The translations under genes were made by a program, and so were the position numbers. DNA of 64,000 nt from Candidatus Krumholzibacteriia bacterium (GTDB taxonomy: Bacteria; Krumholzibacteriota; Krumholzibacteriia; JAJRXK01), in contig JBGPIA010000010.1 in the NCBI GenBank assembly GCA_041484665.1, positions 104,421 through 168,420 of the forward strand, read 5' to 3'. This document shows, piece after piece, positions 1 to 64,000 of this stretch. Position 1 is the first letter of the stretch; every line of letters starts with the position of its first letter. The notes under the pieces are model-generated. The model worked only from the letters and a program-made list of their open reading frames with translations, had not been told where the DNA came from and searched no databases.

Positions 1-533
1 TCAACAAGAAGGACCTGCACGACTTCGGGGCGACGATCCGGTGGTTCGTGGGCGCCGGGTCGCGGCCACGCTACGGACGATGGACGTACTGGGAGAAGTT
101 CGACTACTTCGCGGTCTTCTGGGGGATCTTCGTGATCGGCTCCACGGGCTTTGCGCTGTGGTTCCCCGTCTTCTTTACGCGGTTCCTGCCTGGATGGTCC
201 ATCAACGTGGCCACCATCATCCACAGCGACGAGGCGTTGCTCGCCACCGGGTTCATCTTCACGGTGCACTTCTTCAACACCCACCTGCGGCCCGAGAAGT
301 TCCCCATGGACACCGTGATCTTCACGGGGCGGATGAATCTGGAGGAGTTCAAGCGGGACAAGCCGGCGGAGTACGAGCAGCTCGTCGCCAGCGGCCAGCT
401 CGAGCGCCACCTCGTGGATCCGTACCCACCGGTGGTCATCCGCGCCATCCGCGCGTTCGCCTGGACCGCCCTCTCCCTCGGGTTTGCCATGGTGGTCTGG
501 ATCATCTACGCGATGCTGTTCGTCTATCGGTGA
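1..533 (-). other. Placeholder note: no minus-strand gene supported here (see + strand CDS)
   Basis: Minus-strand ORF 104..505 is a shadow of the + strand cytochrome b gene. Confidence 0.05.
3..533 (+). CDS. C-terminal cytochrome b-type membrane domain (FdnI/Ni-hydrogenase cyt b-like, often fused to multiheme cytochrome c); 5' truncated by the window edge
   Basis: Frame open from position 3. Motifs YGRWTYWEKFDYFAVFWG, IIHSDEALLA and VHFFNTHLRP; hydrophobic helices with His heme ligands. Confidence 0.8.
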   Translation, partial: NKKDLHDFGATIRWFVGAGSRPRYGRWTYWEKFDYFAVFWGIFVIGSTGFALWFPVFFTRFLPGWSINVATIIHSDEALLATGFIFTVHFFNTHLRPEKFPMDTVIFTGRMNLEEFKRDKPAEYEQLVASGQLERHLVDPYPPVVIRAIRAFAWTALSLGFAMVVWIIYAMLFVYR

Positions 534-800
534 AGCCCGTGCGCCGGGGGCCAACCCGCGGACCCCCGGCCAGCCGGCCGCCACGTTCCCGCTCAAGAAC
601 CCCGGCGTCACCGGCGGGCCGCGCTTGGTTGCCTGCTGCGGTTGCGCTAGTGTCGGTCCAGAGGCGCACGCACCCACGGCGCTCCCCAAACCGGTCGCCT
701 GCGAACCGGGCGGCCACCGGCTGCTGCGCGTCGAGTCCCTGGCCGACGATGACGGCGCGGCATTCCGCTGACTTCCCAATCCGGATCTTGGAGCTTTGAA

Positions 801-2219
801 ATGACCGCCCTCGAGAGCACCAAGCCATCGCACGCCAGCAGCCCGGCCGAGCCGACGGAGCCTGCCAGGCCCACCTGGCGCTTCCCGCGCGTGTTCTGGT
901 ACGCCAACGCCTCCGAGCTCTGCGAGCGCGCGGCATACTACGGCACCTTCATCGCGCTGCGCACATATCTGCTGCGCGTCGTCCAGCTCGGCGACGTGCA
1001 GGCTGGCTTCGTCGCCGGCCTGTTCGGGGCGCTGATCTACTTCTTCCCGTTCCTCACGGGGGCGGCCGCCGACCGGCTGGGCTTCCGGCGGTCCTTGCTG
1101 CTGGCCTTCGCGCTGCTCACCGTGGGCTACGGCTCGCTGGGGATCGTCCACACGCTCGGACCGGTGCTGGCCGGATTGCTCCTGGTAGTGCTCGGCGGCT
1201 CGTTCGTGAAGCCCATCATCACTGCCACGGCCGCGCGGTCGTCGACCCAGGACAATCGCGCGCGGGCCTTCAGTATCTTCTACATGATCGTGAACATCGG
1301 CTCCTTCACCGGCAAGACGATCGTCGCCCCGATCCGCATCCAGCTCGGCGTGGAGAACGTGCCGTTCTTCTCCGCAGGCGCGGCGTTCATCGCACTGCTG
1401 ATCGTGGCGCTGCTGTATCGTCCGCAAGAGTCCACCATAGCGCGCCCGCGCAGTGTGCGCGAGACGCTGGCGGGCATGGCGACGGCGATGAGCAACCTAC
1501 GCTTCCTCGCGCTGATCGTCATCACCGCGGGCTTCTGGGCCATCCAGGGACAGCTCTACGCCTCGATGCCCGATTACGTGATCCGAATGGCGGGCGAAAC
1601 CTACAAGCCCGAGTGGTACGCGAACGTGAACCCGCTGGTCGTCGTGCTCTGCGTGGTGGCCGTGACCCAGCTCGTGCGCAAGTGGCGCCCCGAGGCCGCC
1701 ATCTCGGTCGCGATGGCGCTCATCCCCTTCTCGTCGCTGGCCATGGCGTCGTCGCACCTGTTCCACGGCAACCTGCACCTGCTCGGTCTGTCGGTGCACC
1801 CCATCACGGCCATGATGGTGGTGGGCATCGCCATCCAGGGCTTCGCGGAGTGCTTCCTGAGCCCCAAGTACCTCGAGTACGCCAGCAAGCAGGCGCCCCC
1901 CGGGCGCGAGGGGCTCTACCTCGGCTATGCGCACATGAACACGTTCTTCGCGTGGCTGTTCGGGTTCATCTTCGCCGGCTACCTGCTGCGCGCCTTCTGT
2001 CCCGATCCACGGACACTGCCGTCCGAAATCCAGCAACAGCACGCGCTAGCGCTGGCCGGCCAGGGGCCCATGCCCGCTGCCTACGCCCATGCCCACTATC
2101 TCTGGTATGCATTCTGCGGGGTCGGCGCTGTCTCGCTGGCGCTCATGGTGGTGTTCATGGCGGTGACGGGGCGGATCGATGCGCGATCGGGCGGACAGCG
2201 CGCCGCAGTGCGCTGCTGA
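801..2219 (+). CDS. MFS transporter, POT/PTR-like
   Basis: ELCERAAYYG (ExxER motif), GAAADRLGFRR, AFSIFYMIVNIGS; about 12 TM helices. Confidence 0.85.
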   Translation: MTALESTKPSHASSPAEPTEPARPTWRFPRVFWYANASELCERAAYYGTFIALRTYLLRVVQLGDVQAGFVAGLFGALIYFFPFLTGAAADRLGFRRSLLLAFALLTVGYGSLGIVHTLGPVLAGLLLVVLGGSFVKPIITATAARSSTQDNRARAFSIFYMIVNIGSFTGKTIVAPIRIQLGVENVPFFSAGAAFIALLIVALLYRPQESTIARPRSVRETLAGMATAMSNLRFLALIVITAGFWAIQGQLYASMPDYVIRMAGETYKPEWYANVNPLVVVLCVVAVTQLVRKWRPEAAISVAMALIPFSSLAMASSHLFHGNLHLLGLSVHPITAMMVVGIAIQGFAECFLSPKYLEYASKQAPPGREGLYLGYAHMNTFFAWLFGFIFAGYLLRAFCPDPRTLPSEIQQQHALALAGQGPMPAAYAHAHYLWYAFCGVGAVSLALMVVFMAVTGRIDARSGGQRAAVRC

Positions 2220-2299
2220 AGACCACGCCGCGCCTGGCTTTCGCTTGCGGCACCATGTCTTCTTGACGCCGCGCCCCGGCTGCGGTCACCATCGCCGCC

Positions 2300-3191
2300 A
2301 TGCAGAGCCGCAGACGCACTCCCGTCGCCGTCGTGGGCGCCGGACGCATGGGCCGCCCCCACGCGCGAGCATGCGGCGATCGCCGAGCTGCTGCTGCCGC
2401 GCGGGGTCGCCTGCCTGATCGAGAAGCCGCTCGCCTCCACGGTGGACGAGGCGCGCCGCGTCGCCGCGCTCGCCCGTGCGCACGGGATCATCGTCGCCGT
2501 CGGACACACCGAGCGCTTCAACCCAGCCGTGCGTGCCGTGGCGGAGATGCGCCTGACCCCCCGTTACATCGAGGTGGACCGGGTCAGCCCCATGACCTTC
2601 CGCTCGCTCGACGTGGGCGTCGTGTTCGATCTCATGATCCACGACCTGGACATCGTGCTCATGATGACGCGCGCTGCGCTGCGGGACGTGTACGCGGTGG
2701 GAGTCCGCGTGCTGGGCGAGCAGGAAGATCTCGCGAGCGCTTGGCTCACCTTTGCGGACGGCTGCTTGGCGAATCTGACGGCATCGCGCCTGGCGCTCAA
2801 GACCGAACGCAAGCTGCGCGTGTTCACCGAGAGCGCGTACCTTTCGCTGGACTACGCCAAACGCCAGGGCGTGGTCCTATCGCTCACCGAGAACCGCGAA
2901 GCGCTGGAGCGCCTTCGCGCCCTGCTGGCGGAAGGTGCCGACCTCTCGGCGCTGGACTCCACGCAGATCGCGCGCGTTCGGCAGCTGGAGCTGCCCACGG
3001 AGGATCCGCTGACCTTGTAGCTGCGGGAGTTCCTGGGCGCCGTGCGCGGTGAGCGGGCGCCGCTGGTGGGCGCCGACGCCGGCTGTGCCGCCGTCGCTGC
3101 GGCGCAGCGGGTGGTGGACGCCATCCGCGCCCATCGCTGGCAGGGCGTCGACGGGCACCAGATGGGTGGGAGCGCGCGGGCGGGCAGCTAG
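2300..3191 (+). pseudogene. Gfo/Idh/MocA oxidoreductase pseudogene
   Basis: N-terminus VAVVGAGRMG (frame from 2300) is joined out of frame at ~2355 to APTREH...LIEKP...GHTERFNP...DLMIHDLD. In-frame TAG at 3018-3020, then family-like sequence (LREFLGAVRG) continues to TAG 3189-3191. Confidence 0.8.
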
Positions 3192-3238
3192 CACGCCGCT
3201 GGTGGCAAGCGCTTCGACCAAAACCCGAGGAGGTCGCC

Positions 3239-4243
3239 GTGGGAGTCCTGCTCGCCGACCAGGCGCTGGTGCGCTCGCTCTTGCCCATGGGCGAGTGCAT
3301 GCCCATCATGGCCGAGGCGCTGCGCGCGCTGGCGCGGGGCGACGCCGTGCTGCCGCTGCGGCCCGTCATGCCGCTGCCCGACCAGCGGGGCGTGCTGGCG
3401 ATGATGCCCGCCTGGCTGGGGAATCCGAGGGTCTTCGGTCTGAAGATCATCAGCTTCTTCCCCGGCAACCTGGGAACGCCGTACGACTGCCACCAGGGGG
3501 CGGTGCTCCTCTTTGACCCGCAGGACGGCCAGCTGCTGGCGATTCTGGACGCGACCTCGATCACATCCATCCGCACGGCCGCCGTGAGCGGAGTCGCGAC
3601 CCAGCTGCTGGCACGCGAGAACGCGCGCTCGCTCGCGATCCTGGGCTCGGGCGTGCAGGCGCAGTCGCACCTGGACGCCATGCTGCTCGCGCGGCGTTTC
3701 GACCACGTCCGCGTGTGGAGCCGCAACCGCGATCACGCGGTCGCCTTCGCGCAGCAGTCGTCACGCCGCCACGGGATCACCCTCGAGGTGGCCGCCAGCG
3801 TGCAGGACGCGGTACGCGCCGCCGACGTGATCTGCACCGTCACGTCGTCGCGCGAGCCCGTGCTGCAGGGGGACTGGATCCCGGGCGGGGCGCATCTCAA
3901 TGTCGTGGGCGCGAGCGTGCGCACCGCGCGCGAGGTGGATGCGGCGGCCGTGGCGCGCGCCCGGCTGTTCGTGGACCGGCGGGAATCGACGCTGGCCGAG
4001 GCCGGCGACTTCCTGATGGCCAAGCAGGAGGGAGCCGTCGGGGACGATCATATCCTGGGCGAGCTCGGCGAGGTGCTCCTGGGGCGCGTGCCGGGCCGGC
4101 GCTCACCGGATGAGGTGACGATGTTCAAATCGCTGGGGCTGGCCGTGGAGGACCTGGCTGCCGCCCACCACGTCTACCGGCACGCGCTCGAGCGTGGCGC
4201 CGGCACGGTCGTGGAGCTGGGTGGCGCCCGCGAGGCGCCGTGA
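3239..4243 (+). CDS. Ornithine cyclodeaminase/mu-crystallin family protein
   Basis: ITSIRTAAVS, ILGSGVQA, FKSLGLAVEDLAAA; AGGAGG RBS before GTG. Confidence 0.9.
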   Translation: MGVLLADQALVRSLLPMGECMPIMAEALRALARGDAVLPLRPVMPLPDQRGVLAMMPAWLGNPRVFGLKIISFFPGNLGTPYDCHQGAVLLFDPQDGQLLAILDATSITSIRTAAVSGVATQLLARENARSLAILGSGVQAQSHLDAMLLARRFDHVRVWSRNRDHAVAFAQQSSRRHGITLEVAASVQDAVRAADVICTVTSSREPVLQGDWIPGGAHLNVVGASVRTAREVDAAAVARARLFVDRRESTLAEAGDFLMAKQEGAVGDDHILGELGEVLLGRVPGRRSPDEVTMFKSLGLAVEDLAAAHHVYRHALERGAGTVVELGGAREAP

Positions 4244-4325
4244 CGCCCTGCGCGAGCAAAGACCCGGCATGCGTGCGCTGCGTGCGAACCATGCGCAGGC
4301 CGCCCAGCTGTCGGAGGAGGTTCAC

Positions 4326-5372
4326 GTGAACGCGCTCGAGAGCATCTCCTTGGACGACATCCGCGCGGCCAGCCGGCGCATCGCAGGGCTTGCGCTGCGC
4401 ACGCCGCTCGTGCGCCTGAACATGGAAGGCACGCCCGCCGAGATCTACCTGAAGCTCGAGAACCTGCAGCCCATCGGCTCATTCAAGCTGCGCGGGGCGG
4501 CCAACGCAATGCTGCGCGCCGGGCGCGAGCAGCTCGCGCTGGGGGTCTGGACGCCCAGCGCCGGCAACATGGCGCAGGGCGTGGGCTGGACGGCGCGGCA
4601 TCTGGGTCTTGCGTGCCGTGTCGTGGTGCCGGAGCACGCGCCGCAGACCAAGCTCGACGCCGTGGCCCGCCTGGGTGCGAGCATCGTGAAGGTGCCGTTC
4701 GACGCGTGGTGGCAGACGATCCTCAGCGGGAAGTACCCCGCCGGTGCGGCCGTGGAGGCGCCCGGCCTGGGGGCGGGATCCACCGCGACGCCGAGCGCGG
4801 CGCGGCCGGCCGGGCCGGGCGTGCCGTACGAAGGCAGACTCGTGCATCCGGTCGCCGACGCGGACGTGATCGCCGGCAACGGCACGATCGGCCTGGAGAT
4901 CGTCGACGACCTCCCGGACGTGGATGCGGTGGTCGTTCCCTACGGCGGCGGCGGGCTGGTGTCGGGGATCGCGACGGCGATCCGCGCCCTGAAACCCGCC
5001 ACGCGCATCTTCGCCTGCGAGGTCGAGACGGCGGCGCCGCTGGCGGCGTCCCTGGGAGTGGGCGCCCCGCGCGAGGTGCCGTATCGTGCCAGCTTCGTGG
5101 ACGGCATCGGCGGCAAGAGCATTCTGCCGCAGATGTGGCCGCTGGTGAGCCGCCTCGTCGACGCATCGCTGGTCGTGACGTTGACCGAGGTGTGCGCCGC
5201 GATCAAGCTGCTCGTCGAGCGCAACCGCGTCGTGGCCGAAGGCGCGGCGGCGACGTCCGTGGCGGCCGCGCTCGCGGGACGGGCCGGCGCCGGCAAGATC
5301 GTTTGCGTGGTCTCGGGGGGAAACATCGACAGCGTCAAGCTGTGCGCCATCCTCGCCGGACAGATCCCCTGA
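4326..5372 (+). CDS. PLP-dependent threonine/serine dehydratase family protein
   Basis: LKLENLQPIGSFKLRGA (PLP Lys), SAGN, PYGGGGL, VSGGN; GGAGGAGG RBS at 4313-4320 before GTG 4326. Confidence 0.9.
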   Translation: MNALESISLDDIRAASRRIAGLALRTPLVRLNMEGTPAEIYLKLENLQPIGSFKLRGAANAMLRAGREQLALGVWTPSAGNMAQGVGWTARHLGLACRVVVPEHAPQTKLDAVARLGASIVKVPFDAWWQTILSGKYPAGAAVEAPGLGAGSTATPSAARPAGPGVPYEGRLVHPVADADVIAGNGTIGLEIVDDLPDVDAVVVPYGGGGLVSGIATAIRALKPATRIFACEVETAAPLAASLGVGAPREVPYRASFVDGIGGKSILPQMWPLVSRLVDASLVVTLTEVCAAIKLLVERNRVVAEGAAATSVAAALAGRAGAGKIVCVVSGGNIDSVKLCAILAGQIP

Positions 5373-5468
5373 GGACACCGCCCCCCCGGTGCACGTGAGG
5401 CTCGCCGGCGACCCGCAGGCCGCGGCTGCGCGCCCGCAGCCGGTTGGCGACAGACCGCGGGGCAACCA

Positions 5469-8126
5469 TCAGCGCACCGTCTTTGCCCGGTCCCAGCCGA
5501 GCACCACGTGCAGCGGCGCTGTCTCAACCTCCACAGTCGGGATAAGGACGAGCAGACGCTGTCCATCGGTCGAGAGCCCCACGATCACGCCGCTGGCGAG
5601 CTGGAACAGCTCGTGGGGCGCGTCCCGCAGCAGACCGTTGGCGGCGTGAATCTGCGCCGACATCACGCTGCCACCCGGTGCTTGGTAGAGGATCTCGCGG
5701 CCGCCGGCGCTCCAGAACGGCTCGAAACCGCCTGTGGTCGAGACCTGCCAACGATGCTTCCCCTCCGGGAAGTCCTGGACGTAGATGTCGCGGCGCCCTG
5801 CCCCCGATGACGCGTAGGCCAGCCACTTCCCGTCCGGTGAGAACCGCGGCGTTTCGTCGTCGGCTGCAGTCGTGATGAGCGGACGGGCCTCGGTCGGACG
5901 ATCCATCGGCAGGATCCAGATGTCGTCGCCCGTCTTCTCGCTCGTCAGGTTGACCAGCAGCCAGTGCCCGTCCGGGGACCACTCCACGGGCCAGGTCTCC
6001 ATGGGGGACTGCCAGAGCAGGCTGTCCCCCTGCGTGCCAGAGGCAGCGGTCAAGAACACGCAGCCGTTCGCCGTGCGATACGACTGGAAGGCGATGCGGC
6101 TGCCGTCGGGTGACCACACCGGGCTGAATTCGCTGGTCGGATCGGAGGTGAGCCGCGTCGAGGTCCCCCGCTGGAGATCCAGCAGCCAGATGTCGTCGTC
6201 GCGGCCGTCCGCGTCCCGGTGTCCGGTGACCACGAAGTGGCCGTCGGGCGAGAGTCTGGGACCGTCGAAGACGTCCGGACGGCCTACATCCTCGAGCCGC
6301 CGCCCCTGCCGGTCGAACCAGGCGAGTTGAAGAGACGGGTCGGCGGCCCGGTACGTGAGCACGCCGTCGGTTGACGCGCTGAACTCGAACAAGTGATTGG
6401 GCCCCGCAGACGCGATCTGCTTGGCCAGCGCCACGGGCTCCGCGGAGAGCTTGCCCGTGCGCGGATCGAGACGCTGTGCGACCAGCGAGCCGCTGCGCAC
6501 GTACAGCAGCCAGTCTGGCGCCACGAACACGGGATTCGTGACGGCCTGCATCAGGTCCTGCGTGGGACCGCCATCGATGGACGCCAGGCGCAGCCAGTCG
6601 TCTTCGGTTCGCCGCGCGTCGCCGAGGAAAATGACATGGCGTCCGTCCGGGAGAAACGAAGGCCAACGGTGCCCCTCCTCCCTTGGCAAGAGCGACGTCA
6701 AGGGCTTCGGCGCTCCGCCACCCTCGGGGATGACCGAGAGGCCGCTGCCTCCGTCTGGCTCGAACACGATCACGCCGGATGAGCCCCACGCTCCTCCGAG
6801 GGGGCTGGGCGCAGCGCACAACGACTGCACGGCGCCGCCCGCGGCGGAAACCCTCTTGAGCCGGCCGCCGGCGAAGAACCCGATGTGGCGGCTGTCCGGC
6901 GACCAGAACGGCATGGTGCCGCCGTCGGTGCCCTCGAGCAGGCGCAGATCGTCGGAGTCGATCGGGCGCACCCACAGTCGCGACAAGCTCTTCTGCTCGT
7001 CTGCGACCATGACGAGCAGCCGCCCGTCGGGTGAGACCTGCACCTGCCCGAACTTTGCGAACGGCGAGTTCGCAGGCCGCACGAATTCGAGGTGCGCGGT
7101 GAGCGCCGGCGCGGCTGCGCGCTCGCGCCAGAGCGCAAGCGTCACCACCACGAGCAGGAGCGTGGCCACTGCCGCGATGCCCTGGGCCAGTCTCGCCTTC
7201 GGCCGCCGTGCACCGGAGAGAGCCGCCGCTCCCGTGCTCGACAGTCGGCCCTCCGCAATCCCGCGCAGCTCGTGGGCGAGGTCGCGGGCGGTTTGCCAGC
7301 GCTCGTCTGGATCCTTGGCGAGACAGCGCCTCACCGTGTGGTCGAACGCCGGCGGCGCGATCGGCGACCACTGCGAGACCGGCGCGGGCTCGTCCTTCAG
7401 GATCGCCCCGATCAGGCTGGCCTGGCTCTGGCCTTCGAACGCGCGTCGTGCCGTCGCCATCTCGTACAGCACGCACCCCAGCGCCCACAGGTCACAGCGC
7501 GCGTCCGCGTCCTTGCCCTCGAGCTGCTCCGGCGCCATGTATTGGAACGTCCCGACAATGGTCCCCTCGGCCGTCAGCGGCTGCGCCATCGTCGGCGACC
7601 GGGTGAGCGCGGCCAGCGTGACGTCGCTCTGACCCGCCGGCCCGCCCAGTCCCGTCAGGCGCGCTAGCCCGAAGTCCATGAGTTTGGCGCCCAACTTCGT
7701 CAGCATCACGTTGCCCGGCTTGAGGTCGCGATGCACCACCCCCGCCCGGTGGGCGCGGTCGAGGGCGTCGGCGATCTCCACGCCGAGCTTCAGCGCCTGC
7801 GGGAGCGGCAGGGCGCCCCGCTCGAGCCGCTGCGCGAGCGTCTCGCCCTCTACCAGCTCCATCACCAGATAGTCCGTGTCGCCCTCGCGGCCGACGTCGT
7901 GCAGCGTGCAGATGTGCGGGTGGTTGAGCTGCGAGATGGTTTTCGCCTCGCGCTCGAAGCGCGCACGCACCTCGGGGCTGGCGGACAGGTGCTGCGGCAG
8001 CACCTTGACCGCGACGTCGCGCGAGAGCCGCGTGTCGCGAGCGCGGTACACCTCGCCCATGCCGCCGGCGCCCAAAGGCGCGACGATCTCGTAGGGGCCC
8101 AGACGGGTGCCGGGCGTGAGGGTCAC
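5469..8126 (-). CDS. Hanks-type Ser/Thr protein kinase with a hydrophobic segment and TolB/PD40 beta-propeller repeats
   Basis: LGAGGMGEVY, VAVK, HRDLKPGN, DFGLA, YMAPE; multiple (W/F)SPDG repeats; start set at GTG of VTLTPGTRLGPY. Confidence 0.92.
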   Translation of the reverse strand: MTLTPGTRLGPYEIVAPLGAGGMGEVYRARDTRLSRDVAVKVLPQHLSASPEVRARFEREAKTISQLNHPHICTLHDVGREGDTDYLVMELVEGETLAQRLERGALPLPQALKLGVEIADALDRAHRAGVVHRDLKPGNVMLTKLGAKLMDFGLARLTGLGGPAGQSDVTLAALTRSPTMAQPLTAEGTIVGTFQYMAPEQLEGKDADARCDLWALGCVLYEMATARRAFEGQSQASLIGAILKDEPAPVSQWSPIAPPAFDHTVRRCLAKDPDERWQTARDLAHELRGIAEGRLSSTGAAALSGARRPKARLAQGIAAVATLLLVVVTLALWRERAAAPALTAHLEFVRPANSPFAKFGQVQVSPDGRLLVMVADEQKSLSRLWVRPIDSDDLRLLEGTDGGTMPFWSPDSRHIGFFAGGRLKRVSAAGGAVQSLCAAPSPLGGAWGSSGVIVFEPDGGSGLSVIPEGGGAPKPLTSLLPREEGHRWPSFLPDGRHVIFLGDARRTEDDWLRLASIDGGPTQDLMQAVTNPVFVAPDWLLYVRSGSLVAQRLDPRTGKLSAEPVALAKQIASAGPNHLFEFSASTDGVLTYRAADPSLQLAWFDRQGRRLEDVGRPDVFDGPRLSPDGHFVVTGHRDADGRDDDIWLLDLQRGTSTRLTSDPTSEFSPVWSPDGSRIAFQSYRTANGCVFLTAASGTQGDSLLWQSPMETWPVEWSPDGHWLLVNLTSEKTGDDIWILPMDRPTEARPLITTAADDETPRFSPDGKWLAYASSGAGRRDIYVQDFPEGKHRWQVSTTGGFEPFWSAGGREILYQAPGGSVMSAQIHAANGLLRDAPHELFQLASGVIVGLSTDGQRLLVLIPTVEVETAPLHVVLGWDRAKTVR

Positions 8127-8190
8127 CGGATCGGCTCCAGCGTGGTGGCGCGCTTCGCCGTGTACGGCGCCGGCAGGCCCACGCGCCCGT

Positions 8191-11100
8191 TCACGCGTCT
8201 CCCCCGCCCTCGGCCGAAGCGTCGGCGTCCGCACCCACCCCCACGCGCAGCACCACCAGCCGCTGCGCGTCCTGCAGCTGCGCGCGCGCCCACTTGTAGC
8301 GTGCCTCCTGGCAGGCCATCAGCACGACCTGTTGGCGCGGCGCGATGGCGTCAAGCAGCAACCGCAGCCCCGCCACCAGCCGCACGTCGTCGGCGTTCGA
8401 GAAGGGGTCGTCCAGCAAAAGTGGCAGGGACCCCAGCCCGCCGCTGAGCAGCCGCGACACGCCCAAGCGCGCCGCGAGGTACACGCCGTCCAGCGCTCCG
8501 GCGCTGAGCTGCTGCGCCGCCTGCGACCCGGTCATCACCTGCTGCCCCTGTCTCAGCTGGATCCCCAGGTGCTCGTCGAAGCGCAGCTCGCGCACCTCGC
8601 TGCCCAGGCCAGCCAGCATCTCCTGCGTGGTGCGGTTGAGCGCCGAGGCCCAGTCGCGGTGGGTCTCCTTGGCGATGCGCGCCAGTGTGTCGCGGGCCAG
8701 TACGACGGCCTCGCGGAACTGCTCCGCGCGCTGCAGCGCGGCCTCGTGCTGCGCGATCGACTCCATCAGGCGCGGCGCTTCGGCCTCGTACTTGGCCAGA
8801 AACGCCCGCGCCTCGGCGCGGTCGGTCTCCCCGGCCTGCTGCTCGGCGCGCTCGCTGGCCGCCAGCGCCTCGAGGTCGGCGTCGATCTGCTCGATCGGGC
8901 GCGGTGGGCGTGGCGCGCGTGGGAGGCGCGAGGCCGCGTCGGCGCCACTCGCACCGGCGAATGCGGCGCGAGCGACGCCGCCGGCGGCACCGGACGGGCC
9001 AGCGCCGCTGCCGCCCTCGAGCCGGCTTGCGGTCGCGCCGCCACCCCCGGCCAGCAGCGCCCTCAGTCCAAGCGTCTCCGCCTCCATCCGCGAGAGGTCC
9101 GCGTCGATCTCGCGCACGCGCTGCTCCAGGCGGCCGCGCTCGGCCGGGGCGAGCACCGACGCCCGCTGCTCGGGCAGCGTGACATCGCGGAGCTGCTCCA
9201 GGCGCTGCGCGAGCACCACGCGCTCCTTCAGGCGGCGCACGCCCCCCTCGAGCGGTTCTGCGTCGGCCAGGCGCACGCCGCAGGTCGCCAGCGCCTCGCG
9301 CGCCTCACGCTGGCGCTCGGCCAGCCGGCGCTTGCTCTCGTCCGCACGCCAGCGCGCAGTGTCGGCGGCCGTCCCGGCGCGATCGGCCTCTGCCCAGACC
9401 TCGGTCGCTTGCTTCACCAGCTCGACGCGCTCGGCCAGCAGATCGGCCGCCGGCTCGTCCTCGAACAGCGTCCACGCCCGCGCGCAACTCTGGAGCGCCT
9501 CGTGCTCCATGGCCGCCAGCTCGTCCAGGCGCGCCTGCAACCCCTCGATGTGGTGAAGCGCCGGTTCCACCACGGCGCGCAGGCGGCGGTAGTGGTCCTC
9601 CAGCTCGGGCTGCAGGCAACCGAGGCGCCCGGCCAGGTCGGCCCAGGCCTGCGCGCGCTGCTGAGTGTCGCCCAGCAGGCGCTCGAGGATCTCGCCCAGG
9701 CGCTCCAGTTGGACGCGAGCCTGCGCATCCTCGCGCTTGCGGTAGCGCGTACCGCTAGCGTAGACGCCCATGCCCACGAGGATCACCAGCACACCCGGCG
9801 CGTGCAGCAGGAGCGGCGAGAACGGCAGGATGACGTGCATGGAGAGCCCGACCAGCACCGGAAGCATCCCCACCAGCATCAGCCAGATGCCGAAGTGCTT
9901 GCGGGACTGCTGGCCGCGGCGGATCTCGGCGCGCGCGTAGCGCAGGCGGTCGATCTCCTCCTCACGCTCCTCCTGCTGCTGGCGCAGCTGCAGCTCGTCG
10001 CGGGTGCGGCTGGCCAGCGCAAGCCGGTCGTCGTCCGAGAGGTCGGCGAAGCTGGCGGCCAGACTGCGCGCCTGCTCGAGCGTGAAGCCCTGGACCTGCA
10101 GATCGGAGACGGCGCTCTGCAGCAGGCCCTCGAAGCGTTGGCGCTCGCGCTGCGCGTCGAAGCTGCGCACCCGGGCCGACTGCAGCGCGTCCCGATCGCC
10201 CTCGGTCGGACGGCGGCGCAGGTGGAGGCCGTCGCGGCGGGTGGACGCTTCGTTGCGCCGCTGGGCGGCGTCGTCGGCCTCCGCGTCGTTCTCGCGGGCG
10301 GCGCGCAGAGCGCCCTGGACGTTGGTCCAGGCGGCCTCGGCGACGTTGATCGACGTCTCGCCGAGCGCCAGCAACTCGGCACCGTCACCCAGTTGCGCCT
10401 CCAGCGCCGCGACCTTCTGGCGGCGCTGGTCGTCCTGCGCCAGGCGGTCGTCGGCGCGCATCCGCTCGGCGCGGGATTTTTCGTGGCGCAGCGCCGCGCG
10501 CTGCAGCTCGCGCGAGGCCGCCTCGTCCTTGCGGCGGGCGAGCCCGTCGATCTTCGCGGCCATGCGTGCGCGCTGCTGCGTCAGCGCCGCGAACTGCGTG
10601 CGCGTCTCTTCCAGGACCTTCAGGCAGCGCTCGATCTCGGTGTCGACGCGGCCGCGGCCACGCAGAGTCAGACCTTCGTAGCCGGCGAGGGCGGCCTCCA
10701 GCGCGGCGATCGCAGCCGCCGCCGTGGTGTCGCCCGCGCGTGTGTCGGCGATTCGCTGCAATGCCTCGGTCAGCCCCTCGGTGCCGCTCCAGACCACCTC
10801 GCCCTGCGCCACGAAGGCGCTGCGCTCGAACTGCTCGCGGGAGAGCCCCAGCAGCCCCTCGCCCACGGCGACGCGCAGCCCCTGGCGGAAGCGGTCGGTG
10901 ATGTCGCTGCCGCCCGACAGCACCCGCACGGTCTCGCGCTCGAGGTCGCGGTCGATGGCGAGCTCCTCGCCGTCCTTCTCCAAGTAGAGCGTGAGGCCGT
11001 AGGGCCCGCCCTCCCAGGGGCGGTAGACGTCGCGCTCGACCATGCGGTCGCGCGCCTTGCGCCGGTCGGACTCCATTCCGTAGAGCGACGCCAGGATCGC

Positions 11101-11229
11101 CGCCGACAGGGTCGACTTCCCGGTCTCGTTGCGCTCCAGCAGCAGAGCGACGTTGCCGGAGTCCGCGTCCAGCGGGAAGCTGCCGCGCAGCCGGCCGAAG
11201 CCGCGAATGTCCAGACGCTTCAGACGCAC
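8191..11229 (-). CDS. Rad50/SbcC-like (YhaN-type) ABC-ATPase with coiled coil and a central two-helix hydrophobic segment
   Basis: MRLKRLDIRGFG, Walker A ERNETGKST, Q-loop FVAQG, signature LSAG, Walker B LLLDDPF. Confidence 0.85.
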   Translation of the reverse strand: MRLKRLDIRGFGRLRGSFPLDADSGNVALLLERNETGKSTLSAAILASLYGMESDRRKARDRMVERDVYRPWEGGPYGLTLYLEKDGEELAIDRDLERETVRVLSGGSDITDRFRQGLRVAVGEGLLGLSREQFERSAFVAQGEVVWSGTEGLTEALQRIADTRAGDTTAAAAIAALEAALAGYEGLTLRGRGRVDTEIERCLKVLEETRTQFAALTQQRARMAAKIDGLARRKDEAASRELQRAALRHEKSRAERMRADDRLAQDDQRRQKVAALEAQLGDGAELLALGETSINVAEAAWTNVQGALRAARENDAEADDAAQRRNEASTRRDGLHLRRRPTEGDRDALQSARVRSFDAQRERQRFEGLLQSAVSDLQVQGFTLEQARSLAASFADLSDDDRLALASRTRDELQLRQQQEEREEEIDRLRYARAEIRRGQQSRKHFGIWLMLVGMLPVLVGLSMHVILPFSPLLLHAPGVLVILVGMGVYASGTRYRKREDAQARVQLERLGEILERLLGDTQQRAQAWADLAGRLGCLQPELEDHYRRLRAVVEPALHHIEGLQARLDELAAMEHEALQSCARAWTLFEDEPAADLLAERVELVKQATEVWAEADRAGTAADTARWRADESKRRLAERQREAREALATCGVRLADAEPLEGGVRRLKERVVLAQRLEQLRDVTLPEQRASVLAPAERGRLEQRVREIDADLSRMEAETLGLRALLAGGGGATASRLEGGSGAGPSGAAGGVARAAFAGASGADAASRLPRAPRPPRPIEQIDADLEALAASERAEQQAGETDRAEARAFLAKYEAEAPRLMESIAQHEAALQRAEQFREAVVLARDTLARIAKETHRDWASALNRTTQEMLAGLGSEVRELRFDEHLGIQLRQGQQVMTGSQAAQQLSAGALDGVYLAARLGVSRLLSGGLGSLPLLLDDPFSNADDVRLVAGLRLLLDAIAPRQQVVLMACQEARYKWARAQLQDAQRLVVLRVGVGADADASAEGGGDA

Positions 11230-11240
11230 GCCACCGCTCC

Positions 11241-12452
11241 CTACTCCTCGTAGCGGGCGTCGACGCGCCCGCGGGTCAACACGTCCAACCCGTAGAGCAA
11301 CGCCCGGCGCGCGGTCCGTCCGGCCTCGCCCTGTGTGGCGACCGCCTCGCGCAGGTGCGCCACGAAGCGCTGCTCGGTGGTGATCGCCTGCTCCAGCGGC
11401 GGGTAGCTCTCCAGGTCGACGTCGGGCTGCAGCGCGGACAGGTCCACTCTCAGGTGCCCCCCGCTGCTGCCGAACTCGTCGGCCAGCGCGCGCACCGCGG
11501 CCAACTCCAGCCCGGGCGCGCGGCGGCCGGTCACCTCCAGCAAGACCAGGTCCTGCGGGCCGGCGCCCACCTCGGCCAGCGCACGCTGGGCGCGCTCGCG
11601 GGCTTGCTCGGCGAAGCGGCAGCCGGTGAGGTCGCAGCGCGCCGCTCGCACCTCACGCCGGTCGAGCGCCACATGCTCCACCAACGCCGGGCCGTCGCCG
11701 ATCGTCACCACCAGGCAGCCCTTGTGCCCCGTCTCGTCCAGCCCACCCGCGAGCAGGCATCCCGCATAGGCGCCCACGGGCTGACCCATCTCGTCGTCGA
11801 GCACCTGGAAGCCGTGGTAGTGGCCTACCGCCGTCCAGGAGAAGCCCTGCTCGAGGACCTCCTCGTGCGTGAACGGATGGGTCGCCTTGTGTGGCTGCAG
11901 CCAGCCGCCGTCGTCGCGGCTGCCGTGGAACAGCAGGACCGACAACCGCGCGGGAGGGCGCCGGATGAGGCTCGACAGTCGCCGCTCGCCGGAGGCAACG
12001 TTGGCCGCGACGCCGCAGCCGGTGACGGTCACGTCCGGCCGCCCGGGCCACGCCACGGTGCGGAACTCCTCGTGGGCGAACAGTACGACGTTGTCCGGCC
12101 AGCTCAGGCCGCGTGTGGCTCCACGCGCGGTAGGGTTGTACGGGGAGGCGCCGCCGTAGGGATCGTGGTTGCCCGGCGCCAGGAACACCGGCTTGGGTGC
12201 GATGCGAGCGAAGGCGTCCAGCACGAAGGCTAAGGTGTCGGTGGTGACGGCCTCGTCGTCGAAGAGATCGCCGGGCAGCAGCACGCCGTCGAGGTCGCGC
12301 TCCACGACAAGCGCCATTGCCCGCGTGAAGGCGTCGCGGCGCTCCTCCTCGCGGCGGCGCGCTGCCTCCTCGGAGAGCCCCAGGCGCCCGCCGGTCAGGC
12401 GCGCGCCGAAGTGGATGTCGGAGAGCTGCAGTAAGCGCAGGGGGCCGGTCAT
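11241..12452 (-). CDS. Mre11/SbcD-like (YhaO-type) metallophosphoesterase/DNA exonuclease
   Basis: SDIHFG, PGDLFD, PGNHD, LFHGS, VGHYH motifs; directly upstream of the Rad50-like gene. Confidence 0.88.
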   Translation of the reverse strand: MTGPLRLLQLSDIHFGARLTGGRLGLSEEAARRREEERRDAFTRAMALVVERDLDGVLLPGDLFDDEAVTTDTLAFVLDAFARIAPKPVFLAPGNHDPYGGASPYNPTARGATRGLSWPDNVVLFAHEEFRTVAWPGRPDVTVTGCGVAANVASGERRLSSLIRRPPARLSVLLFHGSRDDGGWLQPHKATHPFTHEEVLEQGFSWTAVGHYHGFQVLDDEMGQPVGAYAGCLLAGGLDETGHKGCLVVTIGDGPALVEHVALDRREVRAARCDLTGCRFAEQARERAQRALAEVGAGPQDLVLLEVTGRRAPGLELAAVRALADEFGSSGGHLRVDLSALQPDVDLESYPPLEQAITTEQRFVAHLREAVATQGEAGRTARRALLYGLDVLTRGRVDARYEE

Positions 12453-12515
12453 GGCGGTGATGATAGCCCACGAAGGCGCTGCGTCCTAGCCCACGGAATG
12501 CGCCATGCGGGGACA

Positions 12516-12570
12516 GTGCGCAGGCCCTGCGTGGGCCGTGCGCAGGCCGTGCGCAGGCGGCGCGCGGGTC
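12516..12570. repeat. Five degenerate 11-bp tandem repeats (GTGCGCAGGCC)
   Basis: gtgcgcaggcc ctgcgtgggcc gtgcgcaggcc gtgcgcaggcg gcgcgcgggtc. Confidence 0.7.
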
Positions 12571-12624
12571 GGCGAGCGAAGCGCCCGGAACGCGCGACGG
12601 GTGAGCCCGCGTTTGCGGCGCCCC

Positions 12625-12656
12625 AAAGCAAACCGGCGACCCTGTAGGCCGCCGGT
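12625..12656 (-). terminator. Intrinsic terminator-like hairpin
   Basis: Minus strand ACCGGCGGCC-TACAG-GGTCGCCGGT followed by TTGCTTT. Confidence 0.6.
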
Positions 12657-12760
12657 CAGCAAGGGGCTTCCATCTTCCCCTCTTGGATCGGGAGGCTTGC
12701 TCGGAATGCGGCGTCCACAGACAGCCTGGCGCCCATCCCGCTTGGAGTGCAACCTCCGTC
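12625..12760 (-). ncRNA. Putative structured small RNA or attenuating leader, family unknown
   Basis: Lies between a sigma70-like promoter and a terminator; three consecutive hairpins (see findings). Confidence 0.5.
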
Positions 12761-12765
12761 GATTG

Positions 12766-12795
12766 AAGCTAGCAACGCGGCGGAGATCTGGTCAA
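12766..12795 (-). promoter_or_regulatory. sigma70-like promoter
   Basis: TTGACC-18 nt-TAGCTT with extended -10 TG on the minus strand. Confidence 0.55.
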
Positions 12796-12920
12796 CCCCT
12801 GGATGCGCGCCTGGAACATTTTTTGGATGCGGTCATCGAGCGCTGGGGAGGCGGCCGCCGGAACGCGTCGCGGCGGCACGTCTTCGCCGCCGCCGGGGCG
12901 CGCTGCGGCGTACGTTGCGC

Positions 12921-15194
12921 TCAGAACCGCAGCGCGTAGCTGAGCTTGAGGGTGGCCTCGCCGCGGCGCAACGCGTAGTTCCCGGTGGCATCGTTGCGGA
13001 CGTCGGTGAGCACGAGGTAGACGTCGCTCTCGTCCCCGAAGATGTAGTGGGCCCTTAGTTGCGACAGCACCAGGTCCTCATCGCTGTTGAGCTGCGTGAA
13101 CAGGTCGAAGGAGAGCTCGTTCGTCGCGTCCACGCCGACCCGCAAGCGCAGGACGTCGGCGTCGAATCTCAGCTCGCGGCCGAGAGCGGAGTCGTCGCGG
13201 CGGATGCGGTCGCTCTGTACCTCGGCGGAAACGGCCAGGTGGGGGGCCCAGCGCGCGGTCAGCTCGCCCGCAGCGCTCGTGAGCTTGCCGTCGTACTCGT
13301 CCCCCAGGACCAGCTCGGCGTGCGCGGAGAGCGCCTTGCTGCGATCGGACGTGAGCTCCGCGCCGAGCTGGTCGAAGGTGAAGGCTCCCGCCGGGAACAC
13401 CACGTCCCCGCCGACCTCGAACGGCTCGAAGAGCCGCTCGAAGTTGCGGGTGTAGTACACGGCCAGCTCCTCGTCGCCGCTGCCGAACAGCGTGGTCTGG
13501 GCCTGGAGGTTGGTGCTCTCCTTCACCCCGTCGCGGCGGGCGACGTGCTCGGCGTAGACGAAGTTCTCCAGCCGGCGCAGCCAGCCGGCGTTGGGCTCGG
13601 GCGTCCAGCCCAGCTCCAGGGCCGCGGTCGTGATATCGTTGCGCGGCAGGAATCCCGCCCGCGGGTGGTAGTCGCGCCCGTAGACCTCATAGAGGGTGGT
13701 CATGTTGAACAAGGGATGCGACCAGCGCCAGCGCGTGCCCCACGTCCCGTGGTCGGGACCATCCTGCGGCTCGTGGCTGAAGGCGGCGTACCCCGATAGA
13801 TCGAGCTGCTCCGCCGGGCGGAAATCGGTATCCAGACCGAAGACCCGGTTGAAGTCCCCGCCGTCCTCCCCCTGGCGGCTGACCGCGATCGCTCCGATGC
13901 GTGAGCGGGTGCCGAAGTCCTGGCTGATGCGCGCTACGTCGAAGCGGTGGCGCGGCACATCGCCGCTCGCGTCGGTCTGGATGTCCAGGAGCCCCACGTC
14001 CGTGCGGCCGAACTTCCCCGTCAGCCGCGTGCCGTACTCGATGGGGATCGTGAGCGCCGAGAGCCCGCCCTCGCCCGCGACCGCCTCCAGACCGATGCGG
14101 CGGCTGAACAAGGCCAGGTTCGCCGGCGAGCCGAACTGGAAGAAATCGCGCTTCTCCAGGAAGAACTCGCGTTTCTCCGGATAGAACAGCGGGAAGCGCG
14201 TGAGGTTGACCACCTGGTCGTCCACCTCGACCTGGGCGAAGTCGGTGTTGACCGTCACGTCCAGCTCGGCGCTGCTGGTCAGTCCCAGCTTGAGGTCGTA
14301 GCCCACCTCGCCGTGGCCCTTCCATCTCTCGCGGTCGAAGGCCGCCGGATCGAGGGCGCTGCCGCGTTCGAGGCGGCCCAGGGCGTAGGGGCGCGCCACG
14401 ATGTTGCTGCCCGGCGAGATCCCGCTGAGCCCCTGCAGGTGCCCCGCGTCGGCCACCCGGAACAAGTTGAACTGGCGGTCGATGGGACTCCACTGACTCT
14501 GCTCGTTCACCGCGCGCAGCTGCCGCTCGAAGTTGATCCCCATGGTGATGTGCTCGCGCACGGGAAAACGCAGCGTTCGCCAGGGCAGCTCGATCTCGCC
14601 CTGCCAGCCCGTGTCGGTGATGCGCACGGCGGCCGCCCACAGGCCATCCCAGTCGGTGTTGAGCAAGCGGCCTTCGTTGCGGAACTGGGCGTCGTAGCGC
14701 ACGCCGTTGGGATTCACCTGGAAGAAGTACCCGTTCTGGAGGTCATCGAAGGTGTCCAGGGCGATGGCCAGGTAGTCGTCGTCCCACAGGGCCGTGTCGC
14801 GCCCCAGGACCTGGTGCACGATGCGGCGCGGGTCGCTCTGTGCGCAGACGAAGCCCAGATAGAGGGCATCGGCCGTATACAACACCCGCACGTCGGTGGC
14901 CTGGCTGGCGGGCTGGCCGGTGGCCGGGCGCTGCTGGAGGAATCCGGTGGCGACGGCGGCAGTCTGCCAAACGGCCTCGTCGAGGAGGCCGTCGAGGTGC
15001 GGGGCCGTCTCGGCGCGGGGCGGGGAGAGCGCGCGGCGTCCGTCGGCGGACGGGGCCGGCGTCTGCGCGCCGCGCGGCGTCTGCGCGCCTGGGGGCTGCT
15101 GCGCGCCGGCGAGCGTCTGGGCGCGCGCGACCGCACCGGCGGCCAGCGCAAGCAGTCCGCACAGGAGGGCACGGCGGGCAGGTGCTGGGCGCAT
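12921..15194 (-). CDS. Secreted/outer-membrane protein, CBM9-like N-terminal domain plus DUF5916 beta-barrel
   Basis: Signal peptide; PHLDGLLDEAVW, FQVNPNG, NTDFAQVEVDDQVVNLTRFPLFYPEKREFFLE; C-terminal YALRF. Confidence 0.85.
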   Translation of the reverse strand: MRPAPARRALLCGLLALAAGAVARAQTLAGAQQPPGAQTPRGAQTPAPSADGRRALSPPRAETAPHLDGLLDEAVWQTAAVATGFLQQRPATGQPASQATDVRVLYTADALYLGFVCAQSDPRRIVHQVLGRDTALWDDDYLAIALDTFDDLQNGYFFQVNPNGVRYDAQFRNEGRLLNTDWDGLWAAAVRITDTGWQGEIELPWRTLRFPVREHITMGINFERQLRAVNEQSQWSPIDRQFNLFRVADAGHLQGLSGISPGSNIVARPYALGRLERGSALDPAAFDRERWKGHGEVGYDLKLGLTSSAELDVTVNTDFAQVEVDDQVVNLTRFPLFYPEKREFFLEKRDFFQFGSPANLALFSRRIGLEAVAGEGGLSALTIPIEYGTRLTGKFGRTDVGLLDIQTDASGDVPRHRFDVARISQDFGTRSRIGAIAVSRQGEDGGDFNRVFGLDTDFRPAEQLDLSGYAAFSHEPQDGPDHGTWGTRWRWSHPLFNMTTLYEVYGRDYHPRAGFLPRNDITTAALELGWTPEPNAGWLRRLENFVYAEHVARRDGVKESTNLQAQTTLFGSGDEELAVYYTRNFERLFEPFEVGGDVVFPAGAFTFDQLGAELTSDRSKALSAHAELVLGDEYDGKLTSAAGELTARWAPHLAVSAEVQSDRIRRDDSALGRELRFDADVLRLRVGVDATNELSFDLFTQLNSDEDLVLSQLRAHYIFGDESDVYLVLTDVRNDATGNYALRRGEATLKLSYALRF

Positions 15195-15408
15195 CGACCG
15201 TTGAGAAGGCTGCGGGGTAGGCCGGTCTATGCGCGCGAGGGGACGCGGGTGTGGGGAATCGTAGCCGATGTCCGGCGGGCTGGAAAGCGAAACGCTGTCG
15301 CGCGCGGCGTCCGGGACGCCGCCGGCCGGACACCAGCGTCAGCGTCAGCGTGATGGGGATGTTGCTGCCCGACCGCTTCTCGCGCGCGGATCATTCCGAG
15401 AAGCGGGC

Positions 15409-17640
15409 TCACGCCAGCCGCACGGGCAACCTGCGCACCCGCTTTCCCGTCGCCGCGAAGATCGCGCTGCACAAGGCCGGCGCCACCGGCGGCACGCCCG
15501 GCTCGCCGATGCCTCCGATCGCGTCGTTGCTGGGCACGATGTGCACCTCGACCTGAGGCATCTCATCGAACGTGAGCAGCTCGTAGCCGTCGAAGCTCCC
15601 CTGCTCGACGCGCCCCTTCTGCACGGTGATCTCCCCCTTCAGCGCGGCGCTGAGACCAAAGGCCACGGCTCCCTGCAGCTGCGCCTCGACGATGTCGGGG
15701 TTGACCACCGGACCGCAGTCCACCGCGCAGACGACCTTGTGCACCCGGACCCGCCCACGATCGTCCACGGACGCCTCGATCACGTGGGCCACGAAGCTGC
15801 CAAAACTCCCGTGGCTCGCGATGCCGCGCCCGCGGCCCTTGGGCAGGGGCGATCCCCATCCCGCCTTCTGCGCCGCCAGCTCCAGCGCGCGGCGCAGGCG
15901 CGAGTCCTTGGGCAGGAGCTTGCGGCGCAGCTCGCAGGGGTCGGCTCCGGTGGCGGCGGCGACCTCGTCGAGGAACGCCTCGTTGGCAAAGCCGTTCTGC
16001 GAGTTGTACACCGAGCGCCACCAGCCCAAGGGCACGGGGGTCTGTGCGACGACGCCCTCGACCAGCACGTTGGGGATGTCGTAGGCCAGCTCCACCGCCC
16101 CGTCGACGAGATCGGGTGGGGACTGTGGATCGCCGCCGCCGGAAACCTGGCGCTCGATGGACGGTCCCACCACGCGATGCGTCCATGCGATGACTTTGCC
16201 GCCGCCGTCGATTCCCGCGGCCAGCTTGTGCAGGCTCGTCGGACGATAGAAGTCGTGGCGCATGTCGTCCTCGCGCGTCCAGACGACCTTCACCGGTGCG
16301 CCGGCGGCCTTCGACACGCGCGCCGCCTCGACGGCGTAGTCGGCCATCAGGCGGCGCCCGAAGCCGCCGCCCAGGAGCGTGATGTGTACCGTGACCTTCT
16401 CCAGCGCGATCCCCAGCGCCTGCGCGACGGCACCCTGCACGCGCTGTGGAACCTGCGTCGGCGCCCAGATCTCCACGCCGTCGTCGCGCACGTAGGCGAG
16501 GCAGTTCTGCGGCTCCATGGGCGCGTGGGCGAGAAACGGCACTTCGTACACCGCCTCGACCCGTTTGGCAGCGCGCGCGAGGGCAGCCGCGGCGTCGCCC
16601 TCATGGCGGGCGACCACGCCGGTCTCGCGGCTCTTCTCCTGCAGCAGGCGGGAGATGGCGGCGCTGTCCAGCGCCGCGTTGGGCCCTTCATCCCAGACTA
16701 CCGACAACGCGTCGCGCCCTTTCATGGCGGCCCAGGTCGAGTCGGCGACCACCGCGACGCCGCTCTCCACCTCGACCACAGCGCTCACACCGGCGACCTT
16801 CTGCGCCAAGCTCGCATCGAAGCTCTTCAGTTTGCCGCCGATGACGGGGCAACGCTCCACCATCGCGATGAGCATTCCGGGGACCTTCACGTCGAAACCG
16901 TACTGGGCGCTGCCGTTGACCTTGCTCGGTGTGTCAAGGCGCGGCAGCCGCTGCCCCACGATGCGGAATTGCTTGGGGTCTTTGAGCGGCACGTGCTCGG
17001 GAACCGCCTGCTTGGCGGCGGTCTCGGCCAGCTGGCCGTAGGTGAGTCGGCGGCCGCTCGCGGCGTGGACCACCGTGCCGTTCTCGGCGCGGCAGGCCCG
17101 GCGGTCGACTCCCCAGGTCTGCGCGGCGGCGCTCACCAGCATCTCGCGCGCCACGGCGCCGGCCTGGCGCAGCCGCTCCCACGAGCCGCGCACGCTGGAG
17201 CTGCCGCCGGTGGTCATGTTGCCGTAGGTCTCGCCGGAGCCGGTGCCGGCCACGGTTGCAGGCTCGGCGCGCAGTTGCGACCAGTCGGCCTCGAGCTCCT
17301 CGGCAACGATCATCGGCAGCGCGGTGCGCACACCCTGCCCCATCTCGGACTTGGCGACGGTGACCGTCACTGTGCCGTCGGTGGCGATGCGCAGCCAGGC
17401 GTTGGGAACGAACGCCGCATCGGCGGCCGCGCCCGCACCGGCCTCTGTCCCGTTCGCGGCGGTGGTGCCCGCGGTGGCGGCCAGCAGCTCGTCGCGCAGC
17501 GGCAGGTGCAGCGCCAGGACCAGCCCGCCACCGGCCACTGAGGCCACCTTGATGAAGTCGCGCCGGCTGAGGGTGTGAGCGGACTGTGCAGCGCGTGCGT
17601 CGTTCGCGGAATCGTCCGTGCGGGAGGTGATCTCGCTCAC
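15409..17640 (-). CDS. iorB: Xanthine dehydrogenase family molybdopterin-binding subunit (isoquinoline 1-oxidoreductase beta-like) with Tat signal
   Basis: SRRDFIK Tat motif, [37 protein letters not shown] overlap with the upstream 2Fe-2S gene. Confidence 0.88.
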
Positions 17641-18104
17641 GACCGGCCTCCTTCCTCGATCACGCGGTGGATCGCACGGCGGATGCGCAGGTACGTGCCG
17701 CAGCGGCACAGCATGGTCGACATCACCGACTCGATCTCGGCGTCTGTAGCGCGGGGCTTCTCGGCGAGCAGCGCCGCCGCCTGCATGATCTGCCCCGGCT
17801 GGCAATAGCCGCACTGGGGAACCTCTTCGGCGATCCAGGCGCGCAGCACCGGATGCTGTGGCTGCGCCGCGAGACCCTCGATGGTGATGACATGCGCGCC
17901 GGAGACCTCCTGGACGCTCGTGGTGCAGGAGCGGCGGGCCTGGCCGTCGACGTGGACGGTGCACGAGCCGCACAGCCCGCGCCCGCAGCCGAACTTCGTG
18001 CCGGTGAGCCCGAGCGTATCGCGCAGCACCCAGAGCAGAGGAGTGTCGGCGCTGACGTCCACGGCCTGGCGCTGGCCGTTGACCGTGAGACTGATGGGAG
18101 GCAT
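17637..18104 (-). CDS. iorA: (2Fe-2S)-binding subunit (IorA-like)
   Basis: [29 protein letters not shown]. Confidence 0.9.
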
Positions 18105-18406
18105 GCGTGCCCCCTCTCTTTCGATGTGTTGGGTCGGGGAGTGCTGCCGCAAGTATGACCCCCTCGAAGGCGGCGTCAACGGGCGACGGGCCGCACCAGC
18201 CGAGATTGCACACCCATGTCACAAATCCGCAGCGGCCGGACACGTACGACACCGGCGCAGCGGCGTGACCGCCCGCCGCCCGGTGCGGGCTCGACAGCGC
18301 GCTCTGGCGGGGCGAAGATCTTCCGCGCGGGCGGTCCCGACGTGCGCGCGCCTTCGGGAGGGCCCTCCCCCATCGGGGAGATCCGGCATTCCCCACCCCA
18401 CTGCGG

Positions 18407-18435
18407 TGAAACCCGACGGCCCGGGCGTGCGTCCT
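18407..18435 (+). promoter_or_regulatory. ECF-sigma-type promoter
   Basis: TGAAAC-17 nt-CGTC upstream of the aspartyl protease gene. Confidence 0.45.
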
Positions 18436-18513
18436 CTCCCGTCACACGGACAGTCCAGCATGTCACGGTCGGCGTCAGGCGCCGGCGGTTCGCAACCCGA
18501 AGGAGGCAGCGCA

Positions 18514-20499
18514 ATGTCGATCGTACGCGTCTCGTCGCGGCGTAGAGTGACCCTGCGAGTGTTTGTGCTCGCCCTGGGCGCGCTGGCCGGCGCATGGGCC
18601 GGCTGGCGCTCCGCAGGTCCGGCGCCCAGCGCTGGCGCAACACCGGCGGACGCTCCGGCGGCCAAGCCGGCAACGCGCACCGGGGCGGCGCTCGCCGCGG
18701 AGCCGGCGCCGGGATCCACTTCCGGTGCTGCCGCGCTCCTGGCCAAGACCAAGGACGCGGCAGGTGGGGCCGCCTGGGACGCGGTGCGCACGAGCCATAG
18801 CCACACCCGCGTCGAGACCGGCGGCCTCAAGGGCACGGCCGATGGGTGGGATGACGTGCTCACCGGCCGCCACTGCGATACCTACGCGCTGGGCCCCATC
18901 ACGGGCGCCGAGGGCTGGGACGGCAAGGCGGGCTGGGAGAAGGACACCTCGGGACAGACCCGGCGCATGGAGGGTGGCGACGAAGTCGAAGGCGGCGCGA
19001 ACGAGGCGTATCGCCGCTGCCTCGGCGACTGGTACCCCGATCGCTGGCCCGCCACCATCGAGGACGGCGGCATGCACGAGCTCTCCGGTCACCGTTTCCA
19101 GGTGGTGAAGATCACGCCCAAGGGCGGCCGGCTCTTCGAGCTGTGGATCGACCCGGCCACGTGGCTGGTCGATCACATGGTCGAGAAGGCGGCGATCGAG
19201 ACCCGTACCACCTACCTCTCGGACTACCGGACGGTGGAGGGCAAGCAGGTCGCGTTCGCGGTGCGCTCGACCAACGGCGAGACGAAGTACGATCAGGTCA
19301 TCACCATCGACGAAATCGACTTCAACGCGCCGCTGGACGAGGCCAGGTTCCAGATGCCGGCGCCGCCGCCAGCCGACTTCGCGTTCGCCGCGGGCAAGAC
19401 GTCCACTACGGTCCCCTTCGAGCTCATCAACAACCACATCTACGTGCAGGTGAAGCTCAACGGGCAGGGGCCGTTCACATTCCTGTGCGATACCGGCGGG
19501 GCCAACGTCGTCACACCGACCCTCGCGGCGAAGCTGGGGGTCAAACCCGAAGGCGCGCTGCAGGGACGCGGCGTGGGCGAGAAATCCGAGGACGTGGGGC
19601 TGGTGAAGCTCGAGTCGCTCGGGGTCGGGGACATCACGCTGCAGCAGCAGCTCTTCGCGGTATTCCCGCTGGAGTCCTTCGCCGACGTGGAGGGGGTCCC
19701 CCAGTCGGGGCTCATCGGCTACGAGGTGTTCAAGCGCTTCGCGGTGCGCGTGGACTACGAGCATAGCCAGCTGACCCTGACGCTGCCATCGGCGTTCTCC
19801 TACCAGGGCGCAGGCGTGGTGGTCCCCTTCCACTTCAACGACCACATCCCCCAGGTCGAGGGCAGCATCGACGGCATCTCCGGGAAGTTCGACATCGACA
19901 CCGGCAGCCGAGCGTCGCTCTCGCTGCTCAAGCCGTTCGCCGAGAAGAACGACCTCAAGACCAAGCTGGGCGCGCGGTACGAAGCGGTCACGGGCTGGGG
20001 TGTGGGCGGCGCCGCGCGCGGGCTGATCGTGCGTGGCCATGAGCTCCGCCTGGGCGGAGTGTCGGTCTCCTCGCCCGTGACGGAGCTGAGCCAGCAGCAG
20101 AAGGGTGCGTTCGTCGACCCGTACGTAGCGGGCAACGTCGGCGCGGGTGTGCTCAAGCGCTTCAACATCGTGTTCGACTACGAGGGCAAGCGCCTGATCT
20201 TCGAGCCCAACGCGAACAACGCGCAGCCCGACGTCTACGACCGCTCGGGCATGTGGATCAACCGCGCGGGCGCGTCGCTGAAGGTCGTCGACGTGACGGC
20301 CGGGGGTCCGGCGGAGGCGGCGGGCCTGAAGGCCGGCGATGCGATCGTCGCCGTCGAAGGCGCGCCGATCGCAGACACGTCGCTGCTGGCGCTGCGCAAG
20401 CGCTTCCGCAGCGAGGCCGTAGGCACCAAGATCCGGTTGGGCGTGGACTCCGGCGGAAAGAAGCGCGACGTGACGCTGGTGCTCAAGGACCTGGTCTGA
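18514..20499 (+). CDS. Secreted double retropepsin-like aspartyl protease with C-terminal PDZ domain
   Basis: AGGAGG RBS; signal peptide; FLCDTGG and FDIDTGS catalytic motifs; PDZ GGPAEAAGLKAGDAI. Confidence 0.88.
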   Translation: MSIVRVSSRRRVTLRVFVLALGALAGAWAGWRSAGPAPSAGATPADAPAAKPATRTGAALAAEPAPGSTSGAAALLAKTKDAAGGAAWDAVRTSHSHTRVETGGLKGTADGWDDVLTGRHCDTYALGPITGAEGWDGKAGWEKDTSGQTRRMEGGDEVEGGANEAYRRCLGDWYPDRWPATIEDGGMHELSGHRFQVVKITPKGGRLFELWIDPATWLVDHMVEKAAIETRTTYLSDYRTVEGKQVAFAVRSTNGETKYDQVITIDEIDFNAPLDEARFQMPAPPPADFAFAAGKTSTTVPFELINNHIYVQVKLNGQGPFTFLCDTGGANVVTPTLAAKLGVKPEGALQGRGVGEKSEDVGLVKLESLGVGDITLQQQLFAVFPLESFADVEGVPQSGLIGYEVFKRFAVRVDYEHSQLTLTLPSAFSYQGAGVVVPFHFNDHIPQVEGSIDGISGKFDIDTGSRASLSLLKPFAEKNDLKTKLGARYEAVTGWGVGGAARGLIVRGHELRLGGVSVSSPVTELSQQQKGAFVDPYVAGNVGAGVLKRFNIVFDYEGKRLIFEPNANNAQPDVYDRSGMWINRAGASLKVVDVTAGGPAEAAGLKAGDAIVAVEGAPIADTSLLALRKRFRSEAVGTKIRLGVDSGGKKRDVTLVLKDLV

Positions 20500-20595
20500 G
20501 TCGAGCTGCAATCGGGCCGGCGCGTGCGTGACCGCCGGCCCAGCCCGCGTCTCGCAATCGCTTCCCCGGGGCCGGCCCCGCCGCCGGCCTCGATC

Positions 20596-23235
20596 TCAGT
20601 GTGGCTTCCCGCCCGGGCGATCCGGCGGTCCCGACGGCGACCCCTGGGGCGCCTGCCCCGGCGGGGGCAAGCTCGGATCGAGCTGGCGCGCCTTCTGGTA
20701 CAGCTGCTGCGCCTCCGGCTTCTTCCCCTGCTCGTCGTAGATCATCGCCAGCTGATAGACGTAGCGCCCCGACTGGGGCTGCAGGCGCATGGCCTCCTGC
20801 GTGAGGGTCGCCGCGCGGTCGAGCTTGCCCATCTGCGCGTAGAACACCGCCAGCTGCGCCCGCCCCTCGTGCGAGGAGGGGTCCAGTTGGATCACGTGCT
20901 CGAAGGCCTGGGCCGCGGTCGGCAGGTCGCGGGAGAAGGCCGCGGCCATCCCGTAGTTGCCCTGCACCATGATGTCGTCGGGACGCGCCGTGGCGGCGCG
21001 CTGCAGCAACGGCAACGCCTGCGCGAGGCGGTTGGTCTGCAGCATCAGGGCGCCGAGCGCGCCCAGCAGCTGGCCATCCTCGCCCGCCAGATCGATGGCG
21101 TCGCGCAGCAACTGCTCCGACTGCGGCGCATCGCCCGCGGCGACCTGCAGCGATGATAATGCCAGGATCGTGTCGATGTCGCGCGGATCGATCTGGTGCG
21201 CGCGCCCCAGCGAGGTGAGCGCGTCGGCGCTGCGCCCCAGCGACTGCAGGATGAGGCCGCGATAGTAGTGCGCAGTGGCCAGCTGCGGATCGATGGTCAG
21301 CGCCGAATCGACGATCGCCAGGGCTCGCGCCGGTTGGCCCTGGTGCAAGAACGCGAACCCGCGTCCCGCGAGCCCGCGCGCCCACTGCGGGTCGAGTCTG
21401 AGTCCGTCCTCGAACACCTTGCCCGCATCGGCGTTGCGGTTCTGGTGCGCCAACGCCAGCGCCAGGTCCTCGTAGTGGTAGAGCTCGCGCGGCTCGTCCT
21501 TGAGCAGGCCGCGATAGATGGTCTCGGCATCGGGCAGGCGCCCCATCGCCGCGTAGGTGCGCGCCAGGTTGGCACGCGCCTCCACATGGCCAGGGTAGGC
21601 CTTCAGCACATCCTCCAGCTTGTGCGCCGCCTCGTCGTAACGCCCCTGCTTGCGCAGGACCACGGAGAGATTGACCGTCTGCTCGACGGTGCCGACCGAG
21701 GGCGACGAGCCGTTTGGCGTGGACCCGGCTGCTGTCGATCCTGCCGCTGCCGTGCCGCCATTCGCGGCGACGGTGCCGCCAGGTCCGCCTGGCCCGCCCG
21801 GGGCGCCCGAGGCTCCCGATCCAGCCATACCGCCCGGACCACGCAGCCCGCTCTGGCCGGCCGTTCCGCCCGCGATGTACCCCAACGAGCGCAGCATCTC
21901 CTCCATGCGTTGGCCGGCCTTGGGATCGATGGCGACGTCCGGGCCGCGGTCCCAGGGACCGGTCTCGTAGGTGGCGATGGTCGTCACCGGATGCTTCGTC
22001 ATGTACGCGTCGTCGATGGCCGCCGTAAGCACCTTTCCGTGCAGGTCCTGGGCCACGGGCAGCCCCAACAGGTGCAGCACCGTGGGCGCCACGTCGTAGA
22101 TGCTCGCGCCATCGATGCGCTGGCCACGCTTGGCCTGCGGCCCATCGATCAGGATGATGCCGTCGGGCATGTGGCTCTGGTCGGCAGTCTCGATGCTGAA
22201 CTCCTTCTCCTTGAGGCGCTCACCGCCGGTGCGGAATCCGTGATCGGACACGACGATCACCGTGGTCGTCGGCTTGCGCTTGGCGAGCAGGCGGCCCAGC
22301 AGGGCGTCCTGCCACTTCCAGTACTCGGCCACGACGTCCTTGTACGCGGCAAAGTCGGCGTCGCTCACCCAGTCCAGCTTGGGCGGAGCGTCCTCCATGA
22401 AGAGGTGCTGCGTAGCATCGGTGCCCTCGTAGTAGATGGCGAAGAAGCGCGGCCGCTCCTTGCCCACGAGCTTCACGCCGAGATCGGTGTAGCCCTCTGC
22501 AGTGACGAGGGCCTGGCGCAGGTGCTGCACGGGCCCGCCGAAAGGTCCGGCCGCCGCGTCGAAGCCCAGCCGCTCCTTCGGCAGGTGGATCATGCGCGCG
22601 AGCAGCGCCTCGTCCGCCTTGTCCGGCGTGACGAACGCCTTCTTGACGTCGTTGATCAGCTCGGGCGGCCAAGTCTTGCCGGCGACGTCGAGCTCCTGGC
22701 CGGTCACGCCGAAGCTGTGCCAGGCGACGTAGTCGCTCACGATGAAGCCGTTGACGGGCTCCACCGGCCAGGTCGCCCACCATCCGAGCACGCCCACGCT
22801 GACACCCTTCTCGCTGGCCATGTTCCACAGGGCGCGCACCAGGCGGCTGCGGCTGGAGATGGGGATCTTCGTGCCGTCGGGCGCGTCGGTCATGAACCAG
22901 GTGACACCGTGGAGGTCGGCCGTGCGGCCGGTGGCGATGCTGGTCCACAGGATCGGCGAGAGCATCGGCTCGTCGCTGCGCAGGCGACCCCAGACGCCCT
23001 CGCTGCGCAGCTTCGCCAGATTGGGCAGCGCGCTCTTGGCGATGAGTGGGTCGAGGACATCCCAATCGGCCCCGTCCAAGCCGATGATCCACACCTCGTC
23101 CTGGGGGGCCTTGGAGCAGGAGGCGAGCAACGCGGCGGCGGACAGCAACGCGGCGCCCAACAGCGCGGCACCCAGCAGTGCGCCGGCCGCCGGGGCGACG
23201 CCCAGCGAGCGGGCTCGGGAGTGGGGGAAGCGCAA
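20596..23235 (-). CDS. Lipoprotein: alkaline phosphatase superfamily (type I phosphodiesterase) domain plus TPR repeats
   Basis: Lipobox LASC; IIGLDGADW, SPILWTSIATG, VVSDHGF, MLRSLGYI; C-terminal TPRs; TTG start with GAGGT RBS (start uncertain). Confidence 0.85.
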   Translation of the reverse strand: MRFPHSRARSLGVAPAAGALLGAALLGAALLSAAALLASCSKAPQDEVWIIGLDGADWDVLDPLIAKSALPNLAKLRSEGVWGRLRSDEPMLSPILWTSIATGRTADLHGVTWFMTDAPDGTKIPISSRSRLVRALWNMASEKGVSVGVLGWWATWPVEPVNGFIVSDYVAWHSFGVTGQELDVAGKTWPPELINDVKKAFVTPDKADEALLARMIHLPKERLGFDAAAGPFGGPVQHLRQALVTAEGYTDLGVKLVGKERPRFFAIYYEGTDATQHLFMEDAPPKLDWVSDADFAAYKDVVAEYWKWQDALLGRLLAKRKPTTTVIVVSDHGFRTGGERLKEKEFSIETADQSHMPDGIILIDGPQAKRGQRIDGASIYDVAPTVLHLLGLPVAQDLHGKVLTAAIDDAYMTKHPVTTIATYETGPWDRGPDVAIDPKAGQRMEEMLRSLGYIAGGTAGQSGLRGPGGMAGSGASGAPGGPGGPGGTVAANGGTAAAGSTAAGSTPNGSSPSVGTVEQTVNLSVVLRKQGRYDEAAHKLEDVLKAYPGHVEARANLARTYAAMGRLPDAETIYRGLLKDEPRELYHYEDLALALAHQNRNADAGKVFEDGLRLDPQWARGLAGRGFAFLHQGQPARALAIVDSALTIDPQLATAHYYRGLILQSLGRSADALTSLGRAHQIDPRDIDTILALSSLQVAAGDAPQSEQLLRDAIDLAGEDGQLLGALGALMLQTNRLAQALPLLQRAATARPDDIMVQGNYGMAAAFSRDLPTAAQAFEHVIQLDPSSHEGRAQLAVFYAQMGKLDRAATLTQEAMRLQPQSGRYVYQLAMIYDEQGKKPEAQQLYQKARQLDPSLPPPGQAPQGSPSGPPDRPGGKPH

Positions 23236-23293
23236 GGGGGAAACCTCAGGTTGGGCGGAGAGGGTCGAGCAGTCCCCACAAGCTAGCACACGC

Positions 23294-24055
23294 CTACTCC
23301 CCCAGCAGCTGTTCGAGCGCCTCCAGCCTCTGTTCCCAGAAGCCCTTCATGCGCTCGGCCTGCCGAGCGTCGGGAAGCTTGCTGTGCTGGACCGTGAGCT
23401 CCGTCTTGTCGCCAGCCTTGGGGTAGAACATCAGCTCGAGGTTCGTCCTGCCGTCCACCCAGGTGATGCGCATCGACCGGTTCGGCGTCTCCTTGCGGAT
23501 GACCAGCGGCCCTTCGGGCAGCCAGCGGGCGCGCTCGACCTCGTCGCTGCAGAGTCGGTAGACGCGATCGACTGGCACCTCGAAGGTCTTGCTGCGGCTG
23601 ATCTGGTAGCCATCGGGCCGCTCGTGCGTCTGGCGCAACCCGCGGGCCCGCTCGAAGTTCACCGCCACCATCTGCTGCCACCAGGGGCCGACCCCGTGCT
23701 GCCCCACGAGCACCTTCACGATGCCCTGGTGATCCATCCGCGCGGCGCCGGCGGCATCGAGAATGGCAAACCACTCCGCCCACGTCTTGCCCGTTGCCTT
23801 GCGCACGGCCTCGTCGCTGATCCCGGCGGCCCTCGCGCCCGCGCCACCTGCGGCGCGTGGGCCAGCAGCGGCGCGTGGGCCACCAGCGGCGCGTGGGCCA
23901 GCAGCGGCGCGTAAGCCGCCAGCGGCGCGTGGGCCGCGCAAAGCGGCGACTTTGTGCTTGAGGCGGACCTGCTTCTTGCCGGTGCTCCGCTTGGCGGCGT
24001 CACGCGGGCGTGCGGAGGCTTTCTTTGCTCTCGCCGGGCTCTTCTTTCCAGCCAT
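23294..24055 (-). CDS. Hypothetical protein, DUF4287-like plus SRPBCC-like domains, with basic N-terminus
   Basis: SDEAVRKATGKTWAEWFAILD, GPWWQQMVAV, LTVQHSKL...MKGFWEQRL. Confidence 0.7.
   Translation of the reverse strand: MAGKKSPARAKKASARPRDAAKRSTGKKQVRLKHKVAALRGPRAAGGLRAAAGPRAAGGPRAAAGPRAAGGAGARAAGISDEAVRKATGKTWAEWFAILDAAGAARMDHQGIVKVLVGQHGVGPWWQQMVAVNFERARGLRQTHERPDGYQISRSKTFEVPVDRVYRLCSDEVERARWLPEGPLVIRKETPNRSMRITWVDGRTNLELMFYPKAGDKTELTVQHSKLPDARQAERMKGFWEQRLEALEQLLGE
23843..23932. repeat. 5 x 18-bp in-frame tandem repeat (GPRAAG/A)
   Basis: Unit gccaScagcggcgcgtgg repeated five times. Confidence 0.85.
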
Positions 24056-24091
24056 GTTCATCTCCCGTTGGTCGAGGACGTGGAAGGGTGC

Positions 24092-24345
24092 TCAGAACGC
24101 CGCGTCGAGCTGACGCGCGAGGTAGGCGTCGAGGCCTGGGCCGGCCGGATTGGCCAGCGCCCTCTCGAGCCACGCCTGGCGCTCGAACCCGATCACGGTC
24201 AAATCCCATACGCATGCTTTGGTGGCGTAGGCCGGCTGCAGCGTATCCCGTACAGCTTCAGCCGCCAATCGCGGTACTCCCAGACGCCCAGGCTCGCAAT
24301 CAGCCGTGCGGTGTACGGATCCGCCAGCGCGAGGGCGCCGCTCAT
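24092..24345 (-). pseudogene. Conserved hypothetical gene remnant with an internal out-of-frame deletion
   Basis: ATGA overlap with dinB gives MSGALALADPYTARLIASLGVWEYRDWRLKLYGI...; a second frame carries ACVWDLTVIGFERQAWLERALANPAGPGLDAYLA; the middle of the protein appears missing. Confidence 0.55.
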
Positions 24346-24815
24346 CGCTGCGCCAGAGCCCCGCTGCGCACAGCGTGGATGTAGTCGGTGTTGGCGGGCG
24401 TGAGGCCCGCGGCGCGTACGTCGGAAGCGATCTGCCCGCGGTGGTACGCCGAGTGCAGCACCAGGTGCTGCAGTACGTCACCGACGCCGTTGCTGAAGCG
24501 CTGGCCCTTGGTGTTCACGTACTCGATCGTCTGTGCGAGCCGCTGCGCGGTGAGGGCGCTAAGATACGCGCGCCAGCCGCGCTCCAGCTCCGCCAGCTCG
24601 AGCGCACACGTCTTCAGATCGAGTGAGGGCCACGGCGTGCCGGGATCGGTGCGCCCGTCCAGGCGCGCCAGCCAGATCCGGCGCGCCCCCAGCAGGTGCG
24701 CGAAGCGCTCCACCGTGCGGGCGGGTACACCCGGCGCCTGCAGCGAGGCGAGCGCCTCGCGATTGGCCCAATCCTCGTAGGCAAAGAGCTTGCGCAGTGT
24801 GCCGAGCTCGTCCAT
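24342..24815 (-). CDS. DinB/YfiT family protein
   Basis: LFAYEDWAN, AHLLGA, QHLVLHSAYHRGQI; GAGGAG RBS. Confidence 0.88.
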   Translation of the reverse strand: MDELGTLRKLFAYEDWANREALASLQAPGVPARTVERFAHLLGARRIWLARLDGRTDPGTPWPSLDLKTCALELAELERGWRAYLSALTAQRLAQTIEYVNTKGQRFSNGVGDVLQHLVLHSAYHRGQIASDVRAAGLTPANTDYIHAVRSGALAQR

Positions 24816-24944
24816 GGCAACTCCTCGTGTGCGCGTTGTGCGCGCGGGAGGCGCTCGTCTTCTGGATCACGCGCGCAGCCGAGGGCAGCTGGCGCGCGAC
24901 GGAAGCGCCGGGGCTTGGATCCTACCGTGCAGGTGGCGCGGCGA

Positions 24945-25604
24945 TCAATGCCTCGCGCTCCAGGGGAGGAGGGCTGGCACGGGTGCAGGTTGCGCGGCAG
25001 CGGCGCGCTGCAGGGCTGCGACAGCCTGCTCGAGGCAGGCCCTGGCTGCTTCGACTTCCGGCAGGTCCATCGCGACGTGGCGCTGTCGCATCCAGTGCTG
25101 CCAGGTCTGCAGCTGAAGGGCGTGGGCGCCACGCTCGGTGTGGACCTCCTCGGCCACGATCAAGAGCCGCTGCTGCAGCTCCCGCGCCGCGTCGCCCGGG
25201 CGTGGGATCGCGCGGAGCGCCTTGGCCGCGAGCGCATCCGTGCGCAACGCGCCGGTCGCCTGGACCCGGCGCAGCAGGGCGCGCGCGGCGGGCGAGAGGC
25301 CGCCGGTCTGCCAGCGCTCGCGGGCGGTGGCGACTGCCAACAGCGCCGGCCAAAGTCGCCGGTGCACGAAGGTAACCTTACCCTGCACCAGCCGCACGGT
25401 CAGGACATCCGGTCGCTGCGTCAGTGCCTCGGAAACCCGGTAGATGTCTTGGCCGCGCGGGTGGCCCCACCACGAGCCGCGGACCGGCTCGCCCGCCACC
25501 AGGCTGGCGACGCTGGGAAGCCGCGAGTCGGCGAGCAGCAGCAACCCGATGCGGCGCAGCACCCGCAGGGGTTGCTGGAGATCAGACGGTTGGCGTGCTG
25601 GCAT
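24945..25604 (-). CDS. Hypothetical protein, possibly AlkZ-related winged-helix
   Basis: LPSVASLVAGEPVRGSWWGHP, LVQGKVTFVHRRLW. Confidence 0.6.
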   Translation of the reverse strand: MPARQPSDLQQPLRVLRRIGLLLLADSRLPSVASLVAGEPVRGSWWGHPRGQDIYRVSEALTQRPDVLTVRLVQGKVTFVHRRLWPALLAVATARERWQTGGLSPAARALLRRVQATGALRTDALAAKALRAIPRPGDAARELQQRLLIVAEEVHTERGAHALQLQTWQHWMRQRHVAMDLPEVEAARACLEQAVAALQRAAAAQPAPVPALLPWSARH

Positions 25605-25723
25605 GCTGCCTCACGGCGGTGGGGTTGGTGGTGCTGGATCCCTGCGCGGTGGCTGAGCCCGCGGGCGGCGCGGCGGGCAACCGACGGGGTAAGCGGCGCT
25701 GGACCCGGCGAGCGGCGAGCGGC

Positions 25724-26200
25724 TCATACCCGCGCCGAGTACAGCGCCGGGCGCGCCTTGAGCATGCCGCTCAGCCGGCCGCGGGCCCGGCGCAGCGCGG
25801 ACCGATCGCGCACCGCGACGAAGACCGTATCGTCGCCGGCCAGCGTCCCCACCACCTCGGGCCAGGCCAGCCGGTCCAGCGCCACGGCCACGCGATTGGC
25901 CTCGCCGGGCGGAGTGCGCAGCACCAGCAGGATGTCGCCCGCGGCATCCACGGTCAGGACGCCCTCCAGGATCCGCAGGCGGTCGGGATCGACGTCGGCC
26001 GCCGCGGCCGCAGTCGTCCGTCGGTAGACGCCGTCGACCTTCACCAGCTTCAGCACCGCGATGTCGCGGCTGATGGTCGATTGCGTTGGGTGCCATCCCT
26101 CTGCGGCCAGGGCGTCGGCGAGGTCTTGCTGCGTGCGCAGCTCGCGGGCGCTGACCAGCTCGAGGAGCTTGAGCTGCCGCCGGTGACGCTGCGCGCTCAT
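25724..26200 (-). CDS. argR: Arginine repressor
   Basis: TQQDL, TQSTISRDI, LRTPPGEA, VGTLAGDDTVFV; ATGA overlap with argH. Confidence 0.93.
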   Translation of the reverse strand: MSAQRHRRQLKLLELVSARELRTQQDLADALAAEGWHPTQSTISRDIAVLKLVKVDGVYRRTTAAAAADVDPDRLRILEGVLTVDAAGDILLVLRTPPGEANRVAVALDRLAWPEVVGTLAGDDTVFVAVRDRSALRRARGRLSGMLKARPALYSARV

Positions 26201-27834
26201 GCTCTGCGCCGTGCCGGGATCCTGCGGCGCGCCCCGCGGCGGGCGCCCTTGCGGACGCGAGTGCGCACGCTGTCGCGCATGCTGCCGCGCATGCTGCTGC
26301 GCACGCCCTTGCGGACGCGGCTGCGCGCTGCGTTGTGCGCGCGGCCGCTCGCGCCTCGGCCCGCCAAACGCCCCAGAGCGCCGTCGAAGCGGCGCCGCTC
26401 GCTCGCAGACCATCGCCGGCAGGCGCGCAGGCGAGCGCGGACCGCCGGCAGCCCGAGATTCCCCGCGCCTCCGAGGCCGGCCCGGCGGCGCAGCAGGGCG
26501 GCGTGCGTCGCGCGCGTCGCAGCTGCGGCGCGTACGGCGCGCCCGCCCGGCATGGCGCGCGTGGCGGGTGCGCCCGCAGGCGGCGAATCCTCGGCCCCAG
26601 CGCTGGCGGCCGCCTGCGTCCGTAGCGCGGCGGCGACCTCCCGGTAGGCGGCCCGGAATGGCCGCCCTTGCTCGACGCGGCGGAGCACCTCGTCGGTCGC
26701 CAGCACGCCGCCCGAGACGGCCGCCGCGCAGCGCGCGCGATCGACTTCCAGGCGCGGGAGCACGGCCGTGACCATGGCCAGCATCTGCCCGGTGCGGTCC
26801 AGCCCGCGCAGGAGTGGCTCCTTGAGCAGCTGGAAGTCGCGGTGGTAGCCGCTGGGGAGCTTGCCAGCGATGTGCAGCACCGCGACCAAGTCGGCCTCCA
26901 CAGCGGCAGCCCGCCCGCGCGTCAGCTCGAACAGATCGGGGTTGCGCTTGTGGGGCATGATGCTGCTGCCCGTGGCCAGCGCGGCGGGCAAGCGCAGGTA
27001 GCCGTACTCCTCGGCGCTGAACAGGATCACGTCGCAGGAGAGCTTGCCCAGCTCGCGGGCGAGCTCCGCGCACCACAGCAGGACGGCGGCCTCCAGCTTG
27101 CCGCGTCCGGCCTGCACCGCTGCCACGTTGTGCTCCACACGGGCGAAACCGAGCGCCCGCGCGGCGATCTCGCGCCGCAGCGGCAGCGGCACGCCGTACC
27201 CGGCGGCGCTGCCCAGCGGGCAGCGGTCCAGGCGCTGCCACACGGCGTTAAGGCTCTCCATGGTGTCGAGCAGGCCTTCGGCGTATGCCGCAGCCCACAA
27301 CCCCAACGTCGAGGGCATGGCGCGGCGCTGGTGGGTGTAGCCGGGCCAGAGCACCGTGCGATGCCGGGCAGAAAAGCGCACCAGCTCCGCCACGAGCTGC
27401 GCGGACTGGTCGTGCAACCGCAGCAGCGTATCCTTCAGATAGAGGCGCAGATCGCAGGCGATCTGATCGTTGCGCGAGCGGGCCGTGTGCAGGCGCTCAC
27501 CCGCATCACGCCAGCGGCGGGTGAGCCAGGTCTCCACGCCCGTGTGGACGTCCTCGCTGCCGGGGTCGACGCGCAGCGTCCCGCGCTCCGCCGCACGCAG
27601 CGCGGCCCGCAACCCGGCGCGCAGCCGCCGCGCCTGTGCCGGCGTGATCAGCCGGCTGCCCGCCAGACCTTCGACGTGGCCAAGGCTGCCCAGCACGTCC
27701 CAGCGCAACAGCCGCGCGTCCCACGCGCGGTCCTCGCCCGCGGTGTAGTCGAGCATCTGGCGGTCGAGCGCCTCGCCGGCGGACCACAGCGTCGTTGTCG
27801 GTGCGCGTTTGCGGTGCGTGCGCTGCGCGCTCAT
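26197..27834 (-). CDS. argH: Argininosuccinate lyase with Arg-rich C-terminal extension
   Basis: EDVH, HTARSRNDQ, PGYTHQ, TGSSIMPHKRNPD, GYHRDFQ. Confidence 0.93.
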   Translation of the reverse strand: MSAQRTHRKRAPTTTLWSAGEALDRQMLDYTAGEDRAWDARLLRWDVLGSLGHVEGLAGSRLITPAQARRLRAGLRAALRAAERGTLRVDPGSEDVHTGVETWLTRRWRDAGERLHTARSRNDQIACDLRLYLKDTLLRLHDQSAQLVAELVRFSARHRTVLWPGYTHQRRAMPSTLGLWAAAYAEGLLDTMESLNAVWQRLDRCPLGSAAGYGVPLPLRREIAARALGFARVEHNVAAVQAGRGKLEAAVLLWCAELARELGKLSCDVILFSAEEYGYLRLPAALATGSSIMPHKRNPDLFELTRGRAAAVEADLVAVLHIAGKLPSGYHRDFQLLKEPLLRGLDRTGQMLAMVTAVLPRLEVDRARCAAAVSGGVLATDEVLRRVEQGRPFRAAYREVAAALRTQAAASAGAEDSPPAGAPATRAMPGGRAVRAAAATRATHAALLRRRAGLGGAGNLGLPAVRARLRACRRWSASERRRFDGALGRLAGRGASGRAHNAARSRVRKGVRSSMRGSMRDSVRTRVRKGARRGARRRIPARRRA

Positions 27835-28907
27835 GCCAGGTACTCCGTGGCCAGCGCGGCGTAGAAGGCCCGCGCCTGCGCCACCTCGGACAGCTCGACC
27901 CACTCGTCGGGTGTGTGCGAGCGGGCGCTCGCGCCCGGGCCGCACTTGAACGCGTCGCAGTGGCGTAGGAACACCCAATCGGAGCAGGTCGGGCTGCCGA
28001 ACGTCCGCGCCGCCGGCAGCACGCGCCGCGCCGCAGCCAAGAGCCGCGAGCCCTGCGGTGTCTCGCATGGCACGAGCCGGTCGGAGGTCACCACTACCTC
28101 GCTGCGCAGGCGCGCGCGCAGGCGCTGGGCCAGCTCGGCGTGGCTCCAGGCCGGCGTGCTGCGCACGTCCAGCACGGCACTGGCCGAAGGCGGCGTGACG
28201 TTGCGCCCGACTCCGCCGGACAGCATGGTCGGAGCCGCGCTGGGATGCCCCAGCACGGGATGGGGCCGGTCCCTGAACAGCTCCGGCAGCTCGAGCAGGT
28301 CGCGGGCGAGCACCAGGGCGGCGTTCACGCAGCCCCCGTCCTCATCGGCGCGCCCGGCGTGGCGCTGGTCGCCGCGCGCCCGCAGCTCCACCATCATGAG
28401 TCCGCGCTGCGCCACGGCCAGCTGCAGGCTGGTGGGCTCGCCGATCACCGCGGCGTCGATCGGCCCCGCGGCGGCCACGGCCTGCGGCATCGTCGTGTCT
28501 CGCGTCTCCTCGCCGTAGCCCAGCAGCACCAGCAGCCTGCCCGTGCGCGGGCCACCGGCGCGGGCCACGTCGCGCGCCGCCAGCAGCATGGCCGTCACGG
28601 CGGCCTTGGCGTCGACGGCGCCGCGGCCGTACAGACGCTCCCCCTCGACGTGCGGCGCGAACGGATCGCGCGACCAGCCTTCGCCGGGCGGCACGACATC
28701 CAGGTGCGAGACCAAGGCGAGTGCTTTGCCCGCGCCCCGCCCGCGCAGCTCGATCGTGACGCCGGCCGCGTCGCGGCGGACGTCCAGGCCGAAGTCGCGC
28801 GCGGTCTGCTCGACCCGGCGCGCCACGGCCTCCTCCTCCCCGCTCACCGAGGGGACCGCCACCAGCTCCGCCAGCAGCTCGGTCTCAACCGGAGATGTCG
28901 CCGCCAA
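27831..28907 (-). CDS. argE: M20 family deacylase (ArgE-like; N-acyl-citrulline/ornithine deacylase)
   Basis: SHLDVVP, GRGAVDAK, GEE, IGEPT, SHTPDE; located in the arg operon. Confidence 0.8.
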   Translation of the reverse strand: MAATSPVETELLAELVAVPSVSGEEEAVARRVEQTARDFGLDVRRDAAGVTIELRGRGAGKALALVSHLDVVPPGEGWSRDPFAPHVEGERLYGRGAVDAKAAVTAMLLAARDVARAGGPRTGRLLVLLGYGEETRDTTMPQAVAAAGPIDAAVIGEPTSLQLAVAQRGLMMVELRARGDQRHAGRADEDGGCVNAALVLARDLLELPELFRDRPHPVLGHPSAAPTMLSGGVGRNVTPPSASAVLDVRSTPAWSHAELAQRLRARLRSEVVVTSDRLVPCETPQGSRLLAAARRVLPAARTFGSPTCSDWVFLRHCDAFKCGPGASARSHTPDEWVELSEVAQARAFYAALATEYLA

Positions 28908-29820
28908 GATAGGCCGCCTTCTCCTTGCGCCCGACGATCATGGTGCCGCAGCCCGCGCCGGTGAAGACCTCCAGCAGGAGCGCGTCGGGAACGCGTCCGT
29001 CAATGATGTGGGTCCGCTCGACGCCGCCGGTCGCCGCCCGGATACAGGCCTCGACCTTGGGGCGCATGCCGCCGGCCAGTGCTCCGCTCCCCATGAGCTG
29101 CGCCAGGTCGTCGGGATCGGCGAAGGCCACCAGCGTTGCAGGATCGGTGCGGTCGCGCAGCACGCCGGGCGCGCCGGTGAGGAAAACCAGCTTGGTGGCC
29201 CGCAGCGCCACCGCCAACGCCTCCGCCACCGTGTCGGCATTGACATTGAACACGTGGCCCTCGTTGTCGGCGGCGAGGCTGGCGACCACCGGCACGAAAC
29301 GTGCCTCCAAGAGCGTCAGCAGCAGCTGCGGATCCACGCGCTCGATGTCGCCCACGTGGCCAAAATCCACTGCGATGCGCTCGCCGTCGTCACCCATGAC
29401 GGTCACGAGCGGGCGGCGATGGGCGGTGATCAGCTCGCCGTCCACCCCGCTCACGCCCACCGCGTGGACCTGATGCGCGCGCAGCGCCGCCAGCAGGTCC
29501 ACGTTGAGCGTGCCGGCGTAGACCATCTTGGCGACGGCCAGAGCGTCGTCATCGGTGATGCGGCGGCCGGCGATCAGGCGTGGCTCGACGCCCATGCGCC
29601 TGCTGAGAGCCGTCGCCTGCGGGCCGCCACCGTGCACGACCACCAGGCGGATGCCCAGGCTGGCGAGCAGGGCGATCTGCGCGCAGACCTGCTCCATGAC
29701 CTCCGTCTCGGCCAGCACCTCGCCGCCCACCTTCACGACGAAGATCTTGTCGCGGTACGCGCGCACGTAGCGCAGCGCGCCCTTGAGCCCGGGCACGCCG
29801 CGGCTGCTGTCGATCGTCAC
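28885..29820 (-). CDS. argB: N-acylglutamate kinase
   Basis: VVKVGG, VHGGGPQ, GRRITD, NVNADTVA, GGMRPKV. Confidence 0.92.
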   Translation of the reverse strand: MTIDSSRGVPGLKGALRYVRAYRDKIFVVKVGGEVLAETEVMEQVCAQIALLASLGIRLVVVHGGGPQATALSRRMGVEPRLIAGRRITDDDALAVAKMVYAGTLNVDLLAALRAHQVHAVGVSGVDGELITAHRRPLVTVMGDDGERIAVDFGHVGDIERVDPQLLLTLLEARFVPVVASLAADNEGHVFNVNADTVAEALAVALRATKLVFLTGAPGVLRDRTDPATLVAFADPDDLAQLMGSGALAGGMRPKVEACIRAATGGVERTHIIDGRVPDALLLEVFTGAGCGTMIVGRKEKAAYLGGDISG

Positions 29821-29827
29821 GAGTCCG

Positions 29828-30898
29828 TCACTCCTTTCGCGCCGCCGGGCCGCCGGCGCCCTCCAGCGCCGCCAGCGTGCGCGTCGCCGGGTTGCCGGCC
29901 AAGGTCAGCAGCAGCGCGCGCTGGGCGTGCAGTCGGTTCTCTGCCTGATCGACCACCGCGCTGCAGGGGCCGTCGAGCACCTCGTCATCGATCTCTACGT
30001 TGCGGCGCACGGGCAGGCAATGCAGGACGCTGGCGCGGCCATCGCGCGTGGTACGCAGGCGGCTCGCCGTCAGGCGCCAGCCGCGCAACGAAGCCTTCTG
30101 GGCCGCCTCCGCGTCCGGGCGGCCGAAGCAGGCGAGCGAGCCCCATGCCTTGGGATAGACCGCATCGGCGCCTTGCAGGGCGGCCTCGGGGTCGGCGGTC
30201 ACGGCGAGCCCGCCACCGTGCGCCTCGGCCACGCGGCGGATGAGATCGGTGTCGCTGGGATCGAGGTCGAAGCCCTCGGGCCGCGCGATCACGACCTCCA
30301 TCCCCAGGCGCGCCGCGGCCAGCGCGGCGCTGGCCGGCACCGCCGTGGGCAGCGACTTGGGGTGCCACGTCCACAGCAGCACGAAGCGCCGCCCGCGCGT
30401 GCTGCCGAGCTTCTCGCGCAAGGTCATGGCATCGGCAAGCGCCTGGCAGGGATGGCGGCGCGCCGATTCCAGGTTGATCACCGGCTTCTCGCAGTGGCGG
30501 GCGAAGCTGCGCACGATGGCGTCGCGGCGGGCCGTCGCCCAGTCGCCGCCGCGGGGGAAACTGCGCACGCCGAGCACATCGGCGTAGCGCCCGAGCACCC
30601 GCGCGGCCTCGACGATGTGCTCGACGGTGGCGCCGTCCATCATGGCGTTGGGCTCGGTCTCGAGCGCCCAGCTTCCGTTGCCCGGCTCCAACACGATCGC
30701 GTGGCCGCCGTGCAGGAACATGGCCGCCTCGAAGCTGGCGCGCGTGCGCAGCGAGGGGTCCATGAACACCAGCGCCATCACCTTGCGCTCGAGGCCGCCC
30801 TGCACCTCGCCGCGCTTGACGCGCGCTGCCAGAGAGAGCAACGACTCGATCTCCTCGTCGCGCCAGTCCTCCAGCGCCAGGAAATCGCGTTTGGTCAT
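29828..30898 (-). CDS. argF: N-acyl-ornithine carbamoyltransferase (ArgF' class, AOTCase/SOTCase)
   Basis: PSLRTR, HPCQ, WTWHPKSLP (ArgF'-specific loop), HCLPVRRN, AENRLH. Confidence 0.9.
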   Translation of the reverse strand: MTKRDFLALEDWRDEEIESLLSLAARVKRGEVQGGLERKVMALVFMDPSLRTRASFEAAMFLHGGHAIVLEPGNGSWALETEPNAMMDGATVEHIVEAARVLGRYADVLGVRSFPRGGDWATARRDAIVRSFARHCEKPVINLESARRHPCQALADAMTLREKLGSTRGRRFVLLWTWHPKSLPTAVPASAALAAARLGMEVVIARPEGFDLDPSDTDLIRRVAEAHGGGLAVTADPEAALQGADAVYPKAWGSLACFGRPDAEAAQKASLRGWRLTASRLRTTRDGRASVLHCLPVRRNVEIDDEVLDGPCSAVVDQAENRLHAQRALLLTLAGNPATRTLAALEGAGGPAARKE

Positions 30899-30914
30899 GG
30901 CGGGCCTCCAACGG

Positions 30915-31937
30915 TCAGCACGGGAACATCCCTGCGGCGCGCAGCCCTTCGCCTTCGGGGAGGCCCAGCGCGAGGTTCATGGCCTGCACGGCCTGCCCGC
31001 CTGCGCCCTTCACGAGGTTGTCGATGGCAACCATCACCTGCACCTCCGCGCCATCGCCGGTGGCCGCCGCGTGCAGCAGCGCGACGTTGGTGCCGACGGC
31101 GTGGGTGAGCTCGGGCGGCTGATCCAGCACGCGCACGAACGGGCGGTCCTCGTAGGCGCGGCGGTACAACGCGACGGGATCGCCGCCTGGCTTGAGGCGC
31201 GCGTGCAGCGTCAGATGGATTCCACGCACGAACGGCCCAGAATGAGCCAGCAGCCGCGCCGTGGCTGCGGCACGGCCGGTCCACGCGCGCCATTGCTGGA
31301 GGATCTCCGCCTCGTGGCGGTGGCCCAAGACCGAGTAGGCGAAGATGTTGTGCGCGCGCGTGGGGTGATGCGTGGTGGTCTTGGGCGTGGCTCCCGATCC
31401 GCTGCTACCGGTGATGCCGAACAGCGCGGGCTCTCCCAGCAGCGGCGCCTTGGCCAAGGGGAAGAGCGCCAGCAGCGCAGCGGTGGCGAAGCAGCCCGGG
31501 GCGGCGATCGCGCGGGCGCCGCGCAGCCGCTCGCCCGCAACATCGGCCAGCCCATAGGTGAAGCGCGGCACGAGCTGCGGGCAGGTGTGCTGGCCGTAGA
31601 AGCGCTCGTAGAGGCCCAGGTCCTGTACGCGGAAGTCGGCGGCCAGGTCCACGACCAGCCCCGGCGCGGCGGCGAGCACCTCCGCCGCCAGACGCGAGGA
31701 CTCACCGTGCTCCAGCGCCAGAAACACGACGTCCTGACCGGCCGCTGCCTGGGCCGGCGACGCGCCGGTGAAGCAGGCGTCGGTCAGTGCGGCCAGCCCG
31801 GGGTGGACCGTGGCCAGCGGCCGCCCTGCCTGGCTGCGACTGGTCGCGACGCACTCGGTCACCCGCGGGTGTGAGAGCAGCAGTCGTAACAGCTCGCCCC
31901 CGGCGTACCCGGCGGCGCCGATCACCGTGGCCTTCAC
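30915..31937 (-). CDS. argC: N-acyl-gamma-glutamyl-phosphate reductase
   Basis: GAAGYAGGEL, DLAADFR, PGCFAT, GSSGSG, IDNLVKGAGGQAVQ; GTGA overlap with the upstream gene. Confidence 0.92.
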   Translation of the reverse strand: MKATVIGAAGYAGGELLRLLLSHPRVTECVATSRSQAGRPLATVHPGLAALTDACFTGASPAQAAAGQDVVFLALEHGESSRLAAEVLAAAPGLVVDLAADFRVQDLGLYERFYGQHTCPQLVPRFTYGLADVAGERLRGARAIAAPGCFATAALLALFPLAKAPLLGEPALFGITGSSGSGATPKTTTHHPTRAHNIFAYSVLGHRHEAEILQQWRAWTGRAAATARLLAHSGPFVRGIHLTLHARLKPGGDPVALYRRAYEDRPFVRVLDQPPELTHAVGTNVALLHAAATGDGAEVQVMVAIDNLVKGAGGQAVQAMNLALGLPEGEGLRAAGMFPC

Positions 31938-33061
31938 GAGGTCGCCTCCAGCGTGCCCCCGGGGTCCGCGGAGCTGTGCGCCGGCGCGGCGCCCCCGGTG
32001 TAGGCCGCGAGCGCCGCGAGCACCACGTGCACCAGCCTCGCGGGCTCGCGCCGCGCGTTGCACGCGGGCAGGCCGAGCTCGGCGCGGACGTAATCGCGGC
32101 CAACCTCGTTGTCGGTGGCCGGGCCGGTCATCACGGTAACCGGCAGGCCGAACCGGCCGCGGTAGATCTGCAGGGCGCCCCAGCAACCCACCGGATCGGG
32201 GGCCGCCAGCACGTGCGCGGCGCCCAGCGCCATCAGCGACGGATCCAGCAAGATGTCCTGGACGCCGTACTCGCCGAGAATCCCGTCACCCAGCTCGGCG
32301 ACGATGGCGTCGGGGCGGCGGCTGCTGACTGCGGCGAGCCGGTTGAGGATGCCCTTGGCCAGCGGCACGGTCATCCCGGCGTGGGTACTGGGCGCGCCGG
32401 CATCATTGAAGGTGAGTGCCTCGACCGCTCCGGCATCCAGCATCGACAGCGTGTCCCGCATGAGCGAGACGCCCGTGAGCTTGCACGCCGCCACGCGCAG
32501 ACCGGCGCGCGTGAGGCCGCGCACGAGCTCGGTGGCAGCCACGGTCTTGCCGGCGTTCATGCAGGTGCCCGCCACGTAGACCACCGGCACCGTGCAGTCC
32601 AGCACCTCCGCGGGCGGCACGGCGTGGTCGGCGATCGTCGCGGGCCGTCCGATTCGATCGCTCAAGTCGGGGAAGGCGAGGATCGCCCCCAGGACCTCGG
32701 CGCGAAACGGCGAGCCCAGCTCCGCGCTGGCGGACGTGCAGCGGCCCAGGATCCCGCCCAGATTGAGCACGTCGAGCACGTCGCCCACGGCGATATGGGA
32801 GGGGACCTCGCCGGCGTAGCCGCGCAGCGCGCGCCGGCTGCCCAACGTCCCGGCCAGCACGTCGCCCGCGCGCAGCGAGACCATCCGGCCCGACAGATCC
32901 TCCACCGTGTTGTAGGTGGACTTGTCCTCGAGGATGCGCACGGCGAGCACGTAGCCCGCGGCGGCGTTGATCTCGTCCCCCACGATCACCTCGCGGGTCA
33001 GGCGCGCGTTGCGCGTCGAGGAGGAGATGCGGTCCAGCCGCAGGCGCGTCGTGGTCAGCAT
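31934..33061 (-). CDS. DUF1611-like P-loop protein of unknown function embedded in the arg operon
   Basis: GTCMNAGKT P-loop, ACKLTG...RD, FNDAG.PST, VAELGDG; overlaps the argG stop and the argC start. Confidence 0.8.
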   Translation of the reverse strand: MLTTTRLRLDRISSSTRNARLTREVIVGDEINAAAGYVLAVRILEDKSTYNTVEDLSGRMVSLRAGDVLAGTLGSRRALRGYAGEVPSHIAVGDVLDVLNLGGILGRCTSASAELGSPFRAEVLGAILAFPDLSDRIGRPATIADHAVPPAEVLDCTVPVVYVAGTCMNAGKTVAATELVRGLTRAGLRVAACKLTGVSLMRDTLSMLDAGAVEALTFNDAGAPSTHAGMTVPLAKGILNRLAAVSSRRPDAIVAELGDGILGEYGVQDILLDPSLMALGAAHVLAAPDPVGCWGALQIYRGRFGLPVTVMTGPATDNEVGRDYVRAELGLPACNARREPARLVHVVLAALAAYTGGAAPAHSSADPGGTLEATS

Positions 33062-34296
33062 GGACGTCCTTCCGCGGCGCGCGCGGCCAACAGCGACGGG
33101 ATCGCGGCGACGCGGGCGAAGGCGCGCGCTTCCGCGCCGGTCCACAGCCGGTTCTCTTCCCCGTAAGTGGCCACCGCGGGATCCATCATGGAGTGCGGAC
33201 TGCGCACGCCGACCACCTGGAAGCGGCCGGGCGACAGCCGTACGCGCGTCTCGCCGGTGACGCGCGCCTGGGAGCTCTCGATCAGCGCCTCGATGTCGCG
33301 CAGCGCCGGGTCGAAATACTGCCCCTCGTGCAGCCGGTCGCCGTAGAAGCGGCCGAGCTGCTCCTTCCAGAAAACCTGCCAGCGCGTGAGCACGAGCTTC
33401 TCCAGCTCGCGGTGCGCCGCGATCAGCAGCACCGCCGCGCCCGCCGCGAACCCGATGCGCCCCTTGATGCCCAGCGCGGTCTCGCCCAGGTGGATCCCCC
33501 GGCCCACGCCGTAGGCATCGGCCAGCTCACCCAGCGCCTCGACCAGCGCGGGGCCCGTGAGTGGCGCGCTGTCCAGCGCCACGGGCAGCCCTCGCTCCCA
33601 GCGCAGGTGGATCTCCCGCGGCGGCGGAGCGTCGGCCGGCGGATCGAGCAGCTCCGGCGGCGGGCCAGCCCAGGGATCGTGCGTCCAGCCTCCGCCCCAA
33701 GTCGTCCCCCACAGGCCGCGGTTGATGGAGTAGGCAGCGGCCTTCTGCGGCACCGGCAGCCCGCGCGCCTGCAGCTCGGCGATCGCCTGCTCGCGGCGCA
33801 CTCCGGCATCGCGGATGGGCGTGAGGATCTGCAGGTCCGGCGCCAGCACCCGCAGCGCGACGTCGAACCGGATCTGGTCGTTGCCGGCTCCGGTGGAGCC
33901 ATGGGCGACGGCGCTCGCGCCGATCTCCCGCGCGACGGCGACCACCGAGAGGGCCTGCTGGGTGCGCTCGGCGGCGACGGACAGCGGGTAGACCTCGCCG
34001 CGCAGCACGTTGCCCTGGATGAGGAAGCGGACGAAGCGGTCGTACACCGCCGCGCGGGCATCGACCTGGTGGTGCTCGCGCGCACCGACCGCCAGCGCTT
34101 GGCGGCGGATGGCGTCGCGGTCGCTGGCGCCGCTGCCGCCCGTGTCGACGTAGACGGTGTGGACAGCCCACCCGGCCTCGGCCAGGCGGGGCACGCAGTA
34201 GGAGGTGTCCAGGCCGCCCGAGAACGCCAGGGCCACCTTGGGTGGCTCCGCCGGGCGGGGGGCGGCGCCGTCGTGGGTTTCGGATGGATTCTGCAT
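33055..34296 (-). CDS. argG: Argininosuccinate synthase
   Basis: LAFSGGLDTS, YPLSV, HGSTGAGNDQIRF, GIKGR. Confidence 0.93.
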   Translation of the reverse strand: MQNPSETHDGAAPRPAEPPKVALAFSGGLDTSYCVPRLAEAGWAVHTVYVDTGGSGASDRDAIRRQALAVGAREHHQVDARAAVYDRFVRFLIQGNVLRGEVYPLSVAAERTQQALSVVAVAREIGASAVAHGSTGAGNDQIRFDVALRVLAPDLQILTPIRDAGVRREQAIAELQARGLPVPQKAAAYSINRGLWGTTWGGGWTHDPWAGPPPELLDPPADAPPPREIHLRWERGLPVALDSAPLTGPALVEALGELADAYGVGRGIHLGETALGIKGRIGFAAGAAVLLIAAHRELEKLVLTRWQVFWKEQLGRFYGDRLHEGQYFDPALRDIEALIESSQARVTGETRVRLSPGRFQVVGVRSPHSMMDPAVATYGEENRLWTGAEARAFARVAAIPSLLAARAAEGRPC

Positions 34297-34314
34297 GATG
34301 CATAGTTATGCAAG
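34297..34314. promoter_or_regulatory. ARG box (ArgR operator)
   Basis: Palindrome TGCATA-GT-TATGCA at 34299-34312, immediately upstream of argG in an argR-containing operon. Confidence 0.75.
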
Positions 34315-34372
34315 AATCCAGCCGGAAGCGCAAGGGGCAATCGTGGGCAATCGTGAACTCACCCGCGTGCGG

Positions 34373-35080
34373 TCAGCCGGCCTGCGCCGCCGCGCGCACG
34401 AACGCCGTCACCAGAGGGTGCGCGCGTCCTTGCAACGCTGCGCGCTCGGGCTGGAAGAGCGTCGCAACGAAGAAGGGATGCCCGTCCAGCTCGACGGCCC
34501 GCGTCTCGCCCACCGCGTCGACCGCGGCCACCCGCAGCGGCCCTGCGTCGAACCAGGCAGCGTAGCGCGGATCGAGCCCGAAGCTGCAATGGTAGCCCTC
34601 GACGGCCTCGGCGCAGCCGTAGATCGCGCGCAGGCGCGAGCGGTCGCGCAACCGGATCCGCCCCGTCTGCTCCACGAGCGGGCAGGCCAGCGGCGTGATC
34701 AAGGCCACTGCCGCGCCAGGGTTGGACTCGGCGTGATCAGCTTGCGCGTGGCACAGCACGTTGCGGGCGAACTCGATCATTGCGTGCTGGAAGCCGCCGC
34801 AAGTGCCCAGGAACGGGCGCGGCTCCTCGCGGGCGAAGCGGATCGCGCGCAGTGCCCCGTCGAAGCTGGCGTAGGGGGTGGCCGGAACGCACCACAGTCC
34901 GGCATAGGAGGCGAGCTGCCGGCCAGCGTCGGTCCCGATCGTCGCGGTCCCGACCCAATCGGCCTCGACGGTGCACCCCGCCTGTTCCGCCGACAGCTCC
35001 AGCGCCCGCGGGATGGCCTGGTGGGCGAGGACCTGCGGATCGTGGTCACCGATGAGGGCGATGCGGAGGGTGGCGGGCAT
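34373..35080 (-). CDS. Stand-alone CTP-synthase-like class I glutamine amidotransferase domain
   Basis: IALIGD, PFLGTCGGFQHA, YHCSFG, HPFFVATLFQPE; no synthetase domain. Confidence 0.82.
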   Translation of the reverse strand: MPATLRIALIGDHDPQVLAHQAIPRALELSAEQAGCTVEADWVGTATIGTDAGRQLASYAGLWCVPATPYASFDGALRAIRFAREEPRPFLGTCGGFQHAMIEFARNVLCHAQADHAESNPGAAVALITPLACPLVEQTGRIRLRDRSRLRAIYGCAEAVEGYHCSFGLDPRYAAWFDAGPLRVAAVDAVGETRAVELDGHPFFVATLFQPERAALQGRAHPLVTAFVRAAAQAG

Positions 35081-35331
35081 CGTGGACCGTCTTGCGGGCG
35101 GGGGTTGTCGCCGCCGCGCGAGCGCGCCGGCGCGCGGCGTCGTGCGCAACGGAGCCGGGTGCAACGCAGCCGGGCGCGGCGGCGAGCGGCGCGGCCAGTG
35201 TACAAGATCGGGGGGAAACTGGCCCGTTCTTGCGTCTTACTCCAGGGAGGCGGCCACGCGCGCCGGCACGTCGCCGCCCGGCGGGAGCTCGTCCCGCCCG
35301 ATTCCAGGGGTCCAGGCACAAGGAGGCGCTC

Positions 35332-36213
35332 ATGGCGAAGAAGGCAGTGGTGGTCGGGATCAACCAGTACGCGAACGCCAACGGTCTGCGCGGGTGCGTG
35401 AACGACGCCATCGACATGCACCTGCTGCTGCGCACCGCGTTTGGGTTTCAGAGCAAGGACATCCGGGTCGTCACCGATGACCGGGCCACCAAGGAGGGCA
35501 TCCTGCGCCGGCTGCGCTGGCTGGTGCGGGGGGCGCAGGCGGGCGATGCGCTGATCTTCCACTATTCGGGGCACGGCTCGCAGATCCGCGACCGCGACGG
35601 CGACGAGCTTACCGACCATCTGGACGAGCTGATCTGTCCCCACGACATGGACTGGGACGGCACCTACATCACCGATGACGACCTCCACAAGATCTTCTCC
35701 GGCCTGCCGGCCGGCGTGCTGCTGGAGGTGTTCTTGGACTCCTGCCATTCGGGCACCGGGCTGCGCGATCTCGGTTTGCAGCCGCCGCCCGAGCTGGCGC
35801 CGCCGCCGCAGCTGCGCAACCGCTTCCTGCCCCCGCCCGTGGACATCCAGCTGCGCCTCACCGGTGAGGAGGACCAGGTCAAGCTCACGAAGCTCATGGG
35901 CCGCGCGGGCGGACCCGTTAAGAACCAAATCCTGTGGGCCGGCTGCAAGGACAACCAGACCAGCGCCGACGACCTGATCAACGGGGCGTGGCGCGGCGCG
36001 TTCACGTACTACCTGACGTACCACCTGCGCCGCGATCCAGCCGGGTCGCGAGGCGAGCTGATCAAGCGCGTGCGGCTGTCGCTCAGCCAGCACGGGTACG
36101 CGCAGACGCCGCAGCTGGAGATCGACGCCACCCAGCGTGACCGCGGCTTCAGCGAGCCCGCGAAAGCGCTCGGCAAGGAGACGCTGCCCCGCACGATGAA
36201 GGGACGCGCGTAG
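35332..36213 (+). CDS. Metacaspase (peptidase C14)
   Basis: GINQY, LRGCVNDA, HYSGHG, DSCHSG; AAGGAGG RBS. Confidence 0.9.
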   Translation: MAKKAVVVGINQYANANGLRGCVNDAIDMHLLLRTAFGFQSKDIRVVTDDRATKEGILRRLRWLVRGAQAGDALIFHYSGHGSQIRDRDGDELTDHLDELICPHDMDWDGTYITDDDLHKIFSGLPAGVLLEVFLDSCHSGTGLRDLGLQPPPELAPPPQLRNRFLPPPVDIQLRLTGEEDQVKLTKLMGRAGGPVKNQILWAGCKDNQTSADDLINGAWRGAFTYYLTYHLRRDPAGSRGELIKRVRLSLSQHGYAQTPQLEIDATQRDRGFSEPAKALGKETLPRTMKGRA

Positions 36214-36293
36214 CGACCGTCGTTTTGGGGGCGAGTCGGGACTCGGGGACGGGTGCGCCGCCGGGGCCGCGGCAGCCGCCCGGCTCCGACGGG

Positions 36294-37718
36294 CTACCCC
36301 GCCTGGGCGGCCGCGCCGGCCAAGCTCTCGGCGAAGGCGCGCGCCTGGGCGGCGATCTCGGGGACCGCTGTGGTTTCCCACAGGAGCGGCCGGCGCGCCG
36401 GCCCCAGTACGTAGAGCGACGCGTGCACGCGGCCGTCGGCCCGCACGGCGTTGCCGCAGCCGGCCGTCTGCAGCCCCAGCTGCAACGGATCCTGTGCCAG
36501 CAGCCCCCGCTGCAACATGCGGCGCACGAGCGGGTCGCCGGCACGCTGCAGGTTAAAGTCGGGCCCCGTGCAGTTGACCAGGCGCGACGCGGTATGCAGG
36601 CGCGGCTGGCGCTGCCCGCGCGGCAGCAGCTGCAGCGCGAGTGCCAGGCCGTCGCGCTGCACGCGCAGCAGCCGGGCCGCGCACACAGCGAGCGCGCCGG
36701 ACGCGCACAGCGCCTGGACGCGAGCGGTCGCCTCGGGCGCCATGCGGTGGCGGTGGGCCTCCCAGAAGGGCCGTAGGTGCTCGAGGAACTGGCGGCGGCG
36801 CCGGGCATCGAGGCGTTGCCACAGCTCCGCGGTGCGCGGCCGTAGCGCGTCGAGCACGCTCTGCCACGGCGCGCCAGCCGCAGCGGCGCGGCGGACCTCC
36901 GCGCGCAGCGCAGAGACCCACGCGGCGAGCGAATCCCGCGCGGCGGGCTCGAAGGCTAGACGCCACGCCGGCGCAGGGGCGGTGGTGTGCGCGCGCGGGA
37001 GCAGGCCGTGCCGGGAGAAGGCCAGCAGCGCCCCGCGGTGCCCCTGCGCGCGCAGCTGCAGCACCACGTCGACCATTGTCAGGCCGGTTCCAACCAGCGC
37101 CACGCTCTCCTCTGGCATCACGTCCTGCAGGGCGCCGGGCGCCCACGGATCGGCGCAGAAGCGCGGATCCACCGCCAGGAATGGGTCGTCCGGCAGCAGC
37201 ACGCTGGGGCTGCCATGGCCGTTCGCAAGCACCACCACGTCGGCGGCAATCGGGGCAGTCTCGGCGAGCTGCACGACGAAACCGCGTCTGCCCTCCAGCT
37301 CCAGGACGTCCTGCGCCTGCGCGTGGATCTGCTGGTAGCTGCCCGCGCGCTGCGCTGGCTCCGCGGTGCGGCGCAGCGTATCGGCTACGTACTGGCCATA
37401 GAGTGCGCGCGGGAGGAACGAATAGGGCCCCACCGCGGGCCGGCGCGCCGCGGCCCAGCGCAGGAAGTGGTCGGGATCCTCGGGCAGTAGGCTCATGCGG
37501 GCGGCGGGGACGTTCAGCAGATGCTCCGCAGCATCGGTCCCGTACGCCACGCCGCGGCCCACACGCGGCGCCTGCTCGAGCAGCGTTACGCGTGGCGCGG
37601 TCCGCGCCGGCTGCCGTAGCAGATGGACCACCAGCGCGGCGCCGGTGAAGCCGCCACCCACCACCACCACGTGCGGCAGCCCGGCTGCGGCAGAGGACTC
37701 TGTTCTGGCGCGAAGCAT
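36294..37718 (-). CDS. FAD/NAD(P)-binding protein (YdhS-like)
   Basis: VVGGGFTG, GRGVAY, HLLNVPA, VGTGLTMVD, SRHGLLP, VNCTGP, ETTAVPEI; GGGAGG RBS. Confidence 0.85.
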   Translation of the reverse strand: MLRARTESSAAAGLPHVVVVGGGFTGAALVVHLLRQPARTAPRVTLLEQAPRVGRGVAYGTDAAEHLLNVPAARMSLLPEDPDHFLRWAAARRPAVGPYSFLPRALYGQYVADTLRRTAEPAQRAGSYQQIHAQAQDVLELEGRRGFVVQLAETAPIAADVVVLANGHGSPSVLLPDDPFLAVDPRFCADPWAPGALQDVMPEESVALVGTGLTMVDVVLQLRAQGHRGALLAFSRHGLLPRAHTTAPAPAWRLAFEPAARDSLAAWVSALRAEVRRAAAAGAPWQSVLDALRPRTAELWQRLDARRRRQFLEHLRPFWEAHRHRMAPEATARVQALCASGALAVCAARLLRVQRDGLALALQLLPRGQRQPRLHTASRLVNCTGPDFNLQRAGDPLVRRMLQRGLLAQDPLQLGLQTAGCGNAVRADGRVHASLYVLGPARRPLLWETTAVPEIAAQARAFAESLAGAAAQAG

Positions 37719-37751
37719 CGATGCCTCCCGGGGGGTGCAGGTATGCCTCTG

Positions 37752-37903
37752 CGCAGGATGCGTGCCTTGCCCGCGCTGGTCACCGTCACACACATAACAA
37801 ATTGTCAGATAACGAGTTGGTCCGTCCCAGTGAAATCGGGACGCCGGCCGGTTCGGGATGGACCACAGAATATGACTGAAAATCCATCCATTTTTGACTG
37901 AAA
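37752..37903 (-). promoter_or_regulatory. Putative sigma54 promoter with IHF-like sites and upstream direct repeats
   Basis: GGCACG-CATC-CTGC (-24/-12, GG-N10-GC) at 37766-37753; TAA-N4-TTG at 37795 and 37810; TGACTGAAA at 37873 and 37895. Confidence 0.5.
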
Positions 37904-38223
37904 TTGGCGAAACCGTCGCCCGGCGCCCCAATCCGATTGCAAGTCAACCATCACTTCTTACATAAGGAATCAGCCGCCATCGCGCGAGGACGGGCCGGGA
38001 CCACGGACGGGTGCTTGGTGGGGGGCAGGCTGGGCCAGGACGGGCGGGGGCTACGGGTGGGCCGGGCAGCTCCGACGCGAGAGTGCCGACTCGCAGTGTG
38101 GGGCGGTCCGAGCACCCGCGCGGCGCTCGAGGGGAGGTCTGCGCCGCTGCCGCGATCCGGCTTCGGCGCTTCCACGGCGATCCGGCTTCGCCGCCTGCGG
38201 CCTCCGCGGCGGGCCGTGCTGAC

Positions 38224-38619
38224 TCAGCCGGCCAGCGGGCCGCCGCCCGGCTGCGAGATCCACCACTCGTAGCCATCGGGATCGCTGAGCGTGCACTCGC
38301 GCGCGCCCAGGGGCGTCGTCTTGAGCGGGCCGACCGCGAGCTTCTTGCCGACCAGCTGCGCATGCAGGGCGTCGATGTCGTCGGGCTGGAGGTAGATGCA
38401 AAAGGTCTTGGGCGTCGAGGCAATGTCGCGTGCTTCCCCGTGCCCACCTCCCTCCTGCTGCAGCATCAGGAACGTCGACCCCGACCGCAGGCACGCCCAG
38501 ACGAGCTGCCCCCCGGGCTTGTGGCTCTCGCAGACGGTGAACCCGAAAGCTTCCCGATAGTACGTGATGGAGCGCTGGATGTCCGAGACCGCCAGGCTCG
38601 GGATGAGCTTGTTCAGCAT
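38224..38619 (-). CDS. VOC/glyoxalase family protein
   Basis: LIPSLAVSDIQRSITYY..FGF, DIDALH, GARECTLSDPDGY. Confidence 0.85.
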   Translation of the reverse strand: MLNKLIPSLAVSDIQRSITYYREAFGFTVCESHKPGGQLVWACLRSGSTFLMLQQEGGGHGEARDIASTPKTFCIYLQPDDIDALHAQLVGKKLAVGPLKTTPLGARECTLSDPDGYEWWISQPGGGPLAG

Positions 38620-38707
38620 GGCAGTGCCTCTTTGCGGCGCGGGCGGGGACCGCCCACGCGTCGATCCCGATGGGCTCGCGTTGCGCGCGCCACGAAGGTC
38701 GAGCTTC

Positions 38708-39337
38708 CTACCGTCCGCGCGCCGTGAGGCCGCGCCACAGGGCCAGCAGCCCGAACGCGGCGATGACCACGCCCGAGCCACGATTCACCCAACGCAGACC
38801 GTGCAGGTCGAGCCGGCTACGCAAGGATGCTGCCAGGCCCGACAGGACCAGCCACCAGAGCGCCGATCCCAGGAACACACCCAGGACCAGCGCGGCGGCC
38901 GCTGCGTAGCTGCCGCTGGCGGCGCCCAGGCCCAGCCCTGCGAAGACCGCGGCGAAGGAGAGGATCGTCATCGGGTTGGTGAGCGTCAGCAGGAACGTCG
39001 TTCCATACGCGCCCCACAGTCCCAGCCCGCGCGCCTCCGCCGCCCCGCCAGCGGGGGCAGCCGTGAACGTTCGCGCTCCAAGATAGCAGAGGAACGTCCC
39101 TCCGATGAGCCCCAGCCAGCGCTGCTGGGCGATCAGCGCGCTGGAGAGGACGCTCAGGCCGAAGCCGGCGATGCAGCCGTAGACTGCGTCCGCTGTGGCC
39201 GCTCCCAGCCCGCAGGCGAGGCCGGTGCTGCGGCCATCGGCAAGGGTGCGCCGGATGCAGAGCACGCCGATCGGCCCGACCGGCGCGGCGATCGAGAATC
39301 CGATGACGAAGCCGCGCAGCAGGAACCCGAAGTCCAT
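38708..39337 (-). CDS. LysE family translocator
   Basis: IAAPVGP, GLGAATAD, LTLTNP. Confidence 0.88.
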   Translation of the reverse strand: MDFGFLLRGFVIGFSIAAPVGPIGVLCIRRTLADGRSTGLACGLGAATADAVYGCIAGFGLSVLSSALIAQQRWLGLIGGTFLCYLGARTFTAAPAGGAAEARGLGLWGAYGTTFLLTLTNPMTILSFAAVFAGLGLGAASGSYAAAAALVLGVFLGSALWWLVLSGLAASLRSRLDLHGLRWVNRGSGVVIAAFGLLALWRGLTARGR

Positions 39338-39388
39338 GCCCACCAACCATCCTCGAGTGTCTGGTGAGCCTGCGGCCGCGCCGGCCGC

Positions 39389-40024
39389 TCAGCGCCACTG
39401 CCCCGGATCGCCCGCCGTCCAGCGCGTCGAGCGCTCCAAGCGGACCTTGCGCCTGCCGAACGCCACGCGCCCCGCCGAGCGGAAGATCACGACGCACACG
39501 AGCGCGAGCACCAACAGGCACACCAGCGGCAGCAGGATCGCCAGCGCCGACGCGGTGCTAGCGCCGACGAGCTCCATCGCCGCGAATGCCGGGTTGGCCA
39601 GCCCCCCGGTCGCGGCCGAGGACTTCAGGCGCATCAGCACCGTTGCACCCTGGACCAGGCCCGCGATCCCTCCGCCAGCGATCAGCGCAACGGCCCAGCG
39701 CAGCAGCGGCGGGAGGTCCACCATGACCGACGCGCTCACCACGATCCCGGCGAGCACGGCGGTGGGGGTCGCCAGCAGGTCCAGGAAGTGATCGACCACT
39801 GGGACGGAGTAGGCGAGCACCTCGAAGACGGTGGCCGCGGCAAAGGCGATCAGCGCCGGCCAGGTCGCGATCCACGCGAAGCCCGGCGTGAGGTGCACGT
39901 GGCCGCTCAGGCCGGCGATGCTCAGCGCCAGCAGCGGCACGAACACGCGGAAGCCGCACGCGGCCGCGAGGCCGAGGCCGATGGCGATGCTGAGTGCGGC
40001 GTCGATTGGCTGCATCATCTGCAT
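39389..40024 (-). CDS. DUF4126 membrane protein
   Basis: GLGLAAACGFRVFVP, EVLAYSVPVVDHFLD, SAATGGLANP. Confidence 0.8.
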   Translation of the reverse strand: MQMMQPIDAALSIAIGLGLAAACGFRVFVPLLALSIAGLSGHVHLTPGFAWIATWPALIAFAAATVFEVLAYSVPVVDHFLDLLATPTAVLAGIVVSASVMVDLPPLLRWAVALIAGGGIAGLVQGATVLMRLKSSAATGGLANPAFAAMELVGASTASALAILLPLVCLLVLALVCVVIFRSAGRVAFGRRKVRLERSTRWTAGDPGQWR

Positions 40025-40224
40025 CGTGTGCCTCGCGTCCCTCGCATCGCCTGGCTCCACAGCGAAGGTATCTGGCGGGCGCGGTTTGCACAAGGCGGAG
40101 CCGGCTGGGCGAGGCCGGTCACGTTGAGGCGGTCAGGCTGCGCCGGTCAGGCTGGGCCGGTCGCGCCGGGCCGGTCAGTCGCGGAGCGTCCAACCACGGG
40201 AGCAGCCGCGCCCGAGGACCTGCC

Positions 40225-43200
40225 CTATTCGATCACGATCTCGTCGACGAAGATGAACGCGCTATCCCCGTGCCCCGGATGCCAGTCTGGGATGCGGCCG
40301 TAGTTGCGAGCGAAGACGCGCACGTAGCGGGCCTCGGCGCCCTGCAGCTCGGCGACGATCTCGCGGACCACGACGCCATACTCGCGATCGGAGACGCCGC
40401 TGGTCAGCCGCGCGACCTCCCGGAAGGCATGCCGGTCCCGCGAGACCGCCACAACGACCTCCGCCGGCATCCAGATCCACGAACGCACGTCCTGCAGGAA
40501 GCTGGCGCCGACGCGCCGCAGCGGCCGGACGCGGCCGAGATCGACCGTCGCATCGAAGTCGGTGTCCTGATAGCCCTGCCAGCCGCCCGTGCGCCAGTCG
40601 CTGGCGCCATGCAGGCCGTCGATGAGCGCCTGCGGTCCGCCGGCGGTGTATTGGGCGTTGGGCACGCTGAGCACCTCGATCGCCCAGTCGTTGGGGATGC
40701 GGTGGAAGCGCGACGTGACGACCGGGCTCGTCCGGCTGTCGGATGCAGAGGCTGCCTCGCCGGGCTCGGCGAAGAACGAGATCGTAGCGCTGTCGCGCAG
40801 CACCAGCGGCTGCCGGAACTGCTCCCACTCGCCCCGCGGTGGCGGGGGCGCCGGCGTGGCCCCGGCTGCCAGCTGAAACCGGATGCGCGCTGCCGGGTCG
40901 GCGCAGCGCAGCTCCACGCGCAAGCTGTCCCGGAAGACGTCCCCTTCCGCCTGAGCCCAGGGTGCCGCAACGATGCGTTCGCCCTGCAGCGCGGAGTGAG
41001 GGCGATCCTGCGGGTCGTGGCCCCACCGCTCATTGGGACGCGGCCCAAGGGTCAGGACCAGCTTTCCGCCGGCCATGATCTCGTCGTGACGCAAGTAGCA
41101 GCGCGTCAGTGTGTGGCCGTTGAGCTGCCCCCCCTGAACGTAGATCGCGCGCCCGGCAGCGCCGCTGGCGCCTGCATCCGCGGCGCCACTGGCGCGTGCA
41201 GGTCCGCGCGTCTCGATCACGAAGCGCCGGCCGCCGTCCAGGTAAAGCGTCACCTTGTCGAACTCCGGAAGGCCCAGTGCGTACTCCCCCGACCCCGGGC
41301 ACACGGGGTAGAGCCCCATCGCGCTCAGCACGTACCACGCCGACATCTGACCGCAATCCTCGTTGCCGGCCAGGCCGTCCGGTGCGTCAGCGTACAACGT
41401 GTCCAGGATCTGGCGGACGCGCTCCACGCTCTTCCACGGCATGCCTGCATAGTGATACAGCCACGCCATGTGGTGGCTGGGCTCGTTGCCATGGGCGTAC
41501 TGGCCGATCAGCCCCGTGATGTCGGCCTGCTCGCGGCCGGTCGTCTGGCTCTGCGCCGTGAACAGCGCGTCCAGCTTCTCCACGAATGCCTGCTCACCGC
41601 CCATCGCCTCCATCAGCCCCGCAATGTCGTGCGGCACGAAGAAGCCGTACTGCCAGGCGTTGGCCTCGGTGTAGTTGTTGTCGACGCGGCGCGGATCAAA
41701 GGGCTCCGCCCAGCGTCCGTTGTGGCGCGCGCGCATGAAGCTGGTCTGCGGATCGAGCAGATGCCGCCAGGCCTGGCTGCGCCGCGTGAACTCGGCGGCG
41801 ACGTCGCCGCGGCCCACCGCGCCCGCCATCTGTGCGATGCACCAATCGTCGTAGGCGTACTCGAGGGTCTTGCTGACCGACTCCGCCTCGCGCTCGGAGG
41901 GGACGAAGCCCTGCTGCTGGTAGGCGTCCAGGCCCCGCTCCGGCAGCGTCGCGCTGTGGACCATCGCGTCGAGCGCGAGGCCTGCATCGAATCCCCGGAT
42001 GCCCTTGAGCCACGCATCGGCAATGACCGACACGGAGTGGTAGCCGATCATGCAGTCGGTCTCGTTGGCCGCTAGCTCCCACACCGGCAGCCGTCCACGC
42101 TGCTGGTACTGCGCCAGGAACGTCTGGACGATCTCGCTCGTGCGCTGCGGTTCCAGAATCGTCAAGAGCGGGTGCAAGGCCCGAAACGTATCCCACAGCG
42201 AGAACACCGTGTATTGGCGGCGCCCCTGCGCGCTGTGGATGTGCAGGTCCATGCCGCGGTAGCGTCCGTCCACGTCGGAGAACACGTTGGGCGCCAGCAG
42301 GCAGTGGTACAGCGCCGTGGTGAAGATCGTCCGCTGCCGCGACGTGCCACCCTCGATCTCGACCCGCGAGAGTGCCTGGTCCCAGCGCTGCCGCGCGGCG
42401 CGCCGCACCGCTCTGAAATCCCAGCCGGGCAGCTCGGCGTCGAGGTTGCGCCGCGCGCCGTCGATGTCGACAGCCGAAATTCCCACTTTGACCAGGATCT
42501 CGCCACCGCGGTCGCCGAACGAGAGAACCCCCTTGACGCTCGTGCCGGAGCCCTCGCCCAAGCCCTCGCGAAGCGTATCGTTGACTGCGACCCGCGCCTG
42601 CTGGAACGGCCTCGAGAAGCGCGCTACGAAGTAGACGACCTGGTCGCGCGCCCAGGAGCTGGAACGGCGAAAGCCCTCGAGCTCGCGATCTCCGACCACG
42701 CGCAGCGAGGAGCCGAGCACCGGGTCGCGGTGCGTCAGGTCGACGATCACATGGGCGTCGCGGCCGCGCCGGAATCGGTAGCGATGCAGGCCGGCGCGCT
42801 CGGTGGCCGTCAGCTCGACGCCGATGCCAGAGTCCTCCAGCTCCACGGCATACCAGCCGGGCTCGGCGCGCTCGCTCCGTTTGGAGAAGCGCGAGCCGTA
42901 GCCCCCGCCAGGTGCGCCGCCGGCGCCAGCGGCCAGCCGGGGCGCGCCGGTGACCGGCATGAAGAGGATGTCGCAGTAATCGGGAACGCCCGTCCCGCTC
43001 AGGTGCGTGTGCGAGAAGCCGTAGATGACATCGTCACTGTAATGGTAGCCGGAGCAGCCGTCCCAGCCTTCCAGGCGCGTGTCCGGGCTGAGCTGGACCA
43101 TGCCGAACGGCAGGCTCGCGCCGGGGAACGTATGGCCGTGGCCCCCGGTGCCGATGAACGGGTTTACGGAGCGGGCAGGATCGTCGTTGGCGTACGCCAC

Positions 43201-43338
43201 GGTCGCGCCGGTGAGAGCCGACGTGCCTGCGAGAAGCGCCGTGCCGATGAGAAGCGAGACGCGGGTCAGGTAATGCGGCGTTACGCTGCCACGCCGCCGC
43301 CGTGCACCGCCCTGACGCGCATCAGCGGCGAGCGCCAC
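40225..43338 (-). CDS. GH92 alpha-1,2-mannosidase family, secreted, with C-terminal accessory domains
   Basis: VNPFIGTGGHGHTFPGA..PFGMVQLSPDT, FSHTHLSGTG, SLWDTFRA, YAHGNEPSHH, GNEDCGQMSAW; start uncertain. Confidence 0.9.
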   Translation of the reverse strand: MALAADARQGGARRRRGSVTPHYLTRVSLLIGTALLAGTSALTGATVAYANDDPARSVNPFIGTGGHGHTFPGASLPFGMVQLSPDTRLEGWDGCSGYHYSDDVIYGFSHTHLSGTGVPDYCDILFMPVTGAPRLAAGAGGAPGGGYGSRFSKRSERAEPGWYAVELEDSGIGVELTATERAGLHRYRFRRGRDAHVIVDLTHRDPVLGSSLRVVGDRELEGFRRSSSWARDQVVYFVARFSRPFQQARVAVNDTLREGLGEGSGTSVKGVLSFGDRGGEILVKVGISAVDIDGARRNLDAELPGWDFRAVRRAARQRWDQALSRVEIEGGTSRQRTIFTTALYHCLLAPNVFSDVDGRYRGMDLHIHSAQGRRQYTVFSLWDTFRALHPLLTILEPQRTSEIVQTFLAQYQQRGRLPVWELAANETDCMIGYHSVSVIADAWLKGIRGFDAGLALDAMVHSATLPERGLDAYQQQGFVPSEREAESVSKTLEYAYDDWCIAQMAGAVGRGDVAAEFTRRSQAWRHLLDPQTSFMRARHNGRWAEPFDPRRVDNNYTEANAWQYGFFVPHDIAGLMEAMGGEQAFVEKLDALFTAQSQTTGREQADITGLIGQYAHGNEPSHHMAWLYHYAGMPWKSVERVRQILDTLYADAPDGLAGNEDCGQMSAWYVLSAMGLYPVCPGSGEYALGLPEFDKVTLYLDGGRRFVIETRGPARASGAADAGASGAAGRAIYVQGGQLNGHTLTRCYLRHDEIMAGGKLVLTLGPRPNERWGHDPQDRPHSALQGERIVAAPWAQAEGDVFRDSLRVELRCADPAARIRFQLAAGATPAPPPPRGEWEQFRQPLVLRDSATISFFAEPGEAASASDSRTSPVVTSRFHRIPNDWAIEVLSVPNAQYTAGGPQALIDGLHGASDWRTGGWQGYQDTDFDATVDLGRVRPLRRVGASFLQDVRSWIWMPAEVVVAVSRDRHAFREVARLTSGVSDREYGVVVREIVAELQGAEARYVRVFARNYGRIPDWHPGHGDSAFIFVDEIVIE

Positions 43339-44287
43339 GGTCCAGCTCCGCCCACAACAGCGCGGCAGCGCCCAGCACCCCCGCGTTGTGGTCGTGGAGT
43401 TCCGACACGCGTAGCTCGACCTTCCCCCGCCAGAGGGTGTGCAGGCTCGCCTCGAAGTGCTCGCGCAGCGGTCGCATCAACACGTCTCCGGCTTGGGCGA
43501 GGCCGCCGAAGAGCACGATCGCCTGCGGGCTGGTGATCGCCACCGCGTTGGCCAGCGCCAAGCCGAGGATCCTCGCGGTGTATTCGAAGGCGTCCAGCGC
43601 CAGCGCATCGCCCGCGGCGGCCGCCTGGGCGATGGCCTTTGCCGTGAGTTGGTCGGGCGCCAGGTCCCGCAGAGGGCTGCGGCGCTCGGCGGGATGAAGC
43701 CATTCGCGCACCGTGCGCACCAGCCCGGTGGCCGAGGCGTAGGTTTCCAGGCAACCAAGACGCCCGCAGCCGCACGGCCGTCCGTCGCGCTCGACGGTCG
43801 TGTGCCCCAGCTCGCCCGCGAAGCCGTCGTGCCCGTAGAGCAGCTGCCCCCCGGCCACGAATCCGCTGCCCAACCCGGTGCCCAACGTCACGACCAGATA
43901 ATCGGTCAGCCCGCGCGCCGCGCCGAACAGGCCTTCACCGAGCGCGGCCGCCTTGGCGTCGTTGGTGAGCACGGCCGGCAGCGCGAAGCGCTCGGCGAAC
44001 ATCGCGGCCAGCGGTGTCACGCCGGGCCACGGGAGATTCGGCGGGTACTCGACGGTGCCGCGGTGGTAATTGCCGTTGGGCGCGCCGATGCCGATCCCCG
44101 CCACGCGTGCGTCGCCCAGCTGCGGGAGCACCGCGATGGCGGCCGCGTGCACGCCCGCGGCCAGCTCGCGGGGGCCCGCGAAGTCCGCCGTGGGCTCTGA
44201 CCCCGCGTGCACGCAGTTCCCCGACCGGTCGACCAGCCCCCACTTGGTGTTGGTTCCACCCAGGTCCACGCCCAGCGCTACGTCCAT
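43322..44287 (-). CDS. ROK family sugar kinase
   Basis: GVDLGGT, NDAKAAALGE, TLGTGLG, GELGH, CGCGRLGCLE. Confidence 0.9.
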   Translation of the reverse strand: MDVALGVDLGGTNTKWGLVDRSGNCVHAGSEPTADFAGPRELAAGVHAAAIAVLPQLGDARVAGIGIGAPNGNYHRGTVEYPPNLPWPGVTPLAAMFAERFALPAVLTNDAKAAALGEGLFGAARGLTDYLVVTLGTGLGSGFVAGGQLLYGHDGFAGELGHTTVERDGRPCGCGRLGCLETYASATGLVRTVREWLHPAERRSPLRDLAPDQLTAKAIAQAAAAGDALALDAFEYTARILGLALANAVAITSPQAIVLFGGLAQAGDVLMRPLREHFEASLHTLWRGKVELRVSELHDHNAGVLGAAALLWAELDRGARR

Positions 44288-45711
44288 GGTGTTCCTCGTG
44301 CGTCCGTTCGCAGCGGGCCCGCTGCGGCCTGCGCCACGGCCGGCCGCTGCCGCGACCGCCCCACCTCATGCCCACGCCAGCCATAGTAGGCGATGTACAG
44401 GTACGCCAGCATCGGAACGACGAAGCTGCGGTGCACGCCGAATCGATCGGCGAAGGCGCCTTGCGCCAGCGGGAAGAGCGCTCCGCCGATGATGGCCATC
44501 ACCAGCAGCGAGCTGGCCTGGCTCTTGTGCTCACCCAGCCCTTCGATGGCCAGGCTGAAGATGTTCGACCACATGATCGAGTTGAACAGCCCTGCTGCGA
44601 TCACGCACCACATGCTGGGCCGGCCGTTGAGAGCCAACGCCAGTCCCAGCAGCCCCACGATCGCCAGCGCGAACACCCACGTCGTGCGTCCGGGCAGGAA
44701 GCGCCCCAGGCGGAAGGCTCCCAGGTTGACCAAGAGGAAGATCCCGTAGGTCAGCGCGATCCCCGCGCCGCGCAGGTAGAGGATCACCAGCAGCGCCGCC
44801 GCCGGCAGGCCCAACAGCAGCAGCTCCTTGCGCTGCCGCGGCAGCTCGCTGAGCGAGACGGCTCCCATGAAGCGCCCGATCATGAGCCCGCCCCAGTAGA
44901 ACGCCACGTAGGTGCTCGCCTCGTGCTGGCTCATCCCGGCGATCTGCGGCAACCCCAGGAAGCTGATCAGGATGCTGCCGACGCTCACCTCCGCGCCCAC
45001 GTAGGCGAAGATGGCGACGATGCCCAGCACGAGGTGCGGATAGCGCAGCGCGGCCATGCCGCCCTGCACCCGCTCCATGCTCGCGACGCGGGGCAGGTGC
45101 TCGAAGGAGATCAGCACCGCGATCAACAGCAGCACGCCGGCGAAGACCAGATACGGTACCTTGACCGAATCAGCGCCGCCCGCCGCGCCCGCAAAGTACT
45201 TGAAGACCAGGAACCCTCCCAGCAGCGGCCCGATGGTGGTGCCCAGCGAGTTGAAGCCCTGCGAGAGGTTGAGCCGACTGGGCGCGGTGCTCTCGTCGCC
45301 CAGGAGCGTCACGTACGGGTTGGCGGAGATCTGCAGCAGCGTGAAGCCGAGACCCAGGATGAACAGCGCCGACAGGAAGAACGGGTAGCTCACGAATTGC
45401 GCCGCTGGCCAGAACAACGCCGCACCGGAGGCGGACAACAGCAGGCCCGCCACGATGCCATTCTTGTAGCCCATGCGCTGGATGGGATCGCCCGACCGCG
45501 CCGAGATCGCGAAGTAGATCACCGAGCCGATGAAGTAGGCCCCGAAGAACGCGAACTGCACCAGCATCGCGCGGAAGTAATTCAGCGCGAAGACCCCCTT
45601 CAGATACGGGATCAGGACGTCATTCATGGAGGTGAGGAAGCCCCACATGAAAAAGAGCACCGTGAGCACGGCGAGGGGGCGGCGGTAGGACGTGTCGCTG
45701 GGGCGGGCCAT
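44278..45711 (-). CDS. GluP/FucP family sugar MFS transporter
   Basis: LFFMWGF, QFAFFGAY, LQISANPY, RLNLSQGFNSLG, YVGAEV. Confidence 0.9.
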   Translation of the reverse strand: MARPSDTSYRRPLAVLTVLFFMWGFLTSMNDVLIPYLKGVFALNYFRAMLVQFAFFGAYFIGSVIYFAISARSGDPIQRMGYKNGIVAGLLLSASGAALFWPAAQFVSYPFFLSALFILGLGFTLLQISANPYVTLLGDESTAPSRLNLSQGFNSLGTTIGPLLGGFLVFKYFAGAAGGADSVKVPYLVFAGVLLLIAVLISFEHLPRVASMERVQGGMAALRYPHLVLGIVAIFAYVGAEVSVGSILISFLGLPQIAGMSQHEASTYVAFYWGGLMIGRFMGAVSLSELPRQRKELLLLGLPAAALLVILYLRGAGIALTYGIFLLVNLGAFRLGRFLPGRTTWVFALAIVGLLGLALALNGRPSMWCVIAAGLFNSIMWSNIFSLAIEGLGEHKSQASSLLVMAIIGGALFPLAQGAFADRFGVHRSFVVPMLAYLYIAYYGWRGHEVGRSRQRPAVAQAAAGPLRTDARGTPWT

Positions 45712-45852
45712 GACGAGGAAGGCGAGCTTAGGGATGGCCGGGGGCGGCGGTCAAGGACTGCGGCGCGGGCGAACCCAGTTGCCCACCGTTGCTGAATCCG
45801 TCACCATGAGCGGCAGGTGCCGAACTCCCCCTGGCACGAGGAAGGACCTTCG

Positions 45853-46251
45853 ATGGCCGATTCCACGGGGCCTGAGATCGGAAGCATCGCCTGGACCGAC
45901 CTGACGGTCGGCCCCGCGGAGGCCGTCCGCGACTTCTACGCCGGGGTCGTCGGCTGGAAGCCCGCTTCCGTGGACATGCAAGGCTACAACGACTTCGTCA
46001 TGGCCGCCCCGGAGAGCGGGCGGGCCATCGCCGGCGTCTGCCACGCGCGGGGGTCCAATGACGGGCTCCCGGCGCAGTGGCTCATCTATATCGTAGTCGC
46101 GGACCTCGAGCGCAGCGCCGCACGTTGCGAGGAGCTCGGCGGGAAAGTGCTCGTGAAGCCGAAAGGCATGGGCGGCTACGGGCGCTACTGCGTGATCGAG
46201 GATCCGGCCGGCGCGGTGGCGGCGCTGTTCCAGCCGGTGCGGGGCGCTTGA
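45853..46251 (+). CDS. VOC family protein
   Basis: IAWTDLTV, FYAGVVGW, WLIYIVVADL, CVIEDPAGA. Confidence 0.85.
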   Translation: MADSTGPEIGSIAWTDLTVGPAEAVRDFYAGVVGWKPASVDMQGYNDFVMAAPESGRAIAGVCHARGSNDGLPAQWLIYIVVADLERSAARCEELGGKVLVKPKGMGGYGRYCVIEDPAGAVAALFQPVRGA

Positions 46252-46285
46252 CCACGATGGAGGCGGCAGCTACGTTTCGGGTGCT

Positions 46286-46468
46286 ATGGGCGATCATGCT
46301 CCACCGCTGCCGTACGATCCCGTGATCGAGGCGTACAAGAAGGACGTCGACCGCTCCCTCATCCGCGAGAATCTCAAGCTCACGCCGGAGGAGCGATTGC
46401 TGAAGCTGCACCGGCTCCGGCTGCTCGCAGAGGAGCTCCGGCGGGCAGGAGCTCGCAGACCGCAATGA
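46286..46468 (+). CDS. Small hypothetical protein, antitoxin-like
   Basis: DVDRSLIRENLKLTPEERL; ATGA overlap with the nucleotidyltransferase gene. Confidence 0.65.
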   Translation: MGDHAPPLPYDPVIEAYKKDVDRSLIRENLKLTPEERLLKLHRLRLLAEELRRAGARRPQ

Positions 46469-46947
46469 CCACCCCGGATTCGCTTCTGCGCGCGCTGGTC
46501 GAGGCAAGGGTCGAGTTCATTCTCGTGGGCGGTGTCGCGGCGACGGTGCATGGCTCCTCGCGGCTCACGGAGGACCTGGACATCGTCTACGCGAGGTCTG
46601 CGCGGAATATCGAATGCCTGGCGGCCGCCCTCGCGCTCCACCACCCCTACCTCCGCGGTGCTCCTCCCGGACTGCCGTTTCGCTGGGACGCCGGCACCAT
46701 CGAGCGCGGGCTGAACTTCACGCTGACCACCAACCTCGGCGACCTCGACCTGCTCGGTGAGATCGCGGGCGGCGGAGGTTACGACGCGTTGCTGCGCGAT
46801 GCGGTGCCGATCGACCTCTTCGGGCTGAGATGTCTCTGCCTTGGCTTGCGGCGGCTCATCGAGGTCAAGCGGGCGGCGGGCCGGCCGAAGGACCTGGAGG
46901 CAGTCGCCGAGTTGGAGGCGATCCTCGAGGAGCGCGATCGCGAGTGA
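46465..46947 (+). CDS. Minimal nucleotidyltransferase (Pol beta superfamily)
   Basis: LVGGVAA..HG..R.T.DLDI, C-terminal KRAAGRPKD. Confidence 0.8.
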   Translation: MTTPDSLLRALVEARVEFILVGGVAATVHGSSRLTEDLDIVYARSARNIECLAAALALHHPYLRGAPPGLPFRWDAGTIERGLNFTLTTNLGDLDLLGEIAGGGGYDALLRDAVPIDLFGLRCLCLGLRRLIEVKRAAGRPKDLEAVAELEAILEERDRE

Positions 46948-47002
46948 ATCCACAGCCGGGGGCCGCCGCAGCGCGCCGCGCCGGAAGCCGAGGAGTATGG
47001 GG

Positions 47003-47416
47003 TCAGCGCTCGCTCGCCGTCGGACCGGAGCCCTCCGGGATGTAGGCGTCGGCCTCGATTTCCACGAGCATCTGCGGATCGATCAGGCGGCGCACCTCGA
47101 CCATGCTGGTGGCCGGCCGGATCTGCCCGAAGAACTCCCCGTGGGCGCGGCCGACCGCCTCCCATTGGGCGATGTCGACGACGTACATGCGCGTGCGCAC
47201 GACGTGGTGCAGGGACGCGCCGGCCCGGGCCAGAGCCGACTCGATGTTGCGCAGAGTTTGCACGGTCTGGGCGTAGGGATCACCAATGCCGACCAGCCCC
47301 TGCTCGCTGGTCGCCGTCGTGCCCGACACGTGCACAAATGGACCGACACGCACGGCGCGGGAGTAGCCGACGACCGGCTCCCAGGGCGTCCCGCTGGAGA
47401 TATTGAGGCGGCCCAT
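47003..47416 (-). CDS. RidA family protein
   Basis: [36 protein letters not shown]. Confidence 0.9.
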
Positions 47417-47639
47417 GGCAGCGCTACTCCGTACCCCCGGGTGATCAGGCGTGTGGCCGCGGGCGGCGCGCAGGGGCGCAGCGGAATCGGCGCGCCGACC
47501 CGGGCAGTATAGCCGGCGCCCGACGCGGGCGTCGAGCGCGCCCGCAGCGGGGTGGTGGATCGATTCTGGCCCGGATTTCAGCTCCGGCCCGGATTTCATC
47601 GCTCGGCAGGGAGCCACACGGCTATGCTGGCGGCGAGCC

Positions 47640-47677
47640 TCTGCGAATCTGAGCATAATTATGGTCAAATTTGCAGA
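47640..47677. promoter_or_regulatory. 38-bp imperfect palindrome in a divergent promoter region (probable operator)
   Basis: TCTGCGAATCTGAGCATAA|TTATGGTCAAATTTGCAGA, 16 of 19 positions symmetric. Confidence 0.5.
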
Positions 47678-47778
47678 GGGTCACGGCAACTGACCCACCA
47701 CCCGCGGCACCCCATTCCCCCCGCGCCGCGTGTCGATTACCTTCATCTTATTGCGTGGATCGCCGCGAGACGAACGCC

Positions 47779-48657
47779 TTGGTTCAAATCGACGATCAAC
47801 CCCTCACGCGAGCGCGGGAGATCCTGCTGCGCTCCGGGCACCGCGTGCGCCAGATCCAGCCCGCGGGCAGCGGGAGCCTGCACCATCTGCTCATCGTGGA
47901 GTTGGAGGACGGCGGCCTGCAGCTCATGCGCCTGGCCCGATCGCAGGATCTCGAGCACACGCGGGTCTCCCTGCGCGCGGAGGCCGAAGCCGCGCGCCGC
48001 GCCCACGGGATCGTCCCCGTCGCCTACCCGATGCTGCTGGTACCCGACGAGCTACGCCCTGAGGCGAGCCTCTCGCCGATTCTGCCCGGCGTGCGCGCCA
48101 TCGATCTGCGGGCGAAGGCGCCCTACGATCCGGGGATCGGCCTGCTCTGCCAAATGCTCGGCCGCACACTGGCCACGCTCCACACCATCCGCCGTCCGCT
48201 GGGCGAGCCCAGCTACATTGGTGGCTCCGGGCGGCCGCTCGACGAGCGCGGGGACCGATTGCTCCACGGCGATGCCCATCTGGGCAACCTGATGGTCGAG
48301 GTGATCCCCAGGAAGGGCTTCCACGTCAGCGGACTGATCGATTGGAGCTTCTGCCACTGGGGCCCGCCGGAAGCGGACCTGGTCGAGATGGCGATCTGCG
48401 AGGCCGAGCCACGCCCGCGCCTGGGGCAGCTGTTTCTGAAGGCGTACGTGGACAATGGCGGCGAGAAGCCCCGGCGCGAGGTGTTCCACGAGGCCCTTGC
48501 GCAGGAGCTCGAGCGGCGCTTGCACTCCCACGCGCAGGCGTACGACCCGGTGGCGCGTGACGTGTGGACGCGCTGGTCCCGGGCGCTGCAGCCGCGCAAC
48601 GTCGACCCGCTGCGGATATTCGCTCCAGGGAGGCTGCCGGGACGCGACCTGGTGTGA
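47779..48657 (+). CDS. Aminoglycoside phosphotransferase/choline kinase-like protein
   Basis: Brenner motif LLHGDAHLGN, GLIDW; TTG start uncertain. Confidence 0.78.
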   Translation: MVQIDDQPLTRAREILLRSGHRVRQIQPAGSGSLHHLLIVELEDGGLQLMRLARSQDLEHTRVSLRAEAEAARRAHGIVPVAYPMLLVPDELRPEASLSPILPGVRAIDLRAKAPYDPGIGLLCQMLGRTLATLHTIRRPLGEPSYIGGSGRPLDERGDRLLHGDAHLGNLMVEVIPRKGFHVSGLIDWSFCHWGPPEADLVEMAICEAEPRPRLGQLFLKAYVDNGGEKPRREVFHEALAQELERRLHSHAQAYDPVARDVWTRWSRALQPRNVDPLRIFAPGRLPGRDLV

Positions 48658-48778
48658 CCGCCTGCCTCACACGCGCGGCCTGCCCGTGCAGTCCACACGC
48701 TAGGCTCACACGCGCGGCGCGTCCGGCGCGGCGCGGCCGTCACAGCGCGCCCGCTCGGATCGCCCTGCGCCCCTCGCG

Positions 48779-49129
48779 CTAGCCGCCCTTCACGACCAGC
48801 TTGCGCACGGTTACCGGCAGCGTGGCGGATGTGCAGAATACCGCGCCCGGGAACTTCTCGCGCGCGGCCTGCACCTTCTCTTCAGTGCCGTCCACGAACA
48901 CGAGCGGGACCTCCCGCATGTCCTTCCGTTCGCGGGTCCACTGCGCGAAGGCGCGCCCGTGCGACGGCAGCCGCGCCAGCGACACGATGAAGACGTCCGG
49001 AGGCGCCGTGATCTTCGGTGGAACGTCGGTGCTGGAGTGGCAGGACACCACGTGTCCCACGGCGCGTAGGGGCTCGACGCGCTCGAGCACCTCGTCCTTG
49101 TTCCAGTGCAAGTAGAAGAGCCTCGCCAT
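48779..49129 (-). CDS. Hypothetical protein, receiver-like fold
   Basis: PPDVFIVSLARLPSHGR, VPLVFVDG; GGGAGG RBS. Confidence 0.65.
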   Translation of the reverse strand: MARLFYLHWNKDEVLERVEPLRAVGHVVSCHSSTDVPPKITAPPDVFIVSLARLPSHGRAFAQWTRERKDMREVPLVFVDGTEEKVQAAREKFPGAVFCTSATLPVTVRKLVVKGG

Positions 49130-49198
49130 CGTGGGACCTCCCGCCGGGGCTCCCGCGCCGGCCCGGCCAGCCCGCGCCCGCCCGTTTCGCCCGCCGGC

Positions 49199-50965
49199 TC
49201 ACACGGCGGGCCGGCGCCGGTTCCAATCGGTTGCCTGCTGATAGGCCCATGCCACGGCGGCCGCCTCCCCTTCGCCGTAGAGCTTGCCGATCACCGTCAT
49301 GCTCGTGGGAGTCCCGTCCTCGCGGAAACCGTTGGGGAGCACGATCGCCGGATGCCCCGTGAGGTTCGTGGCGCGCAGCGTAGGGCCGGCGAACGCCGGA
49401 CAGACGTAGGCGTCCAGCCCCGCCACCGCTTGAGCGAAACGGCGGATCAGCAGGGTGCGCGCGCGCTGCGCCTGGACGTACTGCACGGCGGGCACCAGCT
49501 GCGCGGCCCTGAAGATGTTCGGCCAGGCCTGCTCGACCTGCCGCACCAGCTCGTCGTCGTGGTTGGTGCGCGTCAGCTCGTCGAAGGCGGCGGCGGCCTC
49601 CACCTCGAGCACGACCAGCATCTCGCCCACGGGCAGGTCCGGTAGCTCGATGGGCGTGAGCTCGAAGCCCAGCTGCTTGAGCACCTCGACCGCTTGCACG
49701 TCGATGGCGCGCTCCTTGTCCTGCTCCTTGCGCTCGCGCTCGAAGTCCGCGTGCGCGATTCCGACCTTCAGTGCGCGCGCGCCGCGCGGGTCGTGCCAGG
49801 ACAGCGGCGCCGTCACCGCGTCGGGATCGACGCCGTCGGCGCCATGGATGGCGTGCAGCACGATCGCTGCGTCCTGCGCGCTGCGCGCGATCGCGCCCAC
49901 TTTGTCCATCGTCCAGCTCAAGGCCATGCCGCCCGTGCGCGGCACGCGGCCAAAGGTGGGACGGAGCCCCGTGGCGCCGCAGCGTGAGCACGGCGAGACG
50001 ATCGACCCCAGGGTCTCCGTACCGATGGCGAAGGGAAGGCCGCCCGCGGCCACCGCCGACGATGACCCCGCCGACGAACCGCTGGAACCCTGGTCGAGCT
50101 TCCACGGGTTCTTGGTCGTCCCGCCGAACCAGACGTCGCCCCACGCCAGCTCGCCCACGGCCGTCTTGGCGATCAGCACGGCCCCAGCCGCGTCCAGACG
50201 TTGCACGACCGTGGCGTCCTGGTCGATGCGCTGCTCCTTGAACGGCACGCTGCCCCAGGTGGTGGGCATGCCGCGCACCGCGAACAGGTCCTTCAGCCCC
50301 CACGGGATCCCGTGCAGCGGCCCGCGCCACTTGCCCGCGCGCAGCTCTAGGTCGGCGCGCGCCGCCTGCTCCAGCGCGCGGTCGTCGGTGAAGGTGATGA
50401 CGCATTGCAGCTTCTCGTCGAGGCGGCGCAGGCGCGCCAGGAACATCTTCGTGAGGTCGGTCGAAGAGACCTTGCGCTGGCGCAGCAGCGCCGCCAGCAC
50501 GGTCACCGGAGCGAAGGCCAGGTCCTCCAGATTGGCGGGCGCGGCCTGGGTGGAGAAGCCGTCGGCGCCGGCGCGCGCGGGAGGTGCCACCATCCACGGC
50601 GGCAGCGGCTCGCGCCGGGGCGGGTCGCTGGACACCGGCACCGGCGGCGCGCTGCTGGGCAGCGACGATAGCGGCCGGAAGCTCGTCGCCGGCGGGATGT
50701 CATTGCCGAGCTTGAGGTCGCGGATCGCCTTGATGGCGGCGACGTGCTCGCCCACCGCCTTGCCCATCAGCTCGCGCTCGGCGCCGTCGAACGAGATGCC
50801 GGTGAGCTGCTCGGCACGGGCGATCACGTCCGCGGCCACCTTGAGTGGCTCGCTCTCCGGTTGCTGGGCGGTCAGGATCTCGGGCACCAATGTCGCGCCG
50901 GCGGCCAGCGCGGCGGCACGGGTCAGGAAATCACGACGGGACCAGGGGGCAGGCGGAGACGACAT
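49199..50965 (-). CDS. Amidase signature enzyme with Tat signal
   Basis: WSRRDFL; GPLHGIPWGLKD, GSSGSSAGS, IGTETLGSI. Confidence 0.9.
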   Translation of the reverse strand: MSSPPAPWSRRDFLTRAAALAAGATLVPEILTAQQPESEPLKVAADVIARAEQLTGISFDGAERELMGKAVGEHVAAIKAIRDLKLGNDIPPATSFRPLSSLPSSAPPVPVSSDPPRREPLPPWMVAPPARAGADGFSTQAAPANLEDLAFAPVTVLAALLRQRKVSSTDLTKMFLARLRRLDEKLQCVITFTDDRALEQAARADLELRAGKWRGPLHGIPWGLKDLFAVRGMPTTWGSVPFKEQRIDQDATVVQRLDAAGAVLIAKTAVGELAWGDVWFGGTTKNPWKLDQGSSGSSAGSSSAVAAGGLPFAIGTETLGSIVSPCSRCGATGLRPTFGRVPRTGGMALSWTMDKVGAIARSAQDAAIVLHAIHGADGVDPDAVTAPLSWHDPRGARALKVGIAHADFERERKEQDKERAIDVQAVEVLKQLGFELTPIELPDLPVGEMLVVLEVEAAAAFDELTRTNHDDELVRQVEQAWPNIFRAAQLVPAVQYVQAQRARTLLIRRFAQAVAGLDAYVCPAFAGPTLRATNLTGHPAIVLPNGFREDGTPTSMTVIGKLYGEGEAAAVAWAYQQATDWNRRRPAV

Positions 50966-51055
50966 CTGGAGCACCTCGCGGCACGCGGGGGAGGGGCGGA
51001 ATCCGGCGGCCGCAAGCATAGCGAGCGGCGCCCCGCTTGTCCTGCTCGCATCCAT

Positions 51056-51183
51056 GGTGGACACTCGGGCGGTCGGACTCAGGCGCGGACGGACACCCAT
51101 TAGGGATGGGCTCTTGCGCGCCTGGACGTCCGCGGGGATGGACACCCGCACGGATGGACGCCGGCGCGGCTGGATGTCCGCGC
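51056..51183. repeat. Eight degenerate ~16-bp tandem repeats (consensus ~GGATGGACRCCCGCGC)
   Basis: Units start at 51056, 51071, 51087, 51104, 51120, 51136, 51152 and 51168. Confidence 0.6.
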
Positions 51184-51200
51184 GCGCTCGGGAGAATGCC

Positions 51201-52094
51201 ATGGCCAAAGAACAGCGCTGGATCGGCGAGGCGGGAGCGGTTCCGTTGATGACCACGACGCTTTGGGACTTCCCGTCACAGAACTACAAGGGGGGCCAGG
51301 GCGGCGGCAAGCAGGGCGACCCGAACTTCGCGGGAGCCACGCCGAGCTTCGTGATCTGGAACCTGCTCCAGCGCTACACGCAGCCGAAGGACCTGGTGAT
51401 CGACCCCATGGCGGGCAGCGGGACCACGCTCGACGTCGCCCGTGATCTCGACCGGCGCGCGCTGGGCTACGATCTCGCTCCGGGACGCCCCGACATCTTC
51501 CGTGTAGATGCGCGCAAGCTTCCGCTGGAGAGCGAAAAGGCCGACTTCGTGTTCCTCGACCCGCCCTACTCCGCGCATCTCACCTATTCGGGCCAGGAAG
51601 AGTGCATCGGAGAGCTGGACGCGCGCCAGAGTGACGACTATTTCCGGGCGATGGACCAGGTGCTGGCCGAGATCCACCGCATCCTGCGCCCGGGACGTCA
51701 CGTCGCGCTGTACGCCTGCGACAGCTTCAAGAAGGACCGTCCGTTCGTCCCGATCGGATTTCGGCTGTTCGACCTGTTGGCGCGCCGCTTCGCGCCCGTG
51801 GACATCGTGGCCGTGGTCCGGCACAGCCGCACGCTCAAGCGCCATCACTGGCACACCGCGGCCGCAGAGGGGAACTACTACCTGCGCGGCTTCAACTATC
51901 TGCTCATCGGGCGCAAAGAAGGCCCCGCGCGGGCGGGCGAGCGAGCGCCGGCGCAGCGTGCGCCACGACCACCACGGCAACCACGATCACCGCACGGCAA
52001 GCGTGGCGCGGCGGACGCCCGCGGCCCGGGTCACGCGGCGGGCGGCGCTGCGAGCGGCGGTGGGCGCCCGAAACGCCGCCGGAGGACTCCATGA
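51201..52094 (+). CDS. Orphan amino-methyltransferase (N4-C/N6-A type)
   Basis: SAM motif VIDPMAGSGTT, then catalytic FLDPPY; no adjacent endonuclease; alternative start at 51249. Confidence 0.8.
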   Translation: MAKEQRWIGEAGAVPLMTTTLWDFPSQNYKGGQGGGKQGDPNFAGATPSFVIWNLLQRYTQPKDLVIDPMAGSGTTLDVARDLDRRALGYDLAPGRPDIFRVDARKLPLESEKADFVFLDPPYSAHLTYSGQEECIGELDARQSDDYFRAMDQVLAEIHRILRPGRHVALYACDSFKKDRPFVPIGFRLFDLLARRFAPVDIVAVVRHSRTLKRHHWHTAAAEGNYYLRGFNYLLIGRKEGPARAGERAPAQRAPRPPRQPRSPHGKRGAADARGPGHAAGGAASGGGRPKRRRRTP

Positions 52095-52654
52095 CACTGC
52101 AACCTTGGGTACGCCGCGAGGAGCGGATCATCGCCGACACGTCCATCTTCCAGGTGCGCAGCGTGCTGGCCCGCTCGCCCCGCACGGGCGAGGACCGCTG
52201 GCTGTCGGTGGTCACGACCGGTGACTGGATCAACGTGATCGCGCTGACGGACGACGGACACGTGGTGCTCGTGCGCCAGTTCCGCCACGGCACCCGCGAG
52301 TTCACCCTCGAGATCCCGGGCGGGCTGATCGACCCGGGGGAGACTCCCGCACAAGCCGGCGCCCGCGAGCTGCGGGAGGAATCCGGCTACGCGGGTGGGG
52401 AGCCGGTGTCGTTGGGTGTGGTGAACCCCAACCCCGCCTTCATCAACAACCGCTGCCACACGGTGCTGATCGAGGGGTGCCGCCGGGTCGGCGACCCCCA
52501 ACCGGACGGCGGCGAGGACATCGAAACCGAGCTGCGGCCGCTGTCGACCATCCCGCAGGCGATCGCGTCCGGGGAGATCGACCACGCGCTGGTCATCTGC
52601 GCCTTCTGGTGGCTCGCCCAGGCGAGGCCCGGGCGATTCGTTGCCGCGCCGTAA
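52091..52654 (+). CDS. NUDIX hydrolase (ADP-ribose pyrophosphatase-like)
   Basis: Nudix box GLIDPGETPAQAGARELREESG; ATGA overlap. Confidence 0.9.
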   Translation: MTLQPWVRREERIIADTSIFQVRSVLARSPRTGEDRWLSVVTTGDWINVIALTDDGHVVLVRQFRHGTREFTLEIPGGLIDPGETPAQAGARELREESGYAGGEPVSLGVVNPNPAFINNRCHTVLIEGCRRVGDPQPDGGEDIETELRPLSTIPQAIASGEIDHALVICAFWWLAQARPGRFVAAP

Positions 52655-52678
52655 CCTGCAGGCGAGTTCCTGCGTCCT
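52651..52678 (+). promoter_or_regulatory. ECF-sigma-type promoter
   Basis: GTAAC-17 nt-CGTC upstream of the DUF4097 gene. Confidence 0.45.
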
Positions 52679-52700
52679 GTGCTTTGAGGAGGGATCGACC

Positions 52701-53627
52701 ATGACGCGATGCGCTGCGGGGCCCCGGGCCCTCATACTATTATCGGTTGCACTGTTGCTGCTGGCGGCCCTGCCCGCGGCGGCCCGGGTGGAGAAGACGA
52801 TGGCGCTGACGCCCGGCGGGACCTTCGTGCTGGACGCCGAGGGCAGCAAGATCGTCGTGACCGGCTCCGACCGGACCGACATCCATATGGTGATGGACGG
52901 CAAGAACGAGCGGACGGAGGCGCGATTCGACCTCCAGATCCGCGAGGAGCCGGGCCGCGTGGAGGTGCGCTGTCATCGCAAGCACGCCGAGTTCTTGTCG
53001 TGGATCAACTTCAGCATGGCGCCTGACCTCACATTCGAGGTCGAGGTGCCACGCCAGGTCGCCCTGGACCTGCGCACAGCTGGCTCGTCGATCACGGTGG
53101 AGTCCATCCAGGGTCATGTCCGTCTGCGCAGCGCTGGCGGATCGCTCGATGCCCGCGCGGTCGAGGGGGATGTGGACGCCCACACAAGCGGGGGCTCGAT
53201 CAAGTTGGAGAAGGTGACGGGATCGGTCAGCGCCGAGACCTCCGGCGGCGGGATCCAGGCCCGGGAGGTCAGGGGCAAGCTGGATGCGCAATCCTCCGGC
53301 GGCGGGATCGAAATCGTGGACGCGGGCGGCCGGGTGCAGGCTGGGACGTCGGGAGGATCGGCGCGCGTCGCGTTCGCGGCAGGCAACTCCGAGGGCGGCG
53401 AGATCTCGGCGTCGGGCGGTGGGGTCCACGTCGAGCTGGATGCGGCGGCGGGCGTCGAGCTCGATGCGTCGGCGTCGGGCGGGTCGGTCAAGTGCGAGCT
53501 GCCCATCAGCATCGCCGGCAGCGCCTCAAGCACGCAGCTGCACGGGCGGATCGGCGCCGGGGGCCCAGCCCTGAAGCTGCGCGCATCCGGCGGAAGCGTG
53601 CGGGTCCAGGGGCGCGCGACCGGTTGA
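52701..53627 (+). CDS. Secreted DUF4097 beta-strand repeat protein
   Basis: GAGGAGG RBS; signal peptide; repeated A.TSGG.I units. Confidence 0.85.
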   Translation: MTRCAAGPRALILLSVALLLLAALPAAARVEKTMALTPGGTFVLDAEGSKIVVTGSDRTDIHMVMDGKNERTEARFDLQIREEPGRVEVRCHRKHAEFLSWINFSMAPDLTFEVEVPRQVALDLRTAGSSITVESIQGHVRLRSAGGSLDARAVEGDVDAHTSGGSIKLEKVTGSVSAETSGGGIQAREVRGKLDAQSSGGGIEIVDAGGRVQAGTSGGSARVAFAAGNSEGGEISASGGGVHVELDAAAGVELDASASGGSVKCELPISIAGSASSTQLHGRIGAGGPALKLRASGGSVRVQGRATG

Positions 53628-53687
53628 GGGCCGCCAGCCCACCCACCCAGCGCGCGAGCGGCTCGCAGCGCGGTGCGTTCACCAAAG

Positions 53688-53718
53688 GGTCACGAGTTGG
53701 AGTCCCACCCGGGGAGCC
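53688..53718 (+). other. Degenerate tRNA 3' half (tRNA-Asn-like), possible att-site remnant
   Basis: GGTC-acgag-TTGGAGT-CCCAC-CCGGGGA-G-CC resembles T-arm, acceptor 3' strand and discriminator; no 5' half upstream. Confidence 0.5.
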
Positions 53719-53763
53719 GACTGATCCGACCTCGGAAAGCGATGCCCCGCGGGTTGACGCAGA

Positions 53764-53787
53764 CCCCGCTCTCGCATGGGAGCGGGG
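53764..53787. terminator. GC hairpin, terminator-like but lacking a U-tract
   Basis: CCCCGCTCTC-GCAT-GGGAGCGGGG. Confidence 0.35.
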
Positions 53788-54418
53788 CGCGTATATGTGC
53801 TGGAATCCGCAGGGTTTGCCACGGCCGCCGGGGGACGTGGTCTCTGTTTCGAGGAGCGTTGCGGACGGGGTCCGAATGAAAACCTCGGAAACGAGTCGAA
53901 GCGTCTCATTCTCTAGGGTTCTGGCTTCGGGACGGCCGGGCGTTTGACACAGATTGAGCATCCGGGGGCCCGGGTGAGACGGCGTTCGGAAATAGACGCG
54001 GCAGGGCAGGACCCGCCTCCTTTCATCTGCACCTCACCGGCGGTGGGTCCCTGAGAACGCTCGCGTGTGCGCGATGGAGTTGGCGATTTCCTGCGCCGTT
54101 CGGAGCTCGAAGGAGACGACGACACGTTCGAAGAACGGAAGCTGCGGCTCCCAGCGGCGGCGTTGCGATGCGACCAGCACGATGCCCCCTTCCAGGCGGG
54201 GCTTGATCCGCCCGTCACACCGCGTCACACGCCGCATGATCGAGCGCCGATCGATTGCGAGCCCCTCGCCGACAGCCCACTCCGACCATCCAAGAGCCCG
54301 CGAAGGCGCCGTGCGCGTCGGTGCGCGTTGACCCTCGCGGACACGACCCCGATCCACTACACTCCGACCAGGTCTCGCCCGCCAAGTCCGTTGCCCGTCT
54401 CGCCCAAATGGAGGTCCC

Positions 54419-55759
54419 ATGTCCACAACGCACCAGGCGCCCAAGTCTCGTCACTCGACCCGGCAACTGTGCCGCGGCCTTCGTACCATCTTCGTGGTCC
54501 TGTCCCTTCTGGCCCCTGCGGGGCGCGGAAACGCAGACTGCACCGACCACTCGATCTTGCCGTATAGGTGGTGCTCGTCACTGGACATCCCGGTCTGGTG
54601 GGGAGACGGTCTTAGGTCGGCTTGCAATGGCAGCGGCAGTGAGGCGGTGGAATGCGAGCGCTGGCGAGCTGCGGTACGCGCTGTCATGCAGGAATTCAAC
54701 CCCGGGGCGGTCATCGAGCTCGACACTGCCCCGTTCCTGTTCGAGGCAGGACTCTGGGATGGAATCACGAAGACGGGAATCGTCGTCAGTCTCGACCATT
54801 TGGGACTGCAGGACTGCACCCCGGGCCAGGCATTCGACGAGCATATGGGACACATGCATCCCAACCTGTTTCCACCGACGGGCGCACCGCTCGGGTCCCT
54901 GCAATTCGCCGAAGTCGTTTTCAACCTTGACGCACCGTGGGATCTTCCCGCGTTCCATCGGACGACCGTGGCGCGACACGAGTTCATGCACGCCCTGGGA
55001 GTGGGCCATGCCACCGGCGGGAACTGTCTGATGAACCCCAGTTTAGCCTGCGGCGTGACGAAAACGATTGACGAGAGCGCGTGGGCAGGCTTGCGCTGCA
55101 TGTACGGCGATCCGTTTGGTTCGTGCACCGGCTCGATTGCGATCGATGTCTTGAGCACCACGGGGTTTAACGTCGTTTTCGCCACCGGGATATGTGGCTG
55201 CAACTCGGGCGGTTGCCAGGTGCCCAAAGCGGCCCAGCCCGTCGCCCTCACCTACGAGTTTGCGCTCAGCGAGTCCGGTGGGCCCTACACCGTCTTCGCG
55301 TCAGTCGATGAGAGCAACCTCGTGAACCATGAGTACGCTCACGAGTTCACGCAATCCTACCAATCGGCGATGGTGCGGCTGCGCGCCCTGAACGGAACGT
55401 CGCTCGTGGGCGAGGCGTTCACCCTGTACCCGATCACCATCGGGGCCACCAGTACGGCGCTCCCACCCGCCGTGGCAACGCAACAGCCGTTGCGTCTGCT
55501 GAGCTCGCCGAATCCCTTCGCGAGCGAAACCGTCCTCTCGTTCGCGCTCACTATCGACCAGATGGTGGAAATCGTCGTCTACGACACGGCCGGGCGTCGC
55601 GTGGCGACCGTACACTCGGGAAGACTGGGTCCCGGCCAGCACGAGATCGCCTGGAACGGTCGCCTCGACAACGGGGCCCCGGCTGCCAGCGGGATCTATC
55701 ATTGCGTTGTGCGGACCGAAAACAGCATCACGACGAAGACGCTGGCCAAGGTGCGCTGA
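54419..55759 (+). CDS. Secreted metzincin (matrixin-like) with C-terminal FlgD-type Ig domain
   Basis: GGAGG RBS; signal peptide; HEFMHALGVGH, Met-turn CLMNP; C-terminal PNPF...VYDTAGRRVA...WNG...SGIY. Confidence 0.82.
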   Translation: MSTTHQAPKSRHSTRQLCRGLRTIFVVLSLLAPAGRGNADCTDHSILPYRWCSSLDIPVWWGDGLRSACNGSGSEAVECERWRAAVRAVMQEFNPGAVIELDTAPFLFEAGLWDGITKTGIVVSLDHLGLQDCTPGQAFDEHMGHMHPNLFPPTGAPLGSLQFAEVVFNLDAPWDLPAFHRTTVARHEFMHALGVGHATGGNCLMNPSLACGVTKTIDESAWAGLRCMYGDPFGSCTGSIAIDVLSTTGFNVVFATGICGCNSGGCQVPKAAQPVALTYEFALSESGGPYTVFASVDESNLVNHEYAHEFTQSYQSAMVRLRALNGTSLVGEAFTLYPITIGATSTALPPAVATQQPLRLLSSPNPFASETVLSFALTIDQMVEIVVYDTAGRRVATVHSGRLGPGQHEIAWNGRLDNGAPAASGIYHCVVRTENSITTKTLAKVR

Positions 55760-55824
55760 TGACGGTTGCTGACGGGGACCATTGACCTGGCGGTCGGCAG
55801 AGGGGCGCTGGCACGGCGGTTCGC

Positions 55825-56018
55825 TAACGTGCCACCGACCGTCGGTCCCTTTCCTGTGTTAGTCCAGTCGCCATCTGCGGCCCTTGCCAGCAGGCTTCTG
55901 ATCGGTGCCCTCAGCTCAATCGCTTCTGGGGCTGGCGGCCGGTCGCCCAGCGAGCTGTGCGGCCGGCCGCGATTCTACTCCTCCCGCGCGGCGGGCGGGG
56001 CAGGCTGGAGCTGTGATC
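55825..56018 (-). mobile_element. IS3-family right-end remnant fused to a conserved 30-nt module (repeat copy 1)
   Basis: 55825-55975 aligns with the reverse complement of 61869-62019; core 55955-56018 is shared with copies 2 and 3. Confidence 0.75.
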
Positions 56019-56203
56019 CTGGGCTGGGCGGGCGTGGTGTCCGGGCAGCATTGCGCCCGGCCATCAGCGCGGAACGTACACTGGCGGCAGCCTGATCGAC
56101 CTTCCACGCCGCGCCTACCAGCCGGGGGCCTTCCCTTGCTGTTGTCAGGGGCGTATGCTCCCGGTCGGGCTCCGCTCGCCTCGACCCCTTGGAGGTGGCG
56201 CAC

Positions 56204-57364
56204 ATGCGGATTGCTCTCGCCCTCACCGCGGCCTTGATGACCGCAGTTTGTCCCGCGACCGGCAGCGCTAAAGAGGTTCTCTTCTACGAGCATTTCGACC
56301 CTGGCTTCACGGCAGCCGGCTGGGTGCTGAACCAGGTCAATGACGGCTCGTGGTCGGTGGATTCCAGTGTCTACCACTTGACAGCAGGTTCACTGAGGCT
56401 CGACGGGCTGGTCGGGAACCTGTATCTGTCCCGCGACATGGGCCAGTCGATGGAGAACACCATTTTCGAGGCCTGGTTCTACGACGGGCTGGAATCGCAG
56501 AAAGAGACCTACGTTTCAGTGTCGGCCGACGCGAATTATCTTGGATCGACCGGGAATCACCTGAGGATCGGCGTAGACTACTGCGCCTCGGCGAGCGGCA
56601 GCTACCGGGTGGTTGAGGGGTTTACAGGACCTGGTGGGCCCGCGCGCAGTCTCGGGTGGCACAAGGCCACGTTCGAGAACGTCGGAGGTATCAACCGCTG
56701 CTACATCGACGGTCAGCTGGTCGACTCCACAGCGTTCCAGGGGAACTGGCGGTATCTCATTCTCAATGAAGAGAACAGCTGTCCCGGAACGTCCTGGTTC
56801 GACGATGTGCTGGTCTACCGCCCCGGTACAGCGTTCCCTGTCGATCCCACGCACAGTACCGCGACAGGCGGTATGGCCACCACCATTCTCACCTGCCCGG
56901 CGCGTGATGGACCGTCCCTGGCAAGCGGCGGAGCGACGATCCAAGTTCGAGTACGCGACGTGGCCGGCAATCTTGTCACGGGATTCCCGTCCGCTGACAT
57001 CTGGCTGTCCATCGAGGCGGGTGACGCGGTGGCCTTCTGCCCTCCGCGCTTCACCGCCGATCACGACACCGACGCCAGCGGGCAGACCACCATCAGCGGG
57101 ACACCGGCAGCTGGAGGATGTTCCCAGGCCGGGCTGCGCGTCATGCTCGCCGGCCAGCCGATCACCGGCTCGCCTCCGCTACCGATCAGCGTGAATAGCC
57201 CTGACATGACCGGGGACCTGCGCGTGAACCTGGGCGACATCGGGCCGTTCTCTGCGGCACTCAATGGGGCCTACATCTTCTGCGCCGACTTCTACCGCGA
57301 CAACGTAATCAACCTGGTGGACGTGTCGATCATGTCGCAGCACCTGGGGCACGTGTGCCAGTAG
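56204..57364 (+). CDS. Secreted protein: lectin/LamG-like N-terminus, Ig-like region and C-terminal dockerin/EF-hand-like pair
   Basis: GGAGG RBS; signal peptide; SPDMTGDLRVNLGD and CADFYRDNVINLVD loops. Confidence 0.75.
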   Translation: MRIALALTAALMTAVCPATGSAKEVLFYEHFDPGFTAAGWVLNQVNDGSWSVDSSVYHLTAGSLRLDGLVGNLYLSRDMGQSMENTIFEAWFYDGLESQKETYVSVSADANYLGSTGNHLRIGVDYCASASGSYRVVEGFTGPGGPARSLGWHKATFENVGGINRCYIDGQLVDSTAFQGNWRYLILNEENSCPGTSWFDDVLVYRPGTAFPVDPTHSTATGGMATTILTCPARDGPSLASGGATIQVRVRDVAGNLVTGFPSADIWLSIEAGDAVAFCPPRFTADHDTDASGQTTISGTPAAGGCSQAGLRVMLAGQPITGSPPLPISVNSPDMTGDLRVNLGDIGPFSAALNGAYIFCADFYRDNVINLVDVSIMSQHLGHVCQ

Positions 57365-57435
57365 GGATGTGCCTGGTCCCGACCACATGCCGGCTCTTGA
57401 CTGCACGCTCCTGCCCCGGGTCCACCACCCGCGAC

Positions 57436-57523
57436 GCTGGTGGGCCGTAGCCCAGCGAGCTGTGCGGCCGGCCACGATTGTACTCCTCCCGCGCGGCGGG
57501 CGGGGCAGGCTGGAGATGTGATC
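57436..57523 (-). mobile_element. IS3-derived repeat, copy 2
   Basis: Minus strand encodes REEYNRGRPHSSLGYGPPA; core 57460-57523 matches copy 1 at 61 of 64 nt. Confidence 0.75.
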
Positions 57524-57869
57524 GCGGCCCAGCCGGCCGCGGTGTCCAGGGCTTGGGGCATCCTGCGTTCAATCCGGAACGGGGCACCCGGGGCCCGATC
57601 GGGCCAAAGTTCGGAAGCGACGGATCGCGCGACCGTGGCAGTGGACATCGCTGCCGGGGAGGTCGGGCCGGCTCACCAGCGACGAGCGAAATCCCGGATC
57701 TGCCCGCCAGCCGAGCCGGCGGTGCCACGAGCGTGCGGCAGGGGGCAGACACGTCGCGGTGGGAGGCGTATCGTCGAGGGGCGCGGACGGAACCCGTTAT
57801 CCCTGCCGGCCGGGAGCTGTCATGGGGCGCCAACCAAAGCAACACAACACTGCCAATTCCTATTCGCGA

Positions 57870-58523
57870 GTGCGCTCGACGCAGATACTCTTCTCGGTCG
57901 TCTTGCCTGCAGCCTGTCTTGCGGTCGTCAGCGTCTGGTCGCCCACCGTGCCGCACAGGAGCCAGCTTCCAGCAGCCGGCCACTGTGAACCGAACCTTGT
58001 GCAACTGCGTCTTTCGTGGAGCGCGCTCGCGGAACAAGAGACGACGAACGCAGCCGTAGGGGACACAGTCGCCGTGCACCTACTTCTCGACTCAGTACCC
58101 GGGTGTTGCCCCGGCATTACGTTCGGCTGGGTTTACGGTCAGAACTCCTTCGGAGTGGGCACCCGGTTCGACCTACTTAGTTTTTCCGCTGCATTCCCCG
58201 CCATCATCGATGAGCCAACGTCTCGGCGCCCCGACTCCCTCGCCGTCCGTCCCCAAGAGTGCATTCCGTTGGCTCCCCATCTGCTCATCTGCACTTGGAG
58301 GCTGCGGGTATCCAACAATACCCCGAGCGCCTACGCTTATCCGATTGGCTTCGATTTTGGCGGAGTACAAGCATCCGGGATGGCAGTGTGCGACTCCTGC
58401 ACGACCGGGACGCCCACCTGCTACGGAGCTGAAGACCTCATCTGCAATACACTCCAGCTTCGTCTAACCCAGGTCCCCGTAGTACCCCGTACGTTTTCCG
58501 CCCTCAAAGCGGCGTTCCGATGA
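57870..58523 (+). CDS. Cys-rich secreted hypothetical protein with C-terminal VP...TFSALKAAFR motif
   Basis: Hydrophobic N-terminus after GTG 57870 (start uncertain; ORF open from 57759). Confidence 0.6.
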   Translation: MRSTQILFSVVLPAACLAVVSVWSPTVPHRSQLPAAGHCEPNLVQLRLSWSALAEQETTNAAVGDTVAVHLLLDSVPGCCPGITFGWVYGQNSFGVGTRFDLLSFSAAFPAIIDEPTSRRPDSLAVRPQECIPLAPHLLICTWRLRVSNNTPSAYAYPIGFDFGGVQASGMAVCDSCTTGTPTCYGAEDLICNTLQLRLTQVPVVPRTFSALKAAFR

Positions 58524-58694
58524 TCGGGCGAATCGGGACCAGATGGGGCCCGCACGGCAGATGCCGCCTTCCTTGGAGCATGGGGGTGCGGCAGCTGCAC
58601 GGGTGAGGGGCTATGCGACTCTCGCCGTGCCGGGTCCACGAAGGCGTTCACGCTGTCCCGACGGGAGGTTTCTAATCGCGCGCCTCGCCTCCAC

Positions 58695-58792
58695 CGCTTC
58701 CGGCGCCGGCGGGCGATAGGCGAGCCATCTGTGCGGCCGGATGCGATTGTACTCCACCCGCACGGCGGGCGGGGCAGGCTGGAAATGTGATC
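58695..58792 (-). mobile_element. IS3-derived repeat, copy 3
   Basis: Minus strand encodes RVEYNRIRPH...YRPPAPEA; core 58729-58792 matches copy 2 at 58 of 64 nt. Confidence 0.72.
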
Positions 58793-59001
58793 TTGGGCCG
58801 GGCAGTGCCGGCGTTCCGGCCGTTGGCAGTGCGTTGATCGACGGGTAGCGAGCATCGTCAGGGCCTGTGGGATTCTCAACTGCGATCGCCGGCCTGCTAG
58901 AGCGTCGAGGGAGTTACGCCACGTGCGTAAAGCCCCCAATTGCGCCAAGACCCTGCTGACGAGGAGAAGGGGCCATACCGGCTCGCGAGCCGTTCGCCCG
59001 A

Positions 59002-60260
59002 TCACGGCGCTCTCCTGTCGCTCGAAGGTCGATACTGCCCTTTCATTCTGCCGAATGAGCCGACCCCGAGGGGCACGGGTCGGTCAAGTGCCGGCCAGAA
59101 CTGCACGAAGCCGTAGCGGAGGTCTTGAGCGCCGTCATGCCCGTCGTGGATTGCGGCAGCGATCGCGGAGGAATCCGCCGTACCCCAGTAGTTCTGGCGC
59201 AGATCTAGCGTCACCAGTGGCGGGGCGGTGTAGCTATACAGCCATACCGCATACCGACTGACCTGACGAAATGGCTGTTGCGGACTCGGGCGAACCCCCA
59301 GTCGGACGCCATCACACCCCACTCGCACCCCGACACAACCAGGCTGTCGCCAAGGACCTGTCCATATCCTTGGCAAGCAATTCCTGCCGAAACCACACCC
59401 GGAAGGGTGTTCCCACTCAGCCGCGTACGCGCCGCCCGTATCACGGCTCCCTGGCCGATCGACGTGAGCCCCCCGGCGATCACATTGGTGCCGATGCAGT
59501 CGCGGACGTCCGCAACGGAAGCCTGCGTCTGGACCACGATCATGGAATCGAAGCTGCACTCCGCGACCGAAAGATAGGCCCCTAGGTCTCCTGTGATTCC
59601 ACGGGCACCGATCTGCCTCGTGGTTCCCGAGAAGTGGCTTCGGATGATAGACGCGGTCGCATCCTGCGTGCACCAGATTCCGTCGGTGAACATCGCAGAG
59701 AAGATGCAGTCCCTCACGGTGAGTTGAGCATACGCCGTCCCTACGGTAATCCCCGATCTGAGCTGGATGAACTGACAGTTGGCCACGTCCGTCGTGCCGT
59801 CGGCGCGAATGCCGGAATCCATGTTGCGGATGATGACGTCCCTGAAACGCAACGTGTCGTGGAGCAGCGAGAAGAACCCCCAGCTGTCGATCGTCTTGGG
59901 ACCGGTGACACGTGCCCCGGGAGTGCCGATGACCGTAACGGGCTTTGAGATCCAGCCCACGGCGCGCCGATAGCTGGAATCGGCGTAACGCTCCGAGTAC
60001 TGGTTGTAGGTACCTGCCAAGAGCGACAGGGTGTCTCCCGGCGCGGCCGCATCGAGGGCGGCCTGGATACTAGTGAACTGACCGGCACCGAGGGAAGAGA
60101 CGCGGAGGACTGCGGCGACTGATTTGTCGGCGCTAGCGCCAGGAAGGACCAGAGATAGAATTACATACAGGCCAACGCGCGAGGTCACCCGCCGCACGCA
60201 CTGAGAACAAGGGGCAGCAGGATCGCTGACACAGCCGCGTCGACGTGCGTTGCTCGCCAT
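59002..60260 (-). pseudogene. Secreted right-handed beta-helix protein, frameshifted near 59260
   Basis: FTSIQAALDAAAPGDTLSLLAGTY and beta-helix repeats in one frame; LDLRQNYWGT...VPLGVGSFGRMKGQYR in another; start between 60197 and 60260. Confidence 0.7.
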
Positions 60261-60596
60261 CCCGCCACTGCGATCAACGTCCGGGAAAGGCAGCATGACG
60301 GTTCTCTGGCCCAGGCGCGAGCCCGAAGGCACTGATGCATTCGACCGCAAAGCACGGTCGCATGCCGCCCACGTCCGTCAGCCGAGCTGTACCCACACCG
60401 GTGGGTCCAATGGAGCCGCGTTTATCGTAGTCTCGGCACGCCGATAGTGCAAGGACGGGTTGATGTCGGTTCGAGCTTGGAGGGCAATGTCTGCGGAGGC
60501 TGATGAGCGCGAGCGGCACGTGGTTGCATAGAAATCGACGCCCGGTCCCTCGACTTCCGGCGCACCTGGACGATCCCAACGTTGACCGAACGCAAG

Positions 60597-61868
60597 TGTC
60601 CTCACCATTTAGTCAACCGAGGAGTCCCTGGGCGCCAAGAGGGCGCCCGACTTCGCCTTCGGCCGTGCTGACCGCTGGGGTGATCGGGCCTGACGGCATC
60701 TGGCGAAGCGCTGCGGGTGCTGCATCGGTCGAACCGGGCGTAGCGGCGCCCGGGACTCCATCACCCACGGCGATGTCCGACGATGATTAGGCCGCCCGCC
60801 GCCAGTACCGATGGCGCAGCCCGCGAAGCACCGGAAGGCTGAGGATCTCGCCGGCCTCCGGCGGCTCGACTTCCCTCGACTCGGGGCAGTCCTCGTCCAG
60901 CCCGAGGTGCGTCCGGGAGAGATGGTAGTAGGCCAGGTACTCGGCAAGCACGCGCCGCAGATGGTCGGTGCCGAAGATAATCACGTGATCCAGGCATTCT
61001 CGGCGGATGCTCCCGATGACCCGTTCCGCGTACCCGTTCTGCCAGGGGGAATACCGCACCGAGATAATCTCCTCCAGGCGGGCCAGACCGATGCGTTCCC
61101 CGAACACGTCTCCGTACTTGTGATCACCGTCGCGCAGGACGAACGTCGGTGCTCCGTCGAAGTCGAGGGCGGCGATGACCTGTTCGGCCGCCCACTCCCC
61201 TGTCGGCGTGTCCGTGACCTCAAATCCCAACACCTTGCGGCGGTCGTGGGCGAGGACCAGGAACTCGTACAGGCTGCGCATCGCCACGGTCGGGACCTCG
61301 AAGAAGTCGACTGCGGCGATCTCCCTGGCGTGGTTAACCAGGAACGTCTTCCAGCCCTGGGATGGTGGCCGCCGGTGCTTCATGTACTTGGCCACCGTGG
61401 CCTGGCTCATCTCGACTCCGAGCTTGAGCAGCTCGCCATGGACGTGCGGCGCTCCCCACAGCGGATTCTCCCGAGCGATGCGACGGATCAGCTCACGTTC
61501 CTCCAGGGTGAGCCGTGGCCGGCCGTAGCGACGCCGCTGGCGTTTCCAGCGCAAGTACAGCCGGTAGCCCGTGCGATGCCAGCGGATCACCGTCTCGGGC
61601 TGGACGATCAACAGGCTCCTTCGCCAGCCACTCCAACTTTGTGATATCACGACCCACAACGCGCGGTCCTGCTTGGTCAATCGGGGCCGCTTTCCGCCAC
61701 GCTGCAGCACTTGGACCTGGTGCCTGAGGGCTAGATTCTCCAGGGCCAGCGATCGTCGGGTCTGGAGGGCTGCCAGCGCAGGATCAGGACGAGCATGGCT
61801 GCCGCCCGGGGATTGGAGGTCGGACAAAGCTAGGAAACCACGGGCGGACGGATTAATTGGAAGGCACA
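60597..61868 (-). mobile_element. IS481-like insertion sequence (TGT...ACA ends)
   Basis: Imperfect IRs TGTCCTCACCATTTAGTC (60597+) and TGTGCCTTCCAATTAATC (61868-) flanking an rve transposase; no target duplication seen. Confidence 0.55.
60787..61796 (-). CDS. Integrase-core (rve) DDE transposase, probably frameshifted near the N-terminus
   Basis: LENLALRHQ, VQPETVIRWHR, ENPLWG, AVDFF, LRDGD, NGYAERVIGSIRRECLDH; ATG at 61796 is out of frame with the main ORF. Confidence 0.85.
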
Positions 61869-62019
61869 ACAATCACATCCGGCCGCACAGCTCGCTGGGC
61901 TACCGTCCGCCAGCCGCAGAAGCGATCGAGCTGAGGGCACCGATCAGGAGCCTGCTGTCGGGGCCGCGAATGGTGCCAGGACCAACATAGGAAGTGGACC
62001 GACGATCGGGGGCACGTCA
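61869..62019 (+). mobile_element. IS3-family (IS407-like) transposase 3' remnant with right inverted repeat
   Basis: NHIRPHSSLGYRPPAAEA...stop; ends GTGGACCGACGATCGGGGGCACGTCA. Confidence 0.78.
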
Positions 62020-62341
62020 TGGGACGGGTCGGCCACTCGGGGACCATTGAATGCCTGCTGGCAACTCCCGCGCGCCAATCTACTTGGACAACCTGGCGCT
62101 GATGCGCCTGGCCAGCAGCCGCATGTGCCGAGATTCCTGCCTGTCTACGATCTGCGGGACTGCACTCGCGTGACAGCGGACGCTGCCCGACCCGTCGGCT
62201 CCGAACGCACAGCCTCCATGGGTCGACCTCCTGCGACTGCGGGTATACGTAGACGCGCGGAGAAGCAACCGCCCAGCCACCCGGGGGAGAAGCCCGACAC
62301 CTAGTCTACGATCGGCGACAAGAGGTACTGCCGGGTGTATC

Positions 62342-63886
62342 GTGGACGACATGTGGACAAGACAACTGGGGCGTGACACGAGCGCGAGGGAGACGTCAAA
62401 GATGCTCGGCCACGGGCAGGCCCGGTCTGGGCTCGTCGTACTTGTCGTGGCCGGCGTCCTGCTCACGGTCTATGTGGCCACCCTACTCCCCGGGGTCGGC
62501 TACTCGGGCGACACCGCCAAGTTCCAGTTCGCCGGACCAATTCTCGGGACCGTGCACCCGACGGGGTGCCCCACGTACCTCATGCTGAGCCACGTTCTCG
62601 GACGCGCACTCCCCTGGGGCCGCCTGGCCTGGCGGATCAATCTGCTGTCCGCCATCTGCGCGGCGGTCGCGGGCGGGTTTGCCGGCGGGCTGCTGATGAG
62701 CCTCGGGGTGGCACCGGCTCCAGCGACAGCTTCTGCCCTGGCACTGGGTGTTTCCCCGCTTTTCTGGTCGCAGGCAGTGGTCGCGGAGGTCTACGCGCTA
62801 CATGCAGCGCTGATGATGACGGCGCTTTGGCTGCTGGCGGGCTGGCGGACTGCCGGAGGGTATCGCGATCTGTACGCAGCGTTGCTGGTGCTTGCCGTCT
62901 CGCTCGGCAATCACATGACAACGGTGCTCATCGCCCCGGGCGTCGCGGTCTACGTGCTACGTCATGAGCCCCGCCTTTGGCGTAGTCGCCGAGTAGTCGC
63001 CTGGTCGGTCTTGTGTCTGGCAGCTGGTCTCGGGCAGTATGGCTACTGTATCTGGCGCTCTCGCGATCCGACTACGCGGTTCCTCGAGACAACGACCACC
63101 AGTCTTGGCGACCTTTGGCGCTGCATCACCGGCGCGCGGTACCATGCTCAGATGTTCGCTTGGCCCGTGCAGACAATCCTCGGCCAGCGCCTTCCCGACT
63201 TGCTTGGACAGATCCTGCGCGACCTCACCATCCTTGTGCCACTGGCAATCTACGGGCTGATGCGAGTTCGCTTGCGAGGCTGGCGCACACTCATGACCGT
63301 GTACGCAGGCTGCCAGCTCGCGTTCGCAGCTGGGTACGCGAATTCCGACATCGCGGTGTACTTGCTCCCGGTGCACCTCGTGGTGGTGCTCCTGGCCGGA
63401 ATCGGGTTGGGGGACCTGAGCGCGCGCATTCCGGAGCGCGCTCAATTCCATCGCCTGGCTGCGGCCGCCTGTCTCGCGCTTCCGGTGTACTTCTTCCTAC
63501 ACGACCGCGAGATCGCCGACCGAAGCGGCGACATCGCCGACGCGCGCCATACGGAGTCCATCCTAGCGGCGGCAGGCGAAGACGCTGTCATTCTCACGGC
63601 CGACTACCGTGAGGCGTGCTTCCTGCGCTACTACGTCCTGGGTGAGGGTCTCCAAGAGAAGCGTAGCCTCTACGTACAGGACTTTGCGGGCGCGGAGCAG
63701 ATCGTCGCCTACCTTCGCGGCGAGGCCGCGCCGGTCACCAAGGGCCAGAGCAGCCGCGTGCCTGCCGGCCTTGCGGTTGTGACGACAAATGACGGATTGG
63801 TGGAGAGCTTGCGCAGCTGCGGATCCTGGGCCTACCCGCTCGCCGGTGGGCTCGTACAAGGTATCCGTTCGGGCAACCCATGTTGA
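62342..63886 (+). CDS. DUF2723/TMEM260-like GT-C membrane glycosyltransferase
   Basis: GDTAKFQ...HPTGCPTY, WSQAVVAEVYALH, LGNH; many TM helices; start may be 62351 or 62402. Confidence 0.82.
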   Translation: MDDMWTRQLGRDTSARETSKMLGHGQARSGLVVLVVAGVLLTVYVATLLPGVGYSGDTAKFQFAGPILGTVHPTGCPTYLMLSHVLGRALPWGRLAWRINLLSAICAAVAGGFAGGLLMSLGVAPAPATASALALGVSPLFWSQAVVAEVYALHAALMMTALWLLAGWRTAGGYRDLYAALLVLAVSLGNHMTTVLIAPGVAVYVLRHEPRLWRSRRVVAWSVLCLAAGLGQYGYCIWRSRDPTTRFLETTTTSLGDLWRCITGARYHAQMFAWPVQTILGQRLPDLLGQILRDLTILVPLAIYGLMRVRLRGWRTLMTVYAGCQLAFAAGYANSDIAVYLLPVHLVVVLLAGIGLGDLSARIPERAQFHRLAAAACLALPVYFFLHDREIADRSGDIADARHTESILAAAGEDAVILTADYREACFLRYYVLGEGLQEKRSLYVQDFAGAEQIVAYLRGEAAPVTKGQSSRVPAGLAVVTTNDGLVESLRSCGSWAYPLAGGLVQGIRSGNPC

Positions 63887-64000
63887 GCTGACCGCTGGCG
63901 CCTGACACTGTCGGGCACCCCCTGGGAGGTGGTGTCCGATGAGCTCGAGGAAGTCGTGGCTGGCCAGGACGCTGGCCAAGCCCTACTGGCGGGAAGCCGA

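Follow-up and report, generated by a model that had tools for sequence, protein, structure and literature searches.

The window analysed here, a stretch of 64,000 nt from Candidatus Krumholzibacteriia bacterium, contains an arginine operon that lacks a classical first-step gene, which raises the question of which protein acylates glutamate for the pathway. Between argG and argC lies a gene for a protein of 375 aa, here called X. A sequence-only reading had proposed X as a non-orthologous replacement of ArgA, and this prediction is supported by the first-step gap, the linkage of X to arginine genes and its mutual exclusion with ArgJ. Judged from sequence and modelled structure, X is quite likely the first enzyme of the arginine pathway, and the attachment of succinate to glutamate is the most likely predicted reaction.

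Structure of the arginine operon

The genes of the operon were typed using NCBIfam and Pfam (Table 1). X overlaps both of its neighbours, with 7 nt at the argG stop and 4 nt at the argC start, and the intergenic gaps of the operon measure at most 16 nt, so that neither a lysW nor a GNAT gene can fit between the genes. The tight coupling and the lack of argA, argJ, a GNAT gene and lysW, both described in the sequence-only reading, were thereby confirmed, and the motifs it had listed were located in X at residues 165-173 (GTCMNAGKT), 194-197 (KLTG) and 256-260 (ELGDG). A GNAT or DUF619 domain fused to argB was not detected with Pfam or NCBIfam. The missing first-step gene had been recognised correctly, whereas the additional absence of argD had been overlooked. 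The gene named argE encodes an M20 deacylase, for which the ArgE role is probable; the protein stays under all ArgE cut-offs of NCBIfam, including that of TIGR01910 (E 8e-40).

Table 1. Features of the arginine operon; positions are those of the window.
Feature	Position	Strand	Evidence or remark
ARG-box-like palindrome	34299..34312	(-)	2 nt 5' of argG start
argG, argininosuccinate synthase	33055..34296	(-)	TIGR00032 270 bits, cut-off 268; Pfam N and C domains
Gene X (375 aa), predicted N-succinyl-L-glutamate synthase of non-GNAT type, alternative ArgA family	31934..33061	(-)	
X N-terminal beta-rich domain, residues 1-152	32606..33061	(-)	AlphaFold model
X C-terminal P-loop domain, ~residues 153-358; K172, T173, K194, D203, E256, G258	31988..32605	(-)	VIA-align, hhalign, conservation
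argC, N-acyl-glutamyl-phosphate reductase	30915..31937	(-)	TIGR01850 326 bits, cut-off 234
argF', N-acylornithine carbamoyltransferase, Val92 (succinyl-type residue)	29828..30898	(-)	NF003384 404 bits, cut-off 288
argB, N-acylglutamate kinase	28885..29820	(-)	TIGR00761 227 bits; AA_kinase is the sole Pfam domain
M20 deacylase, probable N-acylcitrulline hydrolase (ArgE role)	27831..28907	(-)	Peptidase_M20 and M20_dimer
argH, argininosuccinate lyase, long low-complexity C-terminal tail	26197..27834	(-)	TIGR00838 288 bits, cut-off 280
argR, arginine repressor	25724..26200	(-)	PF01316 and PF02863

The ARG box reported in front of the operon was found as well. The palindrome is the sole site of the window with at most one mismatch to the ARG-box consensus; at three mismatches the pattern occurs at chance level in the window (20 sites versus 18.7 expected). 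With up to two changes, the palindrome precedes 63 of 73 related operons, compared with one of 73 in a coding-region control that is GC-richer and therefore imperfect.

The contig (C10) has a GC content of 0.699 versus 0.695 for the genome and an ordinary tetranucleotide profile, which makes a binning contamination unlikely. With a quick tree as the phylogeny, the operon looks acquired from Gemmatimonadota.

The first-step gap in the genome

The genome, which is 93.65% complete, was searched for a known first enzyme, and no ArgA or ArgJ was found elsewhere in it. Profile searches of this 93.65%-complete genome detected no ArgJ (PF01960), no DUF619-type ArgA (PF04768) and no classical ArgA above the cut-off (TIGR01890), while the short-ArgA models reached at best 28 and 31 bits (cut-offs 180 and 154). 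The GNAT matched by these short models is located on a different contig, away from any arg gene, and the GNAT of the Bacteroidota operon, used as a query, had no match in the genome at E<0.5. At a completeness of 93.65% and with GNATs among its genes, the genome may encode an unrecognised acyltransferase elsewhere. X itself has no match to a GNAT, DUF619 or ArgJ domain in Pfam and NCBIfam, and its fold is that of a P-loop protein.

For the aminotransferase step, the best argD homologs in the genome share 32-33% identity and none is close. The supply of carbamoyl phosphate was considered as a further gap and rejected, as carB is present.

Linkage and distribution of X

The linkage of X was determined in the best 80, i.e., those closest to X, of at least 594 genome loci. 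Among these best 80, an arg gene adjoins the X homolog in all 80, and X lies directly upstream of argC in 79. By title, the hosts of X loci belong to the Gemmatimonadota, Myxococcota, Acidobacteriota, Elusimicrobiota, Planctomycetota and Alphaproteobacteria. Distant homologs of X (25-38% identity) are located outside of arg operons.

In 121 Gemmatimonadota genomes, X was found 37 times and ArgJ 43 times, but never both together, where about 13 co-occurrences would be expected under independence; p-values for this exclusion are overstated because related genomes are not independent. X is present in 37 of the 97 argC-positive and in none of the 24 argC-negative genomes, and ArgC is encoded in 42 of the 43 ArgJ-bearing ones. 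The 37 X-bearing genomes include G223, which is unpublished; leaving it out gives 36 of 120 and an unchanged pattern. ArgJ was detected in one of 50 X-bearing genomes and is broken in that one.

Within the host's family, two relatives carry argB-argD-argC-argJ instead, and in Fulvitalea a GNAT precedes argC-argD-argF'-argB, in the slot held by X elsewhere. An argD gene occurs together with X in 60 of 66 scorable related operons. At the loci L093-L097, X is kept without the M20 gene. Five X-bearing genomes tested in this respect possess a canonical OTC and no ArgF'.

Gene fusions were also inspected. P0234 is a clean-looking X-ArgB fusion and constitutes weak evidence as a single-member cluster lacking ~48 N-terminal residues; a second full-length X-ArgB fusion was not found among 48 matches at E<=1e-60 with P0234 as the query. 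P0232, a candidate fusion of X with an ArgC-like protein, was rejected as a frameshift-ridden read-through.

Fold and conserved residues of X

X had been described as DUF1611-like, which holds for the fold and not for family membership. The match to PF07755 (DUF1611) reaches 20.8 bits, below the gathering threshold of 25, and covers residues 156-213 only; among 73 family members, 24 match PF07755 at E<=0.01 (best 1.3e-5). In NCBIfam, X has no match at E<=0.01 to the DgcN model NF041892 (cut-off 480 bits) or to the bioD model TIGR00347 (cut-off 83.3 bits). The MobB family PF03205 is matched by 31 of the 73 members. When compared with the sequences of solved structures, X alone yielded no match at E<=1, and the family profile matched only P-loop segments of BioD, FtsY/SRP and MobB, with no DUF1611 or DgcN chain among them.

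Using VIA-align, the P-loop domain of X was superimposed on the DUF1611 structures 2g0t (Z 17.5, rmsd 2.8, 181 aligned residues) and 2obn (Z 16.4, rmsd 2.8, 186 aligned) and on DgcN 7xrj (Z 15.3, rmsd 3.1, 184 aligned, 14% identity). The comparison with dethiobiotin-synthetase folds, suggested together with that to DgcN, gave Z 15.5-15.6 for BioD (1a82 15.5), 15.4 for CTP synthase and 13.1 for formyl-THF synthetase, so that the top DUF1611 matches exceed BioD by only ~2. SIMIBI NTPases, among them HypB, UreG, ApbC and MeaB, also populate the list.

The N-terminal domain is beta-rich in the AlphaFold model (pLDDT 95.8), and residues 1-155 have no Pfam match. Searched alone against 48,161 chains, it found none at Z>=5 (best 3.5, LexA/UmuD-type), which neither implies a new fold nor, taken alone, rules out membership in a family. 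The N-terminal domain of the DUF1611 type is a separate Rossmann-like Pfam domain. By profile and fold comparison, X is classed as DUF1611-like and outside of DUF1611/DgcN, having only the P-loop fold in common with them and probably a different N-terminal domain.

An hhalign comparison of X with 16 BioD sequences gave a probability of 95.5 over 166 columns and placed K172/T173, K194, D203 and E256 opposite the P-loop Lys-Thr, the Lys after strand 2, the Asp and the EG motif of BioD. With DUF1611 only 87 columns were aligned, for which the template side is weak (four sequences); an xTG motif after strand 2 is common to both. The active-site residues of BioD are Lys15, Thr16, Lys37, Asp49/54 and Glu108/115 (PMC9932657), and X carries this set as the aligned K172, T173, K194, D203 and E256. 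In the 73 family members, K172 and K194 are conserved in 73, T173 in 72 (one S), D203 in 71 (two E) and E256 in 72. The four sampled DUF1611 proteins read GKRT, and the position of K194 is not a Lys in them. A mechanistic reading of the set in X assumes catalytic roles like those of the BioD residues. The K/D/E residues of X are also MobB-like, and MobB is no ligase. In the literature on DUF1611, DgcN and the BioD residues, nothing bearing on X was found.

Acyl group and proposed reaction

The acyl group was addressed via ArgF'. Aligned to the Xanthomonas AOTCase, the ArgF' of the window has Val at position 92, and its top PDB match, 3l06, carries V at the position of the E in 3m5c. In 62 related ArgF' proteins this position is occupied by V (55), A (4), I, T or P (1 each) and never by E. 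According to PMC13759103 and PMC7311316, A, P, S or V at position 92 denotes the succinyl type. Because of Val92, N-succinyl intermediates are predicted, and succinyl is most likely the acyl group, over acetyl. For the five X-bearing genomes without ArgF', this protein gives no indication of the acyl group.

We infer that X would form N-succinyl-L-glutamate as the entry to a linear pathway on N-succinylated intermediates. This product would be phosphorylated by ArgB and then reduced by ArgC, and an aminotransferase encoded outside of the operon would carry out the amination. ArgF' would carbamoylate the resulting intermediate before the M20 enzyme strips off the succinyl group, and ArgG and ArgH would complete arginine under the control of ArgR. 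In the case of a ligase, ATP/Mg would activate succinate as an acyl-phosphate for transfer to the alpha-amine of L-glutamate, in the style of BioD, CobQ and formyl-THF synthetase.

Alternative readings of X

A slight lean goes to X as an ATP/Mg-dependent succinate:glutamate ligase over a succinyl-CoA transferase, with a confidence just short of even, because X keeps the Mg-ATP and phosphoryl-transfer residues of dethiobiotin synthetase that are absent from the four sampled DUF1611 proteins. Put in full, and somewhat more tentatively, X may be a succinate:L-glutamate ligase that is driven by ATP and needs no CoA. Such a BioD-class P-loop amidoligase would have an N-terminal domain whose fold is unsolved, and it would move between phyla with the operon. 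The closest fold matches are DUF1611 proteins, and in this family the characterised member, DgcN, bears the name of an N-acetyltransferase; this counts against a ligase. It is possible that X is instead a DgcN-like succinyl-CoA:L-glutamate N-succinyltransferase, a sub-case of the first-step role in which the P-loop would hold the CoA phosphates and acidic residues would place the glutamate amine. Such a transferase is in agreement with the ranking of 2g0t and 2obn, the score of 7xrj, the weak PF07755 match and the common xTG motif; it is implied by GapMind 2026, and acetyl-CoA is the donor of known N-acetylglutamate synthases (PMC4490483, abstract). The GKT Walker A and the near-invariant K194, D203 and E256, set against GKRT without a K194 equivalent in the four sampled DUF1611 proteins, speak against it, as does the longer alignment to BioD, with the reservation that the DUF1611 side holds four templates.

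That X acts as an accessory NTPase or regulator (a MobB-like adaptor, a metallochaperone of the M20 enzyme or an activator of ArgB/ArgC) while an unrecognised GNAT acylates glutamate is unlikely. The MobB matches, the SIMIBI proteins in the fold list and the single fusion P0234, which suits a kinase partner and a first enzyme equally, would fit this role; it disagrees with the exclusion between X and ArgJ although nearly all ArgJ genomes have ArgC too, with the retention of X in the M20-less loci and with the GNAT in the X slot of Fulvitalea. Still less probable is a first enzyme whose product is N-acetyl-glutamate. The NCBIfam name of ArgF' (N-acetylornithine carbamoyltransferase) and the acetylation by DgcN point in this direction, and the five genomes without ArgF' could use acetyl, but Val92 and the lack of Glu in all 62 related ArgF' argue for succinyl, and NCBI gives the 'acetyl' name to the Bacteroidota ArgF' as well. 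A replacement of ArgD by X, which the missing argD and the low identity of its best homolog could suggest, is effectively refuted by the argD genes beside X in related operons; the P-loop fold of X is moreover not that of a PLP enzyme.

Significance and comparison with known systems

The sequence-only reading had presented X as a candidate novel enzyme, and in this respect it was anticipated. GapMind 2026 (PMC13759103, S1B Text) lists the Steroidobacter protein ACG33_RS14135 as a predicted alternative N-succinylglutamate synthase; in the available part of the paper it is given only as predicted, with no bench test reported, exclusion is tested only against the Pseudomonas-type ArgA and the argument is drawn from acetyltransferase likeness. 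The supplement contains the plasmid map pALF12 of the cloned gene. Read by eye, this map encodes a protein of 357 aa with GTCMxAGKT, KxTGVSLxRD, ELGDG and TGPATDN in the same order as in X. P0131, by eye close to the Steroidobacter protein and serving as a proxy for an alignment to ACG33_RS14135 itself, shares 47% identity with X along 344 residues. On these sequence grounds X is a member of the ACG33_RS14135 family, a predicted alternative ArgA, and hence an additional member of a predicted first-enzyme family of the arginine pathway. A biochemical or genetic assay of the family was not found in the literature.

With the role already predicted in print, and independently, the X locus is added support and no discovery. 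If the role is true, the first-step gap of arginine synthesis would be closed in numerous Gemmatimonadota and further soil bacteria, and X-bearing genomes (37 of the 97 argC-positive Gemmatimonadota sampled) would otherwise count as gapped or auxotrophic. If X is an ATP-dependent free-acid ligase, it would be a new entry into arginine synthesis, distinct from GNAT ArgA, ArgJ and LysW/LysX, and its activity could be missed by assays with acyl-CoA only or by complementation of E. coli argA alone.

In the accessible parts of PMC13759103, the Steroidobacter case has the arg operon context, the absence of ArgA, the position-92 argument and the remote likeness to 7XRJ in common with X. The X operon differs by its M20 deacylase, which Steroidobacter lacks, and by the missing argD. 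The exclusion of ArgJ, the BioD-type Mg-ATP residue set, the occurrence of X in ArgF'-less genomes and the N-terminal domain without a solved-fold match go beyond the available part of that paper.

With DgcN (PDB 7XRJ; NF041892) and DUF1611 (PF07755; 2G0T, 2OBN), X shares the P-loop domain fold (Z 15.3-17.5) and probably the N-acylation of glutamate. It differs in its identity of only 12-17%, its scores below the Pfam and NCBIfam cut-offs, probably its beta-rich N-terminal domain and, compared with the sampled DUF1611 proteins, its intact GKT and invariant K194. X is located in a biosynthetic arg operon, whereas DgcN belongs to the catabolic dgcN-dgcA pathway of D-Glu. While dgcN is paired with the epimerase gene dgcA, no dgcA lies beside X, whose neighbours are argG and argC. 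BioD, to which the ATP-dependent amidoligases CTP synthase, CobQ/CobB and formyl-THF synthetase are related, resembles X in the fold and the aligned P-loop Lys-Thr, Lys, Asp and Glu-x-Gly; X has in addition an N-terminal domain of 150 residues, no bioD family match and an arg-operon setting. The succinylated pathway of the Bacteroidota (BT3761 type; PMC7311316) has the succinyl-type ArgF' and the slot before argC in common with the X operon, but its first enzyme is a GNAT, whereas X is an unrelated P-loop protein.

Structure of the arg operon

The genes surrounding X were identified by family scan as argG, argC, argF′, argB, an M20 deacylase gene, argH and argR. The motifs quoted for X in the sequence-only reading (GTCMNAGKT, KLTG and ELGDG) were found in its ORF, and its tight coupling was borne out by overlaps of 7 nt with argG and 4 nt with argC. 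ArgF′ scored 404 bits against NF003384 (cut-off 288), and no acetyltransferase domain fused to argB was detected by the family scan. The proposed argE is an M20 deacylase gene that scores below all ArgE cut-offs. Intergenic gaps do not exceed 16 nt and therefore leave no room for a small carrier gene or a GNAT gene, which agrees with the reported lack of lysW and GNAT genes in the operon. ArgH (545 aa) has a long Ala/Arg-rich C-terminal tail, the family match stopping near residue 410.

The absence of argD from the operon had been overlooked. An ArgD-type gene is located between argC and argF′/argB in 60 of 66 scorable relatives, and all seven gap genes scanned in relatives are ArgD-like. The class III aminotransferases elsewhere in the host genome are only distantly similar; two are possible ArgD stand-ins. 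Besides ArgF′, the host genome encodes a canonical OTC-like protein (WxSMG loop) as well as a third carbamoyltransferase, whose motif resembles that of YgeW.

The ARG box reported ahead of the operon is a palindrome, and no other site in the window comes within one mismatch of an ARG-box consensus. Of the 73 related operons with sufficient flanking sequence, 63 have it upstream, compared to 1 of 73 in the coding-region control. At three mismatches the window contains 20 sites versus 18.7 expected, which is chance level. A second ARG-box-like site (two mismatches) within a large ORF is probably due to chance. Upstream of argG, at a distance of 76 nt and in the same orientation, is a glutamine amidotransferase gene (CTP-synthase C-terminal-related; NF004836 above cut-off), and the first kilobase of this flank was matched in only 3 of 80 related loci.

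Features of the arg operon, the host genome (G000; contigs C1, C2, C15) and related loci; positions without a contig or locus refer to the window
Feature	Position	Strand	Remark
Operon	25724-34312	minus	ARG box to argR
X	31934-33061	minus	375-aa ORF
X N-domain	32606-33061	minus	residues 1-152
argC-argF′ gap	30898-30915		argD missing
ArgH tail	26197-26570	minus	
ARG box	34299-34312		
ARG-box-like site	41446-41459		within ORF 40225-43338 (minus)
Glutamine amidotransferase	34373-35164	minus	
Class III aminotransferase	G000:C15:95937-97193		33% identity
Class III aminotransferase	G000:C2:511925-513055		32% identity
Canonical OTC-like gene	G000:C2:141735-142643		
Third carbamoyltransferase	G000:C1:904229-905284		
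X homolog, Priestia megaterium plasmid	L143:5974-7035		25% identity
X loci lacking ArgF′	L093-L097 (genomes G211, G227, G290, G245, G293), L068, L071		X 46-59%

Distribution of X and the missing first step

Among 8,000 scored candidates, 2,622 X homologs were found, and the 50%-representative library contains 1,438 matches; the named top matches belong to Gemmatimonadales/Gemmatimonadota (73-81%). The genome scan revealed at least 594 confirmed relatives, of which the best 80 were analyzed. An arg gene adjoins X in all of these 80 loci; argC directly follows X in 79 of them, and argG precedes it in 74. P0234, a library protein of 626 aa, is a single natural-looking fusion of X with an ArgB kinase; with it as a query, no second full-length fusion was found among the 48 matches at E<=1e-60.

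ArgJ was present in one of 50 X-bearing genomes searched (from the best 80), and there in pieces. Of 121 evenly sampled Gemmatimonadota genomes, 37 carry X (one of them, G223, unpublished), 43 carry ArgJ and none carries both. X is found in 37 of 97 argC-positive versus 0 of 24 argC-negative genomes; the Fisher p-values are tiny but overstated, as related genomes are not independent data points. Neither X nor ArgJ occurs in 18 argC-positive genomes, ten of which were fetched. Four of these (L102-L105) have one cluster layout in common: an unexplained gene of 215-223 aa stands between argC and argB (weak GATase_4 match in two of the four), and LysX, which was confirmed in L102, is located upstream. 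One (L108) has a GNAT after argD, and five have no first-step candidate among the ORFs examined. In Fulvitalea, a GNAT occupies the slot of X ahead of argC-argD-argF′-argB.

The whole host genome (93.65% complete, 0.47% contaminated) yielded no ArgJ, no DUF619 domain and no TIGR01890 match above cut-off; CarB is present. The first step may instead be carried out by an unrecognized GNAT or by an unassembled gene. Two short-ArgA models hit one GNAT on contig C1 with 28 and 31 bits (cut-offs 180 and 154), near which no arg genes were found, and a GNAT heading a Bacteroidota arg operon had no host-genome match at E<0.5. We regard the inference that X is the first-step enzyme of the arginine pathway as sound and, with good confidence, probably right, the activity being predicted.

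Origin of the operon

Among 128 genomes of the host's own phylum, close X is found solely in the host; three others carry homologs at 31-34% in non-arg contexts. Two family relatives (G017 and G018) have an argC of 39% identity in an argB-argD-argC-argJ cluster. The operon genes show median identities of 61-78% to Gemmatimonadales loci, and in a quick tree of X, ArgC and ArgB, covering 35 of the 80 loci in 36 rows, the window groups with 18 Gemmatimonadota (SH-aLRT 90, and 99 for the enclosing set). On its argR side, synteny ends with the operon, and the contig is typical in composition. We infer that the operon was likely transferred from a Gemmatimonadota-like donor.

Acyl group

Aligned to the Xanthomonas AOTCase, ArgF′ of the window has Val at residue 92, a position occupied by Val in the top match 3l06 and by Glu in 3m5c. 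Among 62 related ArgF′, 55 have Val, four Ala and one each Ile, Thr and Pro; none has Glu. According to GapMind 2026 (PMC13759103, citing Shi et al., 2007), A/P/S/V at this position confers N-succinylornithine specificity, and 90% of 70 ArgF′ neighboring the family have one of these residues. Succinyl is therefore likely the acyl group of X, and N-succinyl-L-glutamate most likely its product in this host. Against a universal succinyl reading, ArgF′ is absent from five X genomes tested, all five having only canonical-type OTC matches, so X would also serve a route with deacylation before carbamoylation. The layouts lacking ArgF′ are argR-X-argC-argD-argB or X-argC-argD-argB-argE.

Fold and predicted chemistry

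The AlphaFold model of X (pLDDT 94.9) has a beta-rich N-domain and a P-loop domain. VIA-align matches, mostly covering residues 153-358, were the DUF1611 structures 2g0t (Z 17.5) and 2obn (16.4), ApbC (15.9) and CTP synthase (15.4); the proposed comparison with BioD and DgcN gave 15.5-15.6 and, for 7xrj, 15.3 (rmsd 3.1, 184 aligned, 14% identity). Foldseek returned SRP GTPases, BioD, HypB, MeaB and 2obn at E of about 1e-6 to 1e-5. The label DUF1611-like thus holds for the P-loop fold but not for membership, since X falls short of the DUF1611/DgcN cut-offs, as of that for BioD. The confidently modeled N-domain alone had no match of Z ≥ 5 among solved chains; its S14, E54 and R76, conserved in 69-71 of 73 members, may bind glutamate.

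The active-site residues of BioD act in Mg-ATP binding and acyl-phosphate formation. A profile alignment with 16 BioD proteins (probability 95.5, 166 columns) paired K172/T173, K194, D203 and E256 of X with Lys15/Thr16, Lys37, Asp and Glu of the BioD active site, which are listed in PMC9932657. Each of the five X residues is conserved in 71-73 of 73 members. Because this set is read as an intact Mg-NTP site, X is tentatively favored as an ATP-dependent succinate:glutamate ligase. DUF1611 differs in having GKRT and no equivalent of K194, albeit in a small sample (n = 4), which weakens the argument; moreover, MobB, a non-ligase, has the same pattern, and 31 of 73 members match PF03205. A succinyl-CoA transferase is a somewhat less probable alternative to the ligase.

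Comparison with known families

Distant X homologs (25-38%) outside arg operons neighbor ATP-grasp, HlyD, PGA_cap or ABC genes. At L098, L099, L101, L144 and L145 the contexts are PGA_cap with an ABC transporter, HlyD with a 7TM/ATP-grasp fusion, and an alpha/beta hydrolase with an ABC transporter; some of these homologs are labeled DUF1611 by NCBI. The Priestia megaterium homolog is clustered with genes for a PEP-mutase-family protein, thiamine-dependent enzymes, two ATP-grasp ligases, an OTC and an M20 peptidase. The cluster resembles one for a phosphonopeptide, a hint that acylation or ligation of amino acids is what the wider family does. X-related clusters in the ESM Atlas are only unnamed or "DUF1611 domain-containing".

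In the literature searched, largely outside subscription papers, no experimental test of the X family or ATP-mechanism proposal was found. In PMC13759103, the Steroidobacter homolog ACG33_RS14135 is predicted to be an alternative N-succinylglutamate synthase. Its homologs are described there as spanning 109 genera, as lying in arg operons almost without exception and as never co-occurring with Pseudomonas-type ArgA, and a weak Foldseek match to 7XRJ is given; the table entry reads "no" where those of confirmed enzymes read "yes". X belongs to this family because the plasmid map of the Steroidobacter gene, read by eye, shows the motifs of X in order and follows P0131, a library protein 47% identical to X. 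X adds a member to a family already predicted in print, the enzyme role still being a predicted one.
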